A stretch of DNA of 62,955 bases, the filler included, from Basidiobolus meristosporus CBS 931.73 (lineage: Eukaryota; Fungi; Basidiobolomycota), in assembly GCA_002104905.1 (NCBI GenBank). It is 3 parts of 3 records of this genome, joined end to end, with 100 filler letters (N's around TTAATTAATTAA, not from the genome) between each part and the next. Parts side by side here need not be neighbours in the genome. Positions count along the whole stretch, not along the records: positions 45,683 to 62,955 come from MCFE01001096.1; 2 more parts are not named here. The stretch is one strand, 5' to 3'. The position numbers and the translations under genes were made by a program. Below, one piece after another: positions 1-62,955 of the stretch. Under the pieces are notes generated by a model, which saw nothing but the letters and a program-made list of their open reading frames with translations, had not been told where the DNA came from and made no database searches. The number at the start of each line of letters is the position of its first letter. Positions within the stretch are counted from its first letter, which is position 1.

Positions 1-800
1 AGTTCATGAAGTCCAACAAGTATTGTGAAGCTATAGAGTACTGTACTCAGTATCTATCAAGTGGAAAAATTACAAACAGCTACAAAGCAAAGGCTACTTT
101 GCATATATTCATGACCATTCCTTTGCATTAGTGCTTGATGGATCTTCATCAAGCTAGTACTCCACCTGCAAATCCTGTTGTCCACTGATTATCATCAACC
201 TGAATCAGTTTCCAATCTTATTATAGCAAAGCAGAAGTTCTATAGTTGTCTCTGGTATCTGGGCCTAAATCACCACCTAACCTGGATAGTTACCTGTATA
301 CATTCTTGGGGGATGTTGCATGCTTTACACCAGGACACTGGCAAATGGCCATTATGTCGAAGTATGTGTTATTACATGCATTGGAGACCCCCCATCCATC
401 ATCAAGACAACTAACTTTTTTGGGCATAATGAATGGTATTGCTGTGAATTGCATGAGATCCAGTGCAGTTGCTTCATAACTCATCCCTTGATATTATACA
501 AATACCAATACTAAGAACATAACTATCCCACAAAGAGAATGCACAAAAGTTAGCATGCAATTGCAGCAAGGTGACAAGCTTTAAGCCATTGCCAGATTAT
601 GAAATTTATCAAAAACTAGAGATACTTACAGCAAAGGAGATCTGTTAGAGCATAAGTTTTCCACAGAGAGCAATGCCCTTGCTCCTCAACAATATGCCTA
701 CACTAATGACCAAATTATACTTGTAATCAACATTTGTCACACACCTAGATGTTCACCTGACTCAGTCATTACTTGCAGCTCATTGGAAACACCAACCAAA
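1..800 (+). mobile_element. CACTA/EnSpm-type transposase remnant (Transposase_21-like core), decayed
   Basis: Frame-broken motifs ALVLDGSS, SLVSGPKSPPNLDSYLY and CIGDPPSIIKTTNFFGHNEWYCC match the Tnp2 core pattern; homologous to 26700-27200 (-). Confidence 0.75.
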
Positions 801-829
801 TCTCTTGTAGGGACTTAGAATATCTTGTC

Positions 830-1133
830 CAAAACATCAGATACCCATATTACAAAATTTCTCAAAGTTATCTAAACCACCCCAAGCATTGCTCATATGC
901 TCCTGGGACCTTCCTAAAAATATTTTACATGTTTTTTATTGCAAGACCATGTAGATGTATAAATACTACTTTACATCAGATAAATGAGTTCCACATAATC
1001 TAATAGTTCTCCCAAACACTTCCAATATCTGCAAGACTCTCAGACAGAGTATGGACCCAAACCTGTGACTCTCTGCAATGGTGACTACTGCCATATCTTG
1101 AATTTCACCTCTGCTGAAAATTTGATTTGATCT
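830..1133 (+). mobile_element. Older Copia family-1 copy, 5' part (LTR remnant, degenerate PBS, gag start), interrupted by the 1134-5408 element
   Basis: Homologous to the 3' half of the LTR and the leader at 1340-1570; the gag continues at 5409 across the duplicated GATCT. Confidence 0.8.
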
Positions 1134-1482
1134 TGTTGTAAAAATTTGTACCTCCACCTAAATATTCACCTAACTTAGTCACTTTGATCATTTCCTTCAA
1201 ATCCTAGAGAATACCTACCAAATTCCTTGTTGGGATTTGCTTAGAATATTTTCACCAAAATGCCAGGTACCCAGAACATGAGAATTCTCAAAGTTGTCCA
1301 AACAGCCCCAAACTTTGCACAAATGTTCTTGGGACCTTGCTCAGCCTATTCTATATGTTTTTAATGCCAAGACCATGTAAAAGTATAAATACTACTTTTA
1401 AATTCAATAAGTAATTAAGTGAAAACCACATAATCTACTTGTCCTCCCAATCACTTCCAATATCTCCAAGACTCTTACAACA
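1134..1482 (+). repeat. Copia-1 5' LTR
   Basis: TG...CA ends, direct repeat of 5060-5408, followed by the PBS. Confidence 0.95.
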
Positions 1483-1513
1483 GGTTATGAGCCCCAAGCT
1501 GTCACTCTCTGCA

Positions 1514-4500
1514 ATGTCTACTTCTGCTATTACTGGAATTTTACCCTCTGCTGAAAAGTTGGATGGATCTAACTACCAGGTGAGAAGGTGAAGATGAAAA
1601 TGCTGCTACAAGAAAGAGACCTTTGGGATATTGTCATGGGAGAAAAATGCCCTCCTAAAAATGTGGGAGGGGAAGCCTTAAAGTACCAGAAGAAAGAACA
1701 AATTGCCTTTAACTGCATTTGCCTCAATGTTAAGGACAAATTGATAATTGAATGCTCAAGAGCAAATATGGCAAAGAATGCCTGGAAGGCATTAGAAAAC
1801 ACCTACCAGTCATGTTCAGCTGCTAAGAAAATGTATCTGAGACAAAAATTCTTTACTATGAAGATGCTGCCAGGATAAGAAATGAAGAATCTAATTCACA
1901 GAATTACCCTGCTGGTAGATGAAATGGAATCTTTGGGCATACCAACTACTGATGAGGATGTGATAGTTACCATCCTGAATAGCCTGACAGATGAGTTTCA
2001 GGGCCTGTATCAGCCCTAGAGTCCAGAACTGAAGATTTGATCTTATATTACACATATGGAAGGCTCCTGGATGAAGAATTAAGAATATCAAGCGCCAATA
2101 AAAAGGAAGAAAAAATGCTTTGATAAGCAATGATAGCCAGCAAAGGAGGTACCCAAGACCCTACAATGGCAACAACAATCTGTTTTGCAACTATTGCAAA
2201 AGGAAAAGACACACATTAGACTGGTGACTCAAAAAGAGATAATAAGCAAAAGAAGCCTGAATATGGAAATGCTGCAACAACTGAAGATAGACTATTCATA
2301 TTTGCACTCAAAATGACCACAAACACTTGATGCAGTGGCCAAAGGAACTATCCAAGTAAACCTTAGAAGCAGTGAAGGAAGCCATACACTCACCTTTAAA
2401 GAAGTACCCTGTGTACCAGAAATAGCCAAGAACCTACTATCTATAAGCAAGGCCACAGCAGAAGGACTCAGTTTCAGCTTTGACAATTCTGGATGCCAGA
2501 TCACTGATCAAAATGGTACCCATATTATGTTAAGTATCATACACCAAAATCTATACAAGTTGACTTACATTCCATCATATTTGAAAGCCAATATAAGTAA
2601 CTTAAATGAAGAAACACCAATGCTTTGGCACAGGATATTTGGGCACATCAATTTTGATTATTTGTGCAAAATGATCAAAGATCAGCTAATTTCTGGAGTG
2701 AAAATTGATCCCCCAGCTAATTGGAGCACTGTGAAGCCTGCATATATGAGAAACAAGCCAGACAACCGTTCAAGAGCTCTGGGTTAATTATAACTAAGAA
2801 AAATTGGATCTAATTCACTCAGATCTGTGTGGACCTATGCAAAATTTATCATTAGGTGGAATGAAGTATTTAATCACTTTTATTGATGACTATACAATAC
2901 ACATGTGAGACTACTTCATGGAGAGAAAGGAGGAAGCTCTGTCTAGGTTCAGGGAGTTTAAGCCATGGCAGAGAGAGAAACTGGTGAAAAAATCAAGAAA
3001 ATATGCTCTGACAATGGTTGAGCATATACCTCAAAACTCTTCATCCACTTCTGCAAAATTCATGGGATAAAGCAAGAGACTACTGTACCATACTCCCCAC
3101 AGCAAAATGGAGTAGCAGAACGTGCTCACAGATCAGTAACTCATATGGCAAAACCTATCATCCATGATCAAAAATTATTCTATGATGTTTAGGTGGAATC
3201 AATTGCTACAGCTGTACACCTTGAAAATAGGAGTTATAACAGAATACTTTGTGATTATACTCCATTTGAAGCATGGAATGGACGCAGACCAAGTGCAGAA
3301 CATCCAAGAACATTTGGGTGTACAATATATGCCAAGAAACTGCCCTCAAATCAGTCAAATTTGAGTCAAAAAGTGTAGATGCAAATGTTTGGGCTACCGC
3401 AATGAGAGTAAAGCATACAGACTCTACAATACCAAATCAAAGAAGCTAATCAAGTCCAGGGATGTGTTGTCTGATGAATATTCAAATTTTCACAAAAAAT
3501 GCCATCAGATGATGACAAAAATCTGATCTCAAGTCCACCAATTGTCAGGATTGAGTCAGTGCAAAACAATGAAAATATTTTGCTCCAGAGGACTCTACAG
3601 CCATGGTTTAGCCAGGATCAGTGCCCTGGAATATCCCAGATGTTATTATTCCAGTATCAAATGGCCAGAGATCCACTTGGAAAGAAATAGTTCAAATTGC
3701 TATATCAATGAGTGTACAAACTTAGCCTATGCCTATTCAGTCCATATTGATGAGCCCCAAACTGTAAAAGAGGCCCTAAATAGCCCTCAGACAAAGTTTT
3801 GGAGATATGCAAAGACTGATGAATATCAGGCCCTGATGGAAATTCAACTTGGACTTAGTCACATTACCAATCAACCAAAAATCAATTGGATGCAGATGGG
3901 TCTTCAAGACAAAATACAAGGCTGATGGTACAATTGAAAGATACAAAGCAAGACCTGTGGCCAAAGGATACTCTCAAACAAAGGAACCTGACTATACTGA
4001 GACCTTTGCACCAGTAGCCAAGTTTAATTCCATTGGATTAATATTGGCTATTGCAGTCAAATGGATGTAAAAACTGCATATTCAAATGGAACTTGATAAA
4101 GACTAGAAACATTGGAAGAGACTAAATCCAGCCTATCTAAGGAGTTCAAGATGTCTGATCTAGGAGAACTCAGTTACTACTTAGGGATAAAGTTCCCCAT
4201 AGACAGAGGTACCCAGACTACTGCCCTAAGCCAGTCCAAGTCCATTCAAGATATACCAAAGAAGTACAAAATGGAAGACTGTACACTGGCAGCTACCCTA
4301 ATGGAGACAAACCTCAACTTGGTCAAAACTTAATCAAATCAAGAGAACTTGGTGCCATCTGAAAGCCCCAACTTTCCTTATCAATCTATGGCTGGCAGTC
4401 TGATGTATATCATGCTTGCAACATGTCCAGATATCTCATATTCAGTGGGAGTTGTCAGCCAGCATAATCAGAACTATGGATCTGATCATATTGCAGCAGT

Positions 4501-5059
4501 TAAGAGGATTTTTAGATACCTGAAAGGAGCTGCTGATATCTACCTAAGATACACTTATAAGAACTCAGAACAGGATCTTGTGGGATACTCTTATGCCAAT
4601 TGGGCACAAAATTTGAAAGTCAGAAGATTCATCACAGGATACACCTTTCTTTACTGTAAAGGAGCAATTTCATGGAAATTAAGAAAGCATCCAACCGTAG
4701 CACTTTCTACCACAGAGGCAGAGTATATGGCAGCCTGTGAAGCTACAAAAGAAGCAATGTTGTTAAGAAAACTTTTTACAGATTTAGGCCTATGTCAAAA
4801 GTGCCTATTACTTTATTTCATGATAATCTAGGATGTACACAATTAAATAGAAATCCAACTTTCATGCTAGAACAAAGCACATAGATATTAGACATCATTT
4901 CATATGTGAACCTATAGAGAATAACTTGATTAGCTTAGTCTACTGTCCTACAGATGAGCTGATTGCAGACATATTTATCATACCATTATCTAGATACAAG
5001 TTTGAATATCTTGAGTCAAAATTAGGACTAGTGAGCATAATCATTTGGCTAAGTGGGAG
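1514..5059 (+). pseudogene. Copia-1 gag-pol pseudogene (stops, frameshifts, internal RT deletion)
   Basis: EKLDGSNY/LWDIV gag, LWHRIFGH pre-integrase, PYSPQQNGVAE integrase, IGCRWVFKTK...RYKARPVAKGY and YQSMAGSLMY RT, VALSTTEAEYMA RNase H; the RT jumps from MDVKTA to EETKSSLSKEF near 4070-4110. Confidence 0.9.
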
Positions 5060-5408
5060 TGTTGTAAAAATTTGTAATTCCACCTAAATATTCACCTAAC
5101 TTAGTCACTTAGATCATTACCCTCAAATCCTAGAGAATACTGACCCAATTCCTTGTTGGGATTTACTTGGAATATTTTCACCAAAATACCAGGTACCCAG
5201 AACATCAAAATTCTCAAAGTTGTCCAAACAGCCCCAAACTTTGAACACATGTTCTTGGGACCTTCCTTAACCTATTCTACATGTTTGTAGTGCCAAGACC
5301 ATGTAAAAGTATAAATACTACTTTTACATTCAATATATCATTAAGAGATATCCACATAATCTACTTGTCCTCCCAATCACTTCCAATATCTCCAAGACTT
5401 TTACAACA
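5060..5408 (+). repeat. Copia-1 3' LTR
   Basis: Direct repeat of 1134-1482, preceded by a purine-rich PPT. Confidence 0.95.
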
Positions 5409-5670
5409 GATCTAACTACCAAATGAGGAAAGAAAAGATGAAGAGGCTGCTTCAGTGATTAGATCTTAGAGATTTTGCTATGGAAGAAGAATGCCCCTCT
5501 AAAAATGTGAGAGAAATAGCCTTCAAGTACCAGAGGAAAGATCAAAGTGCATATAACTGCATTTGCCTTACTGTTAAGTCAAAGTGTTAGCTCAATGTTC
5601 TAGAGCAAACAAGGGTATGAATACCTGGAAGGCACAAGAAGGCACCTACCAGTCAAGTTCAGCTGCTAGT
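5409..5670 (+). mobile_element. Continuation of the older Copia-1 gag
   Basis: GATCTAACTACC... is homologous to 1567-1830. Confidence 0.85.
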
Positions 5671-6781
5671 ATATGATGTATAAATATCATGTATTACAAA
5701 GAAGCAGTTGTGGTGGTGTATAAGTCCAGGGGAGAGATAAGGCCAACACTGCTCAAGTATTTTGCATGTGGGTTATTCACTGGGTGTAATAGCCTCTGGC
5801 AAAAGCTTGCTAGGAATACCTGAGTTCTGTCTCTACTCTAATGTGATGGGGACTGAAGCCACAAGCATGTCAAGGGAAAAATATTGAGCAACAATCACCA
5901 ATTTAATTGGCATCTTAACAAATGTACATGCTGAGCTCAGCATCATTCAAGTTGACAACATACTAAAGCTTCCAAAGCCAAGACAACTGTAAGCTTCACC
6001 AGCAGGGACATGAAAAGAATGCAGCTATGGTCTATAGTTACAAAGACAGAAAGTATATTTGCCTTTGCAAGAGCAAACTAGGGGAAGAATAATATATGAT
6101 AAAGATATCTACTCTAAGTATTCCTCACAAGTAGTGCCTCCAAGGTCAGCTGGCAGTCAGCATGGTTTCCTAGGATTGTCCTGTGGTCTGGGATGGGATG
6201 TCCAGGTAGCAGTGATCACACTAATCAACAAGTCAGTATATTGACAAAAGGGATGATGATTTATTGTTGAGGGATTGCTCCACCATATACTTTTCTCACT
6301 GCTTAGTAATTACTAATCACAGTGTTCCAGAAGGTTGTGGATATCAATAGAACTCCAAAGAACATTGGAATTAGCTAAAAGTGTTTTAAGTAGATGTCGC
6401 AAGGTTCTAAGAGGCATGGCACCTTCAACCAATCAGGGGTCAGTATTCTAAAACTTTTGTAACAGAGGGATACTGTACATGGAGTGAAAATGGTAGTGAT
6501 GGTGACAGGACTTGATCTTGTGTTATAGGTCCTGGCATGAGTACTTGACCAGTGTGGAAGCACTTATATCTAGTAGGCATACATATAGTGAGGGATAGCA
6601 AGTGCAATAAATCAGCAGGTCTCATAGCTAACAGGCTTATGTGATAGTACTGATCAGATAAGACAAATGAGATAAAATCTAAACTAGGGTAGTAGAGATT
6701 CAGGGAAGTAATAAATATGAGAATGGGCACATCTGTCAGTGGGTGTCATTATGACCCCATTACTCCATCAGTGGGAGATAT

Positions 6782-9700
6782 TGTTGCAATATAAGAAGCA
6801 GTTTGGATATAAGGAACTTATCAAGTTATAGTGATAATAGTTGAAATGTTGTTTATTCACAAAGTGGATCAGTATTTATACCTTTATAGAAGTAATACAG
6901 CTGTAACACTAAGAAAGGGGGGTTTCTTAACATTCAGGAGCATTCTGTAACAGTTTCTGGGTTAGTACATAATGTTTGGTAAAAAGGGTTTATTTAATCT
7001 TAACTATAGGGGAATAATCATAGGATCATATTTGTGAAGAAACTGGCAAAGTTGGGGCTGCAATCAGGTCCTACAGTGACCAAGACTACTCTAGAATTGT
7101 TAAGTAAGTTTGAGCTTATCTTGATCTTGTAGACCCATCCACAACCTAATGGCTTTCTCACATCTGGTAAATTAACCAGTTCCCAAATTTTTGCTTTGAT
7201 CAGCAATTGGTACTCCTCCTGCATGTCTTGTTACCACATAGTAGCATCTGGACTCTGCATTGCCTGTTCCAGATTCTAGGGTTTGGCACATAAGGCAAGA
7301 TAAGCTTCTTCATGATCATTGGATGTCTGCCACCAGGATCCACAGGCATTTCTTATTCTGGTAGATCTACTAACTATGATACTCTGCTCTGATTTGGGAC
7401 TAGTAGAAATATCTCCTGTATCTGGCTGAATTTGGTACGCATATTCTTCATTAAAGTTGATTGCATCATCAGGCAGCTGGCCAATTATTTCTGTGGCTTT
7501 CTGATTGGAATTTTCCTCAAATACAATTTCACAGCTCTTGATCAGCTTCTGAATCTTGCCATCATTCATGCTATACCCTTTAGTATCATCACAATACCCA
7601 AGAAAGCTTCTTTTCTACACTTTGGTTCCAGCTTTGAGTGTTTTTTGTCAGTGATGTAATAAAGGACCTCACTGTCTAAGATTCTGAGGTGCTGGAGGTC
7701 AGGTTTCTTGCCTGTATATGTATCAGAGAGTGTACAATCCTGTAGTGCTGTTGTTAGGCATGTATTCCTGATTGTATACTGTGTTAGCAACAGATTCAGC
7801 CCAGAAGTTGTAGCTCATTCCTTTATCATGTAGCTTAGATCTTCCCATCTCTACTATTGTTTTATTTGCACGTTCTGCTACTCCATTTTGCAGTGGAGTA
7901 TGTGGAACAGTGGTCTGCCAAATTACACCAGTAGATGTGTAGTATTTTGCAAACTCCCTTGAGCAGCATTCCCCCCAATGTCACTTTGAGGTATATTCAG
8001 TTTACACCCAGTTTGTGCTTCTGCCATGTTTGTGAAGTATTTAAACATCTCCAGAGCCCCATCCTTTGCTTTGAGGAAGTATACACATGTATATCTTGTC
8101 TTGTTATCAATAAATGTCATAAAGTATCTCTTGGCTCCAAAGAACAGTGTTTTGGTGGTGTTAATACCTCCCAAGCTCCTGAAACATTGCCTAGCTTGTT
8201 TGCCATATGAACATCCCATATAGACACTCAATTTAATTGGAATTAAGTACTTTAGGCCTGAAACAAACTTGTTTTTCATCAATTGGCTCATTTTCAGCTC
8301 CCCAATGTGTCTTAGCCTTCTATGCAACATCACCCAGTTTGTTTCATCAGTTTCAGCAAAGGTGACATACACAGGTACAATGATCTTGCATTGCAAATTG
8401 TATATATATTGTGATCACTCATTCACAAAGCTAATTTTTGTCCATTTTCACTCAATATCAAGCAGCTCAGCTTAGTAAAAGTATATTTCAGTCCCTGAGC
8501 AGTTGCTTTACTGACTGAGAGTTCTTAGCTATTCCAGGGATGCAGAGTACTTCAGTCAGTTTTGCTGCTGTAGCCCCTGAGATGTCACTCATATTTAGCA
8601 GTATAGACCCACTGGGGGTAGCTTTCAGTGCAGAATTGTCTCCCAGATAAACCTTCCTTATGGGAGTAGTCTTCAAGTTGCTGATACACTCCTTTATACC
8701 ACAAATAAGCTGTGATGCTCAAGAGTCAAGATACCATTCATTACTTTCATCACACTCTCTTGTACAGTTACAAATAACTGCTCATTAGTAGTAATATTAT
8801 TTGCCTGCTCCAGTTTCTTTTTTTTTGTCTGCTTGTTTCTTGTTGCATTCCCTTGCCCAGTGTCCTGGCTTCTTAAAGCAGTTACAGCAACCAGGCTTTC
8901 TTTAGTTTTGTTGCTTTACCTTCTTTTCTATGTGCCTCTCTGAGCTGAATAAAGGGTTTTCTTCAGTTTTCTCTGTTTGGTTATTACATCTGAGTTCTTC
9001 ACAGAGAAGTTTTCCTTTGACTTCTCTGGTTTCAAAAGAAAGTATGAGTGGCTCATACACATTTAGTAGGCTGCAAAGCAGACAGAGAGTCTTTTCTTCA
9101 TCATATACCCCAGCATTATTACTGTAAAGTTCTTCTGCAAGTGTCTCCATCATGGTAACAAGTTGTAGTATGTCTTCATCTGGCTTCTTCCTCATATTGA
9201 AGAATTTTTGTTTTAGATAAAGCTTGTTTGATACGGATTTTGCTCTAAAGATCTTCCCTAAGGATTCCCATGCTGCTTTGGCAATATTTAAAGCATGGAT
9301 TTCTCCAATAAAGGAATCTTGCACATTGACACATATAGGATTAAAGGCCTTTGTCTCCTTCTCTTGAAACTTCTACACTTCTTCTGCTGTTCCCTTGGGC
9401 TCAACATCCTTTCCTGTTACTATATTCCAAAGCATTCTTTCCTCAAGGTGGGTCAGCATCTTGAATCTCCAAAGTCTATAGTTCTTCCCATCAAACCTCT
9501 CTTCTACTGGGAAGATGTTTGTATTGTTCTGTTAGCTGGTAGAAGTCTTCTTTAGGATAGGTTAAGGCAATTAGGGCTCATAACTTGTTGTCATCTAAGA
9601 AGTGATTTGGATATAAGGAACATATTAAGATATAGTGATAATAGTTGAACTGTTGTTTATTCATAAAGTGGATCAGTATTTATGCCTTTGTAGAAGTAAT

Positions 9701-9955
9701 ACAGCTGTAACACTAAGAAAGGGGGGTTTCTTAACATTCAGGAGCATTCTGTAACAGTTTCAGGGTTGGTGCAAAATGTTTGTTATAAAGTGTTAGTCTG
9801 ATCTTCACTCTAGGGGAATAATCATAGGATCATTGATGTAAAGAAACTGGCAAAGTTGGGGCTGCAAACAAGTTCTACAGTGACCAAGACTACTCTAGAA
9901 TTGTTAAGTAAGTTTTTAGCTGCTGAATGATACCAAATAGTACAGTATTTCAACA
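6782..9955 (-). mobile_element. Ty1/copia LTR retrotransposon, family 2, internally deleted (no RT/RH/PPT)
   Basis: 5' LTR 9586-9955 (TG...CA), PBS AGTTATGAGCCC (9574-9585, minus), gag KSVSNKLYLKQKFFNM, pre-integrase MLHRRLRHIG, integrase MTFIDNKTRY; the RT stops at WVYKIK and is fused to a truncated 3' LTR (6782-about 7116); perfect TSD GATAT at 6777-6781 and 9956-9960. Confidence 0.93.
9586..9955 (-). repeat. Copia-2 5' LTR
   Basis: 370 bp, TG...CA, repeated at 6782-7116, 30269-30638 and 36050-36196. Confidence 0.93.
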
Positions 9956-9989
9956 GATATAATATCTGATCAACAGATTTATATTTATT

Positions 9990-10830
9990 GTTAAAGGTAA
10001 TGTGCTAGCTACCTTTCAGGACAGTCTGATAGACACATTGCAGGGTCTTGCATCAGTACCAGATCCAGAACTGAAGAACTGAACCTAAATTATGTTTATC
10101 TAGTGCTTCTGGTTGAGTAATAAAAAATCAGTGCCAGTACGAAGAAAGATGAAATTGCTTTTATAAGCAATCACCACCAACAAAGGAGACACCAGCAGCC
10201 CATGGAAGGCAAAAGCAACCTGTTTTGCCATTGAAGCAAAAGGAATGGTCAAACGTTAGCCCAGGGCTTAAGAAAGAGAGATAATCTGCAAAAAAGCCTG
10301 AATAGAAGTATGCTGCAAAAACAAATGATGGACTTGTCATATATGCACTGAACATGACCTCAAATAATGATTCTCAGCTTTGATGTATTGACTGTGGATC
10401 ATTTCAACACTTTATACATCAACAGGAACTTCTACCAAATATCAAGAAAAACTAATTAAGAGGGCATTCATCGGTGACTATAAAATACTTATTGCAATTG
10501 GATAGGGGACCAGCCTAGTTAGTCTCTGAAGTAGTAAAGGAAGCTATACACACACCTTCAGAGAAGTACTATATGTACCAAAAATAGCCAAAAACTTATT
10601 ATCTGTAAGCAAGGCTGCAGCAGAAGGACTCAGTTTCTGCTTTGACTATTGTGGATACATGAGCACTGATCAGAAAGGTGCTTAGATTGTATTTGGTACA
10701 AAGTATTAGAATTGGGGCACATATTCTTCTTTTAACTATATCTAAGCCAACAGGAGTAACATAAATGCAGTAACACTGAGAACTTCTCCCAGTCACTTCC
10801 AATACCACCAAGACTCCTACAACAGTACAT
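9990..10830 (+). mobile_element. Copia-1 gag/protease fragments and LTR-end fragment
   Basis: Patchy homology to 1990-2520 and to the LTR end (CACTTCCAATA...CTACAACA). Confidence 0.65.
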
Positions 10831-11830
10831 GGTGCATTTCAAGCAAAACAAGCCCTTCAGATACCAGATATATTTGAAAGAATTGGCAATATATTGCAGA
10901 GTATATACTACCCAGAGCACTTCTTATGGTCTTCAATCAGTATTCATATTCATGTGCTACAACATAAATGAAAGGACTGAATGGGCCAGATGTGTGTGAT
11001 TCAAGTGTCCTTCTGGGGCCATTTCTACAAAGAGTTCATTGCAAGAATTGGGAGTCATATGCTAATTTTGTAGAAAGACCAGTCCAGAAGTGCATAAGCA
11101 ATACATATTTGGCAAATATACAGCTTTTACTTGAGGAGCTTTTGACAGGATATGAGCAGCTAAACTACAAGTATAGAGCTGTACATATAGATTTCTGCCA
11201 AAACTCCATCCATTCTCCACCTAAGCTTGCTAATTGTGTGGAGAATACCAGACACTGCTTCACCTTCTGAGAATTTCCTATATAATGGAAGTGTGAGCAG
11301 ATAGGGATATGAGTCAGGTTGCAGGTACTGCCTCATCCAATCTCATCAGGAATACAACCTTCAAGTCTATATGGAAGTGATGAGTTGACACCTGGAGGGC
11401 AGCCAGGAAAAGTTGGAAAACACTGAACACAGATGTGCACATGGAGACATCAATGGCTTCAGCATTACAAAGCTAAGCCACCCCAATCTGTAAGTAGCTA
11501 ATTAAGTCAAGCAAGGCTGGGTGGGACACAACAAGCAACTAATTTCCGTTAGGATAACTTTGCTATATTGTTACAGGCCTCTCCTTCTGTCAAGCCAACA
11601 TCTACATCATTCAGTACAGGATTTACACAAATCAAGCCCAAATTGTACATACTAAGAGGAATAGAATCCAGAAGGGAGATGTAATATACTGGCCAGGTGC
11701 CCAATGGTTCTTTGCAGATATTCAGGAGGTATTTATGATAGGAGTGGCAGCAGCCAAGTATATAAATAACAGATGAGTATGTTGCTAGTGATTCAATTAG
11801 AGGTCAGTTAGTAGGAGGCCATAGCCTTTT
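10830..11830 (+). mobile_element. CACTA transposase remnant (central to C-terminal part)
   Basis: Homologous to the reverse complement of 25400-26420; decayed DUF4218-like segment (IHSPPKLANCVENT). Confidence 0.65.
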
Positions 11831-11989
11831 ATTTAAGATAAATCAGAATACTAATGGTAGTTATGAGTATGCAAGTAAAGAGGGAGGACTCTACTGTAAG
11901 ATATATGAATGGTATTAAGAGTCAGAGAAAATGAAAATGCTGTAGGATAAATGGGTAGTGTACTATGGATTGTGCCCAGTCAGCACAGC

Positions 11990-12620
11990 TATTGTACTGA
12001 TGGCTCCAGAATCTCCACTGCAGTTAAGAATATGCTCTTTGACATTATAGCTATGTAATAGTTTCCTACTAATTAGCATTGAAGACTCATCCAGCAGTGG
12101 ATACTGGTAGACATTCAGGTTAGAGGGTGAATTTGGCCCATGATATCAATGTCAATACCATCAGAAATTTGCTCATATACTGTAAGACTGGTGGCAGATT
12201 TAGGTTGATGAAAGTCAGTGGCCAGCAGGTTATGCTGGTAGAGTACTTATTGAATGAGATTTGATCAAGTGCCAAGACAAAGGCAGATCACTTATACCTT
12301 TAGAGCAGCCTTTGCCTCTTAGTTGCTTGTAATACTTCCCATTAGTTATATTGGAGATAGTTACACTTGACTGATATTGAGCACAGTACTCTGCTGCTTC
12401 ACAACATCTTGCAAACTGCATGTGCTTTTTTAGCCAGGTGTAACTAGAGTAAACCTGGTGTCAGTATTGTCATGTATGACAACTTGCAATGGTGAAATTT
12501 TCTGATGTGAATGCTGCTTGACTGTGAATACACAATGGTACCAGCAAAATCTATATGCCATGAAAATAGTAAGATGCAACCTAGTGCTACAAGTCTTAGT
12601 ACAAGAGTTGCAGAGGAATA
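11990..12620 (-). mobile_element. CACTA transposase remnant (N-terminal core)
   Basis: EYCAQYQSSVTISNITNGKYYKQLRGKG matches 26950-27195 (-) and 1-200 (+). Confidence 0.7.
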
Positions 12621-12624
12621 GGTG

Positions 12625-13720
12625 GTATAGCTAGTATCTGAATTCACTAAAGCCTGAGCTGATTATTATTGATGTTCCAGCAGCTTCTTATAAACATTTT
12701 GCCAGATCAATTGCTGCCTAATTGTATTTCCTGATGTAGGTGAGAGGGTTCTCCTGAATCCCTTTGCTTGTGATACCAGTATATTGATGGTTTAGTATTA
12801 TCAGCAAGTCTTGCAAACTTGAGTCTGTCTCTATGAACTAAATCTTCCCAGATATTCCTTATTTTGTCCACTAATTGGTAAGTTTCAAATTCACATTCTT
12901 GAATGATTTTTAAAGTTTCCGTGCGTTATGGCTCAAACTTCCTCCAAGTATTATTTCTCAGCAATACAAAGTTCCCAGCGGTCAATGATTCTGGTGATAT
13001 AGTTTTATCAAATATCTGCTTCATTTTTTCTGCACATTAAGACACTTTGGCCTGTACCTCTTGATATCTTTGTTCCAGCTGCTGGTATCTACTTGGCTGA
13101 CTGAGCTCATCTTCTATGGCATATATAAGCTTTGGTTGTGTGAGATCTCCTGAAATCCTGGGTTCATATGCATAGAGTGACTAAAATGGTGATTGTTGGA
13201 TGGTGTAATGTACTCTGATTCTGCTTACAAAAGTGCTTGGTCTATACACTGATCCCATCTACTGACAGCTCTATTTGCATACTTGGTCAGCATTTTTCTA
13301 AATAATTTATTAAACCACTCAGTGACTCCATTAGTTCTAGGGTGATATGCCAAGGTTTTCAAGTGTATGATGTGCTGCATTTCCAGGTAAGCTTCTAATG
13401 TTTTTCCCATAAAGTTTGCTCCTCTGTTGGATAGAATCTCTACAGGGCCTCCAAACTTCATAAGAATCTCATGGTATATAAAGCTTGCAACTTCTTGTTC
13501 ACTGGTTACAGTTACTGTGTTGGCCACTGGCCAGTTAGTGGCAAGATCAATTGCTACTAGGATCCAATGGTTGCATTTCCTGGCAGTTGGCAGTCTTCCA
13601 ATAAAGTCAATTCCCCATTTTTCAGGTGGTCTTACAGGCTCCAAGGGAAAGAGTTCAGCAATTCTCTGTGGTTGGCATTGATTGATTTAGCAATTTGGGC
13701 ATGTTTTCATTAGCTTCTTG
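12625..13720 (-). mobile_element. Gypsy family-A integrase plus partial 3' LTR fragment
   Basis: WGIDFIGRLP...LVAIDLATNWP...YHPRTNGVTEWFN integrase core; homologous to 41700-42900. Confidence 0.9.
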
Positions 13721-13729
13721 AGGTCTTAT

Positions 13730-14930
13730 GACATGCGTTGCATTTTAATGGTCTTAAAGTGATCCACAGACACATGCCAATTTATTCTCTTACCAATAAT
13801 TAGAGTGGGAACTTGAGGTATTATTTGAACCAAAAGAAGCTATGATCTCCTGCTTACAAGCCTTTACATATGTGCAAGCTATTTAAAGCTGATATGCTAC
13901 AATTGCCTTAACATTAGGACTTTTCAGTTTGATAATTGTAAAATTGCCATATACCTTTAATTGTTGATAACACTCATCTTTAAAGCATAAGCTTAGTAGC
14001 TGCCACCTCTACCATGAATACCTCTGGGATTTCTGCAAAGAAGCCTTTGGTACTTAACCAATGTATTTATTCTCCCTGCTGTGTGCTTTTCATCCTTACA
14101 GGCATGCTCTGGCTCATGTTTGTGAGAGCTCTACACTGAAAGATGTAAAAGCTGGCTTGTAACCAGCAAACATTTGGCATACATTGGTAAATATACTTTA
14201 AATATGATTAGCTGTTAATTGTATACAACTCATCCTTGCATAACCTGACTTATTAAAATGCACTGTGGGTGCTGAGGTATTCAGTGCAAAAGATATATGT
14301 GTCTCCATTTGGACTTCTGTAGTCAGTATTTCTTACCACTTCCTGGCTGTTCTTAGTATAAAAGCTCCTCACATTCAGAATGGACTTGAAGATTTAATTC
14401 TCAATGTGATTGTGATATGGCAGTCCCTCCAACTTGACTTGTTTACTTATCTTCTCCCCTACCACATAGAAAGCTCCCAAAAGGTGAGGCAATACCTGGT
14501 ATTCTCTACACACCAAGCAAGATGGAGTAGTGATTGGATACAGTGATAGCAGGTATCTAGGAGCCCAGCTTTATTTGTGTTGTATAGCCGCTTAAATCCC
14601 CTTCCTAATTACTTGCAACAAAGCTGCCCGTGTATCAAACTGGTATTTATGATCTGCTTCTTGATTAATATGCCTGCAATGCCTTCATATGACACCCAAT
14701 ACTTCCAATGAGCTTTAGGCACATATTGCTTCCAAAGGCCACTCAAATAAATGTTTATCCTATTCATCTAGTCCTTGTATTTTTATAGTTTGCATATGCA
14801 TATGAATATTAACTGGAGCTCATGAGAGATACTCTGGGTGGTGAATATACAGTACCACTCTGCTGATTCTCTCAAAGATCTTTGGTATCTCCAAGAGCTG
14901 ATTTGGCCTAGAATCCCCTGTACACAACTT
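13730..14930 (-). mobile_element. CACTA transposase remnant (C-terminal half)
   Basis: Colinear homology with 25150-26420. Confidence 0.7.
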
Positions 14931-14959
14931 TGGCATTGGCCCAGGGATATTGATCTAGG

Positions 14960-15460
14960 ATCATCAGAGAATGCCCATTGGAACTTACCAACTAGTGGAC
15001 AAGCAAGGTAACATCAGGGAAGATTTAGTTCATAGAGACAGACTCAAGCCTACAAAACTTACTGGCAAAACTGAACCATCAAGATGGTAGTATCATGAGA
15101 AAAGAGATTCAGGTGAACCCTCTGAACTCTGGTAGGAGAGAATGTTATGATCTACTGATTAAATGCTTAGGTTGGATCAGCTTTTTAGTCCAATCAATAA
15201 TCTTTATGTTCAGCCTATCAATATAGCATTGTTATTTATCAAATCAGTAGTATTGGTTAGCATATAAGTTAGCAGATTGTTATTGGACAATGATAGGTAT
15301 ATTGAGTAGGATCTAATTTAGTGAAGATGATGCAATCAAATGAGTCAGCAGCCACTACCTACATTAGGAAATACAACCAGTGAGCAATTGATCTGGCAAA
15401 ATATATATAAGGAGCTGCTGGAACCTTGTTGAAAATCAGTTCCAGTTATAGTGAATGCAA
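14960..15460 (+). mobile_element. Gypsy-A 3' end: integrase tail, PPT and LTR from 15143 (truncated)
   Basis: LVHRDRLK...TEPSRW tail, GGTAGGAGAGAA PPT, then TGTTATGATCTAC. Confidence 0.85.
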
Positions 15461-15464
15461 TAGC

Positions 15465-16800
15465 AAATTACCCATGCCAACTTAACTCATCCACAGCTTT
15501 TGTGCAAAGAGTTTGTGAGAGGACTTGTGTGGCTAAACTACAAACATAAAGCTGCACATGTACATCTCTGCAGCTACTGTATTCATTTGCTACTCCATCA
15601 TGCTTGGTGTGCTGATAATATTGGACTTTGCTACATCTTTTGGAGTTTCCTATGGAGTTTATGTGTGGGAAGAAAGGAAAATGAGTCAAGTTACAGGTAT
15701 TGCCATATCTCAATTTCATCAGAAAAACTACTTTCAAGTCTGTGATGGATGTGATGAGTTGGCACATGCAGGACAGCTAGGAAGAGTTAGAAAATACTGA
15801 GGAATGATGTGTACATGGAGATACATATGCCAATGGCATTGAAAAGCTAAGCAGCCTCAATGCATGAGTAATCAGTTGAGTGATGCAAAGTTGGGTTGGG
15901 TACAACAACCAATTAATTTCATCAGGAAGACATTACAAAAGTATACTGGTTTCTCTTGGTCACAGGCCCATTTCTGTACCATTCAATATGGAACTCACAC
16001 AAACAAGAGCTAGAGCACACCTGTAAGAGAGACTAAAACCTAATAGGAGAAGGAACATATTGACTAAATACTGAGTAGTTCTTTGCAGATATTCAGGAGG
16101 TATTCATGGCAGAAGTGGCTGTAACCAAGCATATGTATACAAGATGTATATGTCACCAGCAATACAAGTTATATAGCAACTTTGCAAGTATCCCACTAAA
16201 ATGCTGGAAAGTTGAGGTGATAGAAGTATGTCAATTGCGGTAGGTGTGTGCATTTGTACTGGTTAGTAAGCAGGGGGCCATAATATTGTTTCATTCAGAC
16301 TATATGGGGTATGCCCAGGGCAGTAGTGGGCAAGCAAATAAAGAGGGGTGATTCTACAGTGGAATATACAAAGTGCACAAGTGGAGGTAGTAAAGGAAAT
16401 ACTGTTTGGTGAATTGGTACAGTAGCACTCAACCAAACTAGCTGTAGACCACCACACTATCAAAATAGCACCATTGGAGGCTCACAAAGAGGTCATCTAA
16501 ACACTGCTAAGTCTTTTGCCATATAAGGCAATTAGGGTCAGATCCACTTGAATGGATATAGAGCACACTAAGATTGCAACAATACCATACTACCCTTAAC
16601 AAATATAGTACAAACACTATTATGTTTTCAACTTTATTTGGCTGTAAAATTAGCCAAACAATGTTGTGATCCTATTGCAAGATTGTGTATGTGGTCATTA
16701 ATACCAAGCTGCAGGCTTTATTGAGGTTTCTCAGCAGGATCTTGACAGCTGATCTGGATTGGATCCACCCAAGGGACCAAGTAATTTTTCATAGGGGAAA
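15465..16800 (+). mobile_element. CACTA transposase remnant (C-terminal half and 3' region)
   Basis: CKEFVRGLVWLNYKH...IHLLLHHAWCADNIGLCYIFWSF matches the DUF4218-like segment of CACTA transposases. Confidence 0.75.
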
Positions 16801-18299
16801 GTTTTGGTAAGCTTTAACTATACTTTCTGATCAAGTTGACTTAGTAAGCACCAAGAGACTGGTTTAACTGAAATCAGTTTGTGTGCTATTAGGTGCATAA
16901 GATGAGTGAGTATTGCATCATCAATCAGCTGATTTCTTGATAACTGCTAAGTGGTTAGATAGATCTCCAATGACTGATCCCTTGGAAAGGCCTAGCATAT
17001 CAGTTGAGGACATAATGACTGCATGAAAGTTGGTCATGTATGCAAGCTAAAAATAGTTTCTGAGAAGAGAAGAAATAAAGAATAACAGGATTAGTATTGT
17101 TGGGGTTAGGGAAAACTGGTTATGGTACTAGATTTTGTGACAGTGCAAAAATGGCAAAGTTTCAAGTGTTGATGCACAACACCCTTATGCAGTGATATAA
17201 TTTTTGTGCGCTCTTTTTTTGAGGTATTGTTGCTATATTTCAAAAACACACCAGTGTTCCTCTGCAGTTATATTGGGAATTAGCTCAATTCTTGGCTTTC
17301 ACTTTGAGCTACTTGAATTTTTTCCTTGCAGCACGGATGCAGTGCTCCTTACCAGGAATATTGATTGCTATACATGGATTATCTGCTCATCCTATCTCTG
17401 GACTGCTTCCTGACTTCTCAGGGCCATTGCATCCATCCCATTAGCCACTGCACCTAATTGCCACACTAGATCTTTGGTGTGAGCTGACAACATACTTGCT
17501 GAATAATGGTAGCAGTGCTGTTATAACAGTCATTTGCTGGTCCTCCACCAGAGGCACAGTGTTAGCCACAATCTAATCTGTCTGCAAATTGCGGCCAGCT
17601 TGTATCTCCACAGACATTGATTAAGTGACTACCAGACTGAGAGCCTGAGCAGTCCACGTTATTACCACCAGTGCTCATACAGCCAACATGGTCTTTTTTG
17701 CATATAGCCCTGCTAATTGCATTAAATGTCAGAGCAAGCTGTTGTCCAACCTTTTTTCTGCTATTTTCAGTGGTGTGGCTTTGGTTGGGGACCATCAAAC
17801 TTTGCATTATTTTTTGGGGGTATATGTATATGAGTGAGTCAAGCTATAAGGAAAATATTGCTACTTGTATGTAAATATGTGGTGCCATACCTTCTCATAA
17901 TACTTACTTTATTAGGTTTTCATTGAATCTTACGTTCATGAAGGTGTATTGTCTCAAATATAAGACTGTCTTGAAATCATAGAAGTACTGACAAAAAGTT
18001 ACATATGAGCATTATGTTGTTCAGTGTCAAGCAGTTGGCCCCATGGACAAGACTTCTTTAATTAAATGCTGTAAGAGAAGGGAAAAGCAACCATATGGCT
18101 ATTGTAACATGCCTCTCAGCCATGAAGCACACATACTGCATAATAAGTATCATAACAGTCATGGTCAGTGTTTTCCCAAACAAGTCATATTTCAACATTC
18201 ATCCATCTTTGCTGTACCAACAATATCTTGGCAGCCACTTGATACTTTGATAATGGCCCCTAGCTGTACTGGTCACATTGTGTAAGTCAATTAAGGAGA

Positions 18300-20272
18300 G
18301 TTTATGATATATTTGGGCTCACCTCAGCTTTCTGTAGGAGTATTTGTCCAGAAGCAGATCACCAATGCCAACTTGACACTTTGACAGCTTTCATGCAAGG
18401 AGTTTGTGATGAGACTTGTTCAGCTATACTATATGGATAGAGCTGAATATGTAGATCTCTACCACTACTGCATCCATGTTTTACTCCATCTTGCTTTGTG
18501 AGTAGAGAATATTGTACCTTGTTTTTCCTTTTGGGAGTTTCCTGTAGGGCAGATGTATGGGGAGATAGGAAGATATGTTAACTTGCAAGTACTACTATAC
18601 CCCAATCTCATCAAGAGTATAACCGTCAAGTCTGTCATGGATGTGATGAGTTTTCACATAGAGGACAGCTGGGACAAGTTGGAAAGTATTGCGGAGAGCT
18701 GTGCATATGGAAACATCTAGGCCTTTAGCATTAAGAAGCAAAGCAGCCCCAATATGTGGGTTTCAGTTATGCAATGCAAAGCTGGGTAGGACACAACAAG
18801 CAACTAGATCTTACTAGGATAACTATATCAAAGTATTCTGAGTTTCTGTTGAGCACAAGCTGATTTCTTTACCTTTCAGTACAGATTTCATACAAACAAG
18901 AATCACATTGTATGTGCAAAGGGGACTAGAGTCCAGTAGGGAGAAGGAATATGTTGGATAAGCACTAAGAAGTATTTTGCAGTTATTCAAGAAGTATTCA
19001 AGGCAAAAGTGGTGGCAACCAAGCAGATGTTTGCCAGATGTATATGTTGCCTGTAATACAAGGTGTTTGGCAACTTTGCAAGTATCACACTAAAAACCAT
19101 AAGTTGAGGTAATAGTAGTGTGTCAATTGCGGCAGCTGTGTATGTTAGTACAGGCTAGTCAGCAGGAGGCCAAGTTTTTATCAATTCAACCTATGTGTAG
19201 GATACCAAGGTAGTAGTAGGTAGCAAAAAAACTGGGGTGATTCCATAAGGGTATATATGATTGCTGCAAGGGGAGGTAGCAAAAGTAAATAGCAAATGGT
19301 AGATTGGTACAGTGGCATTATATTGTGCTAGCTGTAGGCCACTGTACTGCCATTATAATACCAACAGATGTCCAAAATAAGGCCATCAATATACTGTAAA
19401 GTTTTTCTCCATACAGAGCATTTGCATATACTAGTCAACTGGAACCACTCAAACAAGTGTAAGCCACCACAGAACTGTGTAACTGCCATCAAAATCCCAT
19501 TGGAGGACTTGCTGTGAGCACATGACTTGCCCAAATCAAGTTGGTGAAGATATCCCAGTTCCTTTTAGAAAGTTCTACAACATTCAAGCAACTCCTGGAA
19601 AGCTTGAAGTCAATTTTACACAACAGAAAACTCTATGGAGGCTTACCTTTGTAATTTATGTTGCTCAATACCATATGTGATAGTTGCATGTCACATGACC
19701 TAGTTATATGTCAAGATGAATCTTGGCATATCCCCATGTGATGTTTTAGTCTGTTCTTTAGCATATTTCCATCTTGGCACACTTAATGTGCCTCACTCCA
19801 GAACCCCATCAGTATTAGCCAATATCTCTCTGCATCCATATTGCCAAAAACTATATATAGTTCTATCCCCCCTTATTTATTCCTCAGTCTGATAAGCACA
19901 GATCTGGAATAAACAGCCTTGTCTTGGAAATCACCTTGCCTTGTTGATGCATACCTAAGTCTTTCCTGGTACTGCCTTGCCAAGCTGTACTCGCCTGCCT
20001 TGTATCTATTCATAACAGGACTGTTTTAATACCACTCAGCTTATTTACATATTGAGCAGTAGATTTGGCAAAACACTGATATGATCTTGTCATAAAATTT
20101 AAGAAGGGTTAATAATTCCCAGCCACAGGCATCTAGATGGCCCCATGGTGGGATCATCATGGTTGATCTGGATTGGATCTACCTGTGGGACCAAATTATT
20201 TCTCATAGGGGTAAGATTCAATGATCACCTGCCCTAGAAATCATTCTAAATATAGCTGTAGCATTACATACA
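18300..20272 (+). mobile_element. CACTA transposase remnant (C-terminal half and 3' region), cut by the Gypsy element at 20273
   Basis: Colinear with 15465-16800 and with the reverse complement of 24960-26200; 20165-20215 matches 16745-16800. Confidence 0.7.
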
Positions 20273-23200
20273 TGTTATGATCTACTGCTTGAATGTTTAA
20301 GTTTGATCAGCTTTTAGTCAAATCAATTAGTTATATGTCTAGCTTATCAGTATGTCAGTATTATCTATCAAATCAGTAGCATTAGTTGGCAAAAGAATCA
20401 GTAGATCCTTATCAGACAGGATTAGATATAATAGGTAGGATCTTATTGGGTGATGATGATGCAATCAAATGAGTCATCAGCCACAGCATACATTAGGAAA
20501 TACAATTAGTCAGAAATTGATCTGGCAAAATGTATATAAGGAGCTGCCGGAACCTCAATCAAAATCAGTTCAAGTTTCAGTGAATACAATACTAGCTAAA
20601 CTCTTTATTCCTCTAGAACTCTCATACCAAGACTTGTAACATTGGTATCAGCAATAGCCAGTAACCTCCCTCCTGAAAAAAGAAGAAGCCTCCCTTAGGA
20701 TGTCCAAAATCTAGAATGGAAAAATGCTATGCAACAAATCCTGGCCCAGCAGCAACAGTTACTCCAGATCCTTAGCAAGCAGCAACAAGGAATGACTATC
20801 ATGGCCCAAAGACAGCAAAACCCTGTCAAGAGCAACTTTAATGTGAAGGTCAACTGGTACCATGGTAGAGTTAATGAAAACCTGGGAACTTGGCTCTTCC
20901 AGATTGAAGAAGCTTTCTAGGCAAAGGGAATTGCTCCAGAAAGCAAGTTACATTATGCAGCCTCTTACCTGGCAGATGCAGCTTTAGAGTGGTACCACAA
21001 CAAGATCAGGTCAACCACCATGATGGGTTGCTCTACAATCCCTACCTGGGATGCGTTTATGTTGGAAATTCAGGATACTGCTGAACCCCCTCACCAACAG
21101 ACATTACTCAGAAGAAAGTTGAAGACACTCAGACAGAAAGGAAAGGTCCAAAAGTACATCTATGAATATAGATGTCTACTTGGACAAATTGCAAGAATGG
21201 ACCCTCTGGATCAAGTTGAATACCGCATTGATGGGTTGAAAGTAAGAACACGTAAGGAGGTGAATTATCTAAGACCTCCGACTATTGAAGTAGCCATCAA
21301 GATTGCCATTGACTATGGCTCAGCTATGTTTGGAATTGGGAAGCCCACAATGACTAATCAGAGAGGCTACAATCACCATGAAAGAAGACAATTAGAAGCA
21401 GTGCCAGTGGAAATAGATGCTATGCAGAAGGATCCTACCTCAGAAGAATGTAAGAAGAAAGGACCTTGCTTAAATTGCCACCAGCAGAGACATATTGCAA
21501 AGTACTGCCCTCAAAGAAGAAATGGACACCAGACATTGAGAGCCTTTAACCATATTGAAGCCCTGGAGCATAGTAACATGGAGGATGAGCTTGAAGAAGA
21601 CTTAGAATTCACCTTCTATACAGGAGAAGAATACATATCCCAGTTGACCTCAAACTCAGGAAAGCTATTATACTTGAATGGAGTAATCAATGGAGTACCT
21701 GCCAAGATCATGATTGACTCAGGAGCTTTGCATGAGTACATGTCAGAGCAATTTGCTTTCGAAGCTGGAATCAACCTGGAACCTACCAAATCTACTTCAG
21801 TCTCAACAGCTGATGGGAACTCTTGCATAATCAACCATATTACTCAGCCAGTAAGGATGAGATCAATGCCTATGAAGAAGACCTACAGGCTTATATATTT
21901 GGGAACTGCAAGTTTGACCTTGTATTTGGGACAACCTGGCTATTTTGTTGGAATCCATCAATCAACTGGAGAGCCCATGCCACCCAGATCTGGAAGGACA
22001 ACAAGACCTATGAGCTATTACCTGCCAGACTGGATTTTAACTTGGTCAATTCCAGTGTGGGTGAAACAATGAACTTAGCAAGACACAGTTCTGTAGAGCA
22101 CTAAGAAAAGGCACCCAGATGTTCCTCATGGCAGTATTACAGGAGGATTCCTCTACTCCAATACCCCAGAAGGTCTAGACTCCTTTGAAGAAATATTCAG
22201 GCATATTTCCAGTTGAGCTTGTAAACCTACCACCAGTCAGAGATGTGGATCATGCCATTGCAATAGGAGATAGCCCTCTAGTGAGTAAGACACCTTATAG
22301 AATGAGTCCAATGGAGTTGGAAGAGATGAAGAGACAAGTAGATCAGTTACTGGAGCAAAGATATGTCAGGCCCAGCAAGTCACCTTGGGGAGCACCAGTA
22401 TGTTTTGTAAAGAGCAAAGATGGAACACTTAGGATGTGCATTGACTACAGAGCCCTCAACTCAGTTACCATGAAGAATAAGTACCCCATACCTTGGATTG
22501 ATGAGCTTTTGGACCAACCCAATGGAGCCACTATTTTCAGCAAGATTGACCTCATGTCAGGATACAACCAGATTAGGGTAAAGCCAGAAGACATCCCTAA
22601 GACAGCATTCAGGACCAGATATGAGCATTACAAGTACTTAGTCATGAGTTTTGGCCTCACCAATGCCCCTGCAACATTCATGACTCTGATGCAGACTGTC
22701 TTCCAGGAGTACTTTGACAAGTTTGTGATAATCTACGTAGATGGGATATTGATATACAGCAAGACAGAAAAGGATTACATGATGCACATTGAAAAGGTCT
22801 TGAAGAAGCTTAGAGAGAACAAACTAAATGGCAAGCTAGCCAAGTGTGAGCTCCTCAAGGAACATGTTGAATATCTGGGACACATAGAGACTAGAACAGC
22901 AGTGACTTTAGACGCTAAGAAGGTTGAAGTTATCAAGAATCTGAAGCAGCCCCATAGCTTATCAGAGCTCATATCATTCCTTGGAATGGTTTCCTATTAT
23001 TGGAAACATGTAAAGTCCTTTGCAAGTACTGCAGCCCCTTTAACTGATACCCTCAAGAAAGACAATACCTACAAGTGGGACATAGCTTGTGAGAATGCCT
23101 TCCAGATGCTCAAGAATGAACTTGCCAAGCTGCTAAGCTTAAGAATACCTGATTTCAGAAAAGAGCTTACTCTGTGCACAGATGCTTCAGATTATGCAAT

Positions 23201-24959
23201 TGGTAGAGTGTTGAGCCACAAACATAAGGGAAAGGACTACCCAGTTGCCTTTGAATCCAAGAAACTGAACTCAGCAGAACAAAACTATCCAGTGCACAAG
23301 AAGGAGATGCTTGCTATAATACACTGTTTGAAGACATGGAGATGCTATATTGAAGGAGTCAAATGCACTGTCAACACTGATCATGCCTCCCTCAAGTATA
23401 TATTTGCTCAGAAGGTACTCTCTAAAAGAATGACAAGATAGAGTGAATACATTCAGCAATTTGATTTGGAGATTGTCTACTGCCCTGGGAAAAACAACAT
23501 GGTTGCTAATGCCTTATCAAGATTAGAACATGTTGCACAACTCAACTTGGTGCATGAATCAGATTGGCCTAGCCTATTACCAAAGTACTTGGAGGACCAA
23601 GCCCATCTTAATGAGGTGGATGAAGATATCAAGAAGATAATCTGGGATGAAGCCAGCAAACTTGTAGTAGAGGATGAAACACTCTACCAACTTCTATGGA
23701 CATCTTGGTATTGCAGGAACCTATAGCCTTGTGAAAGCCAGAGCTTGGTGGCCCTGAATGAAACATCACATTGAGAAGTTAGTGAAAACATGCCCAAATT
23801 GCCAAATCAACCAAGGCCAACCACAGAGAACTGCTAAACTCTTTCCCTTGGAGCCTGTAAAACCATTTGAAAGATGGGGAAATGACTTTACTGGAAGACT
23901 GCCAACAACCGGGAAATGCAACCGTTGGATCCTAGTAGCAATTGACCATGCCACTAAATGGCCAGTGGCTAAAGCTGTACCTATAGCCAGTGAACAAGAA
24001 GTTACAAGCTTTATATACCATGAGATCCTTACAAAGCTTGGATGCCCTGTAGAGATTCTATCCAATTGAGCAGCAAACTCTATGGCAAAGACATTGGAAG
24101 CTTACCTGGAAATGCAGCAGATCAAACACTTGAAAACCTTTACATATCACCCCAGAACTAATGGAGTCACTGAGTGCTTTAATGTATTATTTGGAAAAAT
24201 GCTCACCAAGTATGCAAATGAAGCTGTCAGTTAACGGGATGAGTAATAAAGATGTCAAGAGGCATAGGCCAAAGTATCTCAAAGTGCAGAAAAGATGAAG
24301 CAGAGATCTGATAAGACTATAGCACCAGAAGCATTGACATATGGGATCTTTGTATTGCTAAGAAATAACACTTGGAAGAAGTTTGAGCCACAATGGACAG
24401 GAACATTCAAGATCATCAGAGAATGTCCATTTGCTACCTACCAACTAGTGGACAAACAAAGCAATATCTGGGAAGACTTAGTGCATAGGGACAGACTCAA
24501 GCTTGCAAGACTTGCTGATAATACTGAACCATCAAGATATTGATATCACAAGAGATTCAGGAGAACCCTCTCAACTTTAGTAGGGGAGATTGTTATGATC
24601 TACAGCTTGAATGTTTAAGTTAGATCAGCTTTTAGTCAAATTAATTAGTTTTATGCTTAGCTTTGCAGTATATCAGCGTTATTTATTAAATCAGTAGTAT
24701 TAGTAAGCAAATGAATCAACAGATCCTTATCATACAGAACTAGATATATTAAATAGGATCCTATTGGGTGATGATGATGCAATCAAATGAGTCAGCAGCC
24801 ACAGCCTACATTAGGAAATACAATTAGTCAGCAATTGATCTGGCAAAATGTATATAAGGAGCTGCTGGAACCTCAATAAAAATCAGTTCAAGTTTTAGTG
24901 AATACAATACTAGCTAAACTCTCTATTCCTCTACAACTCTAATACCAAGACTTGTAACA
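20273..24959 (+). mobile_element. Ty3/gypsy LTR retrotransposon, family A, two-LTR copy, defective
   Basis: LTRs 20273-20641 and 24591-24959 (TGTTATGA...TTGTAACA), PBS-like TGGTATCAGC, PPT TAGGGGAGAT; gag with zinc-knuckle remnant, protease MIDSGA, RT CIDYRALN/YVDG, RNase H TDAS, integrase with a GPF-type tail. No TSD. Confidence 0.95.
20700..24590 (+). pseudogene. Gypsy-A gag-pol pseudogene
   Basis: ORF-track pieces 20729-20920, 21020-22072, 22185-23441, 23466-23726, 23758-24069 and 24295-24543; deletions near 23700 and 24245 relative to the 41.9-43.7 kb copy. Confidence 0.9.
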
Positions 24960-27386
24960 CTGTGACAATAACTGAATGGCATTGTTGCGGTCTTGTAGCG
25001 CTCTACACAAATTTTAAATGGATCTAACTGGCCAGGGCATCCCATTGCCTTATCTGGCAAAAAACTTGACAGTCTATTGATGGCCTTACAGCAAGAATGT
25101 GAAGGCATTATTAAGGTAGTATGGCAGCCTACAGTTAGCTATGTGTAATGCTACCATACCAATATGCCCAGTGGTATTTCCTTTTTCTACCTCACCTTGT
25201 GCATTCATATGTTCAACTGTAGAATCACCTATCTTTATTTGCTTACCCACTACTATCTTGGGTATTCTACATATAGTTTGAATCAAAAAAACTATGCCCT
25301 CCTGCTTACCAACCTCTACTAATGCTAACACCTGCCGCAATTGACATACTTCTATCACATCAACTTTATAGCTTTTTAGTGTGACACTTGCAAAGTTGCC
25401 ATATACCTTGCAATGCTGGTAACATATACATCTTGCAAACATATGCTTTGTTGTTGCCACTTCTGCCATGAATACCTCCTGAATATCTGCAAAGAACTTT
25501 TTGGTACTTACCCAATATATGCCTTCTCCCTGCTGGATTCTAGTACCCCTTATAGGTGAACTCTTTGAGCTTCTTGGCATTTTGCCAATATATTACTTCT
25601 TCCTGCTGGATTCTAGTCCCCCTTATAGGTGTGCTATGGCTCTTGCTGGTGTGAATTCTGTATTGAATGGTGTGGAAGTTGGCATATGACCATAAGAAAT
25701 CCTGCATGCCTTGGTAGAGGTTTCCTAATAAAGGTCAGTTGCTGTTGCACCCAACCCAACTTTACATTACTTAACTAATTTTCTACGCATTTAGACTGCT
25801 TAGCTTCTTAATGCCATAGGCATTGGTGTCTCTATGTGCACATCTGTCCTCAGTGTTTTACAACTCTTCCTAGCTGTCCTCCATGTGCCAACTCATCACA
25901 TCCATGACAGACTTAAAGATAATATTCTCAATGAGATTGGGATATGGTAGTACCTGCAACTGACTTGTCTTCCTATCTTCCCACACATCCACTCCATAGG
26001 AGACTCCCAAAAGGTGAAGCAAGGCCCAATATTCTCCACACACTGTGCAAGATGGAGTAGAGAATGGATAAAGTAGTGGCAGAGATCTATGTGTTCAGAT
26101 TTATGCTTGTAGTATAGCTGCTCAAATCCTGTCACAAACTCCTTGCACAACAGCTGTAAATGTGTCAGGAGGCCTTGGTGATCTGCTTCTGCTTAAATAT
26201 TCATTCAATGTCCATATATGACTCCCAATGCTTCCAATGTACTCTTGATAGAAATGGTTTCAGTACACCACTTGAGTAAATACATATCCAGTTCATCCAG
26301 TCTTTGCATTTGTATTATTGCATATGCATATGAATATTGATTGGAGCCATAAGAAATACCTGAGGTTGTGGCTACTCTGTAATATCTTGCCAATTCTTTC
26401 AAGTTTCTCTGGTATCTTGAAGAGCTCATTTAGCTTGAAATCCCACATGTACAACATGGTCATCAGTACAGGGCTATTGTTGAAAAGCAAATGCATTTCT
26501 CCCTGTGGAAAGCATTTGCTCCAACAGATACCCTCTATCTTGAGTATCTCCAGTTTCAGATTGATTCCATATTCTGACAAATGGCTAATAGCTTGCCAAC
26601 TTTGCTGCAATTGCATGCTGACTTCTGTATGTTCTCTCTGTGGGAAGATGATGTTCTTAGTGATGGTGGCTGTGTAATAATAATATATGTCAGCTATGGA
26701 GTAAATCCCCTGGATCTCACAAATTTAATAGCAATACAGTCCATTGTGCCTAGAAAAGCCTGCTATCTTGCTGATGGCTGGGGTAGCTCTAATGCAGATA
26801 ATAAAATGCGCTTTTATATAATAGCCATTTACTGTTATCCTGCTGGAAAGCATAAAAAACTCATTTAGCAATAGATACAGGCAGCAATTCAGGTTGGACA
26901 GTGATATAGGCCCAGATACCAGTGAGACTACCATCAAATTTTTGCTCTGTTACTGTAAGATGGGTGGCAGATTCAGACTGATGAGAATCAGTGGCCAGCA
27001 GAATTTACTGGTAGAGTACTTGTTTAATGAGAATCCATCAAGTGCTAAGGCAAAGGCATGATCACACATACCTTCAAAGTAGCCCTTGCTTCTTCTCTGC
27101 TTATAATGTTTGCCATTGAATATAGTGGATATGTTGGTGGTGGATTGATACTGAGTGTGGTACTGTAGAGCTTTGCAATATTTGTTAGACTGCATTAGCT
27201 TCTTTAGATGGGGTATTACTGGAATGTATCTGGAGTGTGAGCAATTTTTCCCTCAATGGTGTTGGATTCCTTACAGCTTGGACAGGTTGCAATGGTAGCA
27301 TTTTTGGATGTCAATGCTATGCAACTGTTAACACATACTGGAATCAAGACAGTCTCTGGGTCATATGCTGCCAGCTGCTTGATGGT
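24960..27386 (-). mobile_element. CACTA/EnSpm-type transposase, most complete remnant, cut by the spacer
   Basis: ALALDGFSLNKYSTSKFCWPLILISLNLPP, VVSLVSGP, IAGFSRHNGLYC, then IHSLLHLAQCVENIGPCFTFWESPMEWMCG in the expected Tnp2/DUF4218 order. Confidence 0.82.
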
Positions 27387-27486
27387 NNNNNNNNNNNNNN
27401 NNNNNNNNNNNNNNNNNNNNNNNNNNNNNNTTAATTAATTAANNNNNNNNNNNNNNNNNNNNNNNNNNNNNNNNNNNNNNNNNNNN
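27387..27486. other. Artificial contig spacer (44 N + TTAATTAATTAA + 44 N)
   Basis: Same 100-bp layout as at 45583; the 12-mer places stop codons in all six frames. Confidence 0.97.
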
Positions 27487-27639
27487 AATGAGTATGATGA
27501 ACCCATTATGCTGTGCCTCCAAGATTTAGGAAAACAACTGTTTTATGTAGGTAATTCTTTAAAGCCATGATGGGAAAAGCCTGCTCTGGGCTGATGGTAC
27601 TAATTGGTGAGAGCTGCAACTTTCTCCTCATGCTTCCCT

Positions 27640-29750
27640 GTCTCTGTCTTGGGTAGAAGAAATGGACACCAGTCAAGTGGAACCTTCAGCTACATTGCAT
27701 CCTCAAACATAGTACCATGGAGGATGAACTTGAAGAAGACTTAGAGCTCACATTCCATATGGCAGATTAATACTTATCCCAAATGACCTCAAACACAGAA
27801 AACCATTATCTTGGCAAGTATTCTGTTGAATACTCAATTCAAGAATAATTGTTGGCTCAGGAGCATCACACAAGTACATGGCAGAATGGTTTGCCTTGAA
27901 AGCTGGGATTAGCTTGTGACCTACCAAATCCACTTCAGTCTCAACAGCTGATGGGAACTTTTGTGTAATAAGCCATATTACTCAGCCAGTAAGAATTATG
28001 ACCAATGCCATTGAAGAAGACCTACAGGCTTACAAATCTGGAAACTGCAAATTGGACCTGGTGTATGAGAACATGGCTATTCAACCATTATCCATCAACA
28101 AATTGTAGAATGCCTGCCACACAGATTGAAAAAGGCAACCAAACCAATCAACTGCTACCTGCCAAACTCAATTGCAACTTGGCCAAACTCAGTGAGTTGA
28201 ACACAAATGAGCATGCCCAGACACTGCATTGTAGAACACTTATGAAAACTACACAAATGCTTCTTATGGTGGTATTACAGAATGATTCCTCTACTCCAGT
28301 ACCTCAGAAAGCTCAGACTCTTCTGAAGGGATATTTAGAAGTGTTTCCAGATGAGCTTGTAAGCCTACCACCAGTAAAGGTCATGAATCCTCACATTGAC
28401 ACAGGATATAGCCCCCTAGTGAGTAAGACACCTTGCAGGATAAGTCCATTGGTATTGCAACAGATGAAGAGACAAATCAATCAACTATTGGAGCAAGGAA
28501 ATAGCATAACCAGCCATTCATGTTGGGGAGCACCAGTGCTTTTTACAAGAAAGAAGGATTAAACACTTAGGATGTGTATCAACTACAGAGCCCTTAACTC
28601 AGTTACCATCAGGGAGAAGTACCTCATACCTTGAATTGATGAGCTTTGGACCAACTAAATGGAGCCCTATATTCAGCAAGAATAACCACATGCCAGGATA
28701 CAACAAGATTAGGGCAAAGCCAGGAGGCATCCCTAAGAGAGCATTCAGAACCAGATAAGGACAATAAAAGTGCCTAGTCATGGGCTTGGTCTCACCAGTG
28801 CCCCTGCAACATTCATGGCCTTGATGTAAACCATCATCTAGGAGTAATTAGCCAAGTCATGGTCATCCACCTAGATGACATATTGATATAGAGAAAGACA
28901 GAAGACGACTACCTTGTGCATATTGAGATGATCCTGAAGTAGCTAAGAGAGAATAAGTTATATGGCAAGCCATCAATTTGTGAGTTCTTCAAGGAACACG
29001 TTGAGTTTCTGGGATACTTAGTCACCAGCACAGCAGTGATGTTAGACCCCAAGAATACATATAAATCAAGGATCTGAAGCAGCCTCATATCATTTCAGAG
29101 CTCTGATCATATCTTGGAATGGTTTCCTGTTATTGGAGATTGGCTTGGTCCTTTGTAGATATTGCAGCCTTTTTGGCTGATATCCTCAAGAAAAATAACT
29201 ACTTAAAGTGAGAAATTGCCTGTGAGGCTGCATCTCAAGTGCTCAAGAATGAAGTTGCCAAGCTACCAAGCTTAAGAATACCTGCCTTCAGAAAAGAGTT
29301 AACTCTCTGCACAGATACTTCTGACCATGCAATTGGTGGAGTACCAAGCCAAGAACATTAAGGAAAGGACTACACAATGGCTTTTGAGCCCAAGAAGCTG
29401 AACTCAGCAGAACACAACCTTCCAGTGCATGAGAAGGAGATGATTGCCATAATACGCAGTTGAAAACACATAGATGCCACAATAAAGGAGCCAAGTGCAT
29501 TGTAAACACTGATTGTGCCTTAATTAAGTATAAGTTTAATCAGAAGGTACTAAACAGAAGAATGACAAGATGGTTTGAGAACACTTAACAATCTGAGCTG
29601 GAGATTGTCAGCTTCTGTAGGAAATATAACACATATACTCATGCCTTGTCTAGACTAAAGCAAGGCACACACCAAAGCCTGGTGCATGAAACAGATAGGT
29701 TTAGCTTAAGATTGAAGTACTTGGAGGGCCAAGCAACTATAATGAGGTGA
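27640..29750 (+). mobile_element. Gypsy-A gag end-PR-RT-RH, heavily decayed
   Basis: Colinear with 21500-23600 (WGAPVLF, CINYRALN, KKLNSAEHN). Confidence 0.9.
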
Positions 29751-29779
29751 GTGACAATAACTGGCAGTAGCTTCCAGTG

Positions 29780-31050
29780 CAGAGCTGTCTCCCAAGTAAA
29801 CCTTTCTTATGTAAATAGTCATTAACTTGCTGAACTACTTCTTTGAACCACAAATATACTGTGATGCTTCAGAGTCAATATACCATTCATTACTTTGGTC
29901 AATTACGCACTATTGTACAATTACAAATAACTGCTCATAAGTAGTGTATGACTTGCCCACTCCAGTTACTGTCTTTTGTCTGCTTGTTTCATCTTGCATT
30001 CCTTTGCCCAGTGTCCTGGCTTCTTACAGTAGTTACAGCAACCAGGTTTTCTTTGGTTTTGTTGCTTTGTCTTCTTCTCTGTGTGCCTTTCTGTGCTGAA
30101 TGAAGCATGGTCTTCAGTTCTCTCTGCTTGATTGTTACATCTGAGTTCTTCATGGAAAAGTCTTCCTTTGACATGGTCTAAAGTCAAATTGTTGTCTCTG
30201 CTTTCAAAAGAAAGTATGAGTGGCTCATAATTGTCTGTTAGGCTGCAGAGCAGAGAGAGTTTCTTTTCTGTTGAGATATTGAACTATTTGGTATCATTCA
30301 GCAGCTAAAAATTTACTTAACAATTCTGGACCAGTCTTGGTCACTGTGGGACTAGTGTACAGCTCTAACTTTGCCACTTTCTTCATATCTTTGATCTTAT
30401 GATTATTCCCCCATAGTCAAGATCAAATTAGCACTACTACTAAGCATTATGTAATAACTGTGAAACTGTAACAAAATGCTTCTGAATATGGAGAAATGCT
30501 CCTTTCTTAGTGGCACACCTGTATTACTTCTATAAAGGTGTATATACTAAGCTTCTTTATTTATAAACAACAATTTAACTATTATCACTACTTCTTGATA
30601 AGTTCCTCATATCCAACTTACTTCATAAAATTGCATCATCTTCTTCATCATCTACACCAGTGTAAATACTGTAAAGTTCTTCTGCAAGTGTCTCCATTCT
30701 TGTAATGAGTTGTAGCATGTCATCATCTGGCTTCTTCCTATTGTTGACAAACTTTTGCTTTAAGTAAAGCTTGCTTGATACTGACTTTGTTCTGAGGATC
30801 TTCTCTAAGGACTCCCATGCTGCTTTGGTAGTATTTGAAGCATGGATTTGTCCAATGAAAGATCTTGCACATTGATGCCTATAGCATTAAAGGCTTTTCT
30901 CTCCTTCTCTTTATACTTCTCCACTTCTTCTGCTGTTTCTTTGGGCTCATCTTCTTTTCCTGTTACTATATTCCAAAGTGTTCTTTCCTCAAGGTGGACC
31001 TGCAACTTGATTCTCCAAAGACTGTAGTTCTTCCCATCAAACCTAAAAGA
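29780..31050 (-). mobile_element. Copia-2 gag/protease fragment carrying an inserted solo LTR
   Basis: RFDGKNYSLWRIKLQVHLEERTLW gag start and CNYCKKPGHWAKEC zinc knuckle; homologous to 8640-9500. Confidence 0.9.
30269..30638 (+). repeat. Copia-2 solo LTR inserted antisense into Copia-2 gag
   Basis: TGTTGAGA...TTGCATCA, flanked by TTTTC/TCTTC (5-bp TSD with one mismatch); the empty site is visible at about 9090. Confidence 0.88.
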
Positions 31051-31310
31051 GTGCACCAGGAATATTGAGATTACAATACTAATTTATTTATTTTAAACTA
31101 GCTCTGTACCCTGACAACTGTGAAATAGAGCTCTGCATTTTGATGGAAAGTTTCATGTTGGCATGTGGGAAGCTCTAGCACTTGAAGAATTCACTTAACA
31201 AAAGGAACACATGGCCTAGCACCATAGGAGTCCAACCTATAAACACATCTAGTTTGATACTTTGCATTACTCAAGGACTTCCCTCAGGCTGAGCAAAGAA
31301 GGTCAACCCA

Positions 31311-33150
31311 TGATACAAGTCTTCATATAAGAGTTGTAGAGGTATAGTGAGCTTAGCTAATACTGTATGCACTTAAACATGAAGCAAACTTTATTGAGGA
31401 TCCAGCAGCTCCTTATACCATTTTGCAAAACAATTGCTGACTGATTGTATTTCCTGATATGGGTTGCAGCTGAAGACTCATTAGGTTGCATTGTTATCAC
31501 ACAATTATATTCTACTTGATAAAATAGCGTTGGTCTAATAACAATCTATTGACTCATCTGCTGACTAAGATTCAATCAATAATACTGACTCACTTATGGG
31601 CTAAGCATAAGACTGATTGAAATGATAAGCAACTGATCTAACTTAAGCACACAACAGGCAGATCATAATATTCCTCCCTACCAATGCTGAAAAAGTTTGC
31701 TTAGATTGCTCTTCATGTGATATCAATATCTGGAAGGCTCAGCATTTTCATTTAGTCTTGCAAGCTTGAGCCTATCTCTTTAAAATAAGTGTTCATGGAT
31801 ATTACTTTATTTGGCAACTGGTTGGTCAGTTTATAAGGACATTCTCTGATGATCATCAATGGTTCTGTGTGTTGTGGCTCAGACTTCTTCTGAGTGCTAT
31901 ATCTTAATAATTCAAAGTTCCCAACTGTCAAAACCTCTTGTGATATAGCTTTGTCATATTGCGTCTTTATCTTCTCTTCACCTTGAAAGATTCTGGTCTA
32001 TGCCTCATGACGTTTTGAGTCAATGTTGGTAAACACTGGGCTGATGGAGTTTATCAATCAAGCAGTTGGTGAGTGCAGTTGTGTGAGATCTGCTTAAGTA
32101 AAGTGGCAATTTTTGGGTAGTGCTGTGCACTCTAGCTCTATAGGCAATGTACTTGGTGAATATACTTGTTCCACCCACTTAAAGCTCCATTTCCATGCTT
32201 GGTCAGTATTTTTTCAAATAATCCTTCAAACAGCTTAATGACTCCATTAGTTCTAGGGTGATATATCAGAGTTTACAAGTGCTTGACCTGCTGCAGTTTC
32301 AGGGAGGCTTCCAATATTTTTGCCATATTATTTGCTCCTCTCTTAGATAAGATTTCAAACTGTCATCCTAGCTTTATTAGTAGTTTAAGCAGGATGAATC
32401 ATGCAACTTCTTGCTCAGTGGCTACTGGTACAGCTCTAGCCACTAGCCCTCCAGTAGCATGGTCAATTGCTATTAGAATCTACCAATTGCATATGCTAGT
32501 TGCTGGCAGTATTCCAATAAAATCAGTTCCCTATCTCTTGGATGGTCCTACAGGATCCAAGGCAGAGAACTCAGCAGTTTTCTGCAGTTAGCCATAATTA
32601 ATTTGGCAACTGAGGAATGTTTATACTAGCTTTCCAACGTCTTGTTTTATTCTGAGCCACCATGTTCTAGCTTTTACATGGAAAAATAGGTTCTTTCAAT
32701 TCAAAGATGTCTAAATACATTGTGTAGCTTATGAATTTAATCCAGGTGAGCAACTTAGGAGCATTAGGTAAAGGTTCTCTGTTAACAGTTTGGTAGAGTA
32801 TTTTATCCTCAACTGTAAATTTGTATTAAAATTTGTGTGCCCCATTCAAGTATTGTAGTATTCCTGAGCTGGTGGTTGTTTTGGGATCAGTATGTTTCTG
32901 CCATATGAAGGGTGAGTTATGAGTCATCAACAAGTACATCCCCCTCAACACTGTGTTTGTGGGCTTCCATATGGTAGATGTTTCAGGTTGACAGGTGTCC
33001 ATTACTTCTCTCAGGGCAGTGCTCAGTGCCCATTCTGGCGGCAATTGAGTCTCAATCCTTTCTTCTTAAACTCTTCTGAGCTATGATTGTTCTGCACAGC
33101 CCCTGTTTCCATTGGCACAACTTCTGAGTGGACTTGTTTAATTTTATCAT
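31311..33150 (-). mobile_element. Gypsy-A remnant: 3' LTR (31311-31670), integrase, gag-end fragment
   Basis: Homologous to 41515-43000 and to the reverse complement of 21400-21540; many deletions. Confidence 0.8.
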
Positions 33151-33649
33151 GCCAGGACATGCCACACAATCAGTGGTTGCTAAGAACAACTAGGTATGAT
33201 GCTGTAGCTACCAGAAGGAATAATTGCTCCTGGACAATCTTGCACAATATTGCACAATGTGACATGATGAGGCTGGCATGGATGATTGAGCCAAATTGTG
33301 ATGTTTGCATTACATGCTCAATTGGAAACCACTATTGTCATAGGTAAAGTCCGGTATTTGGATAAGTTTCTTTAACAAAATTGAACAATCGCCCTCTTAG
33401 CTTTTTCTCACAGGGATAGCTACAGAAACATATGGTAATGATTCACACTGCATTACTATTTTCTTCTGACTGTCAACTTAGGTACTATTATAATCAAAGG
33501 CAGTCTTTTTCCTCCCAGTTGATAATTGTAGTGATGGAGCTTGGCAGTGCTAAATCACTCCAGATAATGTTTCCGAATCACCCTGAAGTGCCATATGATG
33601 AGACATTCTTTCTTTCTTGCCAGAGGCTTGCATTATGGAAGTGTTATGT

Positions 33650-33810
33650 TCTTCTGCTTGAATGTTTAAGTTAGATCTGTTATTAGTCAAATTGATTGGT
33701 TTTATGTTTAGCGTACCAGCATTTCAGAGTTAGCCATTAAGTGAGTAGTGTTAGTAAGCAGATAAATCAGCAGATCCTTATCAGACAAATATAGATACTT
33801 TAAGTATGAG
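33650..33810 (+). repeat. Gypsy-A LTR fragment
   Basis: CTGCTTGAATGTTTAAGTTAGATC... matches 24605-24740. Confidence 0.75.
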
Positions 33811-34749
33811 TCCAACAAGGCATACTAGCACATTCTAGACACAGGTGCCAACGGTAGATTCTTCCTCTTGAACCAGACTTCAATTCCTCACGGTTTTCAC
33901 TTACCTCTGTCAGATACTCAAGATCTTTTGCCTTCAAAAGTCCTGTGTGTAGTGCTCTTGAAATCCACTTAATGCTACATATATATCATGCAGTACAATA
34001 GTCATTTGAGGCAAAAACTGATTCAAAATCTACTTGGCTCCAGAAGGTGAGGCACACATGGATGTGTCTGGTATGTACTGCACAAATTGCCCGTAGAATT
34101 GCTTGTGTTCAGCTTTGCCATCAAGTTGCCTAACTATCAGCTAATTCTTTTTTTTCAAGGGGTCTTAATATGCATCTTTTTACATAAGTCTTCTGATATC
34201 TGGATGTACAACTCACACCACACCTTTATACACCAGTTCTTTTGTATCTGCTGACTCTCTGAAGTATCTGTTTCTGCTTTAGTAATGAGTATTGCCTGTA
34301 TATCAGAATGAAGGCTCATCATAGACACTTGGGACATTCCCAAATCATTTGGCAAGAACTTTAACAGATACAACATTGTCTTTTCTGACCCTGATAGTGC
34401 CAGCAAGCTGGGGATGGGGTTTTTCTGGGTTGTACTAAAGATGAGCTGAGACCTGGAATAGAGATAGTTCCAATGGGATTTGGAGCCCAGTATAGTAGTA
34501 TATTGGCAGCAACCTGGTTGTACATGAGATATATTTAAATAATAATTTGATTATTAAATTTCCATATATTATGTAAGATGAGTCTTGTGTAGCATTCACA
34601 CATATACAATCACATCAGTTGCAGATTTTGTATTGATTATAGACTTGCAAGTTGATCATCAACAAAATCACCAAGTCATTGCTTGCAAATGAATTCTACA
34701 AAAATTATGAGATTTTTGGCTATTGAAGAGGGTTCAATTGTAATGCACA

Positions 34750-35755
34750 GAGATTCAGATAAATCAAATGGATTGCACCAAATCAACTCAAGTTATATAT
34801 ACTAGCTGGCAGATGAAACAGCACATCCCTATTAAACAGATATAGATATGTTAAGTATAATCTACTTGGGTGATGATGATGCAATTAAATGGGTCATCAG
34901 CCACAAACTACATTGAAAATACAATTGGTCAGTAATTGATCTGGCAAAGTGTATATAAGGAGCTGATGGAACCTCAATAGAGATCAATCTAGTTTTAGTG
35001 AATACAATACTAGCTATATTCTCTATTCCTCTACAGCTCTATATCTAGACTTGTAGCACTGGTAGCAGCAATAACCAGGAACCTCCCCCCTGAAGTAAGA
35101 GGCCTCCCCTCAAAATGTCAGAAAATCAAGAATGGAAGAATGCTATGCAGCAAATTCTGGCCCAAAAGCAAAGGTTCCTCCAGATCCCTAGCTAGCAGCA
35201 ACAATGAATGACTACCAAGGTGCAGTACCAATAGGACCATGTCAAGAGTAACTTTAGTGTGAAGGTCAACCAGTGCCATGATAGATTCCATGAAAACCTG
35301 GGAAGTAGGCGCTTCCCAATTGAGGAAGCTTTCAAATCTAAGACAATTGCTCCAGAGAGCAAGCTACATTATGCAGCTTCTTACTTAGTGATGCAGCTTT
35401 GTAGTGGTATCACAACAAGATCAGGTCAGCCACTATGATGGGATAATTCTAATATCCCCCTAGGATGAGCTTGAGCCAGAAATATGGATGCTGTTGAACC
35501 CCCACACCAGTGGAAACTTCTGAGAAAGAAGTTAAAGTCACTGTGACACAAAGAAATGGTTCAAGAATACCTCTGTGAGTATATCTGTCTGCTTGGACTA
35601 ATTGAACAGATGGACCTGCTGGATCAAGTGCGATACTTTATTAATGGGTTTGAGGAAAGATCTTACAAGGAAGTGAATTATTGGACACCTCATACTATTC
35701 AAGAAGCTATCAAGATTGCCACTGACTATGACTCAGCTATGTTTGGGTTTACATT
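34750..35755 (+). mobile_element. Gypsy-A 5' LTR (ends 35058), PBS and gag remnant
   Basis: CTTGTAGCA followed by CTGGTAGCAGC; gag homologous to 20700-21330. Confidence 0.85.
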
Positions 35756-35759
35756 ATCA

Positions 35760-36050
35760 CCAGTACAATTCTCATCAAACAAGTACTCTAGTGGCTAATC
35801 TTACTGGTCACTGATTCACATCACCTTGATTGGCTGCCTCTCTTACAGTATCAGTACAGTATTCTAATGGTAGTCTCACTGGTGTCAGGACCTAAACCAT
35901 TGTTAAAACTGGGCACCTACCTGTATCCATTGCTGGATAATTTTTGTATGCTTTGCAGTGGTATAGTACTACAAAGCTGTCATATCAGAGCACATACCAA
36001 TTTCTGCATAGGAGGCACCCCAGCCTTCAGCAAGAGGATTGGCTTTTTGA
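35760..36050 (+). mobile_element. CACTA transposase fragment
   Basis: MVVSLVSGPKPLLKLGTYLYPLLDNFCMLCSG...CIGGTPAFSKRIGF. Confidence 0.75.
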
Positions 36051-36440
36051 GAAACCCTCCTTACTTAGTGTCACAGTTGTATTACTTCTACAAAGGTATA
36101 AATACTGAGTATCTCTATTAATAAACAACAGTTCAAATATTATCACTATTTCTCAATAAGTTCCTTGTATCCAAATCACTTCCTAAAATTGTAGCATTTT
36201 CATCATCATCTACACCAGCATATATACTGTAAAGTTCTTCTGCAAGTGTCTCCATTCTGGTAATGAGTTGTAGCATGTCATCATCTGGCTACTTCCTCAT
36301 GTTAAAGATCTTTGTTTTGAATAAAGCTTGCTTGATACTGACTTTACTCTAAAGATCTTCTGTAAGGATTCCCATGCTGCTTTGGCACTATTTGTGGCAT
36401 GAATTTATCCAATGAAGGAATCTTGAACATTGATACATAT
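36050..36440. mobile_element. Half Copia-2 LTR (+) joined to Copia-2 gag (-), same junction as at 30638
   Basis: LTR end TTGTAGCA (36196) + TTTTC + ATCATCATCTACACC. Confidence 0.85.
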
Positions 36441-36449
36441 GTCATGAAA

Positions 36450-37478
36450 GGCCTTTCTGATCTGAGACCACAATATATACAAGTTACAATGCAAGATTGC
36501 TGTACCTGAGTATGTCAACATTGCTGAAACAATGAAACCAATTGGTAGATGTGGCATAGGAGGCTAGGACACATTGGGGAACAGAAATCTAGCCAGTTGG
36601 TGAAAAATAAGCTTGTTTTAGGCCTTAAATACTCAATTCCAATCAAATTGAATGTTTTAAAGGGATGTGAATATGGCTAACAAGCTAGGCAACATTTCAA
36701 GAGCTCCAAAGGAATCAATACCACCAAAATATTGACTATTGTACACTCAGACCTTTCTTGGGTATTGTGTGGATACTAAAGTGTATAGAGTAATGTACCT
36801 GATGGTGTCTACATGTCCAGATATTGCAGTAGCTGTTGGAATGGTCAGTCAATCCATGCAGAATTATGGATCAGATCAAATTATAGCAGGTGAGTGGATT
36901 TTCAGATATTTACCAGGGACCATAAATATGGTACTGGAGTACTCTGGAGCAACTAATAGGCAAATATTTGATGGTCATAGTGATTCAGATTGAGGTAGGG
37001 ATCTGATTGACAGATGCTCTACCACAGGATATGTATTTCTTTATGCTGGTGCAGCTATTACTTGGGATTGCAAGAAACAACCAATTTTAGCCTTATCTAC
37101 AACTGAAGCTGAATATATGGCTGCATGTCAGGCAACTAAGGAGGCTATATGGCTACAAACATTATTCAAAGACTTCAGTTTTAATTCAGATGAACCAACA
37201 TGTATTTACAAGGATAATCAAGGTTGTATTTCATTAGCTAGAAATCCTACTAATCATGCCAGAACTCAGCACATGGATATGCAGCATTGCTTTGTGAGGG
37301 AAGCCGTAGAAAATAACTTAGTAGAGTTAGTGTACTGCCAAACTAACAAAATGGTGGCAGATATATTGACAAAACCACTAGCTATACCACAATTTGAGAA
37401 TCTCAGGGAGGAATTAGGATTAAGAAATTATTTAGTTAAGGGGGGGTGTTGAAATATTGGCCTATTTAGTATCATTCA
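36450..37478 (+). mobile_element. Copia-2 pol fragments (pre-integrase, short integrase tail, RT end-RNase H, PPT, first about 32 nt of the 3' LTR)
   Basis: WHRRLGHIG, FLGYCVDTKVYRV, MYLMVSTCPDIA, EAEYMAACQATKEAIW, MVADILTKPL; GGGGGG PPT then TGTTGAAATA at 37447. Confidence 0.88.
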
Positions 37479-39300
37479 TACCTTGATCATGTAGACCCAT
37501 CTGCATCTAATTGGCTTTCTCCCATTTGGTAAATCTACCAGTTCCCACATCTTTGCTTTTGTTGGTAATTGGTACTCCTCCTGCATGGCTTGATGCCACA
37601 TAGCATCATCTGCACTATGCATTGCCTGTTCCAGATTCTGAGGTTTGGTACATAAGGCAAGATAAGCTTCTTTATGATCATTGGATGTCTGCCACCATGA
37701 TCCAGGGGCCTTTCATATTCTGGTAGATCTCCTAACTGGGATAATCTGTTCTGATAGGAAATTGGTAGAAGTGTCTTCAGTATCTGGCTGGATTTGGTAC
37801 ATATCTTCTTCATTAGTGTTGATTGCATCATCAGGCAGCTGGCCAATGATTTCAGTGGCTTTGTGACTTGAATTCTCCTCAAATACAACATCCCTGCTCT
37901 TGAGCAGCTTCTAAACTTTGCCATCACACACTCTATACCCTTTAGTATCCTCACAATACCCAAGAACGGTCTCATTTCTACTCTTTGGTTCCACCTTTGA
38001 GCGTTTTTTGTCAGGGATATGATAAAAAACATCACTGCCAAAAATCTTGAGGTGTAGGATATCTGCTTTTTTGCCTGTATATGCTTCAAAGGGTGTAGAA
38101 TCATGTAGTGCTGTTGTTGGGCATCTATTCTAGATATATACCATGGTAGCAACAGATTCAGCCAAAAACTTGTAGTCTATCCCCTTATCATGTAGCATAG
38201 ATCTTCCCATTGCTACTATTGTTCTATTTGCATGTTCTGCTACTCCATTTTGCTGTGCAGTATGATGAACTGTTGTCTGTTGAGGTATACCAGTAGATGA
38301 GTGGTATTTTACAAACTCCTTTGAGCAGTATTCTCCTCCATTGTCACTTTGTGGTACCTTCAATTTACGCCCTGTTTGTGTTTCTGCCATGTTCTTGAAG
38401 TGCCTAAATGTCTCTAAAGCTTCATTCTTAGTTTTGAGAAAGTATACCCATGTGTTACAAGTCTTGGTATAAGAGTTCTAGAGGAATAGGGATTTTAGCT
38501 AGTATTGTATTCACTAAAACTTGAACTGATTTTATTGAGGTTCCAGCAGCTCCTTATATACATTTTGCCAGATCAATTGCTGACTAATTGCATTTCCTAA
38601 TGTAGGTTGTGGCTGATGACTCTTCTGATTGCATCATCATCACCCAATAAGGTCCTACTCAAGATATCTATTTCTGTCTGAGAAGGATCTGCTGATTCAT
38701 TTGCTGACTAATGCTACTGATTTGATAGATAATACTGATATACTGATAACCTAAACATAATAATTGTTTTGACTAAAAACTGTTCTAACTTAAACATTCA
38801 AGCAGCAGATCATAACACATGTATATCTTGTTTTGTCATCAATAAACATAATAAAGTATCTCTTGGCTCCAAAGAATGGTGTTCTCATGGGGCCACATAT
38901 GTCTGAGTGTACAATAGTCAAAAATTTGGTAGTATTGATGCCTTCTGAGCTCTTGAAATGTTGCTTAACTTGTTTGCCATATACACATCCCTCAAAAACA
39001 TTGAATTTGATTGGATTGAGTATTTTAGGCCCAAAACAAGCTGATTTTTCACCAGTTGGCTAATTTTCTGCTCCCCTATGTGTCCTAGCCTCCTATGCCA
39101 TGTCTCTCAGTTGGTTTCATCAGCTTCAGCAATGTTTACATACTTGAGTACAGTGATCTTGCATTGTAACTTGTATATATTGTGATCTCTGATTCCAAAA
39201 GCTAATTTTTGTCCATTTCCACTCAATATTGAGCAGCTCATCTTAGTAAAAACAGATTTCAGTCCCTGAACAGTTATGAGTAGATTGTGGTGGATTGTCC
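37479..39300 (-). mobile_element. Copia-2 pre-integrase-integrase-RT start, interrupted by a Gypsy solo LTR
   Basis: SDNGGEYCSKEF, HTAQQNGVAEHANRTIV; colinear with 7117-8500. Confidence 0.9.
38453..38817 (-). repeat. Gypsy-A solo LTR with 4-bp TSD CATG
   Basis: TGTTACAA...CATAACA; CATG at 38449-38452 and 38818-38821; the empty site TATACACATGTATATC is at about 8080. Confidence 0.92.
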
Positions 39301-40039
39301 TCAATACTTGGTATAGATCTCATCTAATATGTCAAGAGAAAATTCAGTATGAGGAGAATGGACAAATCAGATGAGTAAGTCATGGCAGGATTGGTAGGTG
39401 ATCAGCTAGCTGTGATCTAAATTGATTTAGTGCAATTAGCTTATTTCATCTGATGTTACATGCATTGTGAGTAAATCCTATCATTATGTGGCAAAATTAG
39501 TATTTCAAGAGTGACTTAGTGATTTTATTAAAGATATACTCACATGTTTGTAGTAAATAGGAAACCTGTTATAGTTTTAATATGATCTCTGTTAATGCAA
39601 TTCAAGATGCACCATGTATATTTTATGGAAAAGTCAACATTGCTGTTAGCTTCCATACGGTTCCTATATAACACAAGATTGATGCCAATGTAGTACTGTA
39701 TCAGTATCCAAATTTGCTGCTGTGGTTTGTATGCCAAGTAATAATTTATCTTTAGCACAACTTAAACAAAGCCTATCTCCCAGCTCACTGGTGGCATCCA
39801 GACCAGTGAAGATAATGTTGGATATGCCTAGGTTCTTCCAATTAATTTCAGTAAGCCCCTACAGTCTATGACAAACTGTCACTTAGATATTTGGACACTA
39901 CTCATTACTCTGACACAACTAGATGTCTCAGAGAGTGACAGAAATGAAGGAACTTGAATAGAAAGCTTTGGCATGAGCTCAACATCAAGCTGTAAGCAGA
40001 TGTATGTAACAAGATATAACCACACATGTATTAAAATTA

Positions 40040-40595
40040 ACTATTATGACTTACTGCTTGAATACTGAGGTTTGATCAGTTTTTAGTTGAAGCAAATAGA
40101 TTTATGTGTAGCCTATTGGTTTACAGTGCTATCTATCAAATGAATAACATTAGTCAGCAAATGAATCAGCAGATCCTTATCAGATATATATATGTATTTT
40201 TTTTACAAGTCTTGGTATATAAGTTGTATAGGAATACAGAGCTTAGCTAGTGCTGTATTCATTGAAACCTGAACTCATTTTTATAGAGGCTCCAGCAGCT
40301 CCTTGTATTCATTTTGCCAGATCAACTGCTGACTGATCGTATTCTTAATGTAGGTTGTGGCTGATGACTCATTTGATTGCATCATCATCACCTAATTAGA
40401 TTATACTTAATATATCTATTTCTGTATGATATTAAATGAGTCATCAGACACAACCTAAAAAAGAAAAAACAATTAGTCAGCAATGGATCTAACAAAATGT
40501 GTAAGGTGCTGCTGGAACATCAATAAAAATCAGTTTAAGTTTAGTGAAGACAGTAACGGCTAAAATTTCTATTCCTCTACAACTCTTATATAAAG
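40040..40595. repeat. Cluster of Gypsy-A LTR fragments in alternating orientation
   Basis: Matches to LTR-A at about 40040-40190 (+), 40207-40430 (-) and 40470-40590 (+). Confidence 0.7.
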
Positions 40596-40939
40596 GCTGG
40601 TAACACAAAAATGAGCTGAGAGTGAGGGGTTCTGATGAGAAATCTATGACCAAACTATTCCACATAAAATTTGTGCAGTAAAAGCAGGACAAGTCTCTAC
40701 ATGCCTTAACTTTGGGAAGAAACAGAATTTGAATGAGCTTTACCTCAAGTGACAAGCTTTTACAGAGGCTGCTGATTTTTAGCTCTGGGACCATGATTCT
40801 TGTGCATTTGATGCTTCTGCTATTCTTATGATGCCCACTTGATATAGCAATGCTAGCCTAAAATTTACTTGCATGCATGAATCCAAGCTAATACTATTGG
40901 GAGGAGACACTTTTAGTAAATGGAATTGACCATTGAGCA

Positions 40940-41210
40940 AAAGCCATTTAATCTACATATTTTCCCAATCACTTCCAACATCTCCAACACTCTTACAACA
41001 GGTCATGAGCCCCAGGCTGCCCCTCTCTGCATTGTCTATTACTGCTTTTACTGGGATTCTTGCTCCGGTTGAAAAGTTTAATGGTTCTAACTACCATGTG
41101 TGACAGGTAAAGATGAAGATGCTGCTACAGGAAGGAGGTCTTTGTGATGTTGTTATGGGAGAAGAATGCCTTACCAAAAATATAGAAGAAGCCTTAAAAT
41201 TTTGGACAAA
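40940..41210 (+). mobile_element. Copia-1 LTR end, PBS and gag start fragment
   Basis: ...CTCTTACAACA (41000) + GGTCATGAGCCC + EKFNGSNY...KMKMLLQE. Confidence 0.88.
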
Positions 41211-41514
41211 AGAGCCCTATGAAATATTATTGAGATGATCCCATCAAAAGGCCATCACAAAGTTAAAGTCCCATGACTAAGAGGTACTGATCCCCTCAGT
41301 ACACCATCTAGAGATCATTGAAAAGTAATTGCACCCCAGATTTTACAAAAAACTTGGTCCAAATTCTTCATCACAACAATGTGTAAGTGGCTTTTGATTG
41401 ATTCCCTGCCAGCTTGCCCACCATATGAATTGGGACACTCTAGTGCCTCCTACATTTGTGTGCATTGATTGACTATTGCCTCTTTTCAGACTTCTTACTT
41501 CCAGACTCAACTGC

Positions 41515-43739
41515 TGTTACAAGTCCTGGTATAAGAGTTGTAGAGGAATAGGGAGTTTAGCTAGTATTGTGTTCACTAAAACTTGGACTGATTTTTATTG
41601 AGGTTCCAGCAGCTCCTTATATCCATTTTGCCAGATCAATTGCTGACTAATTGTATTTCCTAATGTAGGTTGTGGCTGATGACTCATTTGATTGCATCAT
41701 CATCACCCAATAAGATCCTACTTAATATATCTATTTCTGTCTGACAAGGATCTGCTGATTCATTTGCTGACTAATGCTACTGATTTCATAGATAATACTG
41801 ATATACTCATAACCTAAACATATACTAATTGATTTGACTAAAAACTGATCTAACTTAAACATTCAAGTGGCAGATCATAACATTCTCCCCTACTAAAGTT
41901 GAGAGGGTTCTCCTGAATCTCTTTTCTTGTGATACCAATATCTTGATGGTTCAGTATTATCAGCAAGTCTTGTAAGCTTGAGTCTGTCCCTATGCACTAA
42001 GTCTTCCCGGATATTGCCTTGTTTGTCCACCAGTTGGTAAGTTGCAAATGGACATTCTCTGATGATCTTGAAAGGTCCTGTCCATTGTGGCTCAAACTTC
42101 TTCCAAGTGTTGTTTCTTAGCAATACAAAGTTCCCAACTGTCAATGCTTCTGGTGCTGTAGTCTTATCAAATCTCTGCTTCATCTTTTCTGCACTTTGAG
42201 ATACTTTGGTCTGTGCCTCTTGACGTCTTTGTTCCAGTTGCTGGTGTCTACTTGGCTGACTGAGTTCATCTTCTAAGGTGTCTGTAAGTTTTGGTTGCGT
42301 GAGATCTCCTGGAATCCTTGGTTCACATCCATAAACTAAGTAAAATGGTGATTGCTGGGTGGTGTTGTGTACTCTGACTCTGCATGCAAAGAGTGCTTGG
42401 TCTATATACTCATCCCATCTACTGACAACTCCATTTGCATACTTGGTCAGCATTCTTCCAAATAATCCATTAAACCACTCAGTGACTCCATTAGTTCTGG
42501 GGTGATATGCCAAGGTTTTCAAGTGTCTGATCTGCTGCATTTCCAGGTAAGCCTCTAATGACTTTGCCATAAAGTTTGCACCTCTATCAGACAAGATCTC
42601 CACCGGGCATCCAAACTTTATCAGGATCTCATGCTAAATGAAACTTGCAACTTCTTGCTCACTGGCTATTGATACAGCTTTAGCAACTGGCCATTTAGTG
42701 GCATGGTCAATTGCTACTAGGATCCAATAATTGCATTTCCAGGTAGTTGGCAGTCTTCCAATAAAGTCAATTCCCCATCTCTCAAGTGGTCCTACAGGCT
42801 CCAAAGGGAAGAGTTTGGCAATTCTTTGTGGCTGGCCTTGATTAATTTGGCAGTTTGGGCATGTTTTCACTAGCTTCTCAATATCTTGTTTCATTCTGGG
42901 CCACCATGCTCTGGCTTTCACAAGGCTATAGGTTTCTTCAATCCCAAGATGTCCATATCCATTGTGTAGCTTATGTATTAAATCCAGGCATGAGACATAA
43001 GGGCAATAGGCAATAGGGCTTCCATCAACTATTTGGTAGAGTGTTTCATCCTGTACTACAAATTTGATGGCTTCATCACGGATTATCTACTTGAAATCTT
43101 CATCCACCTCATTAGGAATGGCTTGGTCCTCCAAGTACTTTGGTAATAGGCTAGGCCAATCTGATTCATGCACCAAGTTGAGTTGTGCAACTTGATCTAA
43201 TCTTGATATGGCATCAGCAACCGTGTTGGTTTTTCCAGGGCAGTAGACAATCTCCAGGTCAAATTGCTGAATGTATTCACTCCATCTTGTCATTCTTCTG
43301 GAGAGTACCTTCTAAGTAAATATATACTTCAGGGAGGCATGATCAGTCTTCACAGTGCATTTGACTCCTTCAATATAGCATCTCCATGTCTTCAAACAGT
43401 GTATTATAGCAAGTATCTCCTTCTCATGGACTGGATAGTTTTGTTCTGCTGAGTTCAGTTTCTTGGATTCAAAGGCAACAGGTTAGTCCTTTCCCTTGAG
43501 TACCTGGCTCAGCACTCCACCAATTGCATAATCTGAAGCATATGTGCACAGAGTGAACTCTTTTCTGAAGTCTGGTATTCTTAAGCTTGGCAGCTTAGCA
43601 AGTTCATTCTTGAGCATCTGGAAGGCAGTCTCACAAGCTATGTCCTACTTGTTGGCATTGTCTTTCTTGAGAATATCAGTTAAAGGGGCTGCAATACTTG
43701 CAAAAGACTTGACAATTCTCCAATAATAGGAAACCATTC
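41515..43739 (-). mobile_element. Gypsy-A 3' half (RT connection, RNase H, integrase, PPT, 3' LTR 41515-41882)
   Basis: 236-aa integrase ORF 41893-42603; TGTTATGATC...GTAACA LTR; no chromodomain. Confidence 0.93.
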
Positions 43740-45582
43740 AATCAAGCTGCTTGATGCATGTAGTCAGTAGTTCTTCTGTACTCATTGTAGTTCTCCACTC
43801 TAGCATGTTCCAGGATATTGAGTCAAGCTCTATGGGAAGAACGCAATCATGTCCATAAAGCAATTTGAATGGAGATAGACCTGTGCTGCGTTTTGTAGTG
43901 ATTCTATCTGCCCAGAGTGCTAGATGAAGTTGTGTAGGCCACTGTAGTGTCATGTTGTTGCAGCTCTTGACAGGGAGTTAACCAACGGGCCATGGCCTCT
44001 TTCAACCATTCCATTGGCCTGTGGGTGATAAGCGGTGGTGAAAGCAAAATGAATCTTGTATTGTGAGCAGAGTTCCTGGATCGAATTTGAAGTCATTTCT
44101 CCTTGGTCAGCAACAAACTGGCTGATGCAGCCAAATCTGCATATTATATCTTCAAGAATAAATCTCCATATGGTGTGGCTTTTGTTGTTGGATAGGGCTC
44201 AAGCTTCTACCCACCCACTCAGATCATCTCTGGCAACAGCAAGGTACTTCTTTGTTCCAGCAGTTGGCATGTGGACCAGGTCAATGCCAACCTTCTGCCA
44301 TAGACAAGGTGTGTAGGTTGGATGGAGCGGCTCCTCATATCTCTTGGTTGACCTTCTTTGGCAAATGTCACAAGATTCAACAAAGTGTTGGACATCATGA
44401 TACATATGCTCCCAGTAATATCTACTGGAAACAACATTGTAAGTGGCATCTCTGCCTCTATGACCACCGGGTCTTCCTTCATGAAGGCTTGACATGATAG
44501 TCAGTTGTTCCTGGGGCTCAACTATAACTCTCCTTGGTGTCTGTCCAGGCTGTACTTGTTTGAAGAGGAGGCCTTCTTTTATGTAGAAATGATGGGCCTT
44601 CTTCCTGAGCTTTCTGAAATCATGTGGGCTCATTCCTGGTGGCTTCTCTAAGGTTCTCAGATAGTCTTGAATGGTGTTCCACGTAGAGTTGCTGGGCTTC
44701 TTCACATGTAGTTGTCGGATTTCTGCATCAATTATGTCATCAAAATCAGGGTCCATATCTTCAGACAACTGTGGTTCCTTCCTGGAGAGTGCATCAGCCA
44801 CAACATTTGTCTTGCCAGGGATATGTCTGACCTCAAAGTCAAACATTTTCAGCCATGCCATCCACTAATTTGTGGCATCATCAAGTAGATCAGGCTTGTT
44901 GATCATTCCTATAAGTGGCTTAGCATCTGTCTCCAGGATGAAATGTGTCATGTAGAGTTGTGACTTCAGCTTTCTCAGCATCTTCACGACTCCTAGTAGC
45001 TCTCTCTTAATCTGTGAGTATCTTTGTTCTCTAGGAGAGAAGAGGCAGCTCTCATATCTGCAGGCATAGCGGTTACCATCATCATCATCTTGGCCAAGTA
45101 GTGCTCCAGCTCCTATAGGGCTTGCATCCACCGTCAAGATAGGTGGGCATTCAGTGTTCTGATAGTCAAGAGGTCTCAGAACTGGTGGAGATACTAAGGC
45201 CTCTTTTAGTAATTGCATGGCTTCTTCTTGCTCTTCTCCCCAGTTAAATGGGGCATTCTTTCTCTGTAGTTGGTAGATTGGTTCTGATATATCAGAAAAT
45301 CTTGGGATCCAGATCCTAAAGAACCCACAAGCTGCCACAAAGCCACAAGCTTGTGTTAGATTTGTGGGGGGTAGGCCAGTTGCATATCTTTTTGTGTCTT
45401 GGAGTCTCCAGGTGAACAACCAAAGGTGTTGCATTTTTGTCCAACAATGGATATCTCTGATACACCAAAGCTGCTTTTCTCACCACTGATGGTGAGTCCA
45501 GCTTTTTCAATGGCTCCTAATATGGCATCATTGTCTGAAATATGGTCATAGACAAACTTTCTTACTCCAGGCATAACTTCAG
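43740..45582 (-). mobile_element. Ty3/gypsy family B pol fragment (RT end, RNase H, integrase)
   Basis: LTVDASPIGAGALLGQ, YSQIKRELLGVV, ETDAKPL, HEGRPGGHRGRDATY...CDICQ, GIDLVHMP, AYHPQANGMVERGH; clearly different from family A. Confidence 0.92.
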
Positions 45583-45682
45583 NNNNNNNNNNNNNNNNNN
45601 NNNNNNNNNNNNNNNNNNNNNNNNNNTTAATTAATTAANNNNNNNNNNNNNNNNNNNNNNNNNNNNNNNNNNNNNNNNNNNN
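45583..45682. other. Artificial contig spacer (44 N + TTAATTAATTAA + 44 N)
   Basis: Same layout as 27387-27486. Confidence 0.97.
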
Positions 45683-45909
45683 ATATTTACTAAATATCTT
45701 AGAGTTTGATTTCATTGGCGACATTTCAAGAATGCTGATGTACATACTCCAACGGATCTAACAAAAATAAGTCACATTCTGGTGCAGGTTGATAAATATA
45801 GGCTACGAAGTTACCGGTTACTCTAAACACTTTAAATGCATCAAGTCATCGTGAAAACATGGTAGTAATTAGAAGTATCATGAGAATCTACTGCCATATC
45901 CTGATGTTT

Positions 45910-46020
45910 TGTTGTAAGAGTCTTGGAGATGTTGGAAGTAACTGGGAGAATAAGTAGATTCTGTAGTTTTCACTCAATGATTTATTGAATGTAATAGTAT
46001 TTATTGCATATTTCTGAATA
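45910..46020 (-). repeat. Copia-1 LTR 3'-end fragment
   Basis: TGTTGTAAGAGTCTTGGAGATGTTGGAAGT is close to the reverse complement of 1450-1482. Confidence 0.8.
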
Positions 46021-49000
46021 ATTATTGAAAAAGAGCCAGATTCATTCCAGTATTCCAATCATCAATCCCTCTAGGCCATCACATCTCTAGTAGAGAGCAA
46101 AGCATTCATGTTGATATCATGTATTTGATTTTGATGTTAATCATGAAAATCACGCATGAGAGGTGAGCCTCAAACCAGGTAAACAGGGCAAAACAGCACA
46201 AGTTGAGTATTCTATGCACTCCATCAGAACTATAAGGTGCTAATAATAGATCTTTGTTGTAGCAGCTCTGCTGAGGAATTCACTGCGCCCACTCAAGCGT
46301 ATTAAATTGAGAGCCTGTAATTAGTCCCCAGCTAAACATGACTGAGGGTGTTGGTACAATAGATGCCAAACCAAGATATATTCTATTGTCCTCAGCGATG
46401 ACAGATGGACCAGCACTCGTATGGCACTCTGGAAATGGATGTAACCTCAGTTTTGGCTTATGATCAGTGGGGGATAGATAACAAGAAGTGGTTTGCTCAC
46501 CGGGTATTTGTATCTAAAACAGCCATGCATCGGAAATCCTGTTCTCCTCGTACAATCATACGAGTATCAGCAAGAACAGTAAGTGTGCTGCTCACGGAAG
46601 CTTGGCCTACATGCAGAATATGTCAGCTTGATGTTAAATTCAGCGGCCTCAACCAGATTTAGCGGTGCAGATCTTCCTTCCTGGGCCATCTAATTAACTA
46701 TCTATTACCTCCTAGTCAATTGATGCAGCACAATTTTGTGCGGAATCCACCACTCTAGATGTGCCAAATCAATTTAGCAGGAGGGTCGTATAGTGAAATT
46801 TCGATGATCTCTCCATTGGAATAGCCCCAGGACATCTTACGAGTGAGTGGAGCCTCACGAGATCGTGATCAAGTAAATTCATAGTGTGAGTGGCAAAGCA
46901 CATCTAATAAGATATGCGGGGCCATATACTGGCGTACGGCAATTAGTACGGTCGTGGAAACGCTTCGAGATCACTACATCCGAATAAACCTGCACCACCC
47001 GCAGTGTCAGATCATATCTTTCCTCAGGGATTTCCTTGCTGTTCTCCGCTAGGCTAGCATTGGTATATTGGTGCTTACTGGCCGATATTCCCTGCCAATC
47101 TTACTAGTGATGCCAAGAACACGGGTATTTCCGTACTTTATGAGCGTGGGCACTACTTGCAAGCAAGAGTGACCAGATCTTTCAGTTGTATTACCAAGTC
47201 ACCGAGCTCCATCATTTGGGAATGGGGCGTCCAATGGCTCACCCAAATTACCTTGCATGTTTTCTAATTTTCAGCCAGTCCAATCTGGTGAGAAAGGGGC
47301 TGATGTGAAGTTTCACTAAATTAGTGTTAACCTTGTATCATAGACCAGATATGCTCCTTATCTACTCATTGATCTAGGTTTTCTGGAGGATCATGGTTTG
47401 CTGGATTGGTGTTGAGACTCCAGCAATCACCTTGCACCGCCCAAAAGAATGAGGAATCAAAGTGGCTTATCCTATGACAAATCATCACAATAATATGAAA
47501 AGCTGATGGGATGATGGAAATCATGGTCTTTTGACTAGTGCGCCGTATTACTAAATTCAGAGGTATGCTCTTGAGCAAGAGACACGAGGTGAGGCTGGTA
47601 CGGGAACACTTTATCGTAGGGGACATGGCGTTGATTCAAAATCTGTACGCCTGCTGAATGGAAAAGGAAATATTGATGAGAAAACGATAACTTGTGAAGA
47701 GCCTTACAAGGTCGGGTTTTTCCAGTTTTCGTTTAATATTGACACTCTACTACAGGAATCGAATCAGCCCGATGAAAATATGGCACGGGACTGACTGAGC
47801 TAGTCTAATTTGGACAATGTGTTACCATACTTGCCACTCATCCGAGGTCATCTGCAACCCCATGTTTCATGCAACTCTTGGCTACTTAAGTGCGAGAAGT
47901 AGATCCAGCATTATACAAGGACGGCCGTCAGCCATAAATCAGCAATTCCCGGCATCATTGGTCGTGACGAAAAGGGGGAATATAGGAGTATTGAGGGGGG
48001 TGTGCAGTTGGAAGGTCATTCGGACTTGACTTACCAAACATCAATGACAGGCAACAGATGGTTACTGCTTTCAACGTATTGCTTGCGATGTCAGTGGTCG
48101 ACCAGATTAGTTGGGTGTGATTATTTCCGGTTCACCCAACATTGCCCGCTCTTCCCATGGACCAAATCTCGCCAAATCATCGCTGTTTGAAGATTGTACT
48201 ATGATACAATGGGGCAATTCCTTCGCACACTGCGGTTACACTGATGGCTGTATCCCATACTCGAGAACTCCGGATCCAGCCTCCAGCCGCTAAATGCATT
48301 AGCTTATCTATTGCAAGGGACAGAGAGATTGGTAGTAGAATACAAAACAGTATTATACCGGGATACCTATCAGATTTAGCAAAGCGATCATCTAAAGCGG
48401 CAGATTGGATAGATGGATGTCATCAGAAGGCACTTTTTACATATATGAGAGATGATCAAACGACAGGTTTACTAGCCTAATTTTGAATGCGCCAGCATCA
48501 AGCTCAGGAATATTGCTCGGGAAACAGGGTGCGATTGACATATTGAGGGCTAAGGCAGCCCAAGTGGCGTGGCATTATGGACATCCGAATCTTGCCTTGA
48601 TCGATTTGGTGCGGATAGAGCAATCGCCGTTCATGAGCTGATAGCGGCCCATGCACACCAGGGCAAGACTCACTTAGCCAAGCATCTACAACGTATGTGC
48701 TGCAATACGTTGACTGTTCTCAAACCCCCATTATCTCGTCTTAATTAATACTGGCAACAATAAGAGAGATGAGCCAATAAGATACAAGCGTTCCAAACGG
48801 TAACTGACTGGTATTGTATTGTACATAATCTACGCACAGAACTCACCAAAATGAGAGCCTTGGAAGTTTCCCATTCAGCGTCCGTAGGCCAAGTGAACTG
48901 CTTTTAAAAGCGGTGAAATTGTCGACTTATGAGGTATATTAAACTGGGGGCGACTTCATATCCTATTCGATTGCAGCATAGAATACTTTTCAAATAATGG

Positions 49001-49333
49001 AACCCCTTGACCGTCGCCATGATTAGAAAGATTTACTACCAAAACTAACGGTGGTGTTATCAGCCTTTATTGATGATATTCCTAGTTGCACATATAGTCA
49101 GAAAGGCTTGATTGGTGTGATAGGTGCATCCAATCAGTTTCCACTGAGCATTTGCTTGAGCGGGGAGAAATAAAAGGCCCAGAGGTGACAACGAAGACCT
49201 CATTCAGTTCTAGTCAACCGGTGTGGATAATTCCCTGCAGCAGCCTGACTCCAGAGTTCGTGAAAACAGTAGTGAATCAGCGCTGACCCATTCGAACACT
49301 CCTGTTTATTTTGCATCCAGCCACTCTATCCTG

Positions 49334-49882
49334 ATGAACTTCATTACACACACCCTCTTCGGCCACAAAAAAATACGAAACATGCCCCAGAGCGTGGTTT
49401 CTCCCTATGCCGACATCAAGCCTTCCCAAGCCATGGTGATGACATGCCCTATCTCGGACACCAACTCCTCGGAGCCCGCTCCTGAGGGAACCATCCTTGA
49501 TATCCTGGGAGAAGAGAGAGTTGAGAGAATTGTCGAAAGATTCTACCATTACAATCTCACAGATAAGAACACCAAGCTCTTCTTCCAAGGCATCAATGTA
49601 GAGCGGCTGCAGCGGATGCAGACACGGTTTCTAATACACCTGCTAGGAGGCAAAGCCATCAACACTCGCAAGATGAGGGCTGCCCATAAACGCCTGCTCG
49701 ACCTCAATGATGGGCACTTCGATGCGGTGTTGAACAACCTGAAGAAGGCAGTGAAAGATATGGGGATCAGCCGGGATTTGACACAAAGGATTATGGCCGC
49801 GGCAGAGACCACCAGAGATGATGTCTTGGGCCGGACACCACTCCCCAAGCATCAGCCAGTGGACGACTTAGACTTTGTTTGA
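49334..49882 (+). CDS. Group I (trHbN-like) 2/2 truncated hemoglobin with N-terminal extension, 182 aa, intronless
   Basis: B9-B10 Phe-Tyr (RFY), CD1 Phe (KLFF), E helix RLQRMQTRFL..LLGG, F8 His (MRAAH), LNDGHFDAV, TRDDVL; the first ATG at 49334 is in frame with the ORF-track call. Confidence 0.92.
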   Translation: MNFITHTLFGHKKIRNMPQSVVSPYADIKPSQAMVMTCPISDTNSSEPAPEGTILDILGEERVERIVERFYHYNLTDKNTKLFFQGINVERLQRMQTRFLIHLLGGKAINTRKMRAAHKRLLDLNDGHFDAVLNNLKKAVKDMGISRDLTQRIMAAAETTRDDVLGRTPLPKHQPVDDLDFV

Positions 49883-51099
49883 GGATGATCTCCGCAACAC
49901 CCAAGTGCACGTTTCCATTCAGAATCACGTCTTGTTGCCAACAGCATATCTGCTGATCCAACTGCCCGAAGACTACCAACCTCCCCCCAAAAAAATCCCT
50001 TTTCGTACCATCTATTAATCTAATTTCCTGAATCAGTGTGCTTCCCGATATGCGCCCGACACCCGCCCATCTACTTCAACTCCGCTTCGAGAAGCTCGAG
50101 GAGACTGTTCTCTGGAGACCCTCTGGATTTCTTCCGGAGCCCCATGGCATCACGTCCACACCTCTCCCTTCCACGAGTTTTGGCATTTATTCTATCCCCT
50201 CTCCTGTACAAAACATTCTCGAGGACTCATGTGCAGTGTTACATGGCACATGAGCAATGTCCCTTTCATCCTCTCACCCGCAGGATACTAGTCTTATTTT
50301 GGTACTCCCAGTGAAGCTCTTATGATTAAAAAGCATAGGAGATATTGGTTTTCCATGTTGAGTTCAGAGCCAGATTCCTACAGTCCCAGCGTCAACGGGA
50401 CTCAGCGGTGGAATGCGTTCCCCGATTGAGAAGAGCCATTGTTGCAGAGCAAAATAGCCAGGCTGAATGGCATGGGAGACTTCACCTAAATCAGTAGATG
50501 AGGTCACAGTCTCGTGTTCAATGAAGACCTTCAACACATGGGGCAGCGTTACCAAACTACATCAAGGGAATACTCCCCATTTGTTCGATTCCCACCTAGG
50601 CATGAGATCGCCAATGCTAACGTGTGTTGTCGTGATTCTGAATATGGAAATCCCATTACGTGCTTAGCACATTTGGAGGCATAGCATATAAGGTCTGGTC
50701 AAGATGACAACGTTGGCCCGTAGTAGAGAATCACTGGTGGGGGCAATTTCCTAATCCAGTCAACACTGTATATTGCGGAATCTAAAGCATCACCCTTATT
50801 CATTCGAGATGCTCATGTTGCAACACATCCTCTCAGAATTGACATATCATCTCTCAGCGGCGTTACTCGCCATCAATGGTGGGCAATGTTGTGGTGCACT
50901 CAACCACGATGTATCCAACACCTTCGGCCCAGTGTCTGACAACAAAGATGGTAAGTGATCTGAAGGGCATCGTACGTTTCACTAGAGACCTTTTTTTGGA
51001 AATCCGGTTAGCGACCTGTTGCCTAATCACACGTGTTGAGCTCTTAATGGGAAAATCTCCGACACTACTGTTACTTGTTGGGTTTGGTTGGAATTACAA

Positions 51100-51260
51100 T
51101 TAGATTTTGTGGCTTGCACTCAATGATTTACTGAATATAAAAATAGTATCTGTTGCAAGATTCTAGGGAGTATTGGAAGTCATTTGGAGAGCTACAAGAA
51201 TTGCATAATATTCACTTGCTGTTGTATTGAGCTCAAATATAATACCTATACTCTAAGAAG
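51100..51260 (-). repeat. Scrambled Copia-1-like LTR fragments
   Basis: Pieces such as CACTCAATGATTTACTGAATATAAAAATAGTAT and GAGTATTGGAAGTCATTTGG resemble the LTR-1 reverse complement. Confidence 0.55.
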
Positions 51261-51404
51261 AACTTTGTAAAACCAATAGGGATAATGCTCTAGGAGAGGT
51301 TGTAGAAAGCTGCGTGTAAAGTTTGGGGGCTTTTGAATAAGCTTGATGATATGGATAATTCCCAGGCCTTTACTAACACTATGAGTTAACTGACATCTTG
51401 GAAA

Positions 51405-51753
51405 TGCTGTAAGAGTTTTGGGGATATTGGAAGTGATTGGCAGAACAAGTAGATTATGTGGTTTTCACTTAATGATTTGTTGAATGTAAAAGTAGTATTT
51501 ATTCTTTTCCATGATCTTGGCAGAACAAACGCGTAGAATAGGGTAAGGAAGGTCCCAAAAGCATGTGTTCAAAGTGTGGGGTTGTTTGGACAACTCTAAG
51601 AAATTTTATGTTCCGGGTACCCGATGTTTTGGTGAAAATATTCCAAGTAAATCCCGACAAGAGATTTGGTCAGAATTTATTAAGATTTGTAGGTGGTGAT
51701 ATAAGTGACTAAGTTAGGTGAATAGTTGGGTGCAATTAAAAATTTTTACAACA
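51405..51753 (-). repeat. Copia-1 solo LTR, CpG-retaining
   Basis: Full-length colinear match to the reverse complement of 1134-1482 and 5060-5408; flanks GGAAA/GGGAA (5-bp TSD with one mismatch). Confidence 0.92.
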
Positions 51754-52039
51754 GGGAAAACAATTCATAACTTAGCAGTAAACTAAGTAGAAACTATCAT
51801 TAATGAGTAGTTTAGGTATAAACCAAATATTTTCACCATAATTTTACCAATGCTAGGCCTTAATAGAAGCATATGTTGAGTGTGTGTTCTAATCATATTC
51901 TTAGTAGCAACTGACTTAACTCACTACCAATGTTTGCCTCTTAAGTCTCTTTGTAGCTAAATAGTACCTTCTGTGCCTTTGTTTAAGTTTTGGCTCTTGA
52001 GCAATGAGTTGGTGGTATTGTTCTGAGAGTATTGAAGAT

Positions 52040-52215
52040 ATTGGAATATTTCACATATGCTCTTGGGACCCTACTAGATATATTCTGCATGCTTGTTTTG
52101 CAAGGCCATGTAAAAGTATAAATACCACTTTTACATTTGAAAAATCATCAAGTTAAAGCTACATAATATACATGTTCCCCAATTCACTTGCAATATCTCC
52201 GAAACTCTTACGACA
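52040..52215 (+). repeat. Copia-1 LTR 3' portion, inverted relative to 51405-51753
   Basis: CCATGTAAAAGTATAAATAC...CAATATCTCCGAAACTCTTACGACA. Confidence 0.8.
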
Positions 52216-52554
52216 TGTATTACAAGCTCTTGTAAAAGTGTAGACATAACTTTTGGATCCCATAAATTATCAAGTGAAAACCACAAATAATCACTCACAA
52301 CATTACTGAAATCTTTACAACATGATGTTCATTAATATTTTCCACTTATCACCATTGGTTGCCAGTAATCATAGTGTTGTGGAACATCGGGATATGGATC
52401 ACTTTCTTGGGAAATACATACATCCACATTCAAGAGGCCTCAGTTATGATTTGCAACATGCTAATCTATTATATAATGAAGTCTCTATTGATCTATGTTT
52501 GTATGGAAAGTTGACTGAATTAACACTAGTTACACAGGAAACGAAGTTGTGATT

Positions 52555-53247
52555 TCAGGGACCAGTATAGACTGAACTACCTTTGGAAGATTGTCTAACT
52601 GCCACCTTTAACTCTGGGTTATTCTTTAATAATTGTGATATATATTTCCCTTGAATAAGAGTGAAGCCGATTCCAAGAAATACCAAGGGACGGTGCCGCT
52701 TTAGCGTGATTAAAGGTAGCAAAGCTTCATCCGTAATGCCCGTACAAACAAATAAAGAAATCCAGGTCACTTTGAGACATCTAGATAGTAGCGTCGAGAT
52801 GCCTCTGTCCGTAAGGTTGAAGCAGTTGTATAGGTCAACTCTGGTGATATTAGGACAATTTTGGGCAATGGTTATGATCATGGAATCGGTGATCATCTCT
52901 TTTCTTCTCACTTGAGAAAGATCAAGCGTTTGCATCAGCACTCCGTACTCCCTAGCTGAGAAATAATCTTCAAAAGTGCGGAAAATATGATATCTCTCTA
53001 AAGCACCGGGCTTCGTTGCCAGGATTGCCGATAATGCCTTACGCCACAGACCACGTATTCTTCGTCGCCTGGTTTGATTTAAGGTATAGACAAGGTAACC
53101 CAAATGCCGGCCCGTCGCTGGTTTGGGATGTGACCATATTAAGGGAGTGGTATGTTCATTCCACTGCTTTGAAATAAACAAACAACAATATTGCTCCTGC
53201 GGTGTAAGATACTCGAAAATATTTGCTATTATATCGTGAGTTAACAT
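52555..53247 (-). CDS. F-box plus leucine-rich-repeat (FBXL/GRR1-like) protein, 230 aa
   Basis: N-terminal F-box (DIIANIFEYL..QEQYCCLFISKQW...PLIW) and cysteine-type LRRs (ITDSMIITIAQNCPNITRVDLYNCFNLTDRGI); the C-terminus could include an unrecognised intron. Confidence 0.85.
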   Translation of the reverse strand: MLTHDIIANIFEYLTPQEQYCCLFISKQWNEHTTPLIWSHPKPATGRHLGYLVYTLNQTRRRRIRGLWRKALSAILATKPGALERYHIFRTFEDYFSAREYGVLMQTLDLSQVRRKEMITDSMIITIAQNCPNITRVDLYNCFNLTDRGISTLLSRCLKVTWISLFVCTGITDEALLPLITLKRHRPLVFLGIGFTLIQGKYISQLLKNNPELKVAVRQSSKGSSVYTGP

Positions 53248-55451
53248 CTATTGAGTCAGGTATCAATTTAGAGGAACCCCTCACTTCCCCAGTGATTCAT
53301 TCACAACAACAAATAGTTACAACCATTGCCACATAACTGGATCACATGATCCCCAGCTAGCCATAAAGGACCTGATCTCATCGGGGTAGAAATACTCAGT
53401 GATATTGACCATCCAAATCGGACTAGACCAGAACCTATTCCATGCATAACAGCTGGGATAAACAATGCCACCAGGTCTGGCGCTGGAGACTGGCGGCTAT
53501 ATTGATGCTGTACAAATCGAAGGTGAAATAGAATGGTTGGACAAATATCCCAAACCCGCTCTCAAGAGGAACAATGGGGTGCGCAACAGGTGTTGAGTGA
53601 GGTAAATAAGGTTAAAAGATTAATGTGAGTACATCAGATCAGATTGAACCTCTAGTAAACAGAAATGTGGACCTTACCAAGATGCGTAAGTTCGTTGTCT
53701 CATTGATTTATTTGTTAGAAAATCGGAGACCTCGGAGCCCGATCTTGTCCTAACTGCTGTGAGTCTCGCCGCTACATCAGCTGGTTGGATACAGTCGACC
53801 ACCTGAGCAACCTGTCTGTTTCCTTGCCCCTGAATCCACTACGGAGGCATGGGCGAAGTATCTGATAAAGTGGCGATTTGGAACAATCTCACTGCAGAAC
53901 AACAATACACTGGCTAGTTTGGAGCCCGTAAGCAGCATGAATTGATTCTGAGTAGGAAACCAAATTCGAAGAGATTCGAAAATGCTCAATCCGAGATTAT
54001 CATGAAGCAATCTAGGAGGTGATACTGTCCTACACCTGGATAATATATGCCGACTACTCCCTTGCTGCTTGGGACATTCTGATCTAATGGAAGTACCAAA
54101 AGAAATCATTCCAAAATGAAAAATGAGGAAGCAATGACACAAGCCTGGTTATTTTTAGTACTGATTATCACGGTTTTGATGGGAATTCTGTGTTTCTATC
54201 GTCTGCAATCCCTGCAAATATCAGTTGCGGTTGCCGCAGACCACTGCCCTCTAGCCCTTGAGGGCACTCCTAATTAGCGTCCCTTCGCGGATAGATTATT
54301 GAGCCAGTGCTGATTAGATCTCTACCATATTAGCTGGTGCGCACCCTGTCGAGTGGCTACCCAACGCTGGTGAGGTTCGGCCCATAGCTGGCTTCTCCGC
54401 GGTTGCTAAGGATTTGTGGGGTAAATATAATCAATTAGGCCCAGATGTAGTATCTCTGGTTGCGGCTGTGTAAGCAATCATTCCGGTAGGTTACATCTCA
54501 GCCATAATTAGAGATTAGATGATGCCTTTGTTCATGATTTGTCAATCAGCCAAACTTGGGAGGGGATAGCATATTTTCCCGGATTGAAGCACACTCCCGA
54601 GATTAATCGAGGATTACGGGGATTAGCGCTTCTAATTTCGCTTCTTTGGAGTCACAAATGGGTTGATTATAGAAAGAATCCGCCACCTCTTGCCAATTCT
54701 CACCTTGAGAATGTCCTTGTACGCTGTGCAGAGTGAGAAACAGTTAGCCTCCATTAGTCGAGGCACATATTTGGATGGCCACTAAAGCTTAGACATATAT
54801 ATGAGGTACAGCATATCACTACACCAAATCCATCTCCCATACAGCCCAAGGTAACCTCTGTAAAGGGACCAGATCGACGTTGGGTTCCACCAGCACCTGA
54901 AATGAAAGTGGATAAATCTAACTTAAAATTGCTTAGCCTGCAACTAATGTAACGGATGGTAGTGGAAATCCAAACCGTTCAGGATTACTTTGAATCAGAG
55001 GCAGTGCAACCTTCCCAAACTTCCTGGTCGAAGCAGCGAGGGGACGCGATTGGCTCGAGCATATTGGTCATGTCAGCATCATCGCTAGGGAGATTCTGAG
55101 TCAGTAGGGTAGAGATGCGTGCGTGCGTACCTCCAGGAGTATTTTGAAATAGTCTCCAGCCAAGATTTGGGGATGGTGGTGTCAAATAACCTAGGTTTCA
55201 CTAAACTAGTCATCGGTGGCAGAAGATGGAAGATAATCGCTCTTTGATTTGGATATATATTTCCTCTGCAACGAGCGTAGCTGCTTAGTCTTCGATTGCA
55301 ACATCAGGTTGTCCATACCACGGCTTGGGCTTTGGGCTGCCGTAAGATCCCTTTGCATCACCTTCCCCAAGACTTTCTGACAAGATCCTGCAAGAAAAGC
55401 ACCTTATCAAAACCCTTCACGTAGTGCAGTTTACTCCCTTTAACATTTATC

Positions 55452-56562
55452 ATGACAGTTCAGATGGATATCGAGAGAGGGGCTGATATGGAGGTACAGT
55501 ACGTACAGCCAGTAGAACAGAATATTCAACAGCCGATGCTAAAATTCGCTCAACCTGTGGCCTCAGTTCTAAACATAGACGGCCCAAGCGGGGCTGAGAT
55601 TAAGGACAGTCTGCTGGTCACAACAGTGGAGCCGCAATCGCACCATGGTTGGAGTCGATTGGAAACCGCTAGAAATCAAGTTTGCGCCGAGTTTATTGGT
55701 ACATTCTTGTTGATGTTCTTCTCCTACGCCGGCAACGCCCAGAGCATCCTCTATCAGTCGCAGTTTTCGATTTTGGCCGCCCCCTTGGGTTTGGCGGCGG
55801 GGTTGTACGTCAGTGGTGGAGTTTCGGTAAGATATTTCCGCCTGATTACAATGGATAACCTGGCAAGGACCCAGATTAAGAATTCCGATTATTGACATGC
55901 GTTTCTTGGTTTAAAGGGTGGACATCTAAACCCCGCGATCACCATTTCTTTCGCAATTCACCGCAAATTCCCGTGGCGGAAGGTTCCTCGTTACATCGGT
56001 GCTCAAGTACTGGGTGCATTCTGTGCAGCTCTGTTCGCATTCTTGTATTACTGGCCGGATATCAACCATTTCGACCAAGGGCTTCACCGAGTCACTGGTG
56101 AATTCGCCACCTCAGGAATTTTCGCCTACAACCCCCCTAGTTACCGCAGTAATCTGGCGGGGTTCTTCAGAGAAGTGATCAATGACCTGGTATTTTTGCT
56201 GGGAATCTACGGAATTACCGATGTGAAAAATGGCCAAGCTAATGGCTATGTAGTTCTTGGCGTATCCTTCCATTTCCTGGCGGTATTGGTCTGTTTCGGT
56301 AAGGAAATTTATTTGGCAGCTGGAATGGGTTCCTCGGAGTAGAACTAACTGTGCTCCAATAGGGGGAAATGCTATTAATCCTGCTGGCGATTTTTGTGGC
56401 AGAGCTGTGGCTGCCATGGTCGGTTATGGATCAGAAGTATTCTCCGCAAATAGCTATTACTTCTGGATAACCTTAATTGGTCCCTTTTTGGGAGCGTCTC
56501 TTGGAGGATTGTTCTACCGTCTGTTCATTCATCCCAAAGCCGAGAGCGTTGTGATGAAATAG
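55452..56562 (+). CDS. MIP-family channel, aquaglyceroporin-like, divergent; exons 55452-55826, 55917-56298, 56363-56562 (318 aa)
   Basis: AEFIGTF, SGGHLNPAITI, YIGAQVLGAF, AINPAGDF, YFWITLIGPFLGASLGG; GT-AG introns 55827-55916 and 56299-56362 (CTAAC branch point) restore one open frame. Confidence 0.92.
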
Positions 56563-57758
56563 CTGGCATGGCTGGAAGGATAGTCGGCAAGCCTCCAGAC
56601 TTTCTCGTCGAGCACTTGATCAGAACTACCAACCACTTACCTTCAACACCACACTTTTTGCCAATCTATGCAAATGCATCTTTCACACCTATTTCAACGT
56701 TGACAATCAGCGAAGAAATGTTGATATACTCTGAGGTATACGCCTGTGCCAAAACCCATCCTATCCACCCAATATTCCCATTTAGTATAAAGTGTTGAAT
56801 TTAACAAGTCTTACCTTCGGAACCTGGCTTCGCACCAGCACTGATTGCTCCTTAACTACATAGTGACACCTCATGAGCTGTAATTATATGATTTATAAAC
56901 TAGAATCGTCAATAAACCACCTTTCGGTTGATTTTGCTGCATACAGCTATGTCCAAGTGACTCATTGATGCGTAAAATCTGGGTGGCAAGGGCCGGGGAT
57001 ACGCCCAGTCTCTTAGGATTTTGTTGTTACATCATGGCAATGAAGTCATGGAACCATGACGTCTCTATTTCTGGTGAGTATCTGGGCTTAGGATGGTGTA
57101 TCTATGCCCTGATTAGGATTCAATCCAAGGGTAATATTGGGGGTTCTGGGGATTGACTGATATTCGTGGAAATCTCATTTGCAGTACTGATTGACCGAGC
57201 GGATCTTGATCAGAAATGTGAATCGTAGCCCCCATTTTTGGACATGCTTACATGTTTGTATTTCGATGGTTAAATAAAACAAAGTTGATTAGTGAGTTAA
57301 CAAATGCTCCCCTACATTGATCGAATTCTGGAGCGCAGCAGATTCGATCATTGAGGCACTAGATCAATTTCAATCTGCGATTTCCTTGGCTCACGTACAT
57401 CGTGTTATCAGGAGATTATTGATGTTGATAAGTTACCGATTCTCACCAATGCCATCCTATCGATTACGAATTCATGCCTAAGAACTAAGGATGAGCCAAT
57501 AGTGGGCGAAGGGTTGCCGGATGGATTCCGGATCGGAGAGCTCCAGAAATATACTATCGAAGTATCTATCTTGAACCTTCCACTGGTAGTGGAATTTTCT
57601 ATCCACTTATATTGGCTCCCACTTGCAAGTGATCTAGGCACTGCAGCCTGTTGGCAAGTCACATTCAATCATACTGCCAGGAATCAACATTTTTCAACTA
57701 TTTATCTTCACCTTGGCCTGTTTCTTTCTTCTTTATCGTCTGTTCATCGTTAGTTATC

Positions 57759-58866
57759 ATGACTCAGTTATCCAAACCCGTAATCCCTATCACAGTCTTC
57801 ACTGGCTTCTTGGGCTCTGGCAAGACCACCATTATTCTATCCCTGCTCAACCGAGTCAATCCTGGTTACAAGATCGCTGTACTAAAAAATGAGTTCGGTG
57901 ACGTTGAAGTAGATAGCGAGCTTGTCAAAGAGAGCAATGTGGCGGTTCAAGAGATGCTTAACGGTTGTATGTGTTGTGTTCTCGTTGGACAGATGAAGCT
58001 TGCCCTGATGGAGCTTCAAGGTACTGTCGTCACTTATTTATTGAAGTTCTGCACTGGTTTTTAACTTGTCTTCTATTCCCTTAGAAAAATATAGCCCAGA
58101 TCGTATCATTGTGGAGACTAGTGGCTCTGCTTTCCCTGCTCCCATTGCTTGGCAGATCAGAGAGATGGCTGACGATGGTTTTGTTTTGGATTCCATCATT
58201 ACTGTGGTTGATTGCGTGAACTTCACTGGATACGAAGACACCAGTTATACTGCCAAGATGCAAGCTCAATATACTGATCTGATCCTTCTGAACAAGCATG
58301 AATTGGTTGATGATCGTCAGCTTGATGTAGTAATAGATCACATCAATGAGCTTAACACTGACACCCCCAAGGTCAAATGCGAAGGAAAGACTGGTGTTCC
58401 TCCTGAGGTTATGTTTGGCATTGACACCAAGCTCTTCCAATTGGATGCCAAGAATGAAGGCCAGGCTTTTGATCAAGATCATCATCATAACGAGATTGAT
58501 ATTGTTCAAGTGATCCGCATGGACGACAGCGAAGATCTTAGTGGCCCTGTGCTAGAGAAGAAGGCCTTTGAAAGCTTCCTTGCCAGTTTGCCCAAGGATG
58601 AGATCTACCGAGTCAAGGGATTGATTAAGCTTGAGGAGACTAAAGATGGAAAGACCACCAAGCAGCTCTATATTCTTAACCATGCATTCGGACGTTCCTC
58701 CTTTACCGCTGTCGAACGTGATATCTCTCAAGATCTGGAAAAGCAAAAGATTTTAATCAAGATGACTGTCATGGGACAAGGGCTTCCAATCTATGTCAAA
58801 CGATTCAAGGAAGGTTTCCAAGTGACAGATGAACATGTCACTACCCATCTTAAGGGCCATCATTGA
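57759..58866 (+). CDS. COG0523/CobW-family (G3E) P-loop GTPase, putative zinc metallochaperone; exons 57759-58020 and 58085-58866 (347 aa)
   Basis: Walker A GFLGSGKTT, NEFG, GCMCC metal motif, IIVETSG, LLNKHE, His cluster DHHHNE, C-terminal IYRVKG; intron 58021-58084 is GT-AG. Confidence 0.93.
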
Positions 58867-59618
58867 TGACTTGAGTATAATTCTGTAAAAACCTGGTAAC
58901 CCGGCTACTTAATACTTTTTGATTAGACTTTTAGAGAACTGTTTTCTTAGGAATCATATTATATATCACTTTCTCTTGACATAATAAAGAAATGGATCTA
59001 TTTCAGGAATTTCGCTGGTTTGTGAACGGTTAAGCGTTTGGTAAAATATGGGTTTCTGGTCGGATGTTGTAATGTGATGTTTAGATCAAACGGTGGAGTA
59101 GGCGTGGTAATCAATCGATTGTGTAGGTGGTAACAGTAGCAATTTTAATCATGAGATGAGTTCAACTCTAGGTTCTGTTACATTTGGTCTTGAAATATCA
59201 AGGAAGGGGAGGAAGAGGGATTCGCCGATACCAACACCATACGGAGGTGGCACTCGCTAAAAGTGGGGTTCAAAAAAGATACGCCTGTATTGGTATAAGA
59301 ATGTTTGCCACGAATATCTCATCATATACATCGCATGGAAGTCAATCGATTATTAGAATATTTGATGGGAGCGAGCCGGGAAAGCCGGGATGCATATTGG
59401 TGATTGTTGAAATATAGAAGAAAGTTGTATATAAAGCAAGTCTATCTACAGAGGATAAATGGTCGGCCACAAGCCTAACCCTATCTATAAAAGAGACCAA
59501 AATGGAATACAACGGTGAACTCCGCCCTAGAAATAATGAAACAAAGTCAGCTCATAGCGCCATTCCACTCCATTCGAATTAGGGAATGTACGAAGATTGG
59601 AGTCACCAACAACCCAAA

Positions 59619-60701
59619 TCATTGGCTCCTGCTGTCATCAGGCAAGTAGGATTCGCTTGGGTACGAATCGTAGCGCGCGTGTGGCAACGGGTTTGCTACC
59701 AGATCAGGATACATGGAAGAGTGCAACCATGAGTCTTCCTCGAGTAGCCATTTGAAATCAAATCCGGTAGTGTCCGGTGCAGGAATGGGTGGGGAGATGT
59801 AATCGTCTTCAGAAATACTGGAATAGTCGTTCACAGCCATGCTTCCTACGCCATGTTTCTTTTTCTTCGACTGGGGAAGGTATGAGCTATTGGGATCATC
59901 AGTGCTCTCATAGCAGGAGTAAAATGGAGCAGGCTTGCTGGTGGGTGGATATGGGAAGTATTGATAAGGAGTAGTGGAGGGGGCGTAGTATGTCTTCAAG
60001 TGGTCGAAGTTTTGTAATTTCGAGGGAGGGCCTTCTAGTGCGGAATCCAGTTCAGAGATGGGAGATTGTTTCCGCTTGGTCTTCGTCCTGTTAGGACTAT
60101 ACTTGTAATCAGGATACTTCTGCTGATGGTCGAGTTTGATCTGCTCAGCCATCCATTGGTATTTGCTCTTTTCCTCAGCCGAGATGTTTTTCCACATTTT
60201 GCCGATTATTCGAGACACTTCCATGTTGGTAATGCCTGGGTTGGATGCGAAGATTTCCGACTGCTTTTCACGACGAAATAGAAAGAAACAGTTTGCTGGT
60301 CGTGGAATTTTGGTTTTCTTCGATTCGGTGGTGGGTTCATCCAGCTCTAGTGTGTCCGAGTTGCTAGAGGGAGAGTCGACGGTGCTGTCTGATGCTAAGG
60401 TCATGAATTGATGCTGGGGCGAATGGATCAGCGCTGGATAGTGGGCGTAGAATGGGTCATGAGGAGTGTGGTGTGACGGTTGCGGATGATAGTAAGCATC
60501 CGGACGAATATATGGATTTGGATACACGCCGAAGTGCGCATTCTCTGACAGGGAAGGATGATACTGGGGTTGAGTATACATGTGGGTGGGGTGTTGCGTT
60601 TGGACATTGGGTGTACCTATGTCGTTTGAAGTGCGGTTGTTGGTGGGGCAGACGTGGTGAGGAGTGGTCTTCATGAATGATGTCTCAGATAATAGTTTCA
60701 A
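59619..60701 (-). CDS. HMG-box transcription factor (MATA/SOX-type box), 360 aa
   Basis: KIPRPANCFFLFR...EVSRIIGKMWKNISAEEKSKYQWMAEQIKLDHQQKYPDYKYSP, flanked by low-complexity His/Pro/Ser/Tyr regions. Confidence 0.92.
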   Translation of the reverse strand: MKLLSETSFMKTTPHHVCPTNNRTSNDIGTPNVQTQHPTHMYTQPQYHPSLSENAHFGVYPNPYIRPDAYYHPQPSHHTPHDPFYAHYPALIHSPQHQFMTLASDSTVDSPSSNSDTLELDEPTTESKKTKIPRPANCFFLFRREKQSEIFASNPGITNMEVSRIIGKMWKNISAEEKSKYQWMAEQIKLDHQQKYPDYKYSPNRTKTKRKQSPISELDSALEGPPSKLQNFDHLKTYYAPSTTPYQYFPYPPTSKPAPFYSCYESTDDPNSSYLPQSKKKKHGVGSMAVNDYSSISEDDYISPPIPAPDTTGFDFKWLLEEDSWLHSSMYPDLVANPLPHARYDSYPSESYLPDDSRSQ

Positions 60702-62493
60702 GATAAAAGGCCGTCGGGAAGGTGCTGAGGTACGGAGACAGATTCACTGGAAACACAAGAGTGCAAAAAGAATATAGCTAGAACCGGTCAGCTCTGGATA
60801 CCTTTTATAAAACGGAGCTTGCGCACTGAATCGGAAAATTGATCATTGGGTTTCTTGCCGATGCCTGAATTAGTCCGTACGCAACGATCAACTAAGGTTC
60901 GTTCGCGTTTTTGGATGGATCTTACACCCAGGCAGGATACCTTCGGAAGCGGTGCCATTGAAAAATCCTCGCCTACTGCTTGGGATTCGTTTTATTGCCC
61001 GATACTGTATGTTGACCTAGTTTGTCGGGCTTATGTACGTGTACATTGGAGTTACTTAATTGGTAGGTCTTAAACGACCGATCAATCATGGTTTGTGTGC
61101 TCTGGACTGGACCAACTCGCAGGATACAATGGCTTGACCCATGCTTGATGGGAACTTACAAACATCTCTACTACCTGTTTGTAAGTGGTATTTGTAGTTG
61201 CGAAGGTGCGTTCAGTATGAATAACACAGTTGTTGGCGTCAGCTAAGTCTATAGCCTACAACGCAGTTTTTCGGGATCCACAAGGTTTCTAGAGTACCAC
61301 CCATATGCATTGGCATCATTGAGTAACGGCGCTCATAGCTGAGTAGTGAAAGCATTTGTTCAAAGCGTACATCAATTCATCCTCAGGTCTGTTAACAAAT
61401 GCCGACCAGTACAGGGGTAGTAGTGATCAATAGGCGTGTTTAGATTTCTGCCACAGAAATGGCCGATACATGTCATCGCTGCGAAACATACACTAAATAT
61501 ACAACGCAAGGTATCACTGTGTGGCAATAAATCGCTGCAAGGATGCTAAGATCGGAGAGATCATTGCTCCGATTGTGCTTGCTCGAGTAGTCAGCCAGCA
61601 TAAGTCAATACTGCCTGACAGGCTAGTCCCAAAAAGGACTAATTGTGAATCTCAACCAATGTTCAGTTTTGCAAAGTAGCTTTGGTCACTTGCGCAGTAC
61701 TCGCAGGGCATCACCTGCGGATTGCCACTGCTGTGATTTGAATGAAAGCATGCTTAGAGAGCCATGCGGATCTCAATAGATGAGCGTTTGCAGCTCACTA
61801 TGCCGTAGAACTTGCATTTCTCGTGCAATTTAAAGATCGTTACCACAATAGAAGCAAGCCTATATATAAGTACCGAACTAGTTGTATGCGAGAATCAGCA
61901 ACTACTGCCTTGGTTTGCCATGTTCCTCAGCGGGATCAGTATTTTCTCCTAAGAGTTGTAAATCAGTGAGGATCCTTGACATGGATAGATGGATCCGAAT
62001 CCTCGGGAAAATCTCGAGTTGAGCTTGGAGTTTTCTGCCTCCCTGTGAAGGAAGAAACAATTTGAATCAAGCACCTATTGAAGTCATCCCGCCAAGAGAA
62101 CCAATAGGTGAAGTTAGATGTATTTAACAGCTGTAGCCAGACTTATATACATATTCAGGCGTTCTATTAAAATGGAGATCCTATTTTGTTATCCTTAGCT
62201 GCCTGTAGGTGGTTCTACTGATCCTGTATGTATGATGATATAGCAGGCCCTTACCACTTATTCCAACTCTAATCTGAATTGATGTACATTTCCTCAATGA
62301 TTAAGATTATCTCTGCTCAAGCTTTTATTCTCCTGTTAAGTTTGTTGATCAATATTCAAGCACGCCTAGACAAGTAGTACCAATGCGCATGAGAGAAGCA
62401 CTTTGCGAAATTTAACTGAGTTACATGCTAGCTCATAGGGTCAGTATAAGCCACCAGTGTCAGCATCCATTAGCTGAAATGTTCAGTCATACC

Positions 62494-62955
62494 TTATCGT
62501 GGGGGTTTGACCACTACCACTGGGCAGTGGACTGAGTGCACCAGAAAGTCACAGAAGCTCCCTAACCAAAGCCTACAAATTTCCTATTAGATTCATTCTA
62601 ACACAATCTTGTTGGCAAGCTTGCCTTTTCCAATGGCTAAGGTCGCGATTTCCGATTAGAAGAACATCTGCTTTAACTGCCTCAATATGGTCTGAGAGGC
62701 ATTTTCTTGTATCGGTCTGGGAGGTCAGAAGTTTGATTTCATATGGAATCTGTAAATCAATAGACATTTAAATTTAACTCCGCTTTAACAAGTCCCCCGA
62801 ATAGCAACCAAGTGGATTTTACCTTGGCGTTTCTGAGAATGTCAGTTTGCTTGTCAAGCTTGTCCAACAATTCCTTCTTCGCCTGAATAATTTGTTTACT
62901 TGAATATTTCTCTGTCGTGGTTCTGTTTCGTTAGATTTACATACCTCTTTTTGTA
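62494..62955 (-). CDS. Universal stress protein (USP-A-like), 3' part only; exons >62955-62945, 62882-62823, 62749-62625, 62572-62494
   Basis: Spliced product ...AKKELLDKLDKQTDILRNAK-IPYEIKLL...KADVLLIGNRDLSHWKR-LWLGSFCDFLVHSVHCPVVVVKPPR* matches the USP C-terminal signature; the last intron has a GC donor. Confidence 0.85.

Follow-up and report, generated by a model that had tools for sequence, protein, structure and literature searches.

A solo LTR with five CpGs in a CpG-poor repeat nest of Basidiobolus meristosporus: probably a young copy rather than one protected by neighbouring genes

RIP, as described for Neurospora and other Ascomycota, erodes repeats by C-to-T transitions and thereby depletes CpA and enriches TpA. 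The decay of methylated CpG (5mC) in repeats is known from Alu and L1 in vertebrates, from Basidiomycota with CpG methylation restricted to transposable elements, and from the repeats of Phycomyces and Linderina, two fungi for which 5mC confined to repeats at CpG is reported (PMC11258239). Basidiobolomycota, on the other hand, are reported to be rich in 6mA (PMC11258239), and 5mC is scarce in most early-diverging fungi according to reviews. No methylome for Basidiobolus meristosporus, and no measurement of 5mC in Basidiobolus, came up in a literature search. The proteins listed for B. meristosporus include DNMT1 (ORX99839), UHRF1 (ORX90637), two Dim2-like proteins, two DNMT2, a class II CDCA7-like protein (CDCA7F) and two HELLS, while DNMT3, DNMT5 and DNMT4/RID were undetected (PMC10538959 source data).

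The repeat-derived DNA described below resembles the systems of 5mC decay in that the loss is specific for CpG and restricted to repeats, that TpG and CpA are in surplus while GpC is normal, that older copies are more depleted, and that DNMT1 and UHRF1 occur in the genome. It differs from them in that the case is drawn from sequence composition and concerns a lineage described as rich in 6mA (PMC11258239). A solo LTR within this DNA still carries five CpGs. A previous sequence-only reading had explained these by context: repeats in clusters would be methylated and erased at CpG, and isolated copies near genes would escape. Here we compare the solo LTR with its relatives at the same locus and in B. 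ranarum.

Anatomy of the solo LTR and its repeat nest

Within the window (the whole stretch of 62,955 nucleotides), the analysis covered positions 45683-62955, which are the entire scaffold MCFE01001096.1 (17273 bp) of B. meristosporus CBS 931.73 (GCA_002104905.1). The unit at 51405-51753 on the plus strand (349 bp; hereafter BmA) starts with TG and ends with CA, and its termini form an 8-nt terminal inverted repeat (TGCTGTAA/TTACAACA, complementary at seven of the eight positions). A target-site duplication can be read directly on both sides, as GGAAA on the left (51400-51404) and, within 51754-51759 on the right, either as GGGAA (51754-51758, four of five bases identical) or, with a shift by one base, as GGAAA (51755-51759, all five identical). 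Neither a primer-binding site nor a polypurine tract or coding sequence adjoins BmA, no ORF of more than 76 aa is present within 50900-52554, and internal retrotransposon sequence was not found on the scaffold. The family is dispersed and multi-copy, with five to six further fragments on the B. meristosporus scaffold and four copies on contig L002 of B. ranarum. We conclude with good confidence that 51405-51753 is a genuine solo LTR, as had been claimed from the sequence; the TG..CA ends, the terminal inverted repeat, the 5-bp duplication and the relatives in B. ranarum all speak for it. The copy is not brand new, because its 5' end reads TGCTG for TGTTG and its duplication is imperfect. A near-palindrome, CCGGGTACCCGA at 51609-51623, is centred on GGTACC and spans two of the CpGs of BmA; no significance was established for it.

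BmA is located in an AT-rich, CpG-poor repeat nest of about 1.3 kb (51056-52340; GC 0.34). The nest has nine CpGs, five of them in the solo LTR, and houses no fewer than four older fragments of this LTR family. On the plus strand these are BmE (51078-51154; LTR positions about 23-99, 77% identity) and the 5'-anchored BmD (51151-51345; LTR positions 1 to about 190, about 62% identity by BLAST and alignment). On the minus strand, BmC is the 5' part of an LTR copy (52049-52215; LTR positions 5-164, 77.5% identity by BLAST), whose region forms a 116-nt inverted repeat with 51404-51519, and BmF (52223-52322) is a second 5' fragment with the terminus TGTTGTAAAG in the alignment. Another 5' fragment on the plus strand, BmB (45910-46005; LTR positions 1-99, 85% identity), lies near the scaffold edge. 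Given these five relatives on the scaffold, the earlier description of BmA as isolated has to be given up. The remnant at 52040-52215 had also been noticed before, as a plus-strand 3' end; the ending TTACGACA reported for it is present at 52208-52215, but the remnant is instead the minus-strand 5' part just described. The two readings look alike because the ends of the LTR are inverted repeats.

All fragments from BmB to BmF retain the 5' terminus of the LTR but break off somewhere between about 100 and 190 in LTR coordinates, and the 3' half occurs only in BmA. Such 5'-only fragments could have arisen because nesting or deletion favoured certain points, or could stem from a related but shorter element. 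An insertion of BmA inside BmD, with the remainder of BmD to its right, was also considered; the test was not significant (z <=1.4).

BmA shares with solo LTRs of the Ty1/copia or Ty3/gypsy type a unit of about 340 bp, TG..CA ends, a short terminal inverted repeat, a 5-bp target-site duplication, the absence of adjoining internal sequence, the presence of many copies, and nested insertions; as between Copia and Gypsy, the family is known here from LTRs alone, on a scaffold without the coding part. Unlike usual solo LTRs, the local fragments of the family are all anchored at the 5' terminus. BmA itself is an ordinary retrotransposon remnant.

Neighbouring genes and the B. ranarum counterpart

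The solo LTR lies in a 2.7-kb tail-to-tail spacer between two convergent genes, both of which point with their 3' ends toward the nest. The left neighbour is a truncated-globin gene (49439-49882, plus strand; Pfam Bac_globin, gene call), and the right neighbour is an F-box/LRR gene of 230 aa (52555-53247, minus strand; Pfam F-box-like). Farther to the right, an aquaporin gene (55452-56562, plus strand), a cobW gene (57651-58866, plus strand) and an HMG-box gene (59619-60701, minus strand) were recognised in the scaffold. Coding potential is absent from the nest and from 45683-49222. Within the latter, some 3.1 kb (46101-49222) are of normal composition (GC 0.44, CpG observed/expected 0.66); their ORFs do not exceed 95 codons, and neither gene calls nor ORFs with a Pfam domain occur in them.

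Some of the gene models deserve comment. The F-box ORF is complete and has an annotated ortholog in B. ranarum (P0121, 235 aa, 64% identity); it is missing from the gene calls of MCFE01001096.1 despite this ortholog and is therefore probably an unannotated gene. An exact look-up of the ORF gave no match, and a homology search with the protein returned matches in B. ranarum only and no other homolog. The HMG-box gene was called at 83 aa in an ORF that reaches about 360 aa, and its B. ranarum ortholog (L002 10775-11839) encodes 354 aa in one exon; the B. meristosporus model is probably truncated. The homology search with the HMG-box protein returned B. ranarum proteins only. On a second B. ranarum contig (L003 10001-13041), a paralog of the HMG-box gene (P0122, 56% identity) is located beside a paralog of the truncated-globin gene, the latter with 77% DNA identity to the globin gene at 49439-49882. 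This arrangement suggests an old segmental duplication of the globin-HMG neighbourhood.

Contig L002 of B. ranarum carries orthologs of the F-box, aquaporin, cobW and HMG genes, and the LTR copies are found downstream of the F-box gene there as well. One of them (BrA, L002 1697-2033) is a 337-bp unit, TGTTAAAG...TTTCAACA, flanked by a perfect 5-bp duplication (GAGTT/GAGTT), and a second full copy is present at L002 746-1073. At the contig's beginning, a 3' LTR part (L002 1-163) abuts a minus-strand 5' part (164-317), which represents a nested insertion. Over the first 195 nt of the LTR, the two species share 71% identity. No copy of the family was present in 30 kb of B. ranarum DNA from two further contigs, and a scan of metagenomes with the conserved LTR pattern gave 0 matches.

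The LTR family thus forms a nest downstream of the F-box gene in each of the two species (51056-52340; L002 1-2100). Orthology of BmA and the B. ranarum insertions was considered and not borne out, as the alignment of the flanks was not significant against shuffles (z <=1.0). Since the duplications of BmA and BrA differ and their flanks cannot be aligned above chance, the two are treated as independent insertions. This suggests that the F-box spacer either holds an old nest that is still drawing new copies or is subject to a local insertion preference, and the spacer may be a long-lived insertion hotspot. In neither species were tRNA genes or Rfam families found near the nest; there is therefore no sign of targeting of the Pol III type.

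CpG composition, age of the copies and direction of change

The CpGs of BmA had been correctly located by the sequence-only reading: they occur at 51530 and 51532 (CGCG), 51614, 51622 and 51655, and nowhere else within 51405-51753. With five CpGs observed and 9.2 expected, the ratio is 0.54, whereas the rest of the B. meristosporus nest reaches 4/25.9 (0.15). The non-repeat intergenic DNA of the scaffold is at 169/255.6 (0.66), which is also the scaffold mean. BmA is thus not above the mean of its own scaffold. A closely similar distribution was observed on the B. ranarum contig, with 4/7.9 (0.51) in the solo LTR flanked by a target-site duplication, 7/46.3 (0.15) in the rest of the nest and 0.71 in the non-repeat intergenic DNA. 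The rest of the nest differs from intergenic DNA in both species (p=5e-4 for B. meristosporus, p=4e-7 for B. ranarum); for the solo LTR against the rest of the nest, where the CpG counts behind the test are tiny, p is 0.06 per species; combining the two by Fisher's method gives 0.025, and pooling over both gives 0.007.

The erosion concerns CpG in particular. CpG observed/expected ratios of 0.15-0.24 in the nests stand against a GpC ratio of about 1.0, and in the nests of both species TpG and CpA taken together are raised (1.14-1.4) and TpA is below one (0.89-0.96). The signature of RIP, an excess of TpA with a deficit of CpA and TpG, is absent from the dinucleotide counts of the nest: RIP depletes CpA and enriches TpA, whereas in the Basidiobolus nest TpG and CpA are raised and TpA is not. 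The older fragments located 60-500 bp from BmA in the same spacer have ratios of 0.13-0.19, the lowest on the scaffold, and 400-nt windows with a ratio below 0.3 are found nearly exclusively on the scaffold's two LTR-bearing stretches. These counts support the view that repeat-derived DNA is eroded here specifically at CpG and in a manner unlike RIP.

With respect to age, BmA stands out among the copies. In a maximum-likelihood tree of 170 columns from the 5' part, the copies of the two species separate with a support of 100/99, and in each species the solo LTR flanked by a target-site duplication has the shortest terminal branch (0.032 for BmA against 0.20-0.44; 0.045 for BrA against 0.083-0.22), these lengths resting on 100-170 aligned columns of a star-like, poorly resolved tree. 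After removal of all CpG-associated columns, a star-tree fit placed BmA at 0.08 and the other local copies at 0.18-0.43, and no other B. meristosporus copy was as close to any of the B. ranarum copies. Over the two analyses, the terminal branch of BmD measured 0.42-0.43. The sample behind these values consists of one full copy and five fragments for B. meristosporus, and each copy was identified through its similarity to BmA. Within this local sample, BmA is least diverged at non-CpG sites too, an outcome that the sequence-only reading had itself named as refuting its proposal that context preserved the CpGs.

The direction of change at the CpG sites was read from the alignment with the B. ranarum copies, and it is not uniform. 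At 51530, CG is also present in two B. ranarum copies, with CA or TA in the others; by this distribution, the CpG is ancestral and has been lost repeatedly. Likewise, 51655 (CCCGA) aligns with TTCCGA in two B. ranarum copies and is ancestral. At 51532, CG occurs in BmA only, and all five other copies, three from B. ranarum among them, read TG and none reads CA; this CpG was probably derived rather than retained. BmA is also the only copy with CG at 51614, where the alignment is less secure and the B. ranarum copies read TG, TG and TT, so that 51532 and 51614 may both be derived singletons. For 51622, the alignment provides no reliable counterpart. In BmC, the CpG at 52211 within TTACGACA lies at the terminus, which reads TGTCGTAA on the strand of the copy; three B. 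meristosporus copies have TGTTG there and B. ranarum has TGTTA, and the 3' inverted repeat of BmA implies TGTTGTAA where BmC reads TGTCGTAA. As judged from this comparison, the CpG at 52211 is clearly a gain and not a retention. Over all copies, 13 alignment positions carry CpG in any copy, mostly as singletons against TG or CA in all others. The direction of such singletons may not be assumed, because loss of CpG would produce this pattern and so would ordinary T-to-C changes at the abundant TpG. Of the claim that the CpGs were retained, the part concerning 51530 and 51655 is borne out by the B. ranarum copies, and the part concerning TTACGACA, and probably 51532, has to be reversed, these CpGs being derived.

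A young copy versus protection by gene context

Taken together, we consider BmA to be, probably, a dead solo LTR that has kept CpGs as the youngest copy in a CpG-decayed nest and not through protection by genes. An LTR retrotransposon of a family shared within Basidiobolus would have inserted, with formation of a 5-bp target duplication, into an already existing small nest of older fragments of its own family, where the globin and F-box genes face each other tail to tail, and recombination between its two LTRs would later have left one of them. Repeat-derived DNA in the B. meristosporus genome would lose CpG over time, the likely cause being deamination of 5-methylcytosine maintained by DNMT1. 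That BmA still has five CpGs would be explained by its being the most recent and least diverged copy; its CpG content would still be near the starting level of the family, which equals the genomic background, and some of its CpGs are perhaps new, having arisen by T-to-C changes at TpG.

Three alternatives have to be weighed against this young-copy explanation. The unit at 51405-51753 might be no LTR at all and belong instead to a different kind of short interspersed repeat, such as a non-autonomous element with a fixed end. This would fit the fact that all five other B. meristosporus fragments share one terminus, the other half being known only from BmA, as well as the absence of internal retrotransposon sequence from the scaffold. 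We regard it as very improbable in view of the termini (TG..CA, with a short inverted repeat), the 5-bp duplications found in both species and perfect in B. ranarum, the full-length copies of 328-337 bp in B. ranarum, and the insertion of a plus-strand into a minus-strand copy in L002 at 163/164, a nesting typical of LTR elements. The differences in CpG might also be differences between subfamilies, inherited from master copies, together with new CpGs formed by T-to-C or A-to-G changes at TpG or CpA, rather than the outcome of differential decay after insertion. The prevalence of singletons among the 13 CpG positions, the TG (never CA) opposite 51532 in every other copy, the TG, TG and TT opposite 51614 in B. 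ranarum, and the gained CpG at 52211 in TGTCGTAA all point in this direction. Against it, the mixture of CG, CA and TA at 51530 is what independent decay from an ancestral CpG would be expected to leave, and the near-absence of CpG from the non-LTR DNA of the nest would be left unexplained. As a full account it is possible, though doubtful; it is compatible with the young-copy explanation and partly contained in it.

The remaining alternative is the one proposed before, in which repeats in large clusters are CpG-methylated and deaminated and isolated copies in gene-rich DNA stay unmethylated and keep their CpGs. It gains some credit from the CpG content of BmA, which exceeds that of the surrounding repeat DNA (0.54 against 0.15), from the two ancestral CpGs that BmA has in common with B. 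ranarum copies (51530 and 51655), from the TG or CA that the sequence-only reading gives at these sites in cluster copies, and from the DNMT1-type system listed for B. meristosporus (PMC10538959). Yet CpG is scarcest (0.13-0.19) in the fragments that share the gene-flanked spacer with BmA at distances of 60-500 bp, and the nest of B. ranarum (0.15) behaves likewise; gene-proximal repeats do not keep CpG irrespective of their age. BmA is moreover not isolated, its CpG content equals the background and is not elevated, and it is least diverged at non-CpG sites too. As to the full-length element (1134-5408), both LTRs of an inserting element derive from a single template. The TG or CA states that the sequence-only reading gives for both of its LTRs most simply predate that insertion and are therefore uninformative on the element's present surroundings. 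We consider protection by context improbable: CpG is eroded in a spacer flanked by genes, and therefore gene-rich surroundings do not protect, so that gene proximity has no demonstrable part in the CpG content of BmA. What stands of the earlier model is the erosion of repeats specifically at CpG and unlike RIP; the escape near genes does not, as the old fragments next to the genes are the most CpG-poor.

A further-reaching interpretation, which we think unlikely, is that in this lineage, regarded as poor in 5mC and rich in 6mA, CpG methylation of repeats would be strong enough to erase CpGs even in intergenic nests of kilobase size and would lag on fresh single insertions, so that BmA would now be unmethylated. 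Separately, the LTR family would have gone on inserting beside the orthologous F-box gene in both species, at a long-lived integration hotspot. More generally, a comparison of CpG and TpG among repeat copies needs an outgroup and a control for age before 'retention' can be read from it. In two Basidiobolus species, CpG is about four-fold scarcer in repeat-derived than in neighbouring non-repeat DNA, and the signature is not that of RIP. This depletion suggests that transposons are, or once were, methylated at CpG in a fungal lineage in which 5mC has hardly been studied.

Follow-up and report, generated by a model that had tools for sequence, protein, structure and literature searches.

The arginine of the aromatic/arginine (ar/R) selectivity filter is close to being a defining residue of aquaporins. 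In the window analyzed here, a stretch of 62,955 nucleotides (filler included) from Basidiobolus meristosporus CBS 931.73, we found a three-exon gene (55452-56562, plus strand) whose 318-aa product belongs to the MIP family and the aquaglyceroporin class and carries a glycine at the position of this arginine. Is such a gene real, how much of the filter has it replaced, and what might a pore of this kind conduct? The aquaglyceroporin TbAQP2 of Trypanosoma brucei, which is Arg-less and has solved structures, carries drugs of >330 Da. The Basidiobolus gene would be a second, independent Arg-less aquaglyceroporin beside it, and one under strong selection.

Gene structure and conservation in Basidiobolus ranarum

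The first-pass annotation of this DNA had proposed a three-exon splice model with an open frame and clean splice sites (Table 1). The frame is indeed open, with GTAAG donors and a CTAAC branch site, and the model is borne out by comparison with the corresponding locus of B. ranarum: the exons are 77 to 80% identical and ungapped, whereas the introns are 36 to 41% identical and gapped. For instance, exon 1 shares 80% nucleotide identity with its B. ranarum counterpart without a gap, and intron 1 shares 36% with 38 gap columns. Reading through intron 1 leads to an in-frame stop in both species, and intron 2 of B. ranarum has a TAA 5 codons past the donor.

Table 1. Features of the B. meristosporus Arg-less aquaglyceroporin gene, in window coordinates.
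Feature	Position	Strand	Description
Exon 1	55452..55826	+	125 codons: 66-aa N-terminal tail, TM1, short loop A, TM2
TM2 filter position	55779..55781	+	GCC, Ala110; equivalent to GlpF Trp48 and TbAQP2 Ile110; Ala also in B. ranarum
Intron 1	55827..55916	+	90 nt, GTAAGA...AAAG
Exon 2	55917..56298	+	127 codons + 1 nt: loop B with NPA1, TM3, loop C, TM4, TM5
First NPA box	55929..55937	+	AAC CCC GCG, Asn130
Loop C residue 196	56127..56129	+	TAC, Tyr196; Phe in B. ranarum; aligns ungapped to TbAQP2 Met196 (HMMER, 8jy8)
TM5 filter position	56286..56288	+	TTG, Leu249; equivalent to GlpF Gly191 and TbAQP2 Val249; aligned to paralogs
Intron 2	56299..56362	+	64 nt, phase 1, GTAAGG...CTAAC...TAG
Exon 3	56363..56562	+	Shortened loop E, NPA2, half-helix HE, TM6; stop TAG 56560-56562
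LE1 filter position	56368..56370	+	AAT, Asn255; equivalent to GlpF Phe200
Second NPA box and next residues	56377..56391	+	AAT CCT GCT GGC GAT = N258 P A G261 D; NPA itself at 56377-56385
LE2 filter position	56386..56388	+	GGC, Gly261; where relatives carry the ar/R Arg

The B. ranarum gene was identified by a word search with the deposited B. meristosporus protein ORX68886.1, which returned one ortholog, a 333-aa "glycerol channel"; the canonical Basidiobolus paralogs are 41 to 42% identical to the query. The B. ranarum locus (L001) is syntenic, with the order of the MIP, cobW, and HMG-box genes kept. Joined exons entered three analyses only: codon comparison, alignment, and tree. Database searches were run exon by exon, and the public proteins ORX68886.1 (P0001) and P0151, from B. 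meristosporus and B. ranarum, respectively, served as stand-ins for the full-length protein.

We compared the codons of 55452-56562 with those of L001:6001-7134. The 318-aa models of the two species align gap-free, at 91% protein identity and 78% nucleotide identity, and their differences fall 28, 13, and 167 times at the first, second, and third codon positions, respectively. These counts correspond to a pN of 0.044 and a saturated pS of 0.80, and so to a pN/pS of about 0.055, with tail and core behaving alike; dS could not be estimated by the Nei-Gojobori method because a pS of 0.80 lies above the 0.75 saturation limit. GC3 also differs between the two Basidiobolus species compared (0.53 versus 0.45), which suggests that codon usage or base composition has shifted between them.

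The B. ranarum ortholog has the same filter, the same NPAG, and the identical GGC codon, next to a Pro codon that differs synonymously. The search of relatives for NPAG orthologs that had been proposed at the outset thus had a positive outcome, as did the proposed check for selection, since the gene is not evolving neutrally between the two species. The Gly codon was likewise read as GGC in contigs from two runs of one sample (X1 and X2), which show no variant at a word depth of about 108 and may be the assembly's own reads. Contigs from a third organism (X4) are ~90% identical to the gene, with 25 of the 27 listed exon differences at third codon positions; the Gly codon lies outside that list.

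Could the missing arginine nevertheless be spurious, whether through misreading of the Arg codon in sequencing or assembly, through incorrect splicing of the model, or through decay of the gene? One point in favor is that the deposited B. meristosporus protein is incomplete and its gene model includes an odd 34-nt intron. Against it stand the GGC codon in an independent assembly of another species, the open and ungapped frames in both, the collapse of conservation exactly at the intron boundaries, and the agreement of the two runs described above. The first-pass annotation had argued that several coordinated substitutions speak against a sequencing error; the second species shows exactly these filter changes at a nucleotide identity of 78% and a pN/pS of 0.055, which excludes both sequencing error and decay, and we consider an artefactual explanation as a whole hardly credible. 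By the measure of these codon comparisons, the gene is functional and held under strong purifying selection. Such selection implies that the protein has a function and does not say which one.

The deposited gene models fit this structure imperfectly. A HMMER scan of 1.84 billion representatives returned a single protein at E < 1e-30, namely, ORX68886.1, a 253-aa "aquaporin-like protein, partial" of B. meristosporus CBS 931.73; the runner-up was 44% identical over exon 2. In loop E, ORX68886.1 extends exon 2 by 10 codons (KEIYLAAGMG). We rejected this extension, which requires a 34-nt GT-AG intron, is unconserved, and meets a TAA in B. ranarum. The B. ranarum model P0151 retains 45 nt (15 aa) of intron 1 (L001:6376-6491), reading FFSSNDSSYLLLFQK, directly before GGHLNPA. 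This insert was also rejected, because the segment is partly deleted in B. meristosporus and closed there by a stop; it is the sole low-confidence stretch within the core of the AlphaFold model. Judged from the two genomic sequences, the deposited models of both species are slightly wrong and need correcting.

The selectivity filter and its scaffold

Membership in the MIP family is evident from each of the three exons, all of which match Pfam MIP (PF00230): exon 2 with 63.6 bits (E, 3e-17) and exon 3 with 25.8 bits, against a cutoff of 25 bits, and exon 1 alone with 16.6 bits over residues 74 to 125. The deposited proteins carry PF00230 as well. Among solved structures, the best match to exon 2 is TbAQP2, followed by AQP7, AQP10, and AQP3, and a look-alike search of the ESM Atlas with exon 2 returned generic MIP clusters only. 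The AlphaFold2 model of the B. ranarum ortholog P0151 (core pLDDT, >90; loop E, 92 to 96) shows six TM helices and two re-entrant half-helices in an hourglass fold. This model superimposes on AQP3, AQP7, AQP10, TbAQP2, and GlpF with Foldseek TM scores of 0.86 to 0.93 and rmsd values of 1.2 to 2.0 Å. By PDB sequence matches, Foldseek ranking, and the tree described below, the protein is nearer to GlpF, AQP3, AQP7, AQP9, and AQP10 than to orthodox aquaporins. It also has the Froger-type signature after the second NPA box (D262 and R266), both columns of which are invariant in alignment A1.

Within this scaffold, both NPA boxes are intact, as had been noted at the outset. The first lies in the motif GGHLNPA (55917-55937 by translation). 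The second, in the region GGNAINPAGDFCGR, reads NPAGD and not NPARD, and the ar/R Arg that should follow it is absent, with Gly261 in its stead. HMMER aligns NPAGDF gap-free to the NPARDF of AQP3 and AQP7, among solved structures, and to the L264 position of TbAQP2; the first-pass annotation had placed this Gly opposite GlpF Arg206 by eye. Its placement of Ala at GlpF Trp48 was reproduced, with HMMER setting Ala110 opposite Trp48. For the other two positions, Leu at Gly191 and Asn at Phe200, the simplest alignment to the paralogs yields the same residues, Leu249 and Asn255.

The latter two assignments depend on how loop E is aligned. It had been described as about 3 residues shorter than usual, and relative to the Basidiobolus paralogs we see a 3-residue deletion, from G-WMT-GY to G-GN. 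MAFFT's own gapping of loop E, with a 6-residue insertion and a longer deletion, was dropped for this single 3-residue deletion, which we preferred because it keeps the H, A, C, and G of TM5 in the register of the paralogs and matches the predicted end of the TM5 helix. In the P0151 model, this helix ends 3 residues past Leu249 and the half-helix begins at Pro259. The AlphaFold secondary structure of the B. ranarum ortholog thus agrees with the assignment of Leu249 and Asn255.

Taken by alignment, the filter reads Ala110, Leu249, Asn255, and Gly261, compared to W, G, Y, and R in relatives; the W-G-Y/F filter of aquaglyceroporins is accordingly absent (Ala110, Leu249, Asn255). To see how unusual these residues are, we consulted the columns of a 241-row MAFFT alignment, counting relatives without the four rows that are this gene (221 rows at LE2). 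At LE2, Arg is found in 208 rows (94% of relatives) and Gly in 2 of the 221 rows outside this gene. At the TM2 position, Trp is found in 157 rows (73% of relatives), and Ala is found in none outside this gene. As far as alignment can place them, all four ar/R-equivalent positions are replaced, and not one alone.

The changes extend beyond the filter. Eleven family-conserved positions are altered, identically or conservatively, in both Basidiobolus species, and the following ten beyond the filter are altered in both: G91S, G111P, T196Y/F, T215D, L218F, P236Y, I252F, G264C, P265G, and P289T. The last of these removes the signature Pro of TM6 (FW-x-P), which is present in 88% of relatives. The first-pass annotation had also pointed to polar residues in TM4 and TM5, a claim that stands in part: Asn214 and Asp215 are indeed unlike the family consensus, but the E of EVINDL is the family-conserved TM4 glutamate, and the His of SFHF in TM5 occurs in canonical paralogs too. 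Among the residues kept are NPA/NPA, the loop-C motif, and the TM1 and TM4 glutamates.

The N-terminal tail (residues 1 to 66; 55452-55649) is predicted to be disordered (pLDDT, 42 to 56) and lies outside any Pfam match. Its pN/pS of 0.063 shows that it is as conserved between the species as the membrane core, and this degree of conservation in a stretch predicted to be disordered suggests a regulatory or binding role.

Arg-less relatives and the origin of the gene

In a survey of about 400 fungal MIPs, the LE2 Arg was found in all aquaglyceroporin, aquaporin, and XIP subgroups, and only microsporidian SIP-like proteins were without it (PMC4236510). MIPModDB lists 52 Arg-less proteins among >1000 MIPs (PMC4236510). 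Like the Basidiobolus protein, microsporidian SIP-like MIPs, plant SIPs, and mammalian AQP12 have a filter with neither Arg nor aromatic residue (PMC4236510). These proteins, however, belong to subfamilies that are small, basic, or "unorthodox"; their NPA boxes are altered and their LE2 residue is bulky and hydrophobic, whereas the Basidiobolus protein is a typical aquaglyceroporin by sequence, fold, and tree position. At 318 aa, with Gly at LE2 and nested among Zoopagomycota aquaglyceroporins, it does not match the microsporidian SIP-like type.

TbAQP2 (PDB 8jy6, 8jy8, and 8ofx) is a closer parallel. It, too, has an aquaglyceroporin fold and arose in its own lineage as a paralog of a canonical WGYR channel, and in both proteins the TM2 aromatic, the LE1 aromatic, and the LE2 Arg are lost, with the losses stable within the genus. 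As in TbAQP2, every bulky or charged ar/R residue is gone (A110/L249/N255/G261 compared to I110/V249/L258/L264, with A259 counted alongside L258 in TbAQP2). The two proteins differ in how this was achieved: TbAQP2 has NSA/NPS boxes with hydrophobic Leu and Ile, whereas the Basidiobolus protein keeps NPA in both boxes and has Gly, Ala, and Asn, along with the 3-residue deletion in loop E. Moreover, the two are not orthologous and lie on separate branches, and for TbAQP2 a function, drug uptake, has been demonstrated. A dN/dS of 2.0 is also reported for TbAQP2 (PMC7473772).

The nearest relatives are canonical fungal aquaglyceroporins, namely, the Basidiobolus paralogs P0152 to P0154 and the Zoopagomycota "glycerol channels." The canonical paralogs, which are present alongside the Arg-less gene in both Basidiobolus species, share with it NPA/NPA, the D and R after the second NPA box, the loop-C motif, and the length class. 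They carry W/G/Y/R and a full-length loop E, in contrast to the Arg-less protein, in which eleven family-conserved positions differ.

Maximum-likelihood analysis of 67 relatives pairs the two Basidiobolus orthologs with full support, on a stem of 1.23 substitutions per site and with tips of 0.017 and 0.096. The pair falls within a clade of Zoopagomycota and trypanosome aquaglyceroporins that is itself supported, and it adjoins the canonical Basidiobolus paralogs. When the pair and these paralogs are made one clade, the likelihood is higher by 3.6 lnL units, and this grouping is not rejected (p-AU, 0.57). From the tree and the two genomes, the gene probably arose by duplication of a canonical W/G/Y/R aquaglyceroporin in the Basidiobolus lineage, after which it changed rapidly and then hardly at all; a within-Basidiobolus duplication is the simplest history, if not a proven one.

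On present sequence records, the Arg-less gene itself is known only from Basidiobolus. A literature search found no match for NPAG together with fungal aquaglyceroporins, and among the matches to Basidiobolus and aquaporin, neither term stood in a title or abstract. Our searches did bring up other Arg-less proteins of aquaglyceroporin type (P0164, P0168, P0025, P0083, P0118, and P0080), in which the LE2 Arg is replaced in an otherwise aquaglyceroporin-like sequence: an Albugo candida record with NPAGD, proteins of Blastocladiella britannica and Linderina pennispora with NPACD, a 586-aa protein of Puccinia graminis with NPALD, a Coemansia protein with NAALD, and a Logan contig with NPAKD. The Albugo, Blastocladiella, Linderina, and Coemansia proteins retain the TM2 aromatic, whereas the Puccinia protein and the NPAK match do not, and none of these sporadic cases has the loop E deletion. 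In the tree, the Albugo, Coemansia, and Puccinia proteins fall elsewhere, and the Blastocladiella protein falls in the unresolved group that holds this gene. We considered a common origin with the NPAGD protein of Albugo and set it aside, as the tree gives it no support. The Arg-less filter is thus rare and not unique, occurring in T. brucei AQP2, SIPs, AQP12, and scattered fungal cases. The scattered aquaglyceroporin-like proteins form an undescribed set that would be worth a survey of its own.

What the pore may conduct, and the neighboring genes

As to what the remodeled pore does, we lean, if not strongly, toward a filter that would be widened or less selective, and uncharged. In the sequence of events that we envisage, a W/G/Y/R gene would have been duplicated, and a phase of rapid change would then have remade the outer constriction (Trp to Ala110, Gly to Leu249, Tyr to Asn255, and Arg to Gly261). 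The same phase would have shortened loop E by 3 residues, with the MIP scaffold, the NPA boxes, and the aquaglyceroporin signature residues retained. The constriction, deprived of the positively charged Arg and the bulky Trp, would carry no charge and would be wider, or would at least differ in shape. If TbAQP2 is a guide, it might then admit solutes that are normally excluded, such as larger polyols, other organic molecules, and possibly organic cations; the passage of protons would still be opposed by the intact NPA region.

The GlpF filter has a radius of roughly 1.7 Å. In TbAQP2, loss of W/Y/R widens the filter, and the wider, hydrophobic pore admits pentamidine and melarsoprol; either L264R or I110W abolishes pentamidine uptake (PMC7473772; PMC11088622). 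Restoring NPA/NPA in TbAQP2 lowers pentamidine transport by 93.5% (PMC7473772), and given this result and the two intact NPA boxes of the Basidiobolus protein, very large substrates seem less likely for the latter. Because Arg-less filters are rare but known, a wide, uncharged pore is a plausible reading and not a result, and the shortened loop E might even narrow or close the pore.

We find it possible, though a good deal more doubtful, that the filter is remodeled but ordinary. On this account, Leu249, Asn255, and Tyr/Phe196 would rebuild a narrow constriction on the shorter loop E, and the pore would pass water, glycerol, and urea, perhaps with altered kinetics or gating, without taking on a novel class of substrate. 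Residue 196 bears on this argument. It aligns to M196 of TbAQP2, which is listed among the pore-lining filter contacts in a cryo-EM study (PMC11088622), and it is aromatic in both Basidiobolus species, compared to Thr in 83% of relatives by column statistics. Judging from the alignment, Tyr/Phe196 of loop C may offer a substitute aromatic at the constriction. With this aromatic in place, and with the TM5 Gly replaced by the bulkier Leu, the constriction may be partly refilled; Leu249 and Tyr/Phe196 could, in other words, close the opening that the lost residues left. The retention of NPA/NPA, the loop-C motif, and the TM1 and TM4 glutamates is in keeping with an ordinary pore, as is the finding that Arabidopsis SIPs without the Arg conduct water nonetheless (PMC4236510). 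However, when the Arg is lost, the filter is left without its positive charge and its main hydrogen-bond donor, and none of the residues that replace the usual ones is basic; furthermore, TbAQP2, the one Arg-less aquaglyceroporin of solved structure considered here, has a wider filter (PMC11088622).

It is also conceivable, and to our minds quite improbable, that the protein is not mainly a solute channel of the plasma membrane. It might instead join the canonical paralogs in heterotetramers and modulate them, or it might be one of the "unorthodox" MIPs inside the cell, with a pore that is closed or incidental. An intracellular location is the usual description for Arg-less MIPs such as AQP11/12 and SIPs. 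The 66-aa tail is predicted to be disordered and yet matches the core in conservation, which suggests that it has a regulatory role or binds a partner, and canonical paralogs coexist with the gene in both species. Strict conservation of the pore-lining scaffold and of both NPA boxes would be hard to explain without conduction, however, and the tree places the protein among aquaglyceroporins and not in the SIP-like or AQP11/12 groups.

Returning to the widened filter, we can ask how far such a change might go. With the cation-repelling Arg gone, the protein might be a conduit for solutes that MIPs exclude (organic cations, large osmolytes, even inorganic ions) in some lineage-specific task, a bolder proposal that we regard as unlikely. 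Basidiobolus is a soil and gut fungus and causes basidiobolomycosis. Were this proposal true, the conduit could be used for rapid turgor changes or for exchange with the environment of the animal gut; the fungus would then have a natural equivalent of TbAQP2, through which cationic drugs might enter this opportunistic pathogen. Since Basidiobolus causes disease, a wide-pore channel, if present, could matter for drug uptake. The retention of NPA/NPA, with a canonical paralog in the same genome as a control, makes the gene a clean natural experiment on the share that the ar/R filter itself has in selectivity and in the exclusion of cations or protons.

The window also contains several neighboring genes. 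Downstream, a gene for a CobW/HypB/UreG-type GTPase (57651-58866, plus strand) is spread over two neighboring ORFs that meet at 58064/58066, presumably because a short intron or a frame change separates them; B. ranarum has a 347-aa cobW gene at the matching place. It is followed by a gene for an HMG-box protein (59619-60701, minus strand; 360-aa ORF), to which a 354-aa HMG-box gene of B. ranarum is syntenic. On the other side, an ORF at 49223-49882 (plus strand) matches the bacterial-like (truncated) globin family and one at 52555-53247 (minus strand) matches the F-box family; from these matches, both look like ordinary neighbors.
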